A stretch of 63,987 nucleotides of DNA, the filler included, from Vezdaea acicularis (taxonomy: Eukaryota): the NCBI GenBank assembly GCA_026025075.1. It is 4 parts of 4 records of this genome, joined end to end, with 100 filler letters (N's around TTAATTAATTAA, not from the genome) between each part and the next. Parts side by side here need not be neighbours in the genome. Positions count along the whole stretch, not along the records: positions 19,482 to 38,687 come from JAPEUI010000203.1; 3 more parts are not named here. One strand, written 5' to 3'. The translations under genes and the position numbers were made by a program. The notes under the pieces were generated by a model. It saw only the letters and a list, made by a program, of their open reading frames with translations, ran no database searches and had not been told where the DNA came from. This document shows, in pieces, positions 1 through 63,987 of the stretch. Every line of letters begins with the position of its first letter. Within the stretch, counting starts at the first letter, position 1.

Positions 1-3000
1 ATGCTTCCTCGTATAATGGTGTCAATTTCTTGTTTTGTGCGAGCAAAACTCCCAAGCTGTTTTCAGCAATTATCTCCTCTTTTGTTTTCTTCATCAATAT
101 CTGCGATTTGATATCTTCCTGGTTAGAGAAAATTGATCTGACCTCTTCATCTTCACTATATTCCTGGGTTTCATAGTGGCCTTCCAGATCATCACGCCCC
201 ACGGAGTCAAAATCTAGTGCTCTGGACGGTATTGTTGCATGAGAGGAGAGTTCATCGTGGGTCATGCTACCGTAACCCGAATCAGACCCGGCACGGACAA
301 GACCGGCCTCTAAGGTGGAGCTATGATCATCCAAGTCAGAACCAGCATGGACAGAAGTGACCTCTAAGGCGGAGTCTGCAAGGTCCTGAGATGTTGTAAA
401 CTCTTCTCTTGAGTAAGAGGCTCGTCGCTTTATCGCCTGAGCCTTAGCTAACTTATCCTGGTCTGCATAAAGAGTGCTAAGCTTATTGTGTACATCAATC
501 GTCAAAAGGTGATTAGGACCGAAGACCTTCCCGTATCCTATCAGCGCTCGCTGATACATCTCTCCGGCCTCGGCTAGCTTGCCTTGATCACTATACAGAT
601 TACCCAGAGCTTTCATTGCCTTCAGTGCCGGAGGATGATCCGGGCCCAAAGCTCTCTCGTAACCCCTCAACGCCCGCTGAAGCATCGCTTCGGCCTCAGC
701 CAGCTTACCTTGATTGCTGTACAGTAGACCTAGGTTGCTGGTTACATTCAGTGCCGAAAGATGATCCGGGCCCAAAGCTCTCTCGTAACCGCTCAACGCC
801 CGCTGAAGCATCGCTTCGGCCTCAGCCAGCTTGCCTTGATTGCTGTACAGTATACCTAGGTTGCTGGTTACATCCAGTGCCGAAAGATGATCCGGACCGA
901 AAGTTCTCTCGTAACCGCTCAACGCCCGCTCAAGCATCGCTTCGGCCTCAGCCAGCTTACCTTGATTGCTGTACAGTAGACCTAGGTTGCTGGTTACATT
1001 CAGTGCCGAAAGATGATCCGGGCCCAAAGCTCTCTCGTAACCGCTCAACGCCCGCTGAAGCATCGCTTCGGCCTCAGCCAGCCTGCCTTGATCGCTGTAC
1101 AGTAGACCTAGGTTGCTGGTTACATTCAGTGCCGAAAGATGATCCGGGCCCAAAGCTCTCTCGTAACCCCTCAACGCCTGCTGAAGCATCGCTTCGGCTT
1201 CAGCCAGCCTGCCTTGATCGCTGTACAGTAGACCTAGGTTGCTGGTTACATCCAGTGCCGAAAGATGATCCGGACCGAAAGTTCTCTCGTAACCGCTCAA
1301 CGCCCGCTCAAGCATCGCTTCGGCCTCAGCCAGCTTACCTTGATTGCTGTACAGTAGACCTAGGTTGCTAGTTACATTCAGTGCCGAAAGATGATCCGGG
1401 CCCAAAGCTCTCTCGTAACCCCTCAACGCCCGCTGAAGCATCGCTTCGGCCTCAGCCAGCTTGCCTTGATCGCTGTACAGTAGACCTAGGTTGCTGGTTA
1501 CATTCAGTGCCGAAAGATGATCCGGGCCCAAAGCTCTCTCGTAACCCCTCAACGCCCGCTGAAGCATCCCTTCGGCCTTGGCCAGTTTGCCTTGATTGCT
1601 GTACAGGAGACCCAGGCTGTTGATTTCTTTCAGTGTCGATGCAAGTATCGACACATTATTGGGACCCACGACTCTCTCATAAGCCTCCAATGCTTGTTGG
1701 TATATCTCTATCTGAAAGTCTGAATAAAGATCCTTCGGAATACTTCTAACGTAGTCTGCTGTTGAGGCATGGATCAAGCAGATTATGTTACTCTTTCGCT
1801 CAATATGGATTAAGCCGCCGCAAACCGTCAACAGAGTCTTCTCATCGAGAACATCGCCTTCCTCTACTCGACTTGCTCCGGGATTGACAGCTAGGGCATG
1901 TTGAAGCTCGCGCACACTTAGAGGGGCCTTGGCTAGCGTAAGCAAGTATATAACCTTCATGGCGAGCTGTTGATCGTCCTTCTGTTGAGCCTCAATTTTT
2001 TTGAAGGCTTCATCATATACTTCAACCATATTAATAGGGAAGTCCTGCGGAACTTTGAGCACTGCATTCCAACTGTTTTTCTCTGATGACGAGTCCATAT
2101 GCAACCGAGCTAGATGAGTTCTGGCAGAAAAGTCAGATGGCTTTTGCTATGGATCCATTTGCAGTGGTAGAAATAGGTCAGATTTTTGATCTGCTTGACA
2201 CTAGCACAGATGGATTGGAGGATACGTACTTTCCTTTAGCTTTCTCCGAGACAGACTCTAAAATCCTATCTCTAAGAGCCGGTGTTGAATGGACAAGACG
2301 GACAAGCTTAGGCGTTTGAGAGATTTTTGCATCCAAATAATTCCGTATGTCTTCATCACCGCTTGCAATAATTTCCAACTTTTCCATATCTGGGAACCTT
2401 TCTTCAATATGAATATTAGGTGTTGAAGTTAACAAAAGTCGTGCATTATCAGCCAAGGCTCCTAAGCATTCAAGCAACTCATCTCGAGACCTGTTCTCTT
2501 CACAGCATTCATCCAGAGCGTCTATGACAATGAAGACGTTGGTAAAGCTAGTGATTATTGATTGAAACACTTCTGATAACTCGTGAAGCGTGGGACGAGT
2601 TTTGTTCAAAGAGTGAAGTTTGTAAATGCTCGCTAGATTATCCAGTACAGAAGAGTTCTGCAGAGCAAGTTGCTGGAGAAGACTGCCAATGAGATTGACG
2701 GAGGTCTGTTCGGTTTGCTCTTTATAGTTGAGATAGATGTAAGCTATTCCAGTGTTCGTGCTAGTGTATTCCCTCTGCAGATGATCTATGACAGTCGCTC
2801 TATTAAAAGGTTTGAGATTATCATTATTATGCAAAAAAGGGGACAAAACCTTACGCAATAATTGTTTTACCAGCACCGGCTAGATATTCCATTAGCAAAT
2901 ATCGAGATAGTAAATATGATGAGAGCTTGAACTGACGCAATCCCAGACACCAGAGAGCCTTAACCTCTCCCTGGAGCCATTGAATGAATTGTGCGGACTC

Positions 3001-3727
3001 TAGGAACCAGTTCCCTGTGCCTGATTGCCTCCTGCTCAGAGCGGCGTTATGTGTCGGACGAAAGTCTAGCGGAGATATCCATTCTAATATAAGGCGACGA
3101 AGTCCTGCGAAGGGAATTTTCTCTAGATCTGAATTGATAGGCTGTCAGTACTAGCTTAGTCACGGGATGCTGGATAGTTAGTCTTACCTGCTGGAACATC
3201 ATCTGCAATTTCAAGTACCTTCCCATCAACACCAATAATTCGTTCGTCCTTTCTTAGAAGTAGTGGCCTACAAATGCTTAGTGTACATGTACTCCGAGTT
3301 AGGGTGATGGTAAAACAGACAATGGTGCTTTCTGTAGAGAAAGGTCAATTTGCTTCCTGATACGAGTGATCTCTGACAGCATGTAATCGGCCTCTCTTCT
3401 GTTGAGAGTCCAGACTAAAGCTCGGACAGATACTTTGAGCTTCCCTGTTGGTCGAAGTTTCCTGGCCAAGTCTTCCAATATTTTCCTGCCCTGTTCCAAG
3501 AGTCCATCTTCTCCTGCAAGTGATTGAATGCTCTGGAGCCATGGCTCCGTTGCCTTTGCTTCTTCAACTTGATGTTGCAATTCTACGAGAAGGCTCGAGA
3601 GACTAGTCACTTCCACAGCAAGCTTCCGGCGGGTCGCTGGTGCATCTTTGATATCCTGTAGGTATTTTACAGCCTTGGAGCCGGCATCTATGATGGGAAT
3701 AATTCTGGCGGCCAAGCCAACTTCCAT
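1..3727 (-). CDS. Fungal NLR-like STAND protein: helical (HeLo-like) N-terminal domain, NACHT NTPase, winged helix, TPR repeats, extra C-terminal region; 3' end runs off the window
   Basis: Manual splicing with GT-AG introns joins ATG 3727 (MEVGLAA...) to ...ILEWISPLDF...GTGNWFLES...WCLGLPGAGKT (Walker A, split by an intron) and VFIVIDALDEC (Walker B). A long exon (2120 to 1) then reads HLARLHMDS...LSVRELQHALAV...LLTVCGGLI...CLIHASTADY, followed by 42-aa TPR units, and stays open to base 1. The ORF track misses it because there is no stop in the window. Confidence 0.9.
616..1623 (-). repeat. Eight near-identical 126-bp tandem units encoding 42-aa TPR repeats
   Basis: Minus-strand consensus SNLGLLYS(N/D)QG(K/R)LAEAEAML(Q/E)RAL(S/R)GYERALGPDHLSALNVT. 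About 1.5 diverged units continue to ~420. Confidence 0.95.
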
Positions 3728-4754
3728 TGAGAAAAGCTGTGGACGTGATGATGTTGGGCAATGAGAGAGGCAATGTCAATATCTTGACTGAGATAACGGT
3801 ATGCGTATAATAGAGAAGACAAGAAGACTTTCAATGCTGAACTTAACGTTTAATAAGGTAGCCAGTATGGCGGTCCCGCAGCAGTCAGCCTTGTTCTGTT
3901 GACAAGGCTGAAGAGGCTGACAAGGCTACCAAGGCTACCCGGATCCAGTCTGCCTGAGCAAACGGCTTCCATATTCGTCAAATCGTTCTCGGTTAAAATC
4001 TAGAAGCTGGACCCTAACCAATCCAGTGGATTGATTGATATTGAGATTCTTGACTTGTAGCTGTGAAGCTCACGCACGAGGAAAATCGGCACTATAAAGA
4101 ACAGAAGAAACAGGCAAAAGCGGAGAAGAAGAGGATGAGGAATGAGAGGAAAAACGGAGTGAGCGACACTACTTTCCATAGTACGGAAAGGAGCAATGCG
4201 CCGACGAACTCTACCCCAGACAGGGCGTGGGAAATAGCTGATAGGAGAGTATAGAAACAAAGCTCTAGGTGGGGAGCTTACGTATCTGATAGGTATTTAC
4301 GGTATGGTAATGGGCTCTTTGCGTATCTATTGCGCATTCGTCTTAATCGCTGCCACGTTCTATTAGTTCTCCTTAGAATATAGCAATAGAGGTTGTGTAC
4401 TGGCAATTTCTCAAAAGGAGAGAATCGAGAAGATCATTCACAAAGAACAATGTACCTATATGATTCTCGATAGCCAGCGAATGATTGCACGCAAGTGAAT
4501 AACCCTGCAGTTCGCGATGGAAGAGCCGACACGGAAATCTTAGGCGATCTCGCTTATCACGATCCCGACAGCAGATCCATCCCCCCACCTCAGCCCCGCC
4601 GTGAGCAGCTTCACTCCCGAACCCCACAACGCCAAGAGGGCCAAGCTCTTGGACAAGCACAGCTCTCCCACTCCTACCCAATTACCCCAGAAAGCTCCCC
4701 TGCCAAGACCAACCTTCCATCCCGCGAGCTCAGACAGCGCCGCCGACCGCAACC

Positions 4755-6207
4755 ATGCCCCGCCGCAAAGCGCTCCTGATCGGGATAAACTACTACCACA
4801 CGCCGCACGAGCTGAAAGGCTGCATCAACGACGCCTTCCACATGCGGGAGTACCTCGTGCGCGACCGCGGCTTCTCGGACAGCCCGGGGGATATGGTGAT
4901 GATGACGGACGCGCCGGAGAATCGGGGGACGCCGTTCGAGCCGACGGGAACGAATATGTTGCAGGCTTTCAATTGGCTGGTGACGGGGAATCGGCCGGGC
5001 GATTCGGTGTTTCTTAGTTATTCGGGGCATGGGGGTGGGTTTTTTCTCTGTTCAGGGGAGGTCGATTGGCTGATGTTTGGGGGCAGGGCAGGTTAAAGAT
5101 CCGGATGGCGACAGGGATAGTGGGTTTGTTCCCCCCCCCTCTGTCTGGTTTCTGAGAGAACAGTGCAAGAGAGTGAGCTAACCAAGAAACCCAGCTTCGA
5201 CGACACGATCTGTCCCGTAGACTTTTCCACCAGCGGGCAAATCACCAGCGACACCGTCCGTCCCCCCTCCCATCCTCCCTCCCTCCCCTTTTTCCCGCAC
5301 CCCCCCAACTAACTCCCCCATAGCTCCACAAAACGCTCGTCTCCCCCATGCTCCCCAGCTGCCGCCTCACCATCCTCTTCGACTGCTGCCACAGCGGGTC
5401 CGCGGTGGAACTCCCCTACGTCTACCGCCCGGACTCAAACGGCGAAGTGAACCTCCTCGACAACCTCAAAAAGGGGGCCTCCCTCGCCAGCGCCGCCGTG
5501 CACCTCTTGCAGGGGGGTTTCACCATTGATAAAGTGTCCGATGCCAAAATGTTGCTCGGGGGCGCGACCTCGTTTTTCCATGGGCTGACGAATCGGCCCT
5601 CGAGCGCGGGACCCGTGGATGAACAGGGGCTTGGAGAGGAGACGTTCGTGGAGGATTGGAAGGGCGAGGGCAAGGATGTGTGGATGTTTAGCGGCTGTGC
5701 GGATGATCAGACTTCCGCGGATACTAGTATCGCGGGGACGGCTACTGGTTTGTCTTTCCCCCCTCCCCCCCCCCAGACCTCCCCCATATCGCTGTCCTGT
5801 GCCGTGCTGATACCGAGCCTGCTATGTAGGCGCCATGTCCTACGCCTTCATCAAAACGATGCGGGCCTCCCCGCAACAGAGTTATATCAACGCAAGTTTC
5901 CCCCCAAATCAAACCTCTTCAAACACCCACCTAACCCCTTTCTGACAACCAACCAACAGGTCCTCCAAAACACCCGCGTGGAATTAAGTCAGAAATACTC
6001 GCAAATCCCCCAATTATCCGTCGGCGGGCTCTATAATCTCGAACAGATGGTTTCTGTACGTAATCCCCCTTTTTTCCCCCTTCCCGCACTCACCCCTTTC
6101 CCGCCCGATTGTCCCCCCTTGAGAGGGGATAGATAGATGGGTGGAAGTTGGAGATGGGATGGGATGGGATTTTTGAGGGGATTAGCTGATGATGTATCTA
6201 GTTCTGA
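4755..6207 (+). CDS. Metacaspase (peptidase C14), short form without Pro/Gln-rich prodomain
   Basis: KALLIGINY, LKGCINDA, catalytic His in YSGHGGQ (across an intron), catalytic Cys in LFDCCHSGS, FSGCADDQTSAD, GAMSYAFI, SQIPQLS. Six inferred introns; stop TGA at 6205-6207. Confidence 0.92.
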
Positions 6208-7037
6208 GAATACAGGGAAGGAGGGAAGTGGTATTTGGATAAGGATGTAGGGCGTGGAGACGCTGGATGCTCCCTGGGAGAGAGGCGGGGGTGGACAGTA
6301 AGTAGGTGTATAGGAGATGAATATGAACTATAGCGAATTAAACCCCTTTCCTCTGTGCCCTCCCTCCCATACGTGAAGAACTCTGCCGTTCACGTTGCGC
6401 GTCATGCCGAAAGTGCGATCCACTGTCCCCAACGAAGAACGAGCAGGTCAACAGACCACGCATGAGGGACTCCCATCAAGCACCACACCACAACCCGCAT
6501 CAGACGGGACGAAAGGACTGGACGAGAGCAAGAGGGTACAACACGCGCTTATCCATTTTCCGCTGTTGAAATATACCACGCGACGCTACGCGATACGATG
6601 TGGCCCATGCTATCCCCTCCCCTCCAATATCAAGGCCTACCGCACGTCTCTTCACGAGCTCCTCTCAGCCCTTTTCCCCGCTGGTCCACAATCCAAACCA
6701 CTCATCTCCCCGAACCCGAAAGCAGGCGATTTGGCAAGCTACCCATGATCCTATCCAAGAGACGAGAAAGTATCCACTTCGGTAATCGCCCTGCCTCCTA
6801 TGCAAACGCAACGCAACCCAGATATGCACCCATGCACAGAGGAAAGAAATGCACGCAGCACCATGCACCAATTACGGACCCGGAATTTTTCAGCCTCAAA
6901 TCTTGCCCCTCATGCCTCGCACTTTCCAACCTCGCACAGCTCTCACCTCTCCAGACAATGCCACAAAGGCAGCGAGAGCTCGCCCTCAGCGCATCCCCTC
7001 ATTTTCCCAGCAGAGCTCATGTAAGTGGCGGAATTTT

Positions 7038-9370
7038 TCACATGATGACACAGTCCTTGTCATCCTTGCCCAGCCCTACCGCCCCCGCAGCCCCTGCGAG
7101 GGCCTCACTGCCACCGATGCTCTTCTTCTTGCCCATCCTTCCCTTTGCAACCTTCGCTTTGGCGAGATCGCCCTGCGCTTCCGTCGCGCCCTCAGCGGCG
7201 GCGCGAATAGCGGCGAGGCGGTGGCGGGCGCGCTCGTCGCCCTGGTCGGCAGCGCGGACGTACCAAACATTCGCTTCGAGCGGGTCTGGGCGTGTGCCGA
7301 TGCCAGACTCGGTGAAATAGCCGACTGCATACTGCGCTTTGGCTAGACCTGTAGGAAAGGGTGATGGTTAGCTTGGACGTTCCCTTGAATTGTTGAAATT
7401 AAGGAAAAGGGGGGGGGGTGGGGAGAAACGGCAGACTCACCACACTCTGCAGCCCGCAAAGCCCACTCGTACGCCTCGCCGTCGTCTTTCATCAGCACTG
7501 GCTCCGCGCCAACCAGGTACCATGCACACAGCGCCATCATCGCGTTAGGCTGTCCCTTGTTCGCCGCGCCGGTGTAAAAGTGAACGCTGAGGCCAGCATC
7601 GATGGGGCAGCCAAGCTTCCCATGCTCGTATGCGTCTCCCATCTTCCATCCAGCCTCGGGGTGTCCCAGCTCCGCCGCCTGCGTGTAGAGCTGCGCAGCA
7701 TAGACTTCGTCGGGGAAGACGTCACCGTAGAACCCAAACTCGTGCAACAGCCCTAGCTCGTACGGCGCCGCGTTGTACTGTGAGTCTGCATGATCTGTCG
7801 CGCGACGAAGCCATTTCAGACCCTCCCGCCGCCGGTTCACCAGGCCCATATCACCGAGCAAGCATGCCTTGCCCAGCCTCAGCATAGCTCCGGGGTGTGA
7901 CTTTGTCGCGGCTTGGCGGTAAAAACCCTCTGCCTTTGCAGGGTCTTTGCTAGTGCCCCAGCCAAACTCGAAACACAGTGCGGCACGGTAGCAGGATTCT
8001 GCGTGACCGTGCTTGCCGGCAGAGACGAAGAGGGGAAATGCTCGACTCCAGTCTTCTTTGCCCTTGTTGAAGAGACCGGATGCGTAGCCATCGGCAAGGA
8101 AGTATTGCGCAAAAGGATAGCCGCGGTCCGCCAGCCGTATGAGAATACCGCGTGCCTCCTTCAGCAGTTGGGCGGGCGACGTGCCAGTCGCAGCCTTGGA
8201 GGCGGCAGCATCAGGTTTGGGGCTGGTGCTCCCTATCTTTGGAGACGACAGAGACTCCCCGTTAGCAGCGGCTGCGTCCTGCGCCGCGCTCACCATGAAA
8301 ATGGCGAATTCATATTGTATCTGCGGGTCGTTCGTCTTCTTGGCATTCGTTCGATACATCTCGAGCGTCTGCTTATGGCTCAGTAGTGAGGCATTCGCTC
8401 CCACCGAGTTTTGAAGATGTGTATTATTATTAAAATTAGCGGCTTGTGGTGCAGGTTGGGGGTATGATCCGTTGAGAAGATTAATGTATGAGTTTGGCCT
8501 ACTGTCGTGTGAGCTTTGGGAGTGGGCCGACGGAGCTCGTAGATGAGATCCAGAAACATGCTGCGGTGACCGTGTTCTCCCCCTTGCCATATCGGAAAGG
8601 GCGGAGTACGAAGAAAGCGGTCGTGCCAAGGAACCTTTACTAGCATGCCCTAATGGTGTAAGGTGGCGATTAGGGACTTGCGGTGCATCTCCAGCATTAG
8701 AAGAGCTAGGGGACCCGGAGCTGCCCGAGTTGAAGCCAACGCGGTGTTCGGGCGTCCCCGCTCCGTTTGTGTTGTGAAACTGTTGATGGTGGTACTGTAA
8801 TTGAGGGAGGTTCGGTGGTGCTCTACCAGGAGGGCCTCCACTGCCTCCAGATGAGGATCTCGAATGAACGCTTTGGGCATCCTCGGAAATCGGAGACGGT
8901 AAGCCTGGGGTAGAAGTGGATGAGATTAAAGCTGCTTGTGGGCGTTGTAGGGTGTTGGGTGGAGATGGGTTGTTTGAGCGAAGTGGCAGGCTGTGCGTCG
9001 GGGGGGCTGGAGCAGACGAGGTCTCGGGCTGCACCTGTCCTGACGCTTGTCCCAGGTTCGATTCAGAGGTTTCATCGGAGTAAGTCTCAATCTCCGCCGA
9101 AAAAGATTGATGCAGCTGTCTCGACTTTGGTGCATTCATATGGACCATGGTCGCGACTGCTGGCTGGGGAATGCCGGAGTCGTAAGAGGGAGGAGGTAGA
9201 GGCTTCCTTTGAAGAGAATTTCGCGCGAATTTTTGATCTCCTTTTGATGGTTGATCTTGTGTGTAGCGGGGCAGCGACTCTTCAACGGGCTGTAAAGGTG
9301 ATTGTTGGTTGGGCGGAGAGTCTTTCAGCGGTAGAGGAGTCACCACTGAGGCCATCGTATCTGTAGGCAT
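7038..9370 (-). CDS. CHS4: Chitin synthase activator Chs4/Skt5 (SEL1-like repeats, C-terminal CaaX)
   Basis: TLEMYRTNAKK...IQYEFA, followed by SEL1 repeats (AQYFLADGY, AALCFEFGWG, AMMALCAWYLVG). Intron with donor at 7440; the last exon GLAKAQYAVGYFTESGIG ends in KDCVIM* (prenylation motif). Start codon uncertain. Confidence 0.9.
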
Positions 9371-12300
9371 CTAAACGAAGGATGCAGCAATCGTGTATAC
9401 TTCCGCCTTGAGCCGGTCCTCGTGTATAATAATTTCGGTGCAGAAAACAGGCCGTCTGTCGTGAATGTGTAGGTCTAAAAGAACGTCGAGGGCAGGTCGT
9501 AAGAGTATTCGCAGCAATTTATCATAGGTCGTTATATCCGTGAGCGAGTGATTCAACGAGTGTGTTCAGTCCTGACCCGGTAGGTGATCTCGACAGAGGG
9601 AGGAGGGGGCCAAGGCCTATGCAATCCACAACTTCACAATCAGCATTATGATCTTTAATCAATAATTCTTCGAGATATAATTCAATGGGCAGGGCACTAA
9701 GGTTTGGGAGGCGAGTGCAAGGAAGGGCAAAGGAAATGAAGCTGCTGCTTTTTCCGGTCGGATGGAAAGCGGCGTCCTTCTGCGTCTAACGTACCCAGGA
9801 TGTCCCCTGCCGGTTGAAGAATGTTCAGCGGATTGGATTGGAAGCGACGGCAACGAGCGGTGGCCCACTCGAATGGGAAGGAAGCAGAAATGGAAGCAGA
9901 AAGCAGGAGCGGAACAAAGAGCAGAGAGAAGTGTACGAAGAGAATCGGCCGATGTTGTCGCTCGAACGAGGCTTCGCCCGGAGGAGTGTGCAGTCGATGA
10001 CCGCGAGGACGAGCTGACAGGCCGACCCCAGTCGCGCTTTCCACTCTGGTGCACTTCGCCTGGTGGGGCTTGGCCGGGGTGCGGGCGAGGGGGAGGAGGC
10101 TGGCGAATGAGGGGGCGGCGTGGGGAGCGTGCCCGCGCCGCGAGAAGGGCCGCCTCGACCGCTTCGACCGCTTCTTGCCTTGTTGAGCAAGAGGCGGCCG
10201 GTCGCCGGCGACGATGATGCAAATGGGTGATATGCCACTCAAATCACGATATCGAAATGGGGTCGTCGTGGAGCAAGCCAGACCCTCGGCCGCCCCTTTC
10301 GGCCGGTGTTCGCCGGTATGAGCGCGCGGCCCAAGAATGCGCGGGACTGGTCGGTCAGGGTCGAGCGGGTCCGAAGAGCCGCGAAGGAGGTACGCGCCGC
10401 TTTGTCGACCCCGACGCCAGGGCCCCTTTGATTGACGGCGTTTCCCACCAACCCAAACCAGGAGAGGGGGAGAGGGCAGCGTTCCAATGCGATGCTTCCT
10501 AACTAAGGGTCTAGCTCGGTCGATCTCGAACCGATTCGAATGGCCGTGACGGTGCTTCGATCCACTTGCTCCGAAGGACCCGACTGAAGAGTCGTCGACA
10601 GCAAACCCTCTCAGCTGCGTGCCCGGCGGACTCTTGGCTCTTGGCAAGCCGTTAATGTTGTCGGCGCTCGGCGGGAAGGGAGATCATCATTTCGGTTTGC
10701 GGGGCGCGGACGAGGGACGACGAGCTACCGTACGCCGCACTGCCCTAGCGACCGAGCCGAGATCTATTCTCCCGGGCCACTCGTGGCCAGCCGTGTCGTC
10801 CGTAGCGTGGAATCCGAAAACAAGCCCGGTCCGGGGTCCTGTGTCCTGTCGCCTCGAAGGTTATCGATAAACGACGACGTGGTGAGAAATGAGAGATGAG
10901 ACACGAAGATGGATGGAGGACAATGGGAGGGGGAGAGAATGTGAGAAAGTGACAAAACGAGAGAGCGCAAGAGCGTGAGCAGAACTAGCCGCGCCAGGGG
11001 GTGGACGAGGACAGCAGGTGCCCAGATCGATCGGATGCGGCAGGAGCAGCGTCGCTTTGCCGCGTGTTTCACCATCTGTCTCTCCCTCCTCCTTCTCCTT
11101 TCTCTCTCCCCCCTATCCCCCAGGACCCGCTCTTACCATGACGCTTGGCGGAGTCGACGACGTCTTCGAGCTGGAGCCGCGTCCGGGTCCGTTGGACCGA
11201 GCACGGATCATGCCCATCCGTGCGCTCGGAGACTGGGTGTTTGCATGATGCCATCGCCGCTTAGCCGGCCCTCACGAGTCGATGCAAGCAGCTTGGCAAA
11301 GAGCATCATCTACAGAATTAAACTTTGCTTTTCGAGGCTCTCCACCGCCCAGACTCGGCCTCCTCCATCTCTACGTTCGTTGGGGTGACTCCAGCCGCAT
11401 TCGAGATCACGAATCGATGCAGCTCCAGCCCCGAAGCGTGAAAGGTCTTTGCAGCCCCTAACTTAGAACAGTCGAACGATGGAGAGTAGCACGCCAAGGC
11501 GCTCGTACCCGGCAAGCTCCGCTGGAGCGTGCATTGCGCAAGAACGCCTGGCCAATGCTACGCGCCCCAGCAGACAAAGTCGACACGCCGTCCAAGTCTT
11601 CCTCCTCGCCATACTTACAATCAAGTGACCTTGTCGCAAGTCACCATCCAGTTGCGAGTATCTAGAGAGAACCATTTTGATCCATACACACGCATACACA
11701 TGCACCACCCGTGCCTTTTCCAACGACCCACAGCCAGGGCTGCGTTGGCCCGCGTGGCTCACATGTGTGCCGAGCCATCTGGAAATCTCGAACGTTAGTC
11801 CGTCCCTTTCTCTTTCGTCAAGCTCCTCCCCTATCCAACAAATTCGCCATCTCCGTGATTTCGATGCTGCGGAGGGCCGAAGTCGGTGACAGGGATGGGC
11901 AAAGACCATTGTCGTTGCACAAGAATCCCTTTTCTCCCTGCATCCCTATTAATCTGCAGAAACCCCCGGACCTCGTCGCTTAGCGATCATCCACAGATGA
12001 TGGAGTGTAACATGCTCAAGCACGACGCTGCCAAGGCCGGTCAGGCATGCATGGACTGGACTTGCTTCTGTAAAGGTCTGACCGACTACTGGACGGTAGA
12101 GTCAACCGAATGGCGTGGATAAGGTGCAGTCGCACATTAGGCCCTCGGAAATATTCAACGGCCGAGCTATGCCAGCTACGGTCAAACTGTTCGATATCCC
12201 CTTTTGTCTATGTCACCCTATAGAGAGGAACACACCCCCACAGAGAAGAACTCAATGCGTTCTTCAGTTCTGCTGGATCTTGGCCTGACAAGACCTTCGC

Positions 12301-13955
12301 CACGCTTGCTGTCGTAATAGCGACAAGAGATGGCCGAGCTATGACAAGGGGGGGGGACCACCTATATTTACGCGTGAACCGAGCGCTCCCCCACGATGAC
12401 AAATTTCGAGCCCCACAATATTGCCCAGAGAACACTAGTAAAAATGGGCTGAGGTTCAACTGCTCCGTGACAAGTTTGAGTGTATTTATCACCTCGTTTT
12501 GGGGTAATATCTCGGGCTCCTGCACCATTGTTACTTCCGTGAGTTGTTTGTGGACCATTGTGTGAGAACTATTTGACTTTGAAGCGAGATCGAACGTGGA
12601 TGCCCGGCACAGCATGACCCCAATGAATGCGGACAGGACCAAGTGTGAGCGATTAATCGAGCAGCAAGTAACTCGGTTTTGCTTACGCCATGAGGTCTTT
12701 CCAGATAATTCTCTTGCAATTGAATGCACGCACAAGCAAAACACCCGCTTCTCCCCGCAAAAGTGTCCGCCGCTAAACGCGGGACTGCACATTTCGACCA
12801 ATCAGAAAATCGTCCCTGCGTTGTCGTGCCAATCCAACCACGAGAAAAATCATGGGACATGCGGCCACAATCACCTGGCGCAAAACAAGCTTCGTACAGG
12901 TTTGTGAAAAGGCGTCCTCTGGTCTCGCATCATGAATGATTACCCCGCAATGGGGACACAACGCTTTCCTTATCGATTGCTTCGATGGAGTGGTGGTGGC
13001 TTTCTCCCACCATGACCTCGGCCGTCCGTCACCCAAGCAACAGGAAGGTTCCTTCGCGACCAAAAATAGGCGCGGCAACGACCAATCAGATCCCTAAGCC
13101 CGCCGCCCAGCTCGACGCGAGACAGGCATCTCACCCTCCCCCCTCCGCCAACGACCACGGCGGGCGGCCTTCGCCTTGCCGCGCCTTTCCTCGCTCGGCC
13201 GGCTCGCCAAGCAACTGGCGCACAGCTCCCACACGCACCCGGCCTTTGCCTCTGCGCGGCACCACTGAGAAAGTTTCCCCTGTTGTGCCCTGCGACCGTC
13301 GGCTCCCTCACCTCACAGCCAACCTCACCTCTCTCCTTCTCTCCCAAGCCTTGTCCCTCGCTGGCCCGACAACAGCCCATCGTTCGTTTTGGTGCTGTGC
13401 CCGTCCCCATCTGATCGATACCTTCCGCCCCTTCACTCGTTATTCCTTTCGCTTTGTTGCAAAGGTATCGCATCAGAACACTCGTTCGGGATCGTATCAA
13501 GGCGACCGCAGAAAAGCCAGTCCGACGATTGACGAGGTCGCTGGCTTGCCCTTTTCATCCCGTGCATTCCAACCCTAGTCTCACATCAACAAGGACATTC
13601 CTCCCATCGCTCTCACTCCATCCAGAGCCGCATCTCCTCCGGTGCTTGTAGTATAGGAGGGGACGAAGTGGTGCCTGTGGTTGAATGTTTGCGAGGACAC
13701 GCCTCCCTTCGTTACAGCATCTTCGCAAACTTTTTCCATTCGACTTTCCGACGCCATTTTCCTAGTCGAGCGAGAGTATTCTTTCACCTACGGTCACCTC
13801 TTCTTCACGGATTATACGCCTGTTTAATACTTTCGACAAATTCTAATCTGCTTGGCTGAGACACGGTAAGCAACCTTGAGGAGCAATGCCCGGCAACCTT
13901 CGCTCGCCGTTCGATCTCAGGAATGTAGCTGACCCCTCTCCCTCTAGTGAGCATC

Positions 13956-16900
13956 ATGTCTGCTCCAAGACCGGGGCCCCCGTCCCCGCCGCGAGTTCGT
14001 CGCGATTCCTACGCCCGAAACTCACCGAGGCGGCCACGTCCGCAAGATGTCGAGACGGCCGATTACTTCCCGGTCACATCATCACCACGCACACCCTACT
14101 CACCACACCATCGAAGAGCGGACTCAAAACCGAGCGCGTATAACGAGGCTCTACCATCTCCCGGGATAGTGGTAGAAGACCGGGCGCCGCTGCGAGGGAT
14201 GACTTCGACACCGGGAAATGGAGGTGGTCCGGATTTGGGACGGAAAAGAAGTTTGATTCGCCCAGAGCGGAATCGGATTGATCGTGATCACCCTAATTTT
14301 TATTATCGACAGCATGCTCAGAATATGACTGTTCTGCCTTCTACGACTGGAAACGACCCTATCGTCGAGGACCATGGCGAGGCAGAGACGGCCAGTTCGG
14401 AGAGCACGGACTTGAAAAGTATTCACAACCAACCCCGCGCGGATGAACGTGCACCACGCCGAGGTGCGAACCGGGGGCGGGGAGCAGGTCCAGACCCTTT
14501 GCCGTTCAGCAAGGAAAGGGAAAGCAAGACGAGATTACAGCGGAGGCTCACTCGGAAGGAGACGAAAATACTCGAGGCAGAGGAAAAGCAACGGCAAAGA
14601 GAAAGAGATGCAATGGCTCCTCTGAGTCTATGGAGGGTATACTGCGCAATCATTACGTTTTGGTGCCCTGATGCCGTCCTCAGATGTCTCGGGAAGCCGG
14701 CAAAGCCACAGCAACGAGCGTGGCGGGAAAAGATGGGCTTGATCAGTATCATCCTGCTCATTGCTGCATTTGTCGGGTTCCTTACCTTTGGTTTTACACA
14801 AGCCGTCTGCGGTACGCCAGGCCTTCGATTGAAGATCAACCATGTTGACACGGGCTACATGATCTTCCATGGATCAGCGTACGACCTCAGTGGACCTGGT
14901 TCGGTCCATCCGCCCGCGAAGGGGATTCCCCTTGGGACCCAAATTCTCTACGATCTTCCCATCAAGTACGGAGGTACAGATGGGAGCTTCTTCTTCCAAA
15001 ACGTCAACGGGGCTTGCAAAGATCTCATCACGTTGGCTCCGGGATCTGATGTTCCTACCAACGGTAATGGAGATCTCGCCTGGTACTTTCCCTGCACTGC
15101 ATTCAACCAGGATGGATCAAGTGCACCCAATCTCACCATTCCGTACTATCTTGGCTATTCTTGCCACACCACTGCGACTGCCAGAGACAACTTCTACAAG
15201 CTGAGGTCATCTGGAGAAGTCTATTTCACGTGGCCGGACATCAAGAACTCCTCTCGAAACCTGATGGTCTACTCGGGCGACGTTCTTGACCTCGATCTTC
15301 TACAATGGTTCAACTCCAGTCAGGTCTCGGTCCCAGCTCAGTTCGAGAACCTGCGCACGAATCCAGCTGTGAAAGGTGTTGACGTGACGCACGCCATGCA
15401 AGGGAAGGCGGATAGGCAGATCGCAAAGTGCCTGACGGAGATCATCCGCGTTGGGTCCATCGATACGGAGACTGTCGGCTGCATTGCTTCTAAGGTCGTC
15501 CTCTACGTGTCCCTCGTCTTTATTTTGTCAATTGTGCTCGCCAAATTCTTCCTCGCCGTTTTCTTCGGCTGGTTCTTCAGTCGACGTTTTGCTGCTTCGA
15601 AGTCGAACATCACGTCAGACAAGAAGAAGAGGAATAAGCAGATTGAGGAATGGAGTGATGACATTTATAAAGCGCCACCGAAGTTGACGGATGCCGCGAG
15701 GAGTACAGCTGACCGCTCGAGCAAGCGCGGAAGCACTCTGTTTCCCACCACCTCGAGATTCACAAGTCCTTATGCAGTTGACAAAGCAGGATCTCGTCCT
15801 CAGCCTACTACTATGGCCAGCCAGACTTCGACCGCTCGACTGCTTCCGCCGAATCCGATGTATAAACAGGGAGATGACAGCACTCAGAGCTTCTCAGGTC
15901 TAGATACGCAGAGTGGGCAGCCTCTGGGCGGTAGTCGATCAAGCCTTATGCTCTCTGGGGATGGCGGGAGATACTCGACGATTCTGAGTGATGCAGATGG
16001 ACCTGGACCCGCTGGCTTTATTCATGACTCGGTCGTCCCACAGCCTCCTTCAGACTTCCAGCCGTTCGGTTATCCTCTTGCACATACTATCTGTTTGGTC
16101 ACGGCGTATTCCGAAGGCGAGGTTGGTCTTAGAACGACGTTGGACTCGATTGCAACTACCGAATACCCGAACAGTCACAAGGCAATGGTCATCATCTGCG
16201 ACGGCATGATCAAGGGCCAGGGAGAAGACTTGACCACGCCAGAGATCGCCATCAGCATGATGCGAGACCATGCCATCCTCCCCGACGAAGTCCAGGCCTT
16301 TTCTTACGTCGCAGTCACCAGCGGATCCAAGCGCCACAACATGGCCAAGGTCTACGCCGGCTTCTACGATTATGGCGACTCGTCCGCGATCCCGACCGAG
16401 AAGCAACAGCGTGTCCCCATGATGGTCATCGTCAAATGCGGAACCCCTGACGAAGAGAAAGAACGCAAGCCCGGCAACCGCGGCAAACGTGACAGTCAAG
16501 TCATCCTGATGTCCTTCCTGCAGAAAGTCATGTTCGACGAGCGGATGACCGAGCTCGAATTCGAGATGTTCAACGGCCTGTGGAAGGTGACGGGGATGTC
16601 TCCGGACTTTTACGAGACGGTGCTCATGGTCGATGCCGATACCAAGATCTTCCCCGACAGCCTGACGCATATGATCTCCGCTATGGTCAAGGACCCCGAG
16701 ATCATGGGGCTGTGCGGCGAGACGAAGATTGCCAACAAGCGCGCTAGCTGGGTGTCCATGATCCAGGTCTTCGAGTACTTTATCTCTCACCATCTGTCCA
16801 AGTCGTTCGAGTCCGTCTTCGGAGGTGTGACTTGTCTTCCGGGGTGCTTCTGCATGTACCGGATCAAAGCGCCAAAGGGCGGACAGAACTACTGGGTCCC

Positions 16901-17754
16901 TATTCTGGCCAACCCGGACGTGGTCGAGCACTACTCCGAGAACGTGGTCGACACGCTGCACAAGAAGAATTTGCTGCTCCTCGGCGAGGATCGATACCTC
17001 TCGACACTCATGCTGAAGACGTTCCCCAAGCGCAAACAGGTCTTTGTCCCGCAAGCCGTGTGCAAGACGACAGTGCCAGAACAGTTCTCGGTCCTGCTCT
17101 CGCAACGGCGAAGATGGATCAATTCGACTGTGCACAACCTGATGGAGCTTATCTTTGTCCGCGACCTGTGCGGCACGTTCTGCTTCAGTATGCAATTTGT
17201 TGTGTTTATCGAGCTAGTCGGGACCCTCGTCCTGCCTGCCGCCATCACATTCACTATCTACCTAAGTAAGCCTTGTGCACTCCCTTGCGTAGCTATCCCC
17301 ACCACTGACTAACCCGACCACAGTCATCATATCCATCGTCCGCCGCCCCGTCCCCGTCATCCCCCTGATCCTACTCGCCCTGATCCTCGGCCTCCCCGCC
17401 GTCCTCATCGTCCTCACCGCCCACCGCTGGTCCTACGTCTTCTGGATGTCCATCTACCTCCTCAGCCTGCCGATCTGGAACTTCGTCCTGCCCATGTACG
17501 CCTACTGGAAATTCGACGACTTCACCTGGGGCGAGACGCGCAAAACGGCTGGCGAGAAGACCAAGAAGGCCGGCATCGAGTACGAGGGCGAGTTCGATAG
17601 CAGCAAGATCACTATGAAGCGCTGGGGCGACTTTGAGAAGGAGCGTAGGTCCGCGAAGGGGACCCAGTGGGGGAGTACCCAGGGGAGTGCTCTGGGGAAT
17701 AATCCCGCGTGGGACAGGCAGCAGTATTATGATGTTCCGTACTCGGACTCTTAG
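13956..17754 (+). CDS. CHS3: Class IV chitin synthase (yeast Chs3 orthologue)
   Basis: [59 protein letters not shown]. Intron 17266-17323; probable 5'UTR intron ending at 13947. Confidence 0.97.
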
Positions 17755-18551
17755 AGCGCGAGTGAGTGTTCTTGTCGACGTTGTGGAGAGGTGGCGGGCG
17801 TGTGTGGAGTCGGGATTGTTTGTCCGCACATGCGCTTTTCCTACGAAACCCCTCGAGGGAGTGGTAGACTTATCTCACGCACAATCCTTAATCGCGCGCA
17901 CGACTGAGAAGGAGAAATGGGGGTCGACGCTCGTATAATCTCACTCCTTCCATCCCCTCACACCCAGGCGTTCCCCCTTCTCTCTCTCTATCCTCTGTCC
18001 TTCACCGCCAGCCTTTTCGGAGGACAAAGCGGCCTTTTTGCTTTTTTGTTCTCTTGTCTTTTGTATAGCATTCTGCATCACTCAGTCCCTGTCGCGATGG
18101 CTGGGGGTTCTATCAGGTGTGTTTGTTTTAGAATAGGGTTAGGGATAGGGCTAGGCTTTAATTGAATTGAGTTGAATTGAGTTGAATTGAATGGTTTTCT
18201 GATGTGATTTTTGGGGGGTGATAGGGTGGAGGAGGGGGGGGAATGCTACACCCATCCTACAGTTCAGACTAGAGAGGCATGATTGAGTTACCATATATCC
18301 TTCGCGGATTGAGAAGTTTAGATCCCCTCAAAACCCGCGCTTGATCGCGTTTTTTGAGCTGCTCGTGCGCCCCCTTGATCGAGAGTATGGGATATGATAT
18401 CGAGTCCACATTTACGGAACGCATTGACATCCTACATTGGAGCGAGGCTATATTGTAGCACAGGAAGAAAAGATGGTCTACGAATGAATACGCACCACAA
18501 AACCGCGCTCTAAACAACCGCGCTCCCCCAAACCACCAAAAAAGTCATGAC

Positions 18552-19381
18552 TTACATCTGGATATCATCCATGTTCAAAGGACTCAAGCGATACTGGCGT
18601 CTCATCCTTGCGAACTCCAGCACGACGATAACACGACAGATGATAGCCGACGCGGCGTATCGACCGAGAACGCCGACGGCGTCGCCGACGCAGATGAACT
18701 CGAGGCTCGAGAAGATCAGGACGCCGAAGATGACGTGGATGGGGCCGAGGCAGGTGGCGAGCATGTTGAGGAGCTGGTACCACCAGGGATTAAAGGAGAG
18801 GCGGCGGGCGGGGATGGCGCGGGCGGTGAACCAGTCCATCCAGGAAAAGTAGAGCTGGGTTGGGTGTTTGAGGAGGGGGGTTGTTTGCGGAGTGGGGTGT
18901 TCGGAGGGGGAGGGAGGCTCGTGAGGGGAGTCTACTCGGAGGAGTAGGAGCTTGCTGATGTTGCCGATGGCGATTAGGCCGTGGATGGCGATTGGGAGGA
19001 GGGTCCAGAAGAACGGCCATAGGACGCCGTTGCAGACGGGGGTGAAGACCGTTTGCACGCTGAGCTGGTAGGAGTTGTGGAGGACGTTTCCGGCGGCCGC
19101 GGCCGCGAAGAGGTATTCCAGCGTGATCGTCCAGAAGGGGCCTCCGATCTCATGCCGGGGGATCTTCCAACCGGCTTTGAGGGCGTTGTCGGACGAGTCG
19201 AAGTCTAGGATTCGGGTGGGGAAGACGGCCGGAGCGCCAATGGTGATGAATAAGGAAAGTAAGGGGACGGTCGAGGAGAGAAGGGAGATCTCTCCGACGC
19301 TGGGGCCGAGCGCTGACAGGATCGTGGGTGTCACGCCGAGGACGACGAATGCGCTCGATAGTTGAGCCTTGAACTGCTCGG
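18552..19381 (-). CDS. Uncharacterised fungal multi-pass membrane protein, 5'-truncated at contig end
   Basis: GC3-biased ORF with several hydrophobic segments (LGVTPTILSALGPSVGEISLLS...GAPAVFP; GVLIFSSLEFI); open up to the N gap. Confidence 0.75.
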
Positions 19382-19481
19382 NNNNNNNNNNNNNNNNNNN
19401 NNNNNNNNNNNNNNNNNNNNNNNNNTTAATTAATTAANNNNNNNNNNNNNNNNNNNNNNNNNNNNNNNNNNNNNNNNNNNN
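19382..19481. other. Artificial contig linker (N44-TTAATTAATTAA-N44)
   Basis: N-run with a 12-mer that gives stops in all six frames; identical to the two other linkers. Confidence 0.98.
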
Positions 19482-20012
19482 GTAGCATTCTCGCCGGACG
19501 GCAAGCTGGTCGCATCGGCATCGTGGGACGGCACGGTCAGGCTCTGGGACGCGGCCACGGGAGCATCGCTGCAGACGCTCGAGGGCCACTCGGGCTGGGT
19601 CCAGGCCGTAGCATTCTCGCCGGACGGCAAGCTGGTCGCGTCGGCATCGTGGGACCGCACGGTCAGGCTCTGGGACGCGGCCACGGGGGCATCGCTGCAG
19701 ACGCTCAAGACTGCTAATACTATTCGACAGCTATCATTCTCTAATAATGGTCAATATCTAGACACGGATGTGGGACAGTTAGGCATCGACTGCTCTTTTT
19801 CTAGTATCATTTCGCCTCGATCAATGTCTGTAAGGGAAAGGAGAATATATGTAAACGGGACTTGGGTGGTTCAAGAGAAAGAAAATGTTCTTTGGCTTCC
19901 TTCCGATTATCGAGCGATATGTACGGTTGTCCGGAACAATGTTCTAGTGATAGGACATGCATCTGGTTGTGTTTCTATTCTTGGATTCGATGTAGCTGAG
20001 CCTAGCATCTAG
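19482..20012 (+). CDS. C-terminal WD40 repeats of a HET-E/NWD-like NACHT-WD40 NLR, 5'-truncated
   Basis: Frame reads [42 protein letters not shown], then a near-identical second unit, then the typical NWD tail [15 protein letters not shown]...VLWLPSDYR...VIGHASGCV. The NACHT part is inferred, not seen. Confidence 0.88.
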
Positions 20013-21660
20013 GGATATTTCTTCGGCCGCCTCCCCACCCACCTCCATTTCACTTAGCTGCCTTATATATCCTTTGCTTTCGAAATGCTCAGCCTTGAAG
20101 TGTTTTGCTTTGAAATGCTCTGCGTTAAAATGCTCTGTTTTGGAATCCTTCGCTTCGAATCCATCGCTTTGAAATCAGGTTAAACACGCTTACGCCAAGT
20201 GCTGTTGTGGTGAGTGGAAATGCGGCAAGATGGCAAACGTAAAAATCTTTGATAACGGCAGCTTCTGATGTACACATACATGGTCGAGCAAATGCGCCAA
20301 ATTCATCTGTTCTCTTCAGCCTGCCGGGCAACAAATTCTACGCATATGATCTTTGTCCATTTCAATCATCGACTCTCCACGCTGCTGAAAAAGCGCGCGC
20401 CCTCTCTCTCAAAACAACAGAGCTCAGATTCCACCATTCTAAGTTATCAGTCGTTACGCCTCATATGACAATGTCATCTGGCCTGATGTTTCTATAAACT
20501 GGTGGGAACCGTGTGTTCGCAAACACGTCATCTATACTCTCGTCGCCGTCCTTATACTTAAAAGCGATACAAGCGGATTGATGAATCGAGAGCCTTGTTC
20601 TTTCGAAGATCCGCTTATTCATTATAGTTCGATCGTGTCTGGCAATTAGTAACGAGACACGGTGCTACTAGAGGAAAGTTGAGAAGAAGCTTGATGTGCC
20701 GCGTTTTGAGATAGAAGCGGCGGGTTCACATCTAGCTCGCCAATATGGACAGTTCGACGGATAGAAAAACCGAAAGGCGCTTCTCAAGGCATTGAGTTAA
20801 ACGTCACCCTGTAGAGGAGGAATGGAGATTCCCCGCGAACCCAGTGGCCAAGCGTCTTCTTTCTCCATCTTTCAAGCCAGAACCCACCTTATTCGCCCAT
20901 GTAATCTCAGTCTCCGTCATGCCCTCCCGACAAAGATAATTCAAAAGTGGGCTCCCGGCCCATGTGTCGCAGTCTAGGCCAAATTCGATGATCTTTTGGT
21001 ATATAAATCTCGCAGGAGTATCTCCCAGTGTTCGTAGTAGGCCTCGCTTTCGTAGTCAGGATCAGGTGAACGGGACGATCTGCCATAGATCTCTCCGGCT
21101 AGTATATTATCTTCCTCGTCAGTGTTGAACCCTGTAATCATGTCCTTTAGAACTGCAAGTAGGCTAGAGTGGGCTTTTAGATCCTACTAGCGACCAAGAG
21201 AAGATTGTGCCATGGACTCGAGCTAGCTCGCAAGCATCATCTCTGCCGTGTCTATTTAATATCTTTTTCCACGTCTAATGATGTCGTGTGCAACCTCACT
21301 CGCGTCCAAATGTCGACAGGCAGAGAGGAACATTGCATTGTAAGGCGAAGAGGTCCAACACCGTCAAGGTGAGAACGTTGCCGCCGAAATCAGGAGCGAA
21401 GTCGGGCAATACTACAGCCAGAGTCCTAAAGAGAGGATTACCGCCAAAGGTAACAGGCATGGGTGTATTCATGGCTGGTGAACAGCAAGGGGAGGCCGAA
21501 GTACTGTTTATGACCGCACTCCCTGTCATATGAGACGTATCGTAGAGTGGGTCGTACGCAGGCGCAGTTGTGGTTTACAGGGTCGGAAGGAGGGCAACAA
21601 TTGATGTTGTTGATGTTCAAAAGAGCAAGGGTAATGGAGGACGATCAGTGATGTCAATTG

Positions 21661-21775
21661 GCGGCCAAGATTGGCCGGCCAAAGTTGGCTTGGCCAGCAG
21701 ATCTGGCCAATTAACATGGCCAAGTTTGGCCTGGCCAAAGGGTAGCCAGGCCAAATGGCCAAGTTGGCCAAACAG
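21661..21775. repeat. Cluster of GGCCAA/TTGGCC short palindromic motifs (second small cluster at ~21932-21960)
   Basis: About ten GGCC-centred motifs within ~115 bp. Confidence 0.7.
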
Positions 21776-23367
21776 GGGTCCTAATCCGGGTTAGCGTGTT
21801 GCCCATAATATTTAGCTGGATCAAAAGGGGGCCAATTAGATTACTTACATAGAAAATTTCGAGTATCTGCCCCGGAGTGGCGCTTTAAATAGAGATATCT
21901 GATTGGGCATTAGCGTGGAACTTAAACTTATCGGCCAATTGGCTGGCCAAAAGTGGCCAATTGACAACGCTGCAGGACGATGGGCGGTCGCTAAACCGCA
22001 TCGTGGCATTCACCGGCAAGATTTTTACAATCTGGGCAGCTGACATTTCAGCATCGATACCGGCCGATAATTGGGATGCTGCACCCGTAACCTCCAAAAT
22101 TCTCGCAGACATTAGGCTATCACTTAGTAATCATTTAGTTTCTCTGCATATCCAAGTCCAGTGGACTCTCTCCTTACGTCCAAATGTATATTCGTAAACG
22201 AACGATCAAGGCGCCTTTCTCTGTAGATGAAACGACAAATCACTTTCACCGTCTTAAACGACCATTTCTCTTCAGCATTTTGTCTTAGACACTACTCCAT
22301 TAGGGAAGGGCATCTTTCTGGTGAAGCTGTTGCTTTCATTGATGCTTGGCATCTGAATTGGCTGAAGAATGTCTAGTTGCCAAAAAATCTCATCATATCT
22401 TCAATGCAAAGTGACGACAATCATGTTCACACTGAATTTGCCAATCTGCAGGTTATGGAGCCTGGCTACCTGTATAATTTATAGATTCTCCTAATTGCTG
22501 TAGGAACCGGAAGCCTGCTCCTAACGTGTTGGTAAGCATCCATTCTGAACCATCAAACCAAACCAACGCCTTGCTTTGTAGTCTGTCACACATGAGGTTA
22601 CAATCTTTTGAAGTGTTGATTATGCCTCCCAACCGCGGTTCAGTTAATTACAGCCGGCATGTTTTGGCGACGCGGCTTGGAATGAATACTTACTTGACTG
22701 AACTACGGAGCATCAATCAATTAGACAGTTAGGCAGGCCCAAAAATCTGCAGATTACGAGCATAATTCATTCAATTATGACTTATCTTACATCTTTAATA
22801 ACAGCTGCAATCCGCAGATTGTGAAGCCTCTTTGCGTCACTACGGCTAACCCCATATCTTTCCGATTCCTCGTAAAAAAGTCTCGCAGCACGTGAATGCC
22901 ATGTGATCTGGACAATTCTACATCACAGTCTTAAAGATACAGGGTCAATTCATCGATTTTATGGAATAAATCCCAGAGGATTGAGATCTCCGCAGTCAAG
23001 GTCTTCAATGCTGTGTACCCCCCCCCCCCCCTTTGAACAACAACGGCGTGGCCACAACTACGACATGAGTTTGAATTAAATGAAGAATAAGATTGACACC
23101 GAAGTGACATCCAGAATTTGAGGTTTTTGGTGCTATTTTAGAGGTCCCCTCGTCCTGGGTGCTACTACCATAAATTCAAAATTCGGAAAATTGTAACCAT
23201 TTCGCTTCTATCTTGCATTCAACACTCACTTCACAGCGAGCTGCCGCTCATTCACAGTCACAAACTCATGACCTAGTGGTTGTAGTTTTTATAATCAAAA
23301 GATTTCTTGAAAGTAAATATTGGGTCTCAGTTAAGTAACACGAGATGTACCTTGCTTCACTTTGAAT

Positions 23368-25538
23368 CTACGCCATTCTTGGTCTCTTCGACACGGATTC
23401 ACCAACGACCGAACTATCCTCCTCCACCCTGCGTTTCGCCGTGCTCTCTGCAAAGTCTATCTCGAATTTCTTCATAACCTTCAGAGTCATGTTGATGTGA
23501 GCAAGGCTTATATCCTTATTTTGGCTCACTGCTAGCGCACAGGCCGTCCGTACAATGTTCTTGATTTGCCGGCCATTGAGATTCTCATTGGCCAACTTGC
23601 CGAGCGAATCCGTATTCACCCAACCTAGACTGGATTCTGGGGATGCCTTGAATATGAATGTGTTCCATAAATTCTTACGGGAGGAGTAGGAAAGAGCCGG
23701 ATATTTGACGGCAAGATGAATCCTAGACTTGAAAGCTGCATCAAACGAGCCGATGCGATTAGTGGTGAGGAATATGATACCCTCGTAGTACTCGAGGATG
23801 CGCAAGAATACTAGCCCAGCATCAGACACCTATTCTTTGAGTGGTGGATGGAATGCAACGATACCTGATACAAGACCATTTCTTTCAAGATTATTGGCAG
23901 TACGCTGCTCAAGGAACACATCTGCTTCATCGATAAGTATTATGGCATTCCAGGTCGTCGCTAAATGAATTGCATCTCCCAATCCCTGCTCCACTGAGGA
24001 TGGTGAGGCTCCGAGGTCACCAGAACTCACTACATAAAGAGGTCGCTGGCAGAAGTCTGCTACGCTTTCTATATCACAGTCATCGGCATGTAAGAGCACG
24101 TTCAAAGATATTATCACGTACCGGCGGTAAGCGTTTTGCCAACACCTGGCACACCGTGAAGCAAGAATATCATACCTCTCCCCTTGCCTTTGATTACATC
24201 GTCAAACAAAAGTCTTTCGTCTGTATGTACCTTGACTAGAGAGAGGATCATTTGCTTTTGCTCCTCTTCAAGCATCAAAGCCTCGAAGGCTTTTGGGTCA
24301 TACTCAACATCCTTGATCAGATCTACCTGAAAGAAGCACCATTTTTTATCGGCAAGGGAGAATCCAGACATCAAATGATGACATATAAGGTAATCATCAT
24401 CTTGGAGACGCAGGTGATCCTCGGTTTTCGTTCGGATGATTCTCCCTGTGCTTAGCAAGTAAGGGCAGTGAGATGGTTTCACTAAGGCGAAGGTTTTCGC
24501 ATCAATCATGACGCGACCTTTGATCTATTTAAATTAGTTGCAAAAGGGAGGCCATAGAACAAATAGACACACCAACGTAGATTGCAGTGCAAACTCATCC
24601 TCTTCACCATAGATTGAAGTTATTCTGTCCGGCGCTAGCGCTTCTGCAATACCCTCATACATCCGATGGTGAGTTCCGTGCAGGCCAATGAATATTTTGC
24701 CTCTTGCTATCATTGATTCGACGATGGAGCCCCTGTTTGGATAATATTGAAGAGGTATGACGTTTAAGTCCTTTAGAGCCTTATACCCGTTGTACGGGAG
24801 GATGCTGAAACATTCCCTCGCACAGCCAAAATCTGTCCCGTCATAATTAATGTATTCTGCGATGATAGTCCATTTTGAATCCCAACACCACGGAATCGGG
24901 CACTTGCACCTTGTCATCTTTTGGAACTTCAGCACACGTTCTGTCTTATCCGTCTTTGTGTATACGTATTCTCCTGGTCGAAACACCATCCACAGGTTCA
25001 GGAAGTCAATACTAGGAGAGATAGAGGCTGTTTCGACGAGATTGTAATAGCTGTAAATCTCGCTCTGCAAAACTTTGTACATGTATTTGAGAGCGAATAC
25101 AAGATGCTTCACAGCGTCTGGGTCCTGGAGGGTGCTTCCGTACGTCTGTAACTCTTTGCGGTAATGAAATAAGCATTTTGGATGATCGCGTAAAATGATC
25201 TTCTCGGTCCGAAGGTTAAGCTCACGATATTCAGGAACAATCTCTTTAAGAGCGGTTTTGACATATGGTGATCTAATTTCCAACTCTGTGTATTCCAACT
25301 CTTTTTTTTTGTCATAGAACCTAGTCAAGACTAAAGCAGACTTATGTGCCCTGTCTTGTGGAGGATTCAACACTTTCCTTGATCCTACGTTCAAAATTAC
25401 TCTTTCTTGCTTCGAATTGTAGCGTGCTTCAAATGTCTTGAGCTCACATTCCAGACCTCCTTCATCTTTTTCTTCTTGTTCGGCATTTGCTGGATAGAAA
25501 TCTTCAAGATTTTCGAAAGTCCATTTATCTGCCTGCAT
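23368..25538 (-). CDS. Fungal-specific AAA+ ATPase
   Basis: Four exons: ...LEIRSPY...LWMVFRPG..., IKGRVMID...GKGRGMIFLLHGVPGVGKTLTA (Walker A), ESVAD...ILIDEADVFLEQR (Walker B), VFLRILEYYEGIIFLTTNR...AFKSRIH...LNGRQIKN. Start approximate. Confidence 0.92.
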
Positions 25539-26487
25539 GACGGAATTTATCTGAAAGAGATTAGCCAAGAACAAATATGCGTCATTAAAAAGACAACGAA
25601 AGATCTCATGTTGAATATTGAAGCTTGATTAGCTTGCAAGCTGAAAGCGTGGAAAAGCCATTGGTCCAATGTCCTCAGCTTTACACCAGCCTCAAAAGAT
25701 CGAGAGCACTTTACACGACTTTGGGCTCTAGTATGATGGTCCCTTCTCCATCCCATTGAAGAAATGGGGAAAAGAAGCAAAAGATACGCTTGTTGAAATA
25801 AAAGGCAAGCCCAAACCACATTGCAAGATTTAAATAGATGCTTAGAATAAGGCTTTGAATGCACCTCGTTTGCGTTCTGTAGAAAAAATAACCTGAGCTT
25901 CTCACATTCAATATAGGTTATGCTTTCCCGCTACGTTTTGGGGTTCTATTGCTTGCACATTAGGCACAGTACATACTATACTAGGTCAAACTTTTAGGCC
26001 CCCTCTACAACGAGTCGAGCTTGCTGCCCTACCGGAGAGCGAAGTAGGCTGATAGATACGTAAGGTGTTCGGTCATGTAGTAGGACTAGGGCCTACGTTT
26101 GTAAGTAGAGCACGTATGTATAGGTAGAGGCAACAGAGTCTCATTATCCGGTCCTATTCATAGGATTTTGGCCACAAGCTATTTGATGCTAATCTCCTAA
26201 AGGATTCGGCCCGCTATTTATGTTTTGGTTCTACCACGTGACCTCGCCTCACCCCTCTCCCTAACAAGTTGCATAGAAGACCTAAACTTATGACTAGTGA
26301 TGGTACACTGTTGTCTTCTAAGGGCGAGCATACACGCGCAAGAAAGGATGTTTACTGGAGGTCCTGATGGCAGGCAACACAAGTTCTTTACAGTACAACG
26401 TTTTAAGCAAGCAGATTCAAATATTTAATAAATAGCAATATGATAGGAGGTAGTGAGATGTAATACATCAACAGGTACCCTTCAAAA

Positions 26488-26900
26488 CTATCCAAGAATA
26501 TGGCTCTGAGTTTGTGAACCTATCTTGCTTCCTTTGTCGTCATGTTCAGTGTGACGAACGCTTGAATCATCACGCCTTTGATAGAAGGTTTGATTGGTGT
26601 CTCCATAAGGTGACATCCTTTCGACAGCTCCAATGTTCTGATATGGCTGATCACGCATCGTTTCTTGGTGCCAGCGCTGCATCATAACGCTCGCTGGGTC
26701 TTGCACATGCTCATCTACAGGCTTAGGGCTAGCTTCTCGCTGAGCTTCTTTGCCCTTGATCCATTCACGTTGCACACTAGTATACATCGTGCAATTGCTT
26801 TGGCCTTCCTGTGGATATGACACCTTTCAAATGCTAGTTAGCTTAAGAAGCATGCAAACGAAAGGGCACTGGGTACAACACATACCTCTTGCTGCGGCAT
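26488..26900 (-). CDS. Small hypothetical protein (~116 aa)
   Basis: ATG 26900, 15-nt exon (MPQQE), canonical intron 26885-26824 (GTATGT...GCTAAC...AAG), in frame with the 26823-26488 ORF. Confidence 0.6.
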
Positions 26901-27842
26901 CTTGATACTATTTCTTTTCAATTTGCTCGACAGATCGGATTTGAGCATCGTAGTTCTAGACTATAGCTAAAAATTTCTGGAAACCTATCAATTATTGGCG
27001 CTGAAAGCATAATTATAGGGTTTCAGTAACTACCGTTGAACCTTTGAAGGCAGAAAGCTGAAGTTGATATACGTTTGTCTGCTGTCTAGCTTGTTTATGT
27101 GCCTCTGAGAATATCCATTCCAAAAAGAGCAGGGCCCATTTATACAGGAATTTGTCGGGGGGACCATCGCTGGTACTTTTGGGAACTCTTTCGGGCGACG
27201 CGTGAGATGCCATGTTTGCACTAACAAGGCTGTCATCTGAAACCACGCAGATACGGTCATGGAAGGATTGATCAGTGAACAGTAAATGAAATCAAGTTCT
27301 TTCGAAGGTCTTTTTGAGATCTTTTGAATGAACTTTCCGATTGGCGACCAAGCATTCTGAAAGCTCATAGACAGGGCTAGATCAATCGACCTAGCTCAAT
27401 GCATACGTGTTGCATCGGACCCCTGTACTGTTAAAATCCTGCCTGCTGTAGCAAGTGGATTTGTGTCACATCCAACCATTGCCGGTGAGGCTCTTTCGAG
27501 GAACTTTTGGGGGTAATCTTTCTGCCTTCTCGATCCTGAGGGCGCGGTAAGCGAACCTTGGTGCGTGGGGCCAAATGGGAACTTTTGAGGACAAAGGATC
27601 AACTTATTATTGCAGACTAGGGTCCCCCTGCGCACTAAAATTTCAGCCAAACGAGAAGCTCTACTGTAGGCTAGCATAATCTACACTCATCTGCCACTAA
27701 CCGGAAAAGTACCATCTGCACGGGTTTTTCACTAGCATCAGTTATCAATAAGCTCTTACGGGATTTTCAATTTGACCTGAGATATAAATGTGAACACTCC
27801 AGTTCAGATATCTTTGCTCCCAGAGGAAAATCATCAATCAAA

Positions 27843-30014
27843 ATGTTACCTCGTGCACCTCCGGAATCACAGCAGGATGTTCGCGTGCACAGCACTAAAG
27901 ATAGCTGGCTAAGCGGTCAGCGCACTGCACACACCACTTTTGCGCCTTCCCCGAGCTCCAACATGTGGGCCGATGGCATCGGGGATCAATCTCCTCTATA
28001 TCATCAGCAAGTCTCTTCATGTCAAATCCAGCCTATGCATTATCATACTATGGCCAATGTATGGTCCGGAAGTCCCGATTTTTTGAGTGAATTCACCATA
28101 CCAGTGGCACCTACAATGTCTTTGGCCTCTATTACAGAATCGGCTCTTCAGTCTTTGCAACATAGTCCAGCTGCGGATAAACCTCAGCGTCCAGCATCAG
28201 GCACGAAATTAAACCGGCCGCGACGAAAGCAACTAAATTCGCGGCACCCTCAATATACGGCAGCAGAGTGGGACAGCTACCGCTCGAAGATCAAGGAACT
28301 TTACATTGATCAAAATGCATCGCTTGAAACGACAATGGAGTCCTTGTCACAGTCTGGTTTCAGTCCTTCGTAGGTCTCCTTGTGCTCTTTCAATTTAATC
28401 TAGACTAGACTACTGACTATTGGAGAAGCAAAAAAATGTATAAAGTCAAGTTCAAGGAATGGGGATGGTCGAAAAATTTGCCCAAGGATAGAGCTCAGTG
28501 GATGCTTAACAGGGCTGAACAGAGAAAACGTCAGTACCCAGAAGGAAGAGATCTAATCTTTGAATTTGGAGAACAATCATGGACAGTAGAGAGGGTCCGA
28601 AAGAGCATTCGAAGAGCAAAAATTGCTGAAGATGAAATTGTTGCTTTAGGTATGTTGCTCGTGATAGTTATTTTGTTTCGCTGATAATTCAATAGATGCG
28701 CCCACCCCATATGACATAACCTACAAACTGTCTCATCATGTCTCCCAATCACCACGCAACGTGCATTCTCCCAATGGGTCTGATGTTCTTGCCGGAAGAT
28801 GGACGCCTGCGCCATCTTCAGGCAAATCTCAACTCCATTTTCTTCAATCGAACTGGAACGGTCACACGCTGGCAGAGATTGAAGCTATCAAGCGTGAGGC
28901 TCATCGGCTCGACTGCGAACGTGATGATGAAAATGCCGAGAAAAGGTATCGCGAAGCTTTGGCTGGCTTCGAAAATCTGCTCTCGCCGACTCACGAGAAC
29001 ACAAACGCTGTCGCGTATCAATTGTCAATTTTCTACGCCGAACATGATCGTATGGATGACGCTGATCTAGTTCTTAATTGGATGGGCGAAAAGCATGTGG
29101 AACGCTGGGGTCTCGACCATCAGAAGACCATGACACATTTCCTCCGTGTAGCAGAGCTGTTCAATAGCTGGTCTCGCAACGACGAGGCAATAGCATTTTT
29201 GTATCGGGTTCTTGATGCCTGGGATAAACACATTTCCGTGAGTACAAGCGATAACACCACACTGAACCGCAAGCCACCTCAAGTAGCTCAGCCTCAAGTT
29301 GCCTCGCCGCAAATAACCGTTCGACAATCTGAACCTAGAGACATGACTAGAGCTTTCACAGAGACAGACAACCCTACGAGAGTAGATTACCAATTAGGCC
29401 TTGCAAAGGCGCACATTACAACCAAAGACAAGACAACTGAACCGCTACTCCTCCGCTTGATTGAGCAATGCAAAAAATACCCAGGAAAGTTGAACTCGCA
29501 GATATTGCAAGCCAGGTGCGAGCTTGTGAATCTCTATCAGCAACTCGAAGATGACGAAAAAGTGGCCAACGCTCTAGAGCAAGCACGAAAAGACTTGGAG
29601 ATGATATTAGAGTCGACTGTCAAGAAAACCGAGCCTTTACTGGAGGCGTGTGTCAAAATAGTGAAGCTACATGTTAAGAACGACTATTGCCAGGCTGCTG
29701 AAAACATGTTCCAGAGGATCGGAGGCGAAGCAGAAGATACTCTAGGGACAGACCACGAAGCCACAATTAGAATTCTAATCCGCATTGGTAAATTCTATCA
29801 AGGTGAGAACATGTGGACTAATGCACAGCCTTGGTTCGAACGAGCGCTTGCAGCCTCAATGACAGCTAATGGACTGGAAGATGCAATGACGAAGAGGCTT
29901 GAGGCAGCTCTTGAAAACCAGCATTACACTGTGACCGCACTAACGCACGAGGAGCTGGAGTCATTTGTCGGCTCTGACACATTTCTTGAAATACGTTGCC
30001 CTGGAGATGATTGA
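27843..30014 (+). CDS. Clr5-domain protein with C-terminal TPR-like helical repeats
   Basis: Clr5 motif EWDSYRSKIKELYIDQNASLETTM...GFSPS|KKMYKVKFKEWGWSKN across an intron. The third exon has TPR-like AEKRYREALAGFENLLSPTHENT and LGTDHEAT...AQPWFERALA. Confidence 0.85.
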
Positions 30015-30605
30015 GAAGCTCAATGATGTTGTTGATGTGTCCGGCACTAGCCAGGCCCTTTTCTTCATGATGATTGAACTCGGAGCCGTATTTTACGCTG
30101 AGATATGTTGTGCAGTGATAGGTAATAGTTTTAGAGATCTATATTATAGTGTAAGCGGCATCAATACATGCAAGTCAGACTGACAGCGCCTCAATTTCCC
30201 GTTACCGGCAATTTTGCTCCCTCACCACGATCTTATTCAGACTAAAGACGTTCTATAAAAGGAAAGAAGTAAGGGCGAGAGTGAGTGATAGTCAGTCATC
30301 ACTTGCCAAACTCTCAGCACGCTAGTCCCAAATGAATTGACCGCCGTAAAGATTGCAACAGAGACTACGTGAGATTTTTATATGCCCATCTTAATTAAGT
30401 GAAGATCGACATATCTTGGACCAGACTTGTTGACTCAAGTAGTTCAGCCTATTAGTCCAGTCTAGCTAAATGACTTGTTGACTACTGATAGCCTTGTTGG
30501 TAACAGCCTTCTTTTGTCTATAGATAATAGGCGTAGTCGTAGAAACAGTTTAGACCCTGCGCTAGCTATTCCCAATCATCAATCTAGTGCGAGCGCTCCA
30601 GCTTT

Positions 30606-31351
30606 TTAAAGCCTGATGGCATCATACACATTCGCCTTCTCATGCCTCATCGCCCACCAGCCAATTCCAGCAGCCCCCACGGACAATATGAAGAAAGGCA
30701 CGAGCATCCACCGAGCAGCGGTTTCCAACTCACACTGCTTGCGGAAATCTCCTCTAACCGGCGCCAGATCGCACGTCCAGGTTTCCAAATCGAAAGTTCC
30801 GTCGGCATAAGGTCCATACCAGAGCGCGAATGCATCCCAGTCTTCAGGATGGAAGTATGCAGGGCGCGCATGTATGATAAAGATGGCCAAAAGTGACGCT
30901 ACTGACAGGATAGCGGTGAAAGTAAGAGTTGCTGGAAGCGCATATATTGGTGTGATTTCGTACGTCTGCGGCACGCCAGCGGCCGAAACACTAGATAATA
31001 AGTCTTCATTGTGGAATATCTATACCATTTTCCATTCGGCCGTAAGCAAATTGTGAAGAGCAACACCGTAGCACCGACGATCAAGGATATGATAGATATC
31101 GTACGAACAAGATGAGATCTTCAGTATTCAGATATGTCGGCAGATCACGGACCTCCCCATTACTGTCAGAAAGGAAGTTGCTGCTTGTGGCTTGAAGCGC
31201 TAAGACAACGATAGAACGAGCCGTCGTTGTCGAGAGCAATGTCGTAAATATCCTCACTGGCAGGCTTTATAGAAGACTGCGCGGTCCTTTGCGACCCCGT
31301 AAGCTTCTTCGGGTTTGCTGAGGAAGACAGTGAGGCTTTTCTAGGTGCCAT
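30606..31351 (-). pseudogene. Probably disrupted small membrane-protein gene
   Basis: The 3' part has hydrophobic helices and GTFDLETWTC...KQCELETAARWML. Upstream of 30974 the frame contains an in-frame TAG and hydrophobic segments shift frame; no convincing intron rescues it. Confidence 0.4.
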
Positions 31352-31872
31352 ATTGCTTGGAATTGTGGTGAGGGAATTTATGTGAAGATAGCAAGATGAG
31401 GAAGGGGAGACGTGTGCCTTCTTATAACTGTCTTCAGCCAAAGGATTCGACCTTACGCAACACAAGAGAATGTCATATGCCATCAGGTGAGGCTATGTAT
31501 CCTGGTCCTACCCTTGCCCTCCTTCAGCTTGCGACGACAAGGCCTCCCGGTTGTATGATCCACGATCTGTAGGATTGGATGGCGATGCATGCTGGGGATG
31601 TATCCCTTGAAGTTCTGATGCCACGCGTCTTCAACTCCGATGCACGCATAGTCATAGCAAGTTCCGCTGCTGCGCTATTGCAAGAGCAGTCGCTCTTTGG
31701 CTTATATTGGAGGCATGAAAGCAATTTTGACTCGCCGACAACTCAGCAGTCCACCGGAGAGATGGTCAGTCTCCCTCGCCCCCTGACGAGAGCTCCCAAG
31801 CTTAGGCGAGGCATACACTGTGGCCTGCGACTTGAGGGCAAAGAAGCTAGGGGCCCAATTGCGTGCAGCCGT

Positions 31873-33143
31873 TTAGTTGGCTCTGGTGCATAGCACTAGC
31901 AATGCCACAGACGACTCGTCCACGGTTCCAATATCTTTTGCTGGCTCATATGCAGGTTCCGCAGGTGCCTCGTCCACAGTTTCCGTTTCCTCTGTTAATT
32001 CATAGGCAGATTCTGCGAGCGCCGCATCTACGTTTCTGATTCCCTCTGCTGGCTCATATGCAGGTTCCGCAGGTGTCTCGTCCACAGTTTCCGTTTCCTC
32101 TGTTAATTCATACGCAGGTTCCGCGAGCGCCTCATCTACGGTTCTGATTCCCTCTGCTGGCTCATATGCAGATTCCGCAGGTGCCTCGTCCACAGGTCCC
32201 CTTTCCTCTGTTAATTCATATGCAGATTCTGCGAGCGCCTTGTCCACGGGGTCAATCTCTTTTGTTTGTTCTTCTGTAGGCTCCTCTAACATGTTACCAA
32301 ACGACTTCTTATATCCTTGCATTGTAAGTGGCACACCATAAGGATATGAGCATGAGCTGCCACTTCCACGAATCCAGCCAAATGTATCCGAATGATCGTG
32401 GAAGCGACAAGCCCCTCCTAATTTAATAGACGATGCGTCCGCCTGACCTTTTTGGATATGCTGAAAATAGTCCCACCCAAGGTCTGGAAAATCGTAAAAG
32501 ACCTTCTCCCATTCAGCCCAGTGCTCAGTTGGTTTATTTCGTCTTGACCAAGACAGACTGCTGCTGCCATAGTTGACTGCAAACCCTAAAGAGAACATCT
32601 GCCGTAGGGTTGTACCAGCTGGAACACTGCTATAAACTGCTGTAATAATCTCTGGTGTAACTCTCCACCGGTTATCACTCAAAGCTGTCCGTAGAACATC
32701 GGAGGTCTGGTTCTTAAGATAACAAATGTGATATTTCTCGGCGAAGATAGCTAGATCAATGACAGATTCAATGTCAAAAATAGGTATGCATGGTTCAAGA
32801 GCATGAAGCCAGATGAAGAAGTTGGCAAACGTTACTGGCTTTTCCTCAGGCAGCTTGATGGTTCTCTCGATGGATTCTTTAAACGGCGGGTGGCACATCG
32901 TTTTAAAAACTGAAGAATGCTGTATCAAGAGTTCTTGTGGCACTTGAAAGGACATTTGTGCGGATCCAATAAGGACTGTAAAGCGATCACTTTGCATTGC
33001 CCTATTCAAGTCACTCAGGAAGAACGAAGGATTAACTCTTAGATTACTAACTTGACGTAGATGCATCGTCGTATCTCTGATTCAGACAATACTACAACCG
33101 TGTCAGGAACAGCTTGTAAAGCTTTCTTCTTCTTCTTGTTCAT
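31873..33143 (-). CDS. BTB/POZ-domain protein with acidic repeat tail
   Basis: FTVLIG...FQVPQELLIQHSSVFKTM...FKESIERTIKLPEEKPVTFANFFIWL...LAIFAEKY...LKN; CRFHDH. A short first exon from ATG 33143 joins through a GTTAGT...TAG intron. Confidence 0.88.
31915..32250 (-). repeat. 54-bp (18-aa) coding repeat, alternating A/B units forming a 108-bp dimer x3
   Basis: (T/P)VDEALAESAYELTEETE alternates with TVDEAPAEPAYEPAEGIR; DNA match at 108-bp offset (31973 vs 32081). Confidence 0.9.
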
Positions 33144-33792
33144 TGTGCCAAAGGTTATATCTTAAGTTTACTTGACGAAGAGAATAAGGTGCATGTCTTA
33201 TAACAATGATGAAATGGAAAGGTCAGCAAGGCGTAGAGGCTGCTAAATCCTGTGTCGCATATCTAGGGCCTTAAGGCTTGTGACCGGCAAAATAGTTACT
33301 CCAGAACCGGCATTCTTGCAGCATATAAAGAGATCCAAAGTGTGAGTAGATTGTAGCAGCCCCACTTTCAAGGAGCCGTTTCTTTGCGCTGAGAGATTGC
33401 CACCAGGAGTGGCGTTTTTGGCACTCAACCGTCAGGCTCACTATCTCTTTTGATCATGCCGCATTTTCCTGTAGCTGTTGGATTTAGAAGCATCATCGCC
33501 GCCAATTGCACCGCCTCTGCAGCAATTGAAAGTTTTCATTCCAGTCTACATCAGCCTTCCTTTTCAAGGCAGCATCCTAAGTTATCCCCTTTTATGTAAT
33601 CACTTATCAAGCTTGTAGCCATTCAAGACCTTGGTTGACGCGAGGATAAGCTACGGCTTAACCGACAGCGAGCAAACACTAGATCAGCGCCAATGTCTAA
33701 GTCTTAGTTGCACTCTCAACAACAGAATCGGCCCTTCCGTGTTCTATTCTCATCCTGGTACAGTACTACTACATCATAATTGGATTAATGCG

Positions 33793-34268
33793 ATGAGTCT
33801 ACAAGTCATCCAACGGGCCGTCAGCGGCATTGTGCTGAGTCCAGTGTTTCGAGTCAGCATCACAAATGTCCCCGCCGTGGTTCACAGATGGATTACCGCC
33901 AACCCAGGGCAAAGCGCTTTGCTAATCACTAACGGCATTCTGATCTTTACGCCGGCTGCTCTTACAGGCCCTCTCCTCGCAACGATGGGTTTTGGGGCTT
34001 CCGGCCCTGTTGCCGGTGAGGGATCATAGTTAACGTTTGTAGTAAGATCGAGACTAAATTTTGTCGCGTCGCACTAGGCACTATCGCGGCTTGGCTTCAG
34101 TCGATACTAGGAAATGTCGGCGCACATAGCGTATTTGCATATTTACAGAGTGCGGCGATGGGAGGATATGGGGTTGGTACAGTTAATGGGATTGTACAAG
34201 CTTGGGGAATGATTTCGGGAGCCGCTGTTGCGGTGTACCCTAGCCTAGGAGGCCATAGTGTGGTATAG
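33793..34268 (+). CDS. Small Gly/Ala-rich membrane protein, IFI6/IFI27 (ISG12)-like motif
   Basis: Intron 34016-34077; the spliced product has MGFGASGPVAGTIAAWLQSILGNVGAHSVFAYLQSAAMGGYG. Confidence 0.75.
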
Positions 34269-34859
34269 ATCAGCATTTATCAAGTCCTTCTATGTTACTC
34301 ACATCCCTCAAACCGATGTCAGGCTGCTCAAAGAACTTAGACTGGCAAAACTCATGAACAGTCATGAAGCAGTGAGAAAAGGCGATGTAGCGTGGGCATC
34401 CAAGTAATTATTTCAAAAGCGTGGATATCTGAGTAATCTGCCGTTGATTTTTTGACATCTTGGAGTGGTTCGTTTCAGCCCCAAGGGTGGGGCAATATCG
34501 CCGTCGCCAACTGTAGATCTGCAATCATTATCGCTTGATATCCCCTCATTCTAGAATACACATGTTTGTTTGAGAAACTCCATTAGTAGATAGTGAAGAA
34601 AGCAGTTGATGGTAAAAATAGCAGCCGGTTACAAACACAAAGCATTTCGCTGTGGCAGCTTGTCTTGCGTCCCTTTGTCCTGCGGCTATTCATCCTAGGA
34701 CAGCCATTTGCTTTGCTGTTGCTGCTTGCTGCGGAGTTGATTGCTATACCCGGCTGCTTCTGCCTTCTCTTCCTTGTTTAATGTCCATGCTTAGTGTGAC
34801 ACCAGCTTGACCGGCTGCCACAGTGCTGGCTGCTGGTGCTGCCCCAGCTGCTTGTTCTG

Positions 34860-35135
34860 TCAGGCAGCTTGTCCTGCACCAACTGCCCGTTCTGTGCTGG
34901 CTATTTGTTCTGCGCCACCTCCTTGTTCTGTGCCGGCTGCTCACCCTACACTAGCCCTTCATTCTGTGCCGGCTGCTCTTTTTGCACTAGCTCCTCGTTC
35001 TGTACTAGCTGCTTGTTCTTTACCAGCTCCTCATTCTCTGCCAGCTGCTCGTCCTGCGCCAGCTCCTCATCCTCTACCGGCTGCCCATCCTGCATCAGCT
35101 GTTCGTCCTGTGCTGGCTATTCATCCTGCTGGCTT
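34860..35135 (-). pseudogene. Degenerate 18-bp coding repeat (Q-D/N-E-Q/E-L/P-A/V)n with RIP-like stops
   Basis: About 15 hexapeptide units; three in-frame TAG codons fall at CAG (Gln) positions, and many GAC>AAC, GAG>AAG and CTG>CTA changes are present. Confidence 0.6.
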
Positions 35136-36729
35136 TGCGAAAGCAGTTTTTTGTGTAGTTTCTCGCTTTCCTCTGTTCGATGTTGAATGGCCGATTGCTT
35201 GCGTGATACTCACCCATTGCTGTTGTGTGTGAAATACGAGGTATGGCGCCGCAGAGCTAGAAATTTGAGAGGAGGGAGAAGCGTCCTTTTATAGACGATC
35301 GAGACATTGGGAGGCACTACCAATGTCAATGTTGGCTCAGGAGCCGCGGGAAAGACATGCCTGCAACTTCATTCTCCTCGCTGTTGCTTTCCTTCAGCTC
35401 CAACAAATTGCGAAGCTTGCATAAATTGTATACCCTTTGTTGCAGGTTTAACCTCTCGCAAAGCTGTCCACCATGCCTCTATACGCTTTGACCACCATTC
35501 TTCAAAACTATCAATAGTCTACTTTTTACGCTGGTAAGTCCTGATCCCGTCTTGTTTAGCATGATCAACGTGTTGATCATACTCAACAGGAAGGGGAGAG
35601 AGCGGTCTCTGCCGCAATTGTAGACGAGAATGTGATGACAGTTGAGAGATATTGCGATGCAAGTTTCAACGTCTACAAATTGCTGCCCTCATTGTCATAA
35701 ACCCTCCGCCATCCATCGCCACTGTTATAAGCCTTGCCGATCCGTCTTGTCATGGCCGTTCTATTAATTTACCGGAGAATCTTGAGCACTAGTGCAACAG
35801 GGAGAAATGGAGCACAGCCACGTCAACAATACTTGCCATATAGTGAAATCAAAGCAGACACGCAAGACGGAACACCATTGCTATAATGTTCCTGCTCATC
35901 GATTGGATCGGAACAGGTGATGGCCGGTTGATGAAATAGGAAGGCCGCTGTCTCTTCTTGATTTGTGACACCAATGCAGAAAGGAACTTGAAGCTGAACG
36001 CCAATTTCCACTACCCCATCTTCAGTAAAGATGAGTTGTGACAATAAAAGGACAGAGTCGATACAAGATATATGATCTGTGGCTCCAAGGAGAACTCCTC
36101 TGAACCACCACAGCAGTTGAATAGCTATCATCAATCAAGAACGGATGTGCAAGACCAAGAGGTGATATGACGATTTGAAGTAGTCAATCACACGGCTTTG
36201 GAGCGTCTTGTCCTGCCCCCAGTCTATTTAAAACTGTTCCAAGGGCAATAATGACACGATCCGTAATACGACATGAATCTAGGACTCAAAAGGTAACCAA
36301 TGCTTTACTGCATAGCCCGTAGATTCTACAGAAAGAGGGATCGTGAGCCAATAGAGTGGCAAAAATGGCATTAGACTTATCACAACTCAGCTTGTTGCGC
36401 CAGGCGCCTTCCGGGTGAAGCGTCAATGCACAACGTTGTCCATTGAGGATGTGACTATTTCCTCGATCTCCAAAGGAATGCTTGATCGTCGGTCAACATG
36501 GAGGGGCTATTAGTGGAGGCGGAGTTGAGACATGGCGGCAGCGCAGTGCGTCAGGCAGCTTCCAGGCGCGTCCATCGATCTAAAAAGTGAAATGATCACG
36601 GTAATCGAAGTTGTGGATGGTAAAGAGCGAGGGTAATAGAGAACGTTGAGGATTCTAGCTTGCAACAAGGGTTTGAAATAGAGCTGCCTTAGGCCACACA
36701 TTCAAGCCCTCGCTACCGGGACCCACTGG

Positions 36730-36972
36730 TCCTAGGAGAAAATTCCTGGGAAAGCACGGCTCCTAGGAGAAAGCTCCTAGGAGAGCACGGCTCCTAGGGA
36801 AGAAAGAGCCCTAGGAGAAGGTACCTGGGAGAGCACAGCTCCTAGGAGAAAGCTGCTGGGAGAGCCCATGTCCCAGGAGAGAAAGGGTCCTGGGAGCACG
36901 TGCCCTAGGAGAAAGTTCCTGGGAGAAGGTCCCTGGGAGAGCACGGCTCTTGGAAGGGTATTGGTCCCAGGA
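36730..36972 (+). repeat. Cluster of CCT(A/G)GGAGA short direct repeats interspersed with AGCACGGCT
   Basis: More than a dozen CCTAGGA/CCTGGGA motifs at irregular 12-21 bp spacing. Confidence 0.8.
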
Positions 36973-37249
36973 CCTTTGTTCCTGTCTTTATCGTCCCAAC
37001 TGACAGTAATAGGTGCGTATGTAACAGCCTTCTTCTTACTGGTAAACTCACTGTAGTGAGTCCCAGCCTAACACGTACAATGTGAAAATACGGTAGGGGC
37101 CCCACGTACGGTAAGAGTTCAGCTTGGACAGGCTCCAAGAACCTCTACATACATCATTGACCGGCTCTAAGAGACATGCCTGTGTAAGGCAGCAACGTCA
37201 TGTCAATTTAAGCAGAGCATTGCTGGTGAATGCTCAATAGTTGCTGAAC

Positions 37250-37450
37250 TTAGATATTGAGAATCGATGAATTTATTATCTCTTCTGCTCCGCTGCTCAT
37301 ATCACGGTGGTGGTTGGTAGTATCGGCCAGCAACTCTGTCGCTATGTTCATGTCTTCGTTGCGGACAATAATGCTATTTGCTTTGCAATGATTGAGCAGA
37401 AGCTTGACGACCGTCCTGTTCCTTCTAACAGCGGCGTGCGACAGCGGCGT
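37250..37450 (-). CDS. Terminal exon encoding an ankyrin repeat plus tail
   Basis: Directly after an AG at 37452-37451 the frame reads TPLSHAAVRRNRTVVKLLLNHCKAN...ILNI* (66 aa), matching the ankyrin consensus TPLxxAAxxGxxxVVKLLL. Confidence 0.65.
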   Translation of the reverse strand, partial: TPLSHAAVRRNRTVVKLLLNHCKANSIIVRNEDMNIATELLADTTNHHRDMSSGAEEIINSSILNI

Positions 37451-38687
37451 CTAACTATTGTTTCAACGGAGAGATCTGATCAGCTCGGTTTGAGTTCACT
37501 TACAACCTGCAACGGTCAAAGAGGCCGGCGTCAGCCATCGATTCAACGAGAGATCTGCTCAGCTTGGGTCGAGTTTACTTACAAACTGCAACGGTCAAAG
37601 AGGCCGGGGTCAGCCATCGATTCAACGAGAGATCTGCTCAGCTCGGGTTGAGTTCACTTACTTCCTACAACGGTCAAAGAGGCCGGGGTCAGCCATCGAT
37701 TCAACGGAGAGATCTGCTCAGCTCGGGTCAAGCTCACTTACTCTCTGCAACGATCAAAGAGGCCGGCGTCAGCCATCGATTCAATAGAGAGATCTGCTCA
37801 GCTCGGGTCGAGTTCACTTACATACTGCAACGGTCAAAGAAGCCGGGGTTAGCCATCAATTCAACAGAGAGATCTACTCAGAGAGATCGGCTCAGCTTGG
37901 GTCAAGTTCACTTACAACCTACAATGGTCAAAGAAGCCAGAGTCAGCCATCAATTCAACACAGAGATCTGCTCAGAGAGATCTGCTCAGCTCGGGTCGAG
38001 TTCACTTACAAACTGCAATAGCCAAAGATGCCGGCGTCAGCCATCGATTCAACGGAGAGATCTGCTCAGCTCGGGTCGAGTTCACTTACTTTCTGCAACG
38101 GTCAAAGAGGTCTGCGTCAGCCATCGATTCCACGCAGAGATCTGCTCAGCTCGAGTCGTGTTCACTTACTGGCTGCAACGGTCAAAGAGGCCGGGGTCAG
38201 CCATCGATTCAACGGAGAGATCTGCTCAGCTCGGGTCAAGCTCACTTACTTCCTACAACGGGCAAAAAGGCCGGGGTCAGCCATCGATTCAATGGAGAGA
38301 TCTGCTCAGCTCGGGTCGAGTTCACTTACAATCTGCAACGGTCAAAGAGGCCGGGGTCAGCCATCGATTCAACGAGAGATCTGCTCAGCTTGGGTCGAGT
38401 TTACTTACAAGCTGCAATGGTCAAAGAGGCCGGCGTCAGCCATCGACTCAACAGAGAGATCTGCTCAGCTCGGGTCGAGTTCACTTACTCTCTGCAACGG
38501 TCAAAGAGGCCGGCGTCAGCCATCAATTCAACAGAAAGATCCGCTCAGCTCGGGTCGAATTCACTTACTTCCTACAACGGGCAAAAAGGCCGGGGTCAGC
38601 CATCGATTCAATGGAGAGATCTGCTCAGCTCGGGTCGAGTTCACTTACAACCTGCAACGGTCAAAGAGGCCGGGGTCAGCCATCGAT
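37451..38687 (-). repeat. Tandem array of ~80-bp units, each a spliceosomal intron plus a 3-nt microexon (at least 15 units, truncated by contig end)
   Basis: Minus-strand unit GTAAGTgaactcgacccgagctgagcagatctctccgttgaatcgatgGCTGACgccggcctctttgaccgttgCAG-NNN. The triplets lie at 38649, 38569, 38489, 38409, 38330, 38250, 38170, 38090, 38010, 37916, 37822, 37742, 37662, 37583 and 37504 (lowest coordinate of each). Confidence 0.9.
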
Positions 38688-38787
38688 NNNNNNNNNNNNN
38701 NNNNNNNNNNNNNNNNNNNNNNNNNNNNNNNTTAATTAATTAANNNNNNNNNNNNNNNNNNNNNNNNNNNNNNNNNNNNNNNNNNNN
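38688..38787. other. Artificial contig linker
   Basis: N44-TTAATTAATTAA-N44. Confidence 0.98.
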
Positions 38788-40009
38788 CCCTAATCTTGTG
38801 CCCACGCCCACCCCCTCGCCCCTCCGCGCTGGGCGGACCCCTCTGGCACATCGCGCGCGCAGGCGCCGGGGTGGGCAACTGGCGCTCGCACTGGCGCGGG
38901 CTCTCGGCCTCATATCAAGACCTCACCATGCATGTGCTGGACCGTCTGGCGGGCGCGACCGCGCGCGATGACCGTGAACGAACATCCTCGTCGCTCCCCT
39001 CTCGTCTCCTCCCCTCTCTTCTCCTCTTTTCCTCTCGGCGCGCCGTGCGGCGTCGTGCTCTCCTGTGCTTCTGCTTCTGCTTCTGCTGCTGCCTCGGCGC
39101 TGCTTGGCCGTGCAGCCGCGCTCCCTATCTTCCTGTTGTCAGTTCCACCACTCTCCCTCTGTCTCGATCTCTATCTTTCGTCGACGTGCTTCGCGCCGAA
39201 GCCAGACGCCCGCATTCTGCTTCCCCTCGTTCTCTTTCCCATCCCCCTCATCATCGCGTGTTACTGGACGCTGCCGTCATGGGCACGACATCGACTCCAC
39301 GTCCACCCCCATCCGCCGCCGGACTCACCACACGGCCGTCCGGGCGGTCCTAGATCCTGCGGGCGGCGCCTGGGGGCCCTGGCTGGCTCCTGCATCTGCC
39401 TCGCCCTCGCCCAACAAACTTAAGCCTTCCCCCCTCCCGCGCACTTTCACTTCTAGACGCGCCACTCGCTCTTTAGACGCTTCGCCGGCCTCGCACTCCA
39501 TCACTCTCTCTCGCTCCCCTCGTGTTATGAGCTGGCCAGGGCAGCAGCCATTGAGCCTATTTCTGTCGGCCCCTCCCCTGCCCATCAGCCTCTCACGATC
39601 CTTCCTACTCGCCCTGTCGGCCCTGTCACGCCTGTCAAGCCCAGTAGTCGAGCCGGTCGAGCCACACCCAGACCGCTGGCGCTGTCTTTTTCTATCTTCC
39701 TCTCCCCCCCTCCCCATCTTCTTCTTCTGCTCGGTCACCACCTCGTCGGCCGGCACTTGATACGAAGTCCTGTCGAGACCACACTCGTTCGCTTTCTGCG
39801 CCGTGATGTTTGCTGCTCGAGTCACTCTTTCCTAGCTTTGCAGCTAAGCTACACCTCGGATAATCCCCCATTACAACCCAATCCCTAATTCCAACGTAAT
39901 TGTGGATCGGTTGTCCAAGCGGCCGCACCAGACGTGAGCGCAGGGCCCTCCGGCGACAATCGTTTCTTCCATCCTATTCTAATCGGAGACCAATTGACGG
40001 TGGTTCGTG

Positions 40010-42360
40010 ATGGATTTCGTACACTATCGCGCCCCAAATCAGCGGGACGAACCCTCGAAGCCCTCGACTGACGGCAAGGCGACATCAGACTCGAGGCTGG
40101 TCAAGGAGACCACCACCTTGACCGGCGATGCCTCCAATGGCCAGGCAATGACGAGCAAGGTGCTCAAGAGCCCGACGGCGACCGTGACGGAAGTCAATGA
40201 AGACCCCGAGACGTCGACAAGGCCACGCTTGACGCGGGAGCAGGCCGACCTGTTTGAGCAGCATTTCCAACGACACTATAAACCCAATAGTAATATGAAA
40301 CGGCAATTGGCAGACATGACGGGCTTGCCTCTGCAACGGGTTGCAGTAAGTCTATTGAACATGGTCTCCTGTCGAGGCGATCCGGGACTAACATGAACCC
40401 CCCCCAGAATTGGTTCCAGAATAGGAGAGCGAAAGCGAAGCAACAGAAGAAGCAAGAAGAGTACGAACTCCAACAGAACTTGGAGTCCGCCGGACGACAT
40501 CAGTTCGGTCAACCGTCACAATCCGATTTTCTTCATTTAGCCGAGTTCTACGCACCTGACATGGAACAACATCTCCAGAATCCCTTGGCGGATTCCGTGA
40601 CCATCGACAACCCCAACATGATGGACCAGTCTTTTCCCCCTCCAGCATACGATCCTCAGGCGGCCAGTTACGCATCCTTGGACGCCTCCCTCGCCCTGGC
40701 GAACGACCCTCTCTCACATGGCGGATTTGACGGCCTGCCGTTGTCCGTCCATGGCACTCCTTCGCGAGAAATGAACGGCTTCTTTCCTTATGGCGTTGAC
40801 GCTCAGCCCGTGGATACGTCCAACTTCTCCGCATCGCACTTCTCGGACTGGGGCAGCAGTCGCCAGTCCTCCGTCGCATGGAACACGCCCGCTCAGCAGA
40901 TATCCAACCCCTTCGACGCTCCTCAGCTGTATCGGGATCTGACCAATGAGGCGGCGGGAATCAATCTACCACAATCGGATATGCACCCATCGATGCAGTC
41001 CGGCAATCACGAGATTTTCCCAGCGACTTCCGGTAGTGTCGAAGCGAGCGACTTTAGGAATCCGTTCGTGGCCAGGTTCCCGTCCGAACTGGTCCATGAT
41101 CAGCAGCCGCATATGCAACCCTCGCATGATCAGCAGCAGCAGCAACAATACCAGCATCGTCATCAACAGCAGCAGCAGCAGTTGGACCAATTCCAGTCTC
41201 CGCGCGAGCTTGGGCAACGCCCATTCGATACAAACACCACCTCCACTTCCCGGAGTGACTCGTCTACCGACTTGACCAACGCGATGAGCAACGTGGACGT
41301 CCAGACGGAAGTCAAGGCAGAGCCCGTCTTCAAGCAACCGGCTCCACCGGCAGTCAACATCGCGGCACGACGAAAACGACCGCGGCCGGCGGCCATTCAA
41401 GGTGCTGCACTACGGAGTCAGTCGTACATGGGTCCGATGCCAATCTCTCCGAACGCCAAGAGTGCATTGCTCGGACCAACGTCTCCTATGCGGCGCATCA
41501 AGTCCGCAGGCAACAATCTCCGAGGCAGAATACAGAAGAGCGTTTCCGGATCGGCTCAGCGTTCGCCATTGAACTTTGAAACGTTCGCCGAGGCTGGCGC
41601 GTTCGACGAGTACAGGAAAACACCGAGCATCAGCGGTTCGCAGATGGCCTCTGCACAGCCAATGACCGGTAACCTCGCGCCGCCCACTCCCCTCTCGCCA
41701 CCGGAGATGGAGCACCTCCAGTCTGAAGGCCAGAGCAGCTCCAGTGATATCGAGCAGGCGTTCACCTACCAGCCCGACTATCCTGGCTACTTCATCCCTA
41801 GCACTGGGGAGATGCAGGGTAACGTCGGCACGCCGCCCATGACGCCTGCCCTCCACCACGGCCTTCAGACCGGTGGATATCACAACTTTATGCTGATCCA
41901 GCACTCTCCCAGCATCTCTGGGAGCACACAATGGGGGTTAAACTCCGCCGATGAGCCCATCATCTCTCCTCAATTCGGCACGTTCCAATCGAATGTATGC
42001 ATGCCTCAGCAGCCCCTCCACGCCTCGCCCGTCACCATCAGCGAGCCAGATATTGCTAACCAGCTGCAATACGTCCACTTCATGCCCGAGGATAATCATA
42101 ATAACAACACCACCGGCCCGAGCTCCTTTGAGAACTCGACCTCCAGCATGGTCAGCAGCAGCAGCAATGCCAGCAGCACCATCACCAGTACCGGAACGAG
42201 CAACACCAACAACCCTCCGCCCGCCCCCAAGATCGTCCCCGAGTACTTCTTCCACGAACCCCTCCCCGAGCACCAAGCGCCCCTGCCACAGACGCAGCAC
42301 CTCACCCAGCCCAAACCACGCAACTACATTTTCGCGAACCAAGGTCCGGAGGATTTCTAA
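40010..42360 (+). CDS. hbxA: Homeobox transcription factor, HbxA/Htf1-like
   Basis: Homeodomain TRPRLTREQADLFEQHFQRHYKPNSNMKRQLADMTGLPLQRVA|NWFQNRRAKAKQQKK across intron 40346-40407. Downstream motifs IAARRKRPRPAA, MRRIKS, QRSP and LAPPTPLSP; poly-Q tract. Confidence 0.88.
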
Positions 42361-43153
42361 TGACGGCATCGTTCCCCGCGCACGCTGTTTTTTTGCTTTT
42401 AACTGTAACACTAAAACCCCTTTTCTCTGGGCCGGTCTCCTATGCAGCTTATAGACTGTTCTTAGGGCGAATGTTTGCCTTTTTCACACCAATCTTAATT
42501 TCTGACGTGCGCACGGCGTCCATTGCGACAGCCCTAACCAACACCGTCACAACCCCTTCACAAAACACCGCTGGAGGCTCTTAATTTCCTATCCTAAGTC
42601 TCCTTCATGTCCATCATATATACCCTTCTTCATTCCGGGGCCATCCACGCGTTTCTTGGTGGACACGGCCCCACTTTTTCTAGGATTTACCGGGGTGTAC
42701 ATCTGGATTTGGCTTGCCTTGGCTGTACGGCATTCTCTCATTCTTCTCTTTCTTTGTTAGTCTCTTCGTGGGCAAATCAACCAAGCACGCAAGCGCAGTA
42801 TAGGGATCGGGGGGATATCTTGGGATCTCGGTGATGCTCCTTAATGATGGGTGTAATTTATCTGGGCTTGCAAGGCCATGTGAGAATGCAAACGATAGCG
42901 AGGTCAGAATGTAACTGCTTTCAGGCAAAGATTTTCTCTCGATGATGTGATGTGCTGTAAATGGACTTGTCGCCTGATGAAAAGAGTAAATGGGATACAG
43001 GGCTCCCTTAGGCAGTTGTGTCCCCCTGCTGCAATGTCAATAGGAACGGCGCCTTTCGCTCCAGTAAAAATCAATAGTATTTAAGGGACATTAACAAAAA
43101 AGATTGGCGTACGCAAGAAAATGAATGGAGATATGTTATATCCAGATTTTTCT

Positions 43154-43225
43154 TAGCAACACCTGGTTTCGATCCAGGGTCCTCCGGGTTATGAGCCCGG
43201 CGCGCTTCCGCTGCGCCATGTTGCT
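43154..43225 (-). tRNA. tRNA-iMet (CAT), initiator
   Basis: AGCAACATGGCGCAGCGGAAGCGCGCCGGGCTCATAACCCGGAGGACCCTGGATCGAAACCAGGTGTTGCTA: A1-U72 pair, G-C run in the anticodon stem, eukaryotic initiator T-loop GATCGAAA. Confidence 0.96.
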
Positions 43226-43471
43226 GGAAGATACATTTTCTTCGCTAAAAAAAGATATAAACCGCAACGCCTACCAAACATCACCCCACTACCCCGGTCC
43301 AATATGCGTACTGGGATGCTCTTCCCATGGTAACAAATACGACCCCATTTCAATATCCTCCGCATCAATTGCATAGCGCCACATGGGATACCGTCCCGTC
43401 CGACGCGGTGTAACCCTACGCAATCCTTCCTTTCCCCCCCGCAGTCTGGAATCCTACAATCTCGACGCAGC

Positions 43472-45193
43472 ATGGCCAAGCCATCTCTCACCATCCGGAA
43501 CCTCACCCCTCACCCGCTCCACCTGACGCTGGTAGAACGCTACCTCGATCCCAAAGGAAGCGCGATAAACGGCACTGCATACGCAACGGGCTCTGCCAAA
43601 GGCCCGCTGGGCAGCCTTACCGGCCTCACCTCGTCCTTCAGCTCGCTCCTCCCGTCCGCCTCGTCCTCCCAAAACAGCGGTAGCCCCACGGCCCCCCAGC
43701 TTACCTCGCACGCCCAGAGCTTCACCCGCCACGAGGTCGCGTACGACATCCCCCCCTATACCACCCTCCCGACGGACCTCTTCCCCGCCATCCACGCCTC
43801 CGTCGAGTCCCCGCAACTCCTCCGCCTGACATTCACCCACGCCAACCACGAGCGGCACCGCGTCGACCTGCCCTCCGCCCGCAAACACTCCGGGCCCCTG
43901 ACGCCGCTGACCCCGACCCCGCGTCACGCCCTCTACTGCATCTTCCACCCCTCCGCCTCCCACCTGACCCTCCTCCCCGCCGCCCCTCTCTCGTCATGGA
44001 TGTCCGCCCTCCACCCCTCCACCCCGCTCTCTGCCCTCTCCATCCCCGGCACCCACAACTCCCCCACCGCCTACCCCGCCCTCCCCTCCGTCCGATGCCA
44101 ATCCGTCCCCATCCCTAACCAGCTCGAACAAGGCATCCGCTTCCTCGACATCCGCGTCCATCTCGCGTCCACCTCCCCCACAGCAAACTCTCCCCCACCG
44201 CTCACCCTCGTACACGGCGCCTTCCCCATCAGCCTCCGCGGAACGCATCACCTCCTCCCCCTCCTCCACCAAATCACCACGTTCCTCGACACACACCCCA
44301 CCGAAACCGTCCTGCTGAGCCTCAAACTCGAAGGCACGACCACCACGCCATCCCCCTCCTCTCCCGCCTCCTCCATCCTCTCCACAATCCTCCACAAGCA
44401 CTACACAACCGACCCCACAAAATGGTACACTCTTCCGCACATCCCCTCTCTCGCCGAATGTGCCCGCCGCATCGTCCTCATCCGCCGCTTCGCCCTGGCC
44501 CCCCACCTCGTCGATGAAGGCTACGGCATCGACGCTGAGGATTGGCCCTATAACGCTGCTCACGCCTTGACTTCCTCTGGCGCCTGCTCGGTCCAGGATG
44601 TCTGCGACCTCGCCCATCCTGCTGCCTGGGCGGACAAAGCTGTGTTCGTCAAAGAGCACCTTACGCGCGCGGCCGCGACCAGCGGAGAGGAAATCGCGCC
44701 GCCGCCGCCGCCGGACGGGCCGCGCGTGGGAGTGCCGCTACACCTGAACTTCCTCAGCGCGGCCAACTTCTGGCGGAGGGGCTGCTGGCCGGAGAGGGTG
44801 GCGCGGAGGCTTAATCCCGCTGTGGTGGAGTTTTTGTGCGTGAGCCATGGGAGTGAGCGGCTTGATCCCGAGTCTGGACACGAACCAGAACTGGAGCAAA
44901 AGTCACAGCCAGCGCATCGGCAAGGGGAGCAGCAGGGGGAGCTGGAGCAGCAGGAGGAGGAAGAGAGCAGGAAGAATCAAGAGTCCAAAGAGGGAGTCAC
45001 CACGAAAGAGGGAACCATATGGAAAGACAAGCCAGCAGCAACTCCAACCGGCATTCTCGTCTGCGACTGGCTAGGCGAAGGCGGCGACTGGGATCTCGTC
45101 CGTTGCGTCGTCGGTATGAATCGCTTCCGCCCCGGGGGATTGACCGCAACTTCGGAAGTCGATATGAATATGAATATAAATATAGAGGAGTAG
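43472..45193 (+). CDS. Phosphatidylinositol-specific phospholipase C (PI-PLC X domain, bacterial-type fold)
   Basis: SWMSAL...LSALSIPGTHNS, VRCQ, QLEQGIRFLDIRV, LVHGAFP, FLDTHPTETVLLSLK, GILVCDW. Confidence 0.9.
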   Translation: MAKPSLTIRNLTPHPLHLTLVERYLDPKGSAINGTAYATGSAKGPLGSLTGLTSSFSSLLPSASSSQNSGSPTAPQLTSHAQSFTRHEVAYDIPPYTTLPTDLFPAIHASVESPQLLRLTFTHANHERHRVDLPSARKHSGPLTPLTPTPRHALYCIFHPSASHLTLLPAAPLSSWMSALHPSTPLSALSIPGTHNSPTAYPALPSVRCQSVPIPNQLEQGIRFLDIRVHLASTSPTANSPPPLTLVHGAFPISLRGTHHLLPLLHQITTFLDTHPTETVLLSLKLEGTTTTPSPSSPASSILSTILHKHYTTDPTKWYTLPHIPSLAECARRIVLIRRFALAPHLVDEGYGIDAEDWPYNAAHALTSSGACSVQDVCDLAHPAAWADKAVFVKEHLTRAAATSGEEIAPPPPPDGPRVGVPLHLNFLSAANFWRRGCWPERVARRLNPAVVEFLCVSHGSERLDPESGHEPELEQKSQPAHRQGEQQGELEQQEEEESRKNQESKEGVTTKEGTIWKDKPAATPTGILVCDWLGEGGDWDLVRCVVGMNRFRPGGLTATSEVDMNMNINIEE

Positions 45194-45464
45194 AACGTAA
45201 GCGCGGAGATGGCTTTTTGGGCGGTAGGACAAACCCCCGCGGGGATCTCAAGGGTAGGGGTTGTGTGAATATATATAGACTCGAGAATAGAGTAGATGGT
45301 AGAGAATAGAAGGTTGCTTGATACACCCCGAGAGCGTCAGGGATGGGAGTATGTCTCCATTGCTTGAGGATTGAGGAGAGAATGTTTGATTGATTATGGC
45401 ATTGCCGATAGTAGCGATGCGCTATGGTGGAGGAGAGGTGGTTGGACTAGAGTATACAAGAGGA

Positions 45465-45494
45465 GAAGAGAGAGACAGAGAGAGAGAGAGAGAG
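45465..45494 (+). repeat. (GA)n microsatellite
   Basis: gaagagagagacagagagagagagagagag. Confidence 0.85.
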
Positions 45495-45806
45495 TAGAAA
45501 TGGATGCCCCTGAAGCATATATGGGAGTGGTGAAAAACAGACCCCCAAACCCCCCCCTTTTCCCGGCCGGACTTGATGAGGAATGTGTGGAATGATATAA
45601 AGAAAGGGATGATCGGAGTAGTGAGATAAACCCCCTCCTTTCCCTGCACAAAAACCAAACGACGCGCGAAACGATCCAAAAACAAAGCTCCCATTAGAGT
45701 GGTGAGGTTCCCACCCTCCCTTTACCTGCCCAAGACCGAAATGACACGAAGACAAGGTTAGATAGACCAGCAGCGCCACCTCCTAAGCACACAGCCGCGC
45801 AGCCAC

Positions 45807-47509
45807 TCACCCCCTCTCCAACTCGACCTTACACCCATCCTTCGCACTCATCACGAGCGCCAGCGCCTGCCTCTCCTCCCCGACCTTCGGCACCTGCACG
45901 CCCTCCGGCCACTTCACGCTCTTAAACTCCATGAGGAGCCTCGCAAGCGTATAGCTCGCCTCCAACACCGCCAGCTCTTGCCCGAGACAGACTCTAGGAC
46001 CCGCATTGAAGGGGATATAGGACTTACTGAGGCCGGGAACGCCGGCGAGGGCGTCCCAGCGCTCGGGGCGGAAGGCGTCGGCGTCGGGCCCGAAGAGGTC
46101 TTGGCGGCGGTGCATGGCGTAGGGGACGTATCCGACGATCTCGCCGCGGCGGACGGCCATGGGGGCGGAGCCGTCGTCGCCGCCGCCGCGGGGGAGGGTG
46201 GTGTCGATGACGGCGGTGCGGGAGTTGGCGGGGACTGGCGGCCAGAGGCGCATCGTTTCCTTGAGGACGTTGTGCAGGTAGGGCAGGTGCTTGGGGGTGA
46301 GGGCGTCGCGGGTGAGAAGGGTGGGGTCGGTGCCGAGGGTGGAGCGGACTTCGGAGAGGAGGCGGGCGAAGACGGGGGGGTGCGAGGCGAGGGCGCGGAA
46401 GGTCCAGCTGAGCAGGCAGGCGGTGGTGTCACGGCCGGCGAGCAGGACGTGCAGGAGTTGGGAGCGGAGCGCGATGGGGTCGCGCGTGTCGTGGATGAGG
46501 TCGGCGAGGAGGTTCGTCGGGTCTCGGTCGTCGTCGTGTTTGGAGGCCTCGGCAGCGGCGGATTCTGGGGGGGTGGCAGCAAGCGCTTTGGCGACCATGA
46601 TGTCGACGAACTCGTGAACTTGGCGGCAAGCGCGCAGGAGGCGTCCTCGCCCTGTCAGAGCACCGATCGTGCGTGTCAGGACGCCGTCATGGAGGTAGAA
46701 CTGGGCGTTGTTGAAGGCCTCGCTGAATCCTTTCTCTGCCCCGTCGGTCCCTTGGAGGCTGTTGAAGTCGCCGCCGAAGAGGACGGTGCAAGTAACGTCG
46801 AGGGTGAAGTTGTAGAAGAGGGGTTGCAGGTCGACCACCTCGGCGTTTGGGATGCAGCGTAGGAGGCGTTCGGCCTGTAGGCGGATGGGAGCGAGGTTTT
46901 CGAGGCGGCGGCGGGAGAACTGAGGGCGCAGCAGGGCGCGAGAGTGCTTCCATGCTGTGCCGTCTTGGGTGAAGATGCCAGGGCCCAGTAAGATGCCTAG
47001 TTCGGCTTCGCGGTGGCCAAGACAGAATTCTGCGAGTTGTTAATATTATGGGATAGAGGCTGGAAGGAGGCAATGTGCTAAGCACCTTCGAACTGCGAGT
47101 TCAGTATAGCGTCGACGTTTGCGGGATCGATCGTGGTGAAGGTACGGAACCAGAAGACGCGGCTTTCGTACGTATCGCCCCTCTCCTTGATGGCATCGCA
47201 AATAAGCGCGAGAAGGCGATCTTCTTTGAAAGCCTTTCTGACCGCGAGCAGCGCGCTTGGCGCAAAGGCTTGAAGCGGCTTACCCTTAAGGGGTTGAGGG
47301 GGGGGGCGCCCATGTGGGGGTACGAATGGTGCAGACCGCGTTGAGATCCATTGGAAAATGTTGAACGGATGTTTTGACTTGAAGAACCCGAAATTATAGA
47401 GAAAGAAGGAAGAAAAGGAGAGGATGATGGCGTAGAGTGAGTACGACCACGAGAATTCAAGATGCGCGACACGCTCGGAGAAGCTTGTGAGAAAGGAAAA
47501 GGAAGACAT
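45807..47509 (-). CDS. Cytochrome P450, CYP52-clan (alkane/fatty-acid hydroxylase-like)
   Basis: TIDPANVDAIL, LLGPGIFTQDGTAWKHSRALLRPQF, LLAGRDTTA, KETMRL, FRPERW, heme motif FNAGPRVCLG; intron 47085-47030. Confidence 0.93.
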
Positions 47510-48635
47510 TTCAACTAGGAACTAGGAAATCACGCGGGGGAGAGGTGGCATATAGATCGAGCTTCTGCAGTTCTAAAACCCGAGAGCGGGTGTCTACCAA
47601 CGAGTAACTTTGGAGGAAAACATCTGGCAAGAAAAAATAGGGTGAGACTTGCTATTTGGTCGATTTGAGGTGCTGTTGCCTGGCGAGTTACGCGGAGGTC
47701 CACGCAGAGGTCCGCGCCATTTATGAAGCTATCAGACAAGGATAGGTGACACATCGCGGGAAACGCTAGACCGTCGCTTCCGGATATTCAAAAAGCAATC
47801 AGCTTCGGATACGCCACGGCAGTAAGCTGCACTTGAAGAGCTCATAGGCCAGAGCGGATTCAGCCTTGGAGCCTTACAAGTCCGAGAACGAGATCCGCAT
47901 CGCCAAGTATATACACAGGCGGCCGCCGGGGCGTAATACGATATGAATTCTTGTCCTCAGGCCTGCTAAGCTTAACTCGTGAATCTCCAAGATCAGCTTA
48001 GTATTTAGCCTTTGCTCGGTTCGACGGGGAGTGGCTGCTCAGCCTGCGTAATCTATCAAACCTAAAGTACGTCCGTCCAGAAGGTTACTGTGATGTCCGA
48101 TGTAAAGACCAGGAGTAGTCTTCTCAAAGCGTTGCTCGGTCAATGACTAGCGAATGCTCTTTTTTGCCATGATAGCCGCCCTCGTCTCGAGCGCCCTCCA
48201 TACGTTGCTCATCAAAGGGGACACAGGCATAGATACTGGCCCGACAGGAACTATCATGTAAATTCGTGAAAAAAAACCCGTCCGTATACGGTTCTCCACT
48301 GCAATTTACAAATTACTGCCTTCCTACTATTTGCTCCTCTGATCCAGTAGTATCATCGTACTTGAGCCGCGGTAGTTCGCGATGAGTCTTCATCGCGGGT
48401 CTATTTTCGGTCTAGCCTCGGGAATCCTCAGGTCATGCACGAAAATTCCTAATCCGGTAGAGGGAACTATTGGATCGGGCTGGACCACGACTCCCTGAGA
48501 AGGATGCCCGGCCTTCTGAGTCCACTATACAACTCTTTTCATTGTCAATGACGCTCATTTCTTTAGTCGAGGGGAATTTTGCTACAGCGCGACAAATATC
48601 TCTTATCTTAATCACGTTCGTCTGGTGCTAAATTA

Positions 48636-50477
48636 ATGGCAGAAGCGGCGGCCAGCTCGCGAGCTTCCATCCCCTCTTCGAGGTCCTCGACTCAAATCCA
48701 TCGCACCAAAGGAAGCATCAGCTCTGATATACCGCAACATGGCTCGACGGAGCCATTGACGTCTTCAGTCTCGCTTGACGATGAACGATCCGAGTCAGAC
48801 TCCGCCGAGGCGCCTCTTCTTAGCCATGAGATAGTCGGAGAGCAGCCGCCAACCACCAATGGCATCGGCGGCCCTCCAAGAAAGCCAGAGGACATCAAAG
48901 ATGACAAGCCTGTCACCTGGATGTCCCTTCCGCACAAACCGCAACTTTTCATTCTAGCAGTATGCCGGCTTTCAGAGCCTCTTTCGAATACCTGTCTCCT
49001 ACCTTACCTCTACTACCTCGTCCGGTCCCTTCAACCGCAGTCTGACTCTTCATCCTCGATATCAAGAAGTGCAGGTGTCGTTGTCGCACTGTTCGCCCTG
49101 TCTCAATTCGCCACCAGCATGGCATGGGCAAAAGCTGCAGACGCTTGGGGTCGGAAACCGGTGATACTCATCGGATTGATGGTGAGTATATTTGCCAATC
49201 TCGGCTTTGGCTTTTCGAAAAGCATACCAGCGATCATGTGCTGGCGGATTGTCGCAGGCTGCGCGAATGGGAATACCGGCGTAATGCGGACGATGACGGC
49301 AGAGATCGTGAAAGATAAGAAATATCAGAGCCGAGCATTCCTGCTACTACCTCTCGTTTTCAACTCAGGAGTCATAATCGGGCTGTTTCTTGGTGGGTTT
49401 CTAGCAGATCCGGTAAAGCATATGGCATGGGCTTTCGGACCGCACGGACTGTTTAATTTTCCGTACGACGCCGAGGGTGTGGCCTGGATGAGGAAGTACC
49501 CATATGCGCTCCCGACTGTTTTCAATGCGATGGCATTGACGTGCAGTCTCCTTCTGGCGATATGCGGGCTGAAAGAGACTTCATCGCAGAAAGCCGGCCG
49601 AACCGATTATGGGCTGCTCCTTGGCCGCATTGTTAGGCGGAATTTCAGTCGGTATATCTTGAGAAACAGGAGCTCCGGCTACGCAGTTCTCTCGACGCAT
49701 GAGCATGGCTCCGACGACGAACACGAACTCGAGAAGGCGGTACCAAAACCTGCCATAAAAGCGGTCGATAACCGCCCGTTCCCGCCTTCTTCGACTTCTG
49801 TATGGACCAGTGATGTCCTCGCGACTCTGCTGGCCTTTGCTCTCCTCTGGCTGCATAACTCGGCATTCATGCAGCTCTTCCCCGTATTTCTCTCCGTCCC
49901 ACACAACCCCAACGAAGGCCACTCTGTCTTCTTCTTTAATGGTGGCCTCTCGCTTCCCTCTTCTAGCATTGGTTTCGTCTTTTCTCTCTTCGGCGTCTAC
50001 GGCATCTTTCTGCAGCTCATGATTTATCCAAGGCTGCATGCCCGCTTCGGCACACTCGGAATGCTACGGATTGCTTTTGCCATGTTTCCCTTCGCGTATG
50101 TGCCTGCACCGTATTTGGCACTGTTTTCGGATACCGGAGGCTGGAAATGGTTTGGTATCTGCTTTATCCTGTTCATCCAGGTCACGGCAAGGACGTTCGC
50201 CATCCCGAGTAGTGTCATTCTACTCACGAATGTGGCGCCGAGACCGCAGGCCTTGAGCACGATCCATGGAGCGGGTAATACGCTGACGAGCTTGGCTCGT
50301 GCAGTAGGTCCAGCGATTGGTGGATATGTCCTTGCGAGGGGTATAGACGAGGGCGTCGTAGGATTGGTCTGGTGGGCGTTCTTGACAGTAGTGGGGGTGG
50401 TGGGGATCGTGTGGAGCTTCAGGATGAGGCAGCTAGAGAAGCCTGAGAAGGGCAGGGGTGGTGGGAAGGGCGCTTAA
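48636..50477 (+). CDS. MFS transporter (DHA1/ZIF1-like)
   Basis: 613-aa ORF with ~12 hydrophobic helices; motif A-like WAKAADAWGRKPV, GCANGNTGV, RAVGPAIGG. Confidence 0.92.
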   Translation: MAEAAASSRASIPSSRSSTQIHRTKGSISSDIPQHGSTEPLTSSVSLDDERSESDSAEAPLLSHEIVGEQPPTTNGIGGPPRKPEDIKDDKPVTWMSLPHKPQLFILAVCRLSEPLSNTCLLPYLYYLVRSLQPQSDSSSSISRSAGVVVALFALSQFATSMAWAKAADAWGRKPVILIGLMVSIFANLGFGFSKSIPAIMCWRIVAGCANGNTGVMRTMTAEIVKDKKYQSRAFLLLPLVFNSGVIIGLFLGGFLADPVKHMAWAFGPHGLFNFPYDAEGVAWMRKYPYALPTVFNAMALTCSLLLAICGLKETSSQKAGRTDYGLLLGRIVRRNFSRYILRNRSSGYAVLSTHEHGSDDEHELEKAVPKPAIKAVDNRPFPPSSTSVWTSDVLATLLAFALLWLHNSAFMQLFPVFLSVPHNPNEGHSVFFFNGGLSLPSSSIGFVFSLFGVYGIFLQLMIYPRLHARFGTLGMLRIAFAMFPFAYVPAPYLALFSDTGGWKWFGICFILFIQVTARTFAIPSSVILLTNVAPRPQALSTIHGAGNTLTSLARAVGPAIGGYVLARGIDEGVVGLVWWAFLTVVGVVGIVWSFRMRQLEKPEKGRGGGKGA

Positions 50478-51870
50478 TGGGTTATAATTCTTAATTCAGA
50501 TTTGGATCCGGTGTGTTGGTAGGTTGGATACGGTCTTTGGTGTATATTATAGGTGTAAAACTAGAGCTAGACTTGGCGGTATGGAACATAGGATAGAGCT
50601 CCCATTCGTTCAATACGGATAATTCCTGTACATCGTGAGCTTCGCATCGAGCTGGTGGGTCAGACCACGTTTTTCCCCCTCGGCCCCTACCGTCTCCACG
50701 GTCTAGACCCAACAGACCCCCGGGTCGCCACCGTGGCGAACCCCTGTAATTCAAATGCACGTTGAATTATCACAGTCCCGTATGGACGCCGAGCGAAACT
50801 CAAACTGAAACCTCTTTCAAAGCCACCAAGCCACAACGGAAGAAGACGGCTTCAAAGTCGAACGCAAAACTGAAAGGGTCATGTGATGACCATCCTGCAG
50901 AGCGAGGGCTCCCCATTGCCCTAGCCCTAAGCGAAGTAAACAAATGCCCGGCGTGTGCGGAGGGGCTCGAGTCCCCCCATCTGCAACGCCGAAGTGGAAG
51001 ACGCATGTGACCGAGTCTTGGCCCTTTGAAGGACGGTCTGCGATCGTGCTGACAATCAGGTCTGGGACGCAGATCGGCGTGGGCGATTTGGAAGGCAGAA
51101 CACAAAAAGTCACACATCACCTGACTTTCACATGTAGTCTCTGCACCCTCACCAAGACTGACCACAGGCAGGAAATTGCTCAGCATTAAACACATGCCTT
51201 CCCTCATACCTCGGCATCACGTTTAGGACACGCTCGGCGCGTCTCCCCGACACGTCTTTTTGCAAAAACGAACGCAACGCAAAATTGAAAGGGTCAGCTG
51301 ATGTCCACAGACTACCCAAAAGGGATGTGGGGGAGCCCTTGCTGGCTTCAGAGAGGCAGCGTGTGAAAGTCACCTGGTGTGGGACTTTTCTTGTTGGACT
51401 TTGCATATTTTGGGAGGTCTCTAGTTGCCTCACAACAGAGATCTTGGTGCTCCAGGTGGATTGGATGCCATCACATGATATCCAAGCCTGGTATTCAGCT
51501 TCTTGGGATGGGAGAGAGTGGGATAGGTCTTGGGGGAGGAGGGGAGTAAGTCCTCTAGGGCTAGGGCATCTCCTTGAACCTCAGTTTACGTATCAGCACG
51601 AGCGTAATCTAAAGAATTTACGCCCAACCGACCTTCATGCACTTCTCTATATGAAGTTCCACAACCCTGCCAGGGAAACTCCCATCTTCAAGCCGCCGTT
51701 TGCACAGCAACGGGGTAGGAGAGGTTGGTTGATTCTTTTATCTGCTGTTCCTACCCAAGTACTGATTGAACCTCACCATAGCCGACCAGACTGAACTCCA
51801 AGCAAGGTACCACTAGTAGAGGGTATTGCAAACGCCAAAGCAGAGTCCTGGTAAACCCTCCGACTAAACC

Positions 51871-54092
51871 TCACCAATGCCTAGCTACAACGATAGCCCC
51901 GCTCTCCTCCATCTCAATAAGACACTTCCAAACATCCTTCCTTTTCAAGCCTTCCCTGACTGCAATCTTCTCCAGAGCGTGCCTTCCATTAAAATACCGA
52001 ACCACTCTTTCCCAACACTCGCGCACCATTTCATCCTGGAAACTTTCTCCTATTGCAGTGATCCACTGGGATTCGAGGGCAGATGCTTTGTGTGGGTCTA
52101 AAATCAGGGAAACTTCGTTTTGAGGATTACCATCAGATGTCTTGTTTGTAGGCGGGAAGAGAGGCGTCGAGAGAATGTCGCGGCGTGTCATAAGTGAGCT
52201 ACGGAGAGTTGATGCAGCAGAAGAGTGAGAGCCGACGGGCGTGTGTAAGTTGGCAGGAGGAGAGAGATAGCCTGGAGCGATATCTTCCGGGCCGGCGGTC
52301 AGAAAGTCAGATTTTCTCTTCTCTTTAGGCTTTTCTTTACTTTTGTCTTCATTATCCGTGGTAGTATTGCTCCCATTGCTATTGGTCTTTTCTTGGGCAG
52401 CCGAGCCAGAAGTCGAACGCTGCTCTTTCACAACCGTAGCTTGGACGACTGCTTTAATCTGAGGGAGAACTTGTACCCATGCAAATGTTCGCAACTGCGT
52501 TACCCAGCCGCCACGCATAAGCCATGCAAGAATATCGAGGTAGGCAGCTCGGTGGTCTTTTGACGGGATGAGCGTCTTGTACGGGCGAGGTGGTCCAGAT
52601 AGCATTGCCAACAGCTTCCCCAAGCTCGGCATGGTAGGAAAAGCGCGCAGATAAGCCGAAGTGGCGGCCGGAAGAGCTTGTAAATCGCAGTTCGGGCTTA
52701 CAATGTAAATGTCTCTCTGATGTAACGGCGGAATAGCTCGAGCACGTCTCCAGTAGATTAAATGCCGAGCAAGAACATTGATGTCTCCCAAAGGAATCTT
52801 GTGCTCCAGTGAAACTTGAAGAAACGATTGAGTCGGGGATGAACATCGGATGTAGTTTATTAGAGGCGCTGCGAACTGTTTGCTTTCGCCTTCTTCGACT
52901 TCCTTGATGATCTGTTCTGGTGGTGCAAGTAGGAGCAAAGCAAAGTGCTTCGCAAGTAGATTGTCCGAGTTAGACTCGTCTTGGTCGTACGAATTAGCTG
53001 TCGTTAGCCAGATGCCAGGCATCTGCGGGTCGATCAGTCCAGGTAGTATGGAAGTTGCGCCAAGTTGAGGAATTTGCAGGGAGACGTCAAAGCTGTTGTT
53101 TAGGAAGACGTGAGCAATGCGAGAAGTGGAAATTGAGTGATATACTTCAGAGATGGCTTTAGCAAGCGTAGAGCGAGAGAGGATTGTGTGCCAGAGCGAA
53201 GACATAGAAGACCCTGTGATCTGTAAGCAAGCATCTAATGACTCAATCCAAGGATGTCCTTACTGTCCTTTCTAGCCTTGTCTCTGCATTGCGTGATCAT
53301 TTCACACTCCTTCCATACGTAATTCGACTTTGCTTGCTCAAACTTGAGCGCCTTCGAGAACTTCTTTACTACATGCTCATACATGTCCTTTGCCCTCGCC
53401 TGCGCCTCTAGAACGGGCGGGTCAAGCACGAAAACCACATTGAACGAAGTCATGGCATTGACGTCTGATGTTGAATCGCTTCTATTGTCTTCATCTTCTA
53501 CTGTTGCACCAGCCATTTTTATCTCTTTCAATTCTCTTTCAACATCATCTATTTCAATATCCTTCTCTTCCACTATACTTTTCGCCTCATCGCTGGGACC
53601 AGTACCCGTACTTTTCTTCCTTTTGTCTTTCCGTTTCATCCAGTTTCCGTCTTCCCTGATGTGTACTGGATAGCTGAGGAATAGCAAATTTTTTAGTCCC
53701 AATTCGAATTTCTTCTTATTGAATGCGCGGCCCGGGGTCAACATGCCTTCCAATCCAGTAGTTGTATATCCGAAGACTGTATCCCATGGCATGTTTTTTT
53801 GTGCCGCTTCCTCTTCACTGTGTTCTCCCTCAACTTTTCCGACAGTTCCTGCTTGGAGTCCAATCGGCTGTGGCACCGGCTGTCCGTAAAGAGCCTCAAA
53901 CTCATCCTCCGAGCTCCATTCATCCTCACTTGATGCGTCCTCATCTGCCAAGCTCCTGCCAGACCGACCATATTCTGTACGCCCCTCTGAGGGTACGTCT
54001 GGATAATTGAATATAAATTTCGGGCCATGCCGTGTCTTGATAACAAGGAGAATAGCTACTAAGCACGGGTCCGGCCGGCGTAACCCTGGCAT
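51871..54092 (-). CDS. NPR3: Nitrogen permease regulator 3 (SEACIT/GATOR1 subunit)
   Basis: PDPCLVAILLV...GPKFIFNYP, KKFELGL, FNVVFVLDPP, ALKFEQAKSNYV, LARHLIYWRRARAIPPLH, LAWLMRGGWVTQLRTF, YFNGRHALEKI; one intron near 53214-53263. The frame is open upstream to ATG 54335. Confidence 0.9.
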
Positions 54093-55461
54093 ACCGAAGT
54101 CACGAACACGTCTGAGAGCAAAGTTATGAGGTACGTTGAAAGCGTACCTCACGCAGCCCTCTACGCAGCCATCATCATCGTGATGAATGTCGTCGATATA
54201 CTGCCAAAACTGCTCGATAGTTGAAGGAATGCCCTTGAATTCCAGAAGCTCTTCAATTGGTGGATTAGCGACTGTGGCTGGATTTTCTGCAGGGTAGCTA
54301 TCGGGTGGTTCCGAAGCTCCTGATTGATCCTCCATCACGAACGCGACCAAGAATTGTACGCGCACGAGGTGACTGTTTGAGAGAACTCTTGTGGCAAGAT
54401 GAAGCTCTCAGTGTCGTGGATAGGTCAGTGTCGGTTTGTGCGGAGCTAAGGGGTAGGCTCTTTTGTGTCTTGGCTGGCATTATATGATCGTTCATCTGGG
54501 TCATGTTTGCTACGAGCAGTGATCTACGCACGCACGATGTACTTGATGACGCCCCAAATTTCTTCAAACCTATCACCCTGCTGAACGTTTACTTCCATCA
54601 CGGCTTCGAACCATCTGCCGGAGCCTTCTCCTCAATGCCGGCTTCCGACCCTTGCTTTTCGTCTCCAAACCCCAGGTTCTTGAATTCATCTTTCGCCATA
54701 AGATTGCTATATCGGCACTTAGCCACGGTTGTCACTAATAGATTTTTGAGATCAAAGACACATACTGGTCCATCCGACATTGGAGGTACGCTTTTGCTAG
54801 CATACGACATTCTGGATCGTTTGTGCCTCTAACTTTCTTCAAGCAGGCAAGGTAACCTGCCATCACGGGTTTGCACTCTCCTTTAAAGGAACAGACTCAT
54901 CAGCACAAGTTTCTTAATCGGCCAACTTTCAGAATCGGCGTATCTCTTTCATAAAGAAACGAAGACCAACCATCATGATCCAACGGAAAGCTCCCTCGCT
55001 CAGGCCTAGACTTCAGGGTCAGCCCAACCTCGACTTATCCCAGGAACCATCCACTCACGGCGTAGGTTTAGAGATGACCTGACCTGGCGGCCTACCAAAC
55101 GTACTCATATTCCTGCAAGCGCGGGATGAGGCTGCATAGAAGGATATGGGCCGAGGTAAAGGACATCATCTCGAGCTTTGAGTCTAGCTTGCCGAGCCGA
55201 ATGACGGAGAACCGCGTTGCCGGGACCGCGAAACTCGCCAATATGACGTCGATCCGGGCTGTCTGATTGAACGATATCAAATCGCGAAATGAAGCTTCAA
55301 CAACCCCCAGCTCTCTACCCCCCGAAGAAATTCGAGGCAATCGGACCGTTTCTTAAGCCACAATCTTGATTTCTCACCGTCACTCTAAAAACAAGCCTTC
55401 CAACCACCGAACCCAGCATGCCGATGTAAGATGTAATCCACAGCTTTCCCCACAACATCCC

Positions 55462-56128
55462 ATGCCTGACCAACTCTGCCCCCACAGGAAACTCGAGGGC
55501 TCCTGCCAATGCGGCACCGTCCAATTCACCGTCGACTCGCACACCCCCGTCCCCTACCAACTCTGCGCCTGCAGCATCTGCCGCAAATGCGGTGGATACA
55601 GCGGTAGCGTGAACCTAGGCGCCATAGCCGACTCCCTGAAGATCACCTCGGGCGAGCAGAACATCAAGTAAGCATTGCCCCCCCCTTACACCAACTCCAC
55701 CTGCCCTCCCGAGCACGGCGCAAAACACAACTCTTCCATCCGTCCACTGTAGCCCGTCCCCTCGCAAAACACCAACTCATCCAAACCCCTGACTAACCAC
55801 CCCTCCCCCCCCCGGGGGGTACAGGAAATACAAAGCCATCTCCAACCGGGGCCACCCCCACGAACGCCTCGTCACCAGCGACCGCGCCTTCTGTATGACC
55901 TGCAGCGCCATGCTCTGGGTCTGGGACGCCAGCTGGCCGGAGCTGCTCCACCCCTTTGCGTCCGTGATCGACACGCCGCTGCCGCTGCCGGAGGAGATGC
56001 TGTGTATCCGCGCGGACAGTAAACCGGGATGGGCGCGCTGGCCGGAAGGGGCGAAGGTGGTGCATGAGGAGTATGGGGAGGCGAGTATAGAGGAGTGGCA
56101 TAGGGCGCATGGGGTGTATGTGGAGTAG
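55462..56128 (+). CDS. GFA/CENP-V (Mss4-like) zinc-binding protein
   Basis: LEGSCQCGTVQF, CACSICRK, RAFCMTCSAMLW; intron 55668-55824. Confidence 0.88.
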
Positions 56129-56244
56129 ACGAGGCAAGCGGGGAGGAGGGGGCCAAAGGGGGGATTTCCTGGATGGGCTTCATAGGATCAGGATTGGAGT
56201 CGCGAATGATGCGTAGCTACATTGCAAGCATGTTTCAATTAAGA

Positions 56245-57942
56245 CTACTGGAGCACCGCCCTGACGCTCCCTTCTACGAGGGGGCTCCCTTTGATGAGCA
56301 AGTCATTAATACCCTTCTCGCCCGCCATCCAGCGCTCTAACAAGGCATTGCTCTCCTTCGGCTTGATGCTATCCTCCGCCGTCCCAATCGTGATATGCGC
56401 CACGCGATTGATAGTCTCCCAGCCGTCCTCGGCGTCTACGAGGCGCGCCACAACGCACATCACCCTATCGTCCCAGACCACTCGTTCGAGCTGAACTTTG
56501 CAGATGCCTAACTCGGGATCGGCTGTATCGGTCTTGTCTGAGGCTTCGAGGGCCTGCTTGTGGAGAGCGCTGTAGCGCGACCATTGCTCCGGGAAGGCAC
56601 TCGCCTGCGCTTTATGGATGAGCGTGACGTGGAAGGCCGCCTGCATGCGCCGCATCTGTCGTAGGTACATATAAAACCTCGCGGTCGGGTCTTCGGGGCT
56701 AGGGAAGCAGCACCGCAGCGCCTCCAGGATGGGTGTAGAGGGCAGTTTGATGGCGAAGTAGCTCACCTTTCTGACTTTCCCTTTTGGAGTCACTTCCGCC
56801 TGGCCATTCGCATTGCCATTTTTCTTTTGGGATGGGCCGACGGAGTGGCGCAGATCAGGGCGGTAGTCGTGCAGAGCGTAGTCGATTGCATCGTCCAAGT
56901 CGTCGCTACTGGGCATTTCCTTGAACAGGCCTGGGTAGGTACCATGGAGCTGGGTGACGACGGTTTGGAGGTTGCCCCGTGATTCAGCGGTTGGGTCGAG
57001 GGTAATGACGGAGTCGAAGCCGCTGTCTGGTTCTTCGTAAGGGTTTACCGGCTGGAAACGCCGCATGAAGTTCTCCATGATGCCGGTAATATGTTGCTCG
57101 TCTTTCGTGGCGGCTTGAATTGTTTGGTGATTGTCTCCACGACCCATGACTCTAGACCTCAAGACGTGCCGTACTTCTTGGCGTCTCATCGTGCCTTCTT
57201 CGTCGTGGTCCCAGTAAAGAGCTACAAAACTAGCATCAGGTATCATTGCCGTCAAGTCATCGATTATTTGTGCTCTCTCGCGCCGCTCCGCGTTGTTCCT
57301 ATCGGCGAAGACAACGGGAGAAGCGGCCGAAGCCGAGAAGATCAGGCTGACAAATTGCGCTGGACGACCCCTTTTGCCTTGGACATCATCGTTCTGAATA
57401 TGGGCCCACCCAAGTAGCTTTTCTAGCGCTTTAGCAATCGTTGTCTTGCCGCAGCCAAGAGTTGCGATAGGGACAAGGAATACATCCTTGGTGACATTTC
57501 TAGGGGCGTTCTTCTCCTCTTCTTCCTCTAGTCGAATGATATCAGAGCCTTTGAGCCCCTTTTCTGCCAAGAAGCCATTCCGCATGGCAATGATTCCATG
57601 GTTTTGATTGAAAGCCTTACCCAGGTTTCGATTCTCAGCCAGCTGTCGTCGAGCATAGTTAAGGTACTCGGCAGTAATCTTGACGTGTTTCTTGTACTTT
57701 GGAACCTTTCCAGAGATAATTGCTTTAGTAACCTCACGCCATTGCCTGTACATCAGGTAGGGCTCTTCAAACTTATACTTGAAGAACCAGTCCTGGTACG
57801 GCCCGCGTTCCTCATCCCCTTTCTTACACCGAATGACGAACCCCTCAACGTCCATCCCATTCCAAGCTCCTGTCTCCGCAACACCCTCCAGAAAACTTCG
57901 AACATCGAAAATATTATCTTTGACAAGATAAAAAGTCTTTCT
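56245..57942 (-). CDS. TRL1: Fungal tRNA ligase, 5'-truncated (end of ligase domain, kinase, CPDase)
   Basis: EGFVIRC, FFKYKFEEPYLMYRQWRE, kinase P-loop LVPIATLGCGKTT, ADRNN, RGDNHQTI, CPDase HxT motifs FHVTL and AHITIGT. Confidence 0.95.
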   Translation of the reverse strand, partial: RKTFYLVKDNIFDVRSFLEGVAETGAWNGMDVEGFVIRCKKGDEERGPYQDWFFKYKFEEPYLMYRQWREVTKAIISGKVPKYKKHVKITAEYLNYARRQLAENRNLGKAFNQNHGIIAMRNGFLAEKGLKGSDIIRLEEEEEKNAPRNVTKDVFLVPIATLGCGKTTIAKALEKLLGWAHIQNDDVQGKRGRPAQFVSLIFSASAASPVVFADRNNAERRERAQIIDDLTAMIPDASFVALYWDHDEEGTMRRQEVRHVLRSRVMGRGDNHQTIQAATKDEQHITGIMENFMRRFQPVNPYEEPDSGFDSVITLDPTAESRGNLQTVVTQLHGTYPGLFKEMPSSDDLDDAIDYALHDYRPDLRHSVGPSQKKNGNANGQAEVTPKGKVRKVSYFAIKLPSTPILEALRCCFPSPEDPTARFYMYLRQMRRMQAAFHVTLIHKAQASAFPEQWSRYSALHKQALEASDKTDTADPELGICKVQLERVVWDDRVMCVVARLVDAEDGWETINRVAHITIGTAEDSIKPKESNALLERWMAGEKGINDLLIKGSPLVEGSVRAVLQ

Positions 57943-58042
57943 NNNNNNNNNNNNNNNNNNNNNNNNNNNNNNNNNNNNNNNNNNNNTTAATTAATTAANN
58001 NNNNNNNNNNNNNNNNNNNNNNNNNNNNNNNNNNNNNNNNNN
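57943..58042. other. Artificial contig linker
   Basis: N44-TTAATTAATTAA-N44. Confidence 0.98.
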
Positions 58043-59469
58043 GCCCGGTCCGCCGCCGGCGACAGGGCCGCCCCCCGCGCCCCCTGGGCCCGCCAGGTGG
58101 TTCTGGTGTTGTGCCTGCGCCACGTTCTTCCTGTTCGTCATCTTGGCCATTCGCCTTACGCGCCGACTGCGCAGTCGCGGGTCTTGGTTGCTGTTCCGCC
58201 AGCTGTCGACGGCGCGCTGGATGAGGCCGCGTTTGCCGCGGAGGCAGGCGTTCAGGTCCGCGAGCGCCCAGCCGACCGTGTTGCACTCGGTCTCGTAGTT
58301 CAGCCGGTTGCCGCGGTACTGGTCTTTCGAGCAGCAGGCGCGGGGGTACACGCAGTTCTCCGTCTTGAATTCTTGCGAGAGGCCGTCCACGTTGACGGAT
58401 TCGACGTCGCACCGGATCGTGTATTCCATCTTGACGCGGTCCCGCGAGTACTCGAAGGCGATCCACTGGACGCCGTTGTTGTCTTGACGCACGACAAGAG
58501 GGGTGGTGGCAGGGATCGGGCCAGGAGCGGCATTGGGGTTGACGCCGGTACCGCCTTGTTGGCCAGCACCGGGCATGTTGTTGACGCTACCCGGTGGGCC
58601 GGGCTGGGGGTGTTGTGCTGGACCGCCCATGGGGCCTGGCGGTGGCCTTTGAAGGGGCGTCTGGGCAAGCTTAGACCGTGGGCTGTTGTTCAGGCCCTGG
58701 TTGTGTGACGTCGGATGTTGCATCTGCTGTTGATTTTGATGCGAGATGAGCAGCGGCTGTGAGGTTAGGGCTGGATGTTGTGGACCAGGTTGGTGGCCAT
58801 ATTGCGTCTGGGGTGGCATCGGGGGATACCCGCCATAGCCGTACATTCCCTGGGGTAGTTGTGATTGCTGCTGGCCGTACATTGTGCGGTTGTGCTGGTC
58901 ATGGGCTGTGGGTGAAGCGACGGATGCTGGGGAATTTGATTGTGGCGTGTGGTAGATGGGAGGGTAAGGCCTGTTGAGATGTGCGGCAGCCATGAGGTCT
59001 GGTGTCTCTATAAAAGATGTTAACATCTTGAGCTTGGCACCTCCATGACGCGTTGTACGATGCCAATGACCCCACAAAGAATCCTTCGGTTACTCGAAGA
59101 AAGCTTCTCGGGATGATACGGTAAGGTAGGAGTGTCCGTCACGAGAATGAGAGAGAGAGAGAGATACTGACCTGCTTGAGAGTACGTCCCCGATGCACTT
59201 GGCGTACTGTACGGACTGGGGTGGGGCTGAAAGTAGGGTATCTCGTGCGGTTGCTGGCCTTGTCCAGGGCCTGGCTGGGCGAATGGAGACTGTTGCTGGG
59301 ATGGTAGACCGTGGCCCGAGGCGTGCGGAGACGCGTACGCCGTCTGATGGTGAGGTTGAGAAGCCGGTTGCTGATGCGGCGAGTTCTGGTTCTGCTGTTG
59401 GTGCACTATGCTCGAAGGTCGGGGATGGTGTTGTAGATGTTGGGGAGGCGGCGCGTGGTGAGGATGACG
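58043..59469 (-). CDS. Conserved fungal Q/P/H-rich protein with a conserved domain of unknown function (possible transcription regulator); 3'-truncated, first exon not located
   Basis: An exon starts after GCTGAC...CAG at 59469; intron 59171-59008. Domain GPIPATTPLVVRQDNNGVQWIAFEYSRDRVKMEYTIRCD...CVYPRA...YRGNRLNYETECNTVGWALA...RGKRGLIQRAVDSWRNS. Confidence 0.8.
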
Positions 59470-62400
59470 CTGTTGCAATGGAGAATCGTCAGCGCACTGC
59501 CATCAACATATGTGAAAAGAAGACTTTGCAACTCGATCTGAATGAAAACCACTGAACAAAACCAAGCTTGCTCTGAGAAATCAAAGAAGCACTTTGTCTT
59601 CGCCGAGTTTCATCACAAGGAGGGGTGGTCTCTGGTCAGGACAGGGAAGTCCATTCGCCAGCCCGTGCCAGACCCCGAACAACCCGGCCAGACAGGCAAC
59701 GGATGAGGCTGCAGACAAATACTCACGATCGACAATAGCGGGCGATCGTAGGACCGGGGACTTTTTTTTTTCTCTCCGCCAAACTCGGTCGTAGCCCGAT
59801 AGGTGGGCGCGGCGAAGTTGTTCGAGAGAAGACTGACAGGACGACAAGACAAAAAAAAAGCAAAGGGTACAAGACAAGGATAAAGCTTGACGGTCCTATC
59901 GAGCGACGTTGTCGATAGTGTTTTGAGAACCGAACGAAAGGAAAGGGAGCAGGCTGGGGGAGGGCTGGATATGAATGACGGGGCTCCTAGGACGGCCAGG
60001 AAAGACGGACGGCGAGTCCCAGGCTTCTCCTCGCCCAGAGACGGGGAGGGAGGAGGGGGGCGGGGGGCGCTCGCATTTAGCGCTAGGCATGGTGCCATGT
60101 AGCAGAGGTCCATCGCGCGATGTTGGGCAGCGAATGCATGCAGCTACATATGCAGCTCACGGCGGATATGCGACAACAGGAAAGTCTCTTCTCGAAGAAA
60201 TGGAAGGACGCCGTGCAGCGACTTACAGGATCATTCCCAACCGGCGCCACCTCTTCCTTATAGCCCCCGGGGGGACCTAAATCTTGCGGATGTGCCATCT
60301 ATCGCGAGGGCTGGGGGATAAGTTCAATCTTGTTCGAACGTCCGTGCGTAGAGCCGAAAGCTACTACACTTTCAAAATGAGGTGTCGCGCTGATTTAGAC
60401 TTCGCCGATGCTTTGAGACAGAGAGCACAGGCGCCTTGCCCTGCAGCTGTCAATAATCTTTTTCGGTGGTTTTGAAGCGTGATGGCGCGGCCAGTAACCT
60501 GGGCAAAGATCGCAACGTTCAATCCTGGATCGGCTGGCAAGAAGAATTGAAAGTTTTTTCGAGGTGGAGGAAATTTCTTCGGTGTTTCAAGAGTCGCGCG
60601 CTCGACACACGACGTGTTGTAAGGACCGACAGAATCTTGCAGAGTCCAGATCGCAAGCATGAAAAAGAAAGAGATTTATAAGCGCGCGAGCTGACCTCTC
60701 CACGAAGCTCTGAAGGAGGGGTATGCGGCCGATGCTGACCGAGTCTTGTTCGGAGAAGACGCTTGACGGACAGACCGATGATTGCAGGTCCTTAGAAGTG
60801 ACTTTTTGCTCGATTGTGTCCGCTCGAGTCACGTCGAGCGTGGTGTGTGTTGCAGTCGTCAAGCTAGCACTCTCTTCCCACCTGAAAGCCTCACTTCCTC
60901 AGCGGCGTCGTTCGTAGTCCTCTGCAATCCGAGAAAAACCTCCCCTATGAATCGAGTTCTTTCTGACGCTTCTCGTTTCCCACCGACCAAAGACACGTCG
61001 TGAAAAAATGATCGGAGCGCGCCGTCGAAGCTGAAGCGTCGCGTCGGTTCGAGTATGAAGTGAAATTAAAGCCCAGCGGGAAAAAAAAAGCCGTCTCGAA
61101 CTCTTTCCACGCAGCGATCAGCCCTGTCGTCGTGATGATCGCGTTCAAAGAAGAAGGGAAGTTGCGGGTGGGGGCCGTTGCGGGCGGTTGCCAAAGATCT
61201 CGAAGGCCCGAGGTTGTAACGCGATGCCGGGTTGATGCCTGGGTCAGGAGGACGGTATTTCTCAAATGCTATCCGCGGGCGGATGGGGCAGACGACGGTC
61301 CGCCGGCGATTCACCGCCTCTTGTCAAGGGCGGCGGCTTTGCCAATGAAAGCTGGAGGACTCGTTCGTCCGTCGGCGCACTGCAGGGCACGGGGAGGGCG
61401 AGAGGGCGAGGGCAGCAGAAGAGGATGGGTAACTCAGGCGGAGGCGACGGTTACAGAGGGTTGCCCGGTCGAGTAGTGGCGAATGGATGATGGAGAGGTG
61501 AAGGCGGCGAAGAGAAGGAGAAAGAGAGGCGCCGGGCGCATGGAGAATGAGAGGTACAGTGGAAGGTGAAGGTCGGCGCACGAGGTTCACGGCGTGCAGC
61601 GACGAGATTGTTGTGATGATGATGGAGGTCGTGGTTCTGCCCCCCCGTCGCAGGGAGTTGTCGGGGGTTCAGGATGGTTTAGCTTTGGCAACGGGAAAGC
61701 AGGGCTCGCTAATGCTGGGCGGGTTGGGGGGGGGGGAGCTGGTGGTGGCAGACGCGGTGCAGGAGCAGGGCAGGCAGGCAGGCAGCTCGTCGGCAGCAAC
61801 GGGCTTGGTCGGAGGGGGGGGTGGGGAGTGGGAGTGGGAGAGGACGGAGGAGGGCGTGGAGGGACCGGAGCTTGGGGGGTGGGAGGAGGGAGAGAGGGAC
61901 GAGCAGGGCAAGGGAGAAAGAGGGCGGACGCCGGCGGGATAGCTAGGGGGGGGGGCCTTGTCCGCCTCCCGACAGGCTCCTCTCTCTCTCTGCGCTATTC
62001 TGAGCGATTGCTACGACGTGCTCGAACCGAGTGGCTCGGAGGTTGGTGGGAGGAGGAGGAGGAGGAGGAGGGAGAAGGACGGGTCTTGGCCAGCTTCGGC
62101 CTTGACGGCGTCCGATGCACCAGTGCCGCCCCGGCGTCTCTAGCGTGGCGCCCGCTCGTCTCCACTCTCCCCGTTTCCCATTTCCGTGAGTCTCGCCGAC
62201 CGCCCCCCGGCCCCGTCTCACCCGGTCGCGCGCACGTCGCCCGCCCGTCGGCCGCGCCGTCCGTCGTAGTCATCACAACGGTCGGCAGCACATCGCTGTC
62301 CGAAGACGAAGGACGGGGGGTCGGCGTCGAGGGGTCGAGGGTCTGCGTCAAGGGCCCCGGTCGCGATCAGAGAAAAGGGAAGGGGCGATGGCCGAGCGAG

Positions 62401-63987
62401 ATGCGGCGACGCGGAAATAAACTTGGCAGGGCCCGTGGTCCCCTCACCTCCGTTCGCGAGCGTCGCTTCCCCCGTCGCCCCCAAGTATCTCCCGCCGGTC
62501 TGCGCTCGACGACGCGAACAGGACTCGACCCGGGATTCGAGTGGAGGGTTCGACGGATCCAGCGCCGTTCAGAAACGGGCGCGAACCGGTTTTGGTGATT
62601 GGGAAGGTGGGGGGGACTCGAGTCGAGTTGGCGTCGAGCCTTCAGGATCTTCATCTGTCGCCGTCCAAGCGGTCCGAGTACTTCCAAATTTGCGCCGTCT
62701 GCATCCCTTCCATTCGTATCTGCTTCCTGCTCCGGCCGCTGCGGAGGGGGGACCGTCGGACGCAGCCATCGGACCCGGGGGGCGTGACTAACGCCGCGCC
62801 GCCAGAGGAAGGATGATGAGGAGGGCGCGCCGCGGAGAGCTCGCTGAATCCGCTTGGTCTGTGCGACGGTAGTCGACATGTATCTTGTGCGCCAAAGCTA
62901 CACTCGAGAGGGGTTCCGGGTCCGGGTAAAGTTGTGTGCACCGTGCACTGCGTTCGAGGAATAGAGGAGGAGACGCCGAGACAGGAACGGCTTCACAGAC
63001 GAGATGGGAGGGCCGCGGCCAGGACGCCAGCCACGAGTTGCGAGAGAGATGACGGGGGGCGGGTCTCGAGTTTCACGGGGGGGGGGCTGGGCTTCGCGCG
63101 AGGCACGAGGAGAAACGGGGCGTGTGCGAGCGTGTGTTTCGAAGATGGTGACGTAGGAGTCTTGCCATGGCTAGCGCGGCCGAGAAGCCCAATATCGATT
63201 CCTCGCCGTCGGTCAAGATGGGAGGGCCCCTCGCCCGTTACAGAAAAGGCTCCGGCGGAACAAAACGCCTCTATCATTCTGTTTTCCGCCCGCCGCCCGA
63301 AGTCACGTCAAAGAAGCATCTCACGGGGAATGAGCGAGCACCGGCCGCCGCCACCTCCAACACCACCACCCCCAGAGAAGAGACAGAGACGGTGGAGTGG
63401 CGGTGGAGAGGCAGTTTCCGAGGTCGTTTCAGACCTCGATCGATGCCGTGCGCAGGGCGTAATTTACCAGACTTACGCCGCGGCGTAGTGTAGCTTTTGC
63501 AAACGACACCTCTTTTCTTTTGGTGCGTTCGAGAGGGGCTACCAAATGAGAGTACACATGCAGCAGTGGGATGCGGCGGGAAGGACGAAAGCAACGGACT
63601 CGGAAGAAAAGAGAAAGAGAGGGACCAGTGAAAGTCGAGTTGCGGTCGGTACCTGATGATCTCTACCCGTTTCCAATCGCGCGGCCGACCATGGCTACTC
63701 GTGCCATTGGTCGAAGGGGCCAGCCATGTCGCTTCATCCGATCTGATCAGATGGACAAGTGAAGCAACTCCGAGCCCAAAATAGCATGCACAAGAAGACA
63801 TTCTCTCGCCCCCAAGTCCATCCCATCGGAACGCTTTCGTTCATAGCAAAGTCCGTCTCAATCATCTGTATGCGCCAAGCAACGTCCTGTCTTGTCTGAG
63901 AAGCCAACCGGTTGTTGCCGCCGGTCGGTGCAGATTGCAGGGGCCCCTCCCTTTTCTCGCCTGCTCCGAACGAAACCTTCTCGGTAC

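Follow-up and report, generated by a model that had tools for sequence, protein, structure and literature searches.

Codon-sized mini-exons in tandem ahead of a last ankyrin repeat: the putative 3′ end of an NLR-type gene of the nank kind

The locus described here probably forms the 3′ terminus of an ankyrin-repeat gene of NLR type, like those known as nank from Tuber melanosporum, with mini-exons that would be spliced in phase 0. It lies in a window, meaning the whole stretch of DNA that was analysed, of 63,987 bases. According to the proposed explanation, 15 or more consecutive 3-nt exons, placed between tandem copies of one short canonical intron, would be joined through the TAG acceptor (37452-37451) of a 53-nt intron to the last ankyrin repeat, right before its TPL motif. 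The short introns would be removed singly by intron definition, each of them leaving one codon behind, and each mini-exon would add one residue at positions 1-3 of the Ank profile. We take these positions to be the hairpin or loop between the last two repeats and part of the binding face; the mini-exon residues would be placed in this loop according to the Pfam profile positions and general ankyrin structure. Since every exon measures 3 nt, the frame is kept whichever downstream acceptor an upstream donor is paired with. Unequal crossing-over between the introns, which are ~91% identical (one unit in the homologous metagenome contig L001, at least 15 in the window), could vary the length and sequence of the loop in the germ line, and skipping of mini-exons, after the truffle precedent, could do so at transcript level. 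Inclusion of all 15 mini-exons would make the loop exceed the limit of a canonical repeat by 14 residues. A preliminary description had suggested that the array could diversify a receptor binding loop by splicing, and this interpretation is partly supported: the anatomy, the frame logic and the ankyrin context of the homologue are observed, while we infer that the window copy is transcribed and spliced and that its loop contacts a ligand. Alternative splicing at the window locus would be expected by analogy with the truffle genes. The coordinates of all features are collected in Table 1.

Table 1 Features of the array locus and of its close homologue L001 (positions refer to the window unless marked L001)
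Feature	Position	Strand	Basis or remark
Terminal coding exon, predicted last ankyrin repeat (TPLSHAAV...VVKLLL) and C-terminal tail	37250..37450	-	ORF, Pfam, phmmer, homology to P0022 and L001
Last intron, 53 nt, GTAAGT ... CTGAT ... TAG	37451..37503	-	homologous to L001 632-684 (47/53 identical)
Last codon-sized exon, GTT (Val)	37504..37506	-	same GTT at L001 629-631 between two introns
Tandem array, 14 introns of 76/77/91 nt (GTAAGT..CTRAC..YAG) and 14 further 3-nt exons	37507..38687	-	TRF, unit cutting, motif scan
3-nt exons in array	38651-38649, 38571-69, 38491-89, 38411-09, 38332-30, 38252-50, 38172-70	-	
3-nt exons in array, continued	38092-90, 38012-10, 37918-16, 37824-22, 37744-42, 37664-62, 37585-83	-	
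Artificial contig linker, 44 N + TTAATTAATTAA + 44 N	38688..38787	.	linkers at 19382-19481 and 57943-58042 identical
Ankyrin repeats, one frame	L001 up to 551		Pfam Ank E 1.5e-26, four stretches
77-nt unit copy	L001 552-628		
Mini-exon GTT	L001 629-631		
53-nt intron	L001 632-684		
Homologous exon, other frame, starts APLSHAAV	L001 from 685		

Array and terminal exon are located at the end of the contig spanning 19482..38687, which stops inside the array. The 5′-most array intron is cut off by this contig end, and the count of 15 spacers is a minimum. The upstream gene was initially thought to be lost in the gap; however, the stretch 38688-38787 is no sequencing gap inside one locus, but one of three identical artificial linkers by which separate contigs are chained in the window, and the sequence beyond it is unrelated to the array locus. 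The gene content of the window contigs is that of a filamentous ascomycete. They encode a chitin synthase, a fungal tRNA ligase, a TPR-rich NLR-like protein and WD40 repeats that are interrupted by a contig start, as well as Clr5, DUF7025 and BTB domains.

When cut at GTAAGT, the array (37504..38687) yields one incomplete unit and 14 full ones, with lengths of 80 nt (nine units), 79 nt (three) and 94 nt (two). TRF reports a period of 80, next to a higher-order period of 319 at 91% matches. GTAAGT is found in 14/14 full units, and each of them carries a branch motif 24 nt ahead of the acceptor (CTGAC in 13 cases, CTAAC in one) and an acceptor reading CAG (10 units) or TAG (4 units). Despite indels of 1 and 14 nt in the introns, the spacers between them are exactly 3 nt long in 15 of 15 cases. 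Read as codons in 5′ to 3′ direction, they yield V,E,R,L,I,E,P,K,F,V,Y,R,E,F,V; the end of this series had been given before as Y,R,E,F,V followed by TPL, which is correct, as the last spacer (GTT, 37506-37504) joins in phase 0. The motif YAG-NNN-GTRAGT has 15 matches on the minus strand, all within the array, and 0 elsewhere on both strands of the window, while an 18-nt core of the unit also matches 15 times, always in the array, compared with 0.10 matches expected from shuffles. A search for the unit pattern in prokaryote genome contigs gave 0 matches.

Conservation within the array follows the splice signals. Only 1 of 13 splice-signal sites is variable, in contrast to 26 of the 64 other intron sites (one-sided Fisher p 0.02), and the lone change, from CTGAC to CTAAC, keeps the consensus, just as the C/T variation of the acceptor keeps YAG. 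The spacers behave in the opposite manner: 24 of 42 spacer cells deviate from the consensus versus 59 of 1078 intron cells (Fisher p 3e-18, with copies that are not independent), and the mean pairwise difference amounts to 68% for the spacers versus 9.3% for the introns, where random triplets would differ by 75%. None of the 15 spacers is a stop codon, a result expected by chance 43% of the time as estimated from base frequencies, which correspond to a stop rate of about 5% per spacer. Two spacers, both AGA, form CAGAG tandem acceptors.

Other readings of the unit were also considered. Three units of the window and two introns of L001 were folded as RNA and did no better than shuffles (z -0.56 to 0.80; window units 0.2 to 0.8). 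A transposon was rejected by eye, the unit ends being without inverted repeats, and the spacers are not 3-bp target-site duplications because neighbouring spacers differ. The idea of an intron-encoded snoRNA was dropped as no C box was visible by eye, and an Rfam scan of 36500-38687 gave two matches only, both outside the array and far under their gathering scores.

Downstream of the array, the acceptor AG at 37452-37451 closes the 53-nt stretch 37503..37451, which consists of 42 nt of a truncated array unit followed by 11 nt that are unique. All coordinates first claimed for this junction hold, including the join to TPL in phase 0. A competing TAG is located 4 nt upstream of the acceptor (AATAG/TTAG/, slashes marking both candidate cuts), and its use would break the frame. 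The exon that follows is a minus-strand ORF (37450..37250) of 66 amino acids with the start TPLSHAAVRRNRTVVKLLL and the stop TAA at 37252-37250. With the Pfam Ank model it reaches E 0.0029 and, taken alone, 18.3 bits against a cut-off of 21.1, its residues 1-25 corresponding to profile positions 4-27; in the spliced model of L001, the ankyrin motif (PF00023) and the 33-residue register are clear. Repeats of this family have a TPLH-type start of helix 1 and a VVKLLL-type helix 2. The usual ankyrin Gly had been noted as missing, and this is confirmed for the window exon, with L001 likewise lacking it. Using the exon as phmmer query against 1.84 billion representatives, 122 proteins were obtained at E<=1e-3, and four of the five examined are multi-repeat ankyrin proteins. 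The exon tail is 70% identical to the last 27 aligned residues at the C-terminus of P0022, a NACHT-ANK protein, and among 237 proteins compared this tail is common only to P0022 and P0219 (E<=0.001). When residues 560-636 of P0022 were used as query, 2286 candidates resulted, of which 2015 generic ankyrin proteins passed E<=0.001, and a word-based search of the 66-aa exon against longer proteins gave 44 candidates, none of which scored.

The ankyrin context of the array is provided by a close homologue. One scan of metagenome contigs with a degenerate unit pattern resulted in a single match, the 1611-nt contig L001, which shares 90.6% identity with the window over 266 nt (last unit, last intron and exon) and 92.6% over 108 nt downstream; for the terminal exon (L001 685-822), the nucleotide identity is 88%. 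Removal of the 77-nt and the 53-nt intron from L001, with GTT kept, restores the frame and yields exact 33-residue rows. The resulting spliced model and the P0022 C-terminus can be aligned gap-free over 82 residues at 52% identity, while skipping of the codon introduces 1 gap. Judged by this alignment, the single codon in L001 behaves like real coding sequence. The earlier claim that the spacers feed in phase 0 into an ankyrin repeat before TPL is thereby strengthened, as the upstream exon of L001 is ankyrin and its spliced model is in frame. The first intron of L001 opens with ATGAGT and not with GT; hence, this copy may be defective there or may use another donor.

L001 begins within the ankyrin repeats, and NPHP3_N/NACHT is seen only in the distant relative P0022, a protein of 636 aa combining NPHP3_N/NACHT, a winged-helix domain and Ank. 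The lost upstream gene had been described as possibly NACHT-ANK, a guess that seems reasonable and would fit both the domains of P0022 and the published truffle nank family. A locus search in metagenome contigs based on P0022 produced 80 pattern matches, none of which was confirmed.

Similar arrays exist beyond this locus. When the array was translated on its plus strand and compared with proteins, P0238, P0239 and P0240 matched (E 7e-60 to 7e-15; among 8000 scored candidates). These are antisense translations of like arrays with units of ~71-80 nt. In case of P0238, the columns touched by spacers vary in 10 of 22 cells versus 16 of 376 elsewhere (p 9e-8), and its three reading registers are compatible with one DNA unit only, in which GTAAGT, GGCTGAC and an acceptor TAG are present. 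For P0240, whose copies are too divergent, no such unit could be derived. Read in antisense, the last intron and exon start of L001 match the N-terminus of P0239 over 24 residues at 54%, the exon part being identical at 8 of 13 positions, and back-translation gives a codon compatible with CAG at the position of the TAG before TPL/APL. Hence, the order of array and subsequent ankyrin exon is kept in a much more diverged sequence. The mini-exon array design recurs in other organisms, with P0238 as a second, independent array.

Several alternative explanations were weighed against a nank-type gene end. An unlikely one, though it accounts for a number of observations, regards the locus as a dead or decaying copy of a gene formerly built with mini-exons; its intron-plus-codon unit would have multiplied as a neutral minisatellite, with the terminal exon now free of selection. 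Comparison of the window exon with L001 gives a dN/dS of 0.91 (12 changes non-synonymous, 4 synonymous, over 46 codons), and exon divergence (11.6%) is as large as that of the last intron (11.3%) and larger than that of the downstream flank (7.4%). The terminal exon is without sign of purifying selection and evolved as fast as flanking non-coding DNA. Decay would also agree with the Ank score under threshold and the missing Gly, with the non-GT donor of L001 itself, with the at least 14 extra units that arose relative to the one unit of L001 in a locus only ~10% diverged, and with the skew of L001-to-window changes, which comprise 15 G>A versus 5 A>G and are in many cases located at CpG. On the other hand, the 66-codon ORF is intact, 0 of 15 spacers are stops (although chance alone would achieve this at the rate given above), splice signals are intact in all 14 full units, and all spacers are still 3 nt long next to introns with 1- and 14-nt indels. 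Moreover, neutral decay of a young duplication would not give near-random spacers beside 91%-identical introns. High dN/dS values are common in NLR sensor domains, and the value of 0.91 therefore does not decide between a live and a dead copy.

The contrast between spacers and introns can also be taken further, to a germ-line cassette that generates diversity by a mechanism of its own and in which the copied unit would be one intron and the intervening codon would be redrawn near-randomly. Unit number changes from 1 in L001 to at least 15 in the window between loci that are only ~10% diverged. We consider such a cassette rather improbable. If true, it would go beyond selection on unequal crossovers and could operate, for example, by concatenation of excised introns with untemplated junction bases or, alternatively, by targeted mutation of spacers, and the design is kept in several fungal lineages (P0238-P0240).

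Very unlikely, in our estimation, is that the array forms the repetitive inside of one long intron, removed whole or recursively, with spacers that never appear in mRNA. The last acceptor can indeed pair with any donor, exon definition is hard at 3 nt, and skipping of the codon in L001 keeps the frame, too. However, inclusion of this codon results in the exact 33-residue period and the gap-free alignment with P0022, whereas skipping leaves a gap; an invariant spacer length is combined with a hypervariable spacer sequence in two independent arrays; and the mini-exons of truffle are reported as used.

The caveat had been raised that the sequence ahead of TPL might be a continuous ankyrin CDS (DNGQ-TPL) ruined by RIP, with TAG as mutated CAG and no acceptor at all, which has become highly improbable. 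N,N,S,stop is indeed three C-to-T-type transitions (on either strand) away from D,N,G,Q, and tblastn with P0022 runs four codons beyond the TAG, aligning ENGA with NNS-stop, but just 1 of the 4 extended residues is identical to P0022. RIP is indicated by TpA/ApT above ~0.89 and (CpA+TpG)/(ApC+GpT) below ~1.03. For the exon and for 37250-37506, where calculation of these indices had been proposed, the values are 0.65-0.70 and 1.29-1.45, for the array 0.47 and 1.32, all of them on the non-RIP side, and CpG observed/expected is 1.2. In addition, N,N,S,stop also precedes APL in L001; the TAG is therefore not a private mutation of the window copy. An in-frame TGA inside the repeat unit, five codons ahead of TPL, is also present in both window and L001. 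Intact relatives without an array had been named as evidence that would speak against the array, and here the outcome is divided: the distant P0022 runs uninterrupted through KDENGA-TAL, whereas L001 and P0239 keep the intron/acceptor layout. We read the TAG before TPL as a candidate splice acceptor and not as a mutated CAG codon. That the plus strand encodes a repetitive protein (ORF 37480..38739, 419 aa, open across the array) is the least credible reading of all and is treated as an annotation artefact: the consensus unit is stop-free in every plus-strand frame and three database proteins match with the E-values given above, but no Pfam family is found, atlas recognition is 888 versus 2300 reached by 91 of 100 proteins of known families (best score 0.82), the frame changes without regularity from unit to unit given lengths of 79, 80 and 94 nt, conservation is found in splice signals on the opposite strand, and the database matches are gene-caller output on contigs, found since the arrays chance to be open.

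A nank-type gene end, as the preferred reading, has its closest counterpart in the truffle genes. The source cited for the mini-exons of Tuber melanosporum nank is Iotti et al. 2012 (Fungal Biol 116:261-275). As outlined in later publications, these NACHT-ANK genes contain tens or dozens of alternatively spliced 3-bp mini-exons in their C-terminal recognition region, for which diversification by alternative splicing was proposed (PMC9815663, PMC4986451, PMC3689799, PMC13449251). At the level of sequence, the window array shares with them the 3-bp exons (15/15 spacers) and the canonical introns (14/14 full units) as well as ankyrin sequence around the mini-exons, downstream in form of the sub-threshold exon with its 122 phmmer matches and upstream in L001. 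The locus is probably a further case of an already published design, of a rare kind that is described in black truffle. Codon-sized exon arrays are one of very few proposed ways to vary a fungal immune-receptor-like binding surface with gene number unchanged, and in the literature searched they are cited from a single species. To this, the locus and its relatives add an insertion point mapped precisely to Ank-profile positions 1-3, ahead of the TPL in the last repeat, a clean comparison of a one-codon state (L001) with a state of at least 15 codons (window), one-codon exons that are statistically near-random while splice signals are kept, and a minimum of three more arrays, from environmental or other assemblies.

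A literature search for tandem intron arrays, 3-nt exons in fungi and introner-like elements yielded analogies only and nothing closer than truffle nank. The micro-exon genes (MEGs) of Schistosoma have very short symmetric exons of 3-81 bp (PMC10526429). Skipping of these exons keeps the frame and gives protein variants, which resembles the window array, but MEGs have long unrelated introns and secreted products instead of a tandem short-intron array in the loop of a repeat domain. Introner-like elements fold stably and are dispersed in unrelated genes, in contrast to the window copies, which are tandem and belong to one gene: their 15 window matches are all in the array, their folds do not stand out from shuffles, and the homologous locus L001 was the sole match when metagenome contigs were scanned once for the unit. 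The resemblance lies in the copies themselves, as fungal introner-like elements are described as near-identical copies of a short spliceosomal intron (PMC4457414). Spliceable 3-nt exons are also known from animals, for example from Drosophila hth (PMC7392893). These microexons and recursive splice sites have in common with the array that a 3′ splice site nearly abuts a 5′ splice site, yet each of them is an isolated site in a long intron or a lone cassette exon and not part of a 15-fold array.

Finally, the HIC repeats of fungal NLR sensor domains (WD40, ANK, TPR) are reported to change copy number by unequal recombination and to break assemblies (PMC13449251). Like these, the window array consists of near-identical tandem units with few hypervariable coding positions (91% identity, three near-random positions), would change its copy number in the same manner and coincides with an assembly break. 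Whereas an HIC unit is a whole structural repeat, a window unit is an intron of 76-91 nt plus one codon, and unit lengths of 79, 80 and 94 nt, with 3 nt coding each, depart from the multiple of 3 nt typical for HIC. Assemblies from short reads are interrupted at arrays of this sort, whose antisense strand ends up in annotations as "hypothetical proteins".

Within the array of codon-sized exons, two adjoining units (37916-38009 and 37822-37915) have in common a 14-nt internal duplication of the TGAGCAGATCTCT-type, which gives an intron length of 91 nt in both. The unit at 38648 has exactly the sequence of the one at 38329, which shows that four array units were duplicated as one block. In intron arrays of such kind all three antisense frames are open, and protein databases now hold their antisense readings, 282-398 aa long, either unnamed or under the label 'hypothetical'.

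The related metagenome contig L001 differs from the window at several points. The 5' end of its first intron (552-557) reads ATGAGT, not GT. Its C-terminal tail carries 49 additional bases (846-894) as well as a 9-base indel, which puts the last ~20 codons into a different frame.

The array-bearing contig opens within WD40 repeats and, hence, its two ends are assembly breaks in repeat arrays, which at both ends are of the kind typical of NLR (fungal immune-receptor-like) genes. The contigs joined by the linkers measure ~19.4, 19.2 and 19.2 kb, with a fourth contig clipped by the window end (length at least 5.9 kb), and adjacency across a linker is non-genomic. The two TPR-rich ORFs, on neighbouring contigs, represent NLR-like sensor domains; a GPIID winged-helix match is present in one of them. 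The second tandem repeat lies ~300 nt downstream of the ankyrin exon stop codon.

Features of the window, with strand and match or composition
Feature	Position	Strand	Details
TPR_12/TPR_10-rich ORF	2-2146	-	domain match
Artificial linker	19382-19481, 38688-38787, 57943-58042		44 N + TTAATTAATTAA + 44 N; three copies identical
WD40 repeats	19482-20012	+	Pfam WD40, E 1.9e-27; start of array-bearing contig falls inside
TPR_12/TPR_10-rich ORF	28668-30014	+	domain match
BTB-domain ORF	31873-33081	-	AESAYELTEE-like peptide repeats, run at C-terminal end
Second tandem repeat	36730-36940		periods 14/17/31/79; CCTAGGAGAAAG...-type
Antisense open reading of array	37480-38739	+	related database entries P0238, P0239, P0240

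Follow-up and report, generated by a model that had tools for sequence, protein, structure and literature searches.

The closest described counterpart of the locus reported here is the nank (NACHT-ANK) family of Tuber melanosporum, whose genes contain tens of alternatively spliced mini-exons of 3 nt (Iotti et al., 2012, Fungal Biol 116:261; as related in the consulted parts of PMC4986451, PMC9815663, PMC10197012, PMC3689799, and PMC13449251). Five T. melanosporum transcript variants in GenBank (AFB35594-98) are identical over 629–636 residues and diverge only past the second ANK repeat, which fits the account of the family in these review excerpts. In the review sections consulted, up to 2026, codon-sized microexon splicing is presented as a peculiarity of the T. 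melanosporum NLRs, and one paper, in the part available, terms it lineage-specific (PMC13449251). In the literature searched, with subscription papers and supplements outside its scope, no such array was described outside Tuber. For fungal NLRs, excerpts of two papers describe high-internal-conservation (HIC) WD40, ANK, and TPR repeats that are diversified by unequal crossing-over (PMC9815663, PMC13449251). In brown algae, exon shuffling was reported for NB-ARC-TPR and related receptor genes (Zambounis et al., 2012, as cited in passages of PMC10197012 and PMC13449251), and a 3-bp exon of homothorax in Drosophila is listed among the ultra-short microexons of animals and plants in the portion seen of PMC7392893.

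We analyzed a stretch of 63,987 nt, called the window below, which is filed under Vezdaea acicularis and consists of four contigs joined end to end. One of these contigs ends in a tandem array on the minus strand that resembles a satellite. Judged from its sequence, and with a probability of roughly 0.7, we read this part of the window as the 3′ portion of a minus-strand NLR-type ankyrin gene, in which an array of at least 16 short introns, separated by exons of one codon, would lie between two ankyrin repeats. The introns are copies of a single unit of about 77 nt, and every copy is equipped with a donor, a branch site, and an acceptor. The features are as follows.

38652..38687, minus strand: partial array intron, its 3′ 36 nt with branch GCTGAC and acceptor CAG, ended by the contig edge
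37504..38651, minus strand: 15 three-nt microexons and 14 complete near-identical introns (76, 77, or 91 nt)
38649-38651, 38569-38571, 38489-38491, 38409-38411, 38330-38332, minus strand: microexons 1-5
38250-38252, 38170-38172, 38090-38092, 38010-38012, 37916-37918, minus strand: microexons 6-10
37822-37824, 37742-37744, 37662-37664, 37583-37585, 37504-37506, minus strand: microexons 11-15
37962..37989, minus strand: 14-nt internal duplication, giving the unit 9 intron its 91 nt
37451..37503, minus strand: last intron, a shortened unit of 53 nt (GTAAGT ... TTAG) without the GCTGAC motif
37250..37450, minus strand: terminal exon in phase 0, 66 codons and TAA, starting TPLSHAAV..., with one ankyrin-like repeat and a divergent tail
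38688..38787, no strand: artificial joiner between contigs (N44, 12 bases, N44), outside the gene

The anatomy of the array agrees with a preliminary description of this DNA in all details. The donor GTAAGT is present in 15/15 minus-strand units, and exactly 3 nt separate each acceptor (11 CAG and four TAG) from the next donor. Units of 80 nt (10), 79 nt (three), and 94 nt (two) correspond to introns of 77, 76, and 91 nt, and unit 10 holds a diverged copy of the 14-nt insertion of unit 9. Every intron that precedes a triplet has the branch motif GCTGAC, once as GCTAAC (unit 10), about 24 nt ahead of the acceptor. The triplets, in the order first listed, are GTT GAA AGA CTT ATT GAA CCA AAA TTT GTT TAT AGA GAA TTT GTT; nine are distinct and none is a stop codon. 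The preliminary description erred, however, in taking position 38688 for a sequencing gap. It is the start of the joiner, which stands between separate contigs and recurs in identical form at 19382-19481 and 57943-58042; the DNA past 38787 is therefore unrelated to the array. The array continues up to the edge of its contig at 38687, so that the contig lacks the 5′ part of the gene.

Throughout the 64-kb window, YAG-NNN-GTAAGT occurs 15 times on the minus strand, always inside the array and nowhere else, and a pattern of three such donors gave 10 matches compared to none in 100 shuffles. TRF reports an 80-nt tandem array and, at a higher order, periods of 160 and 319 nt; these periods, together with the identity of units 1 and 5, show block duplication. 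The four best environmental DNA runs, which all had small shares, matched only in pieces of 36–201 nt with 85–99% likeness, which fell on parts of the array and on 37191-37296.

Variability within the array was quantified on an alignment of 14 units with three triplet columns and 76 intron columns. The triplet had been proposed as the most variable part of the unit, and this is borne out: the mean pairwise difference was 0.68 in the triplet and 0.093 in the 76 intron columns, a roughly sevenfold contrast, and only two of 100,000 random column triples matched the triplet in variability. The donor columns and the acceptor AG did not vary (0.0), and the branch hardly did (0.03). Substitutions at splice signals stay within consensus, as first noted; only two signal columns vary, C/T in YAG and G/A in CTRAC, compared to 24 of the 62 other intron columns. 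As the introns are only about 9% diverged, recent amplification by itself would partly account for intact signals in 15/15 units. In five unit pairs the introns are at least 95% identical; one of these pairs had the same triplet and four had different ones. Homogenized introns next to saturated codons call for diversifying selection on the codon, for conversion that spares the codon, or for both.

We scanned a metagenome collection for three GTAAGT donors, each following YAG-NNN, with introns of 54–84 nt, and obtained at least 114 loci with this pattern (labelled L). Chains of five or more units with four or more different triplets were assigned to a variable class, which comprised 46 chains in 34 of the 114 matches listed. 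Among the matches listed, the variable chains had three stops in 445 triplets, compared to about 26 expected from position-specific composition (p = 6e-9), and 3/273 when each distinct triplet was counted once per chain (p = 5.7e-5); these class statistics are not fully independent, as the variable arrays were chosen by triplet diversity and as relatedness, or in one case a shared contig (L061/L062), links some of the loci. Control windows offset into the introns of the same arrays contained 6, 26, 18, and 32 stops in 445. A monotone class of 12 chains consists of plain satellites, with nine stops in 113 triplets among the matches listed. Constant-triplet satellites that match the pattern include L012 (45 units), L003, L111, and L058, the last of which sits between bacterial ABC-transporter and response-regulator genes; they form a negative class for scans of this type.

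In all 34 arrays picked among the matches listed for at least six units and at least four distinct triplets, triplet diversity exceeded intron diversity; given this choice, the direction of the contrast is partly built in, while its size is not. Triplet diversity was near saturation (0.5–0.7) even in arrays whose introns differ by 2–5%. Since the sites were found by motif, the conservation of donors and acceptors in the information-content profile of diverged arrays is partly circular; this applies less to the retention of AG-NNN-GT in 64 units that the strict motif had missed, which was 55/64 compared to 7/64 in a displaced control. Both the avoidance of stops and the retention of splice signals are shown in relatives of the window array. 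Two of the off-consensus units have 6-nt exons and four are damaged, with two 2-nt exons (L100) and two AT donors (L105). Taken together, the environmental arrays suggest that such structures are common, old, and under coding constraint in environmental fungi.

The 6-nt exons occur once each in L008 and L094, in otherwise 3-nt arrays and with the same signals around them, which suggests either two codons fused through intron loss or an in-frame insertion. The third base of the microexons is rarely C (2%) among the 445 triplets of the matches listed, with T at 48%, A at 33%, and G at 18%; the window array has only A or T there. Probably the −1 position of the donor constrains this base.

The intron consensus of the window array has relatives among these loci. 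Over shuffled controls, z was 13 for L038, 7.2 for L015, 7.0 for L057, 6.6 for L076, 6.2 for L087, 5.9 for L019, 4.1 for L027, and 4.0 for L066, while 13 other arrays stayed below 2.5. The introns of L038 are 79.7% identical to those of the window over 231 nt, and its array ends in the same way, with the same truncated last intron followed by an exon starting TPLSRAAS.... This exon encodes two ankyrin repeats (Pfam Ank, E 4.6e-11), and out-of-frame remains of a further repeat are present in L038. The order in L057 is that of the window, with a truncated last intron and an exon that starts TPLLRAAR. The other side of the array can be seen in L019, where NPHP3_N (1.8e-5), GPIID_WHD, and ANK (3.7e-18) lie upstream and the last upstream exon closes with a full codon at the end of an ankyrin repeat, before the microexons begin. 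NPHP3_N/WHD/ANK domains lie upstream in three loci of this intron family (L019, L076, and L027), while the window contig ends inside the array. Pieced together from these loci, the predicted layout of the family reads NTPase, WHD, ankyrin repeats, array, ankyrin repeat(s), stop. The codon array would then be placed where the loop between two ankyrin repeats is expected. In the ankyrin consensus, this inter-repeat loop corresponds to the finger, which makes up much of the binding face.

The terminal exon of the window matches the Pfam Ank profile with E 0.003, below the curated cutoff, with residues 1-25 on profile positions 4-27. It is 37% identical to the L038 exon from residue 1 on (E 4e-6) and looks degenerate past the first repeat relative to L038. 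Unspliced, the minus strand has 29–37 stops per frame across the array. The proposal that the triplets are phase-0 codons is upheld by four observations: they are best read in this way in an ankyrin gene, the TPL exon starting at Ank position 4 in the window, L038, and L057; the upstream exons of L019 and L026 finish on a complete codon before the first array intron; stops are few in the variable arrays (3/445, p = 6e-9, 34 loci among the matches listed); and off-consensus units retain AG-NNN-GT in 55/64 cases, compared to 7/64 in the displaced control. The microexons of the window accordingly lie in frame beside an ankyrin exon, one whose own Ank match is below the Pfam cutoff.

To characterize the host genes, flanking frames on the array strand of 32 loci, many with very short flanks, were scanned against Pfam. 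Ankyrin, GPIID_WHD, or NPHP3_N domains were found beside the array in 7/32 (L019, L026, L027, L038, L040, L076, and L082), weak P-loop matches in L004, L033, and L049, and a HET domain beside the doubtful four-unit chain of L020; no Pfam domain was found in the flanks, often very short, of the remaining scanned loci. The gene at L027 (P0134) encodes 602 residues with NPHP3_N and WHD. Its closest named relatives are from Wilcoxina, Trichophaea, and Sphaerosporella (61–64%), and it is 43–48% identical to entries named "NACHT-ANK domain protein transcript variant" from T. melanosporum, T. magnatum, and Choiromyces venosus. The L019 ORF is 27% identical to Tuber nank variant 4 over 253 aa (E 6e-17), and L019 and L076 are only 26–32% identical to the Pezizomycete nank clade; their best named matches, weak and from a biased local set, are from Glutinoglossum, Loxospora, and Geoglossum. 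The array of L026 is preceded by an exon that closes with a complete codon and followed by one that begins in phase 0. The off-contig 5′ part of the window gene is presumably of NLR type, and the window array would be transcribed and alternatively spliced, as has so far been shown for Tuber.

The same array build was found beside NLR domains in unrelated intron families. Two of these, L026 and L082, have similar short terminal exons of the form L-x-x-L-V-Q-R-D-x-V, unlike the TPL type of the window family. In L033, L049, and L004, whose introns are strongly diverged, the upstream frames resemble G-domain NTPases (P-loop, DxxG-like, and TKxD-like motifs; weak Pfam MMR_HSR1/Arf) and have no ankyrin repeats. 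A second gene family, the G-domain NTPases, may therefore make use of codon-sized microexon arrays.

By its organization, the window array is best classed as a member of the published Tuber-type microexon system and is not a new kind. As in Tuber, a series of codon-sized exons lies next to ankyrin repeats in what would be an NLR-type ankyrin gene, with canonical donor, branch, and acceptor around tandem 3-nt exons in 15/15 units, and environmental arrays of the same intron family stand in NPHP3_N/WHD/ANK genes (L019, L076, L027). Unlike Tuber, which belongs to the Pezizomycetes, the contig is filed under V. acicularis (leotiomyceta). The arrays of the window, L038, and L057 precede a further ankyrin repeat, whereas the Tuber variants diverge in the tail after the last recognized repeat, and the N-terminal NTPase is absent from the window contig. 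The preliminary description mentioned the Tuber microexons and knew of no array built from cloned tandem introns. This claim to novelty is weakened, because environmental NLR loci of the Tuber nank family commonly have this build. What is new is the array on a contig filed outside the Pezizomycetes, its position between ankyrin repeats, and the evidence for constraint on the many environmental arrays.

The other described systems resemble the window array in part. Like HIC repeats, as portrayed in the excerpts mentioned above, it has near-identical tandem DNA units in what would be the sensor part of an NLR, with few hypervariable positions on a homogenized background. However, its unit is an intron of 76–91 nt plus one codon and does not encode a whole structural repeat, whereas the HIC unit is described there as a structural repeat of 33–42 residues, and the diversity of the window array could arise both in the DNA and at the RNA level. 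Exon shuffling in brown algae likewise rests, in the passages citing it, on a modularity of exons proposed to diversify NLR-like sensor domains, but there an exon is a whole repeat, while in the window it would be a single codon in a loop. The microexons of animals and plants, in the source portion seen, are functional 3-nt exons spliced by normal machinery, yet they are single conserved exons with no tandem array, cloned introns, or hypervariable content. The folding predicted for the window introns was no stronger than that of shuffled sequences (z 0.2–1.6), and a special intron secondary structure was rejected. Introner-like elements of fungi are near-identical spliceosomal introns that have multiplied across a genome, are dispersed in unrelated genes, and have an unusually stable predicted structure. 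The window array shares with them many near-identical canonical introns in one genome; in contrast, its copies are in tandem in one gene, with none elsewhere in the 64-kb window, so that neither dispersed copies nor a stable fold were found.

Several other readings of the locus were weighed. It is unlikely that the array is spliced without combinatorial choice, either with all microexons always included as a fixed insert of at least 15 residues or with the whole array removed as one intron, the triplet variability being a by-product. No regulated choice is evident from the sequence, in which all donors and acceptors are near-identical. Removal en bloc, however, would place no coding constraint on the triplets, yet only 3/445 are stops among the matches listed, and the spacing of 3 or 6 nt is kept in off-consensus units. 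Fixed splicing is further at odds with the homologous Tuber gene, whose five GenBank transcript variants differ only in the post-ankyrin tail, and with the alternative microexon splicing in Tuber reported in the excerpts of the five papers cited at the outset. A recently amplified array in a pseudogenized, unexpressed 3′ fragment of a nank-like gene is improbable as well. The sub-threshold Ank match and divergent tail of the terminal exon, the out-of-frame repeat remains in the related L038, and the repeat-rich, compositionally odd contig all speak for such a decaying or dead paralogue, but the donors (15/15), the AG of the acceptors (15/15), and every branch motif remain intact, substitutions being confined to consensus variants, and the terminal exon is open for 66 codons in the ankyrin frame.

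A plain non-coding minisatellite with a 3-nt mutational hotspot and splice-like motifs present by chance is very improbable, although TRF calls the array as an 80-nt repeat with periods of 160 and 319 nt, and although plain satellites with the same motif exist (12 monotone chains, 9/113 stops; L058 in a bacterial setting). Variation in the window array is not indifferent to splice and codon positions (triplet pi 0.68 vs. 0.093); it peaks in the columns exactly between AG and GT, the array abuts a phase-0 ankyrin exon in three loci (window, L038, and L057), and unrelated intron families repeat the build beside NLR domains. Scarcely credible, finally, is a repeat protein encoded on the plus strand. 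All three plus-strand frames are nearly open across the array, with ORFs of 419, 296, and 237 codons, but the best Pfam match has E 0.0077, below the cutoff, and the peptides are low-complexity and rich in Arg and Ser. The openness results from the copying of one stop-free unit, and as the 80-nt unit is not a multiple of 3, the variable triplet falls into a different plus-strand frame in each unit. Lacking a credible Pfam match and having this unit length, the plus-strand ORFs were rejected.

The array contig (19482-38687) is compositionally apart from the rest of the window. Its G+C content is 0.47 compared to 0.54–0.60 in the other three contigs, and its tetranucleotide correlations with them are 0.31, 0.22, and −0.07, while the others correlate among themselves at 0.81–0.92. 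The chitin synthase on the first contig has its best named matches (73–79%) in Vezdaea aestivalis, Piccolia, Sarcosagium, Sclerophora, and relatives, and Vezdaea is placed in the leotiomyceta, outside the Pezizomycetes. The array contig also carries WD40, AAA, Clr5-TPR, and BTB genes. Its AAA protein is 100% identical to an entry named for a metagenome-assembled genome of V. acicularis, followed among named matches by Trichophaea (71%), Glutinoglossum (66%), Wilcoxina (66%), and Glonium (66%), while its TPR gene has named relatives in Zopfia, Flavoplaca, and Sticta (43–44%). The AAA and TPR genes thus point in different taxonomic directions. The contig may be an accessory, receptor-rich compartment or a mis-binned contig of another fungus.

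Receptor-type repeat genes in the window include a TPR_12/TPR_10 frame of 715 codons that runs off the first contig (2-2146, minus strand), WD40 repeats at the start of the second (19482-20012, plus strand), and a Clr5 gene with TPR_12 (27675-30014, plus strand). Further tandem repeats were observed just downstream of the ankyrin gene stop (36730-36940, units of 14/17/31 nt), in a plus-strand ORF without Pfam match (34829-35110, period 18/36/72 nt), and in a BTB-like ORF (31939-32249, repeats of 54/108 nt).

Returning to the ankyrin gene with its codon array, a mechanism can be outlined. Short fungal introns would be recognized as units (intron definition), so that each array copy could be removed alone and its codon left in the mRNA; where a donor paired with a later acceptor, a run of codons would be skipped. 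Every splice product would remain in frame, and 15 codons would allow up to 2^15 ordered subsets. Since the codons would lie in the loop or beta-hairpin between ankyrin repeats, immediately ahead of TPL in the next repeat, the array would furnish the usual binding face with a loop that varies in length and sequence. In the DNA, units would multiply and be homogenized by unequal crossing-over or conversion, while the codon would diverge to near saturation. Given the unremarkable folding of the introns, nothing beyond standard splice signals seems to be needed. Related intron units occur in NLR genes that are only 27–32% identical to each other (window, L038, L057, L019, L076, L015, L087, L027, and L066). 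Tentatively, the cassette of an intron plus one codon might be an old and widespread diversity generator of Pezizomycotina receptors, with its codons in the ankyrin finger loop. If this is true, interchangeable splice sites that pair stochastically could provide each nucleus or hypha with a different set of receptors from a single locus.

For genome annotation, such arrays look like satellites and break assemblies, as in the window, where an array is cut by the contig end. As 3-nt exons are beyond the models of gene callers, database entries for such receptors are systematically truncated. By means of the simple search pattern, the question can be tested in fungal genomes and long-read transcriptomes. 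The picture of a system confined to Tuber would change with an array whose contig is filed under a lichen-forming leotiomycete, and likewise with dozens of environmental arrays that are poor in stops and retain their splice signals. Together, the Vezdaea-filed and environmental arrays suggest a general post-transcriptional diversification of fungal immune-receptor-like proteins.
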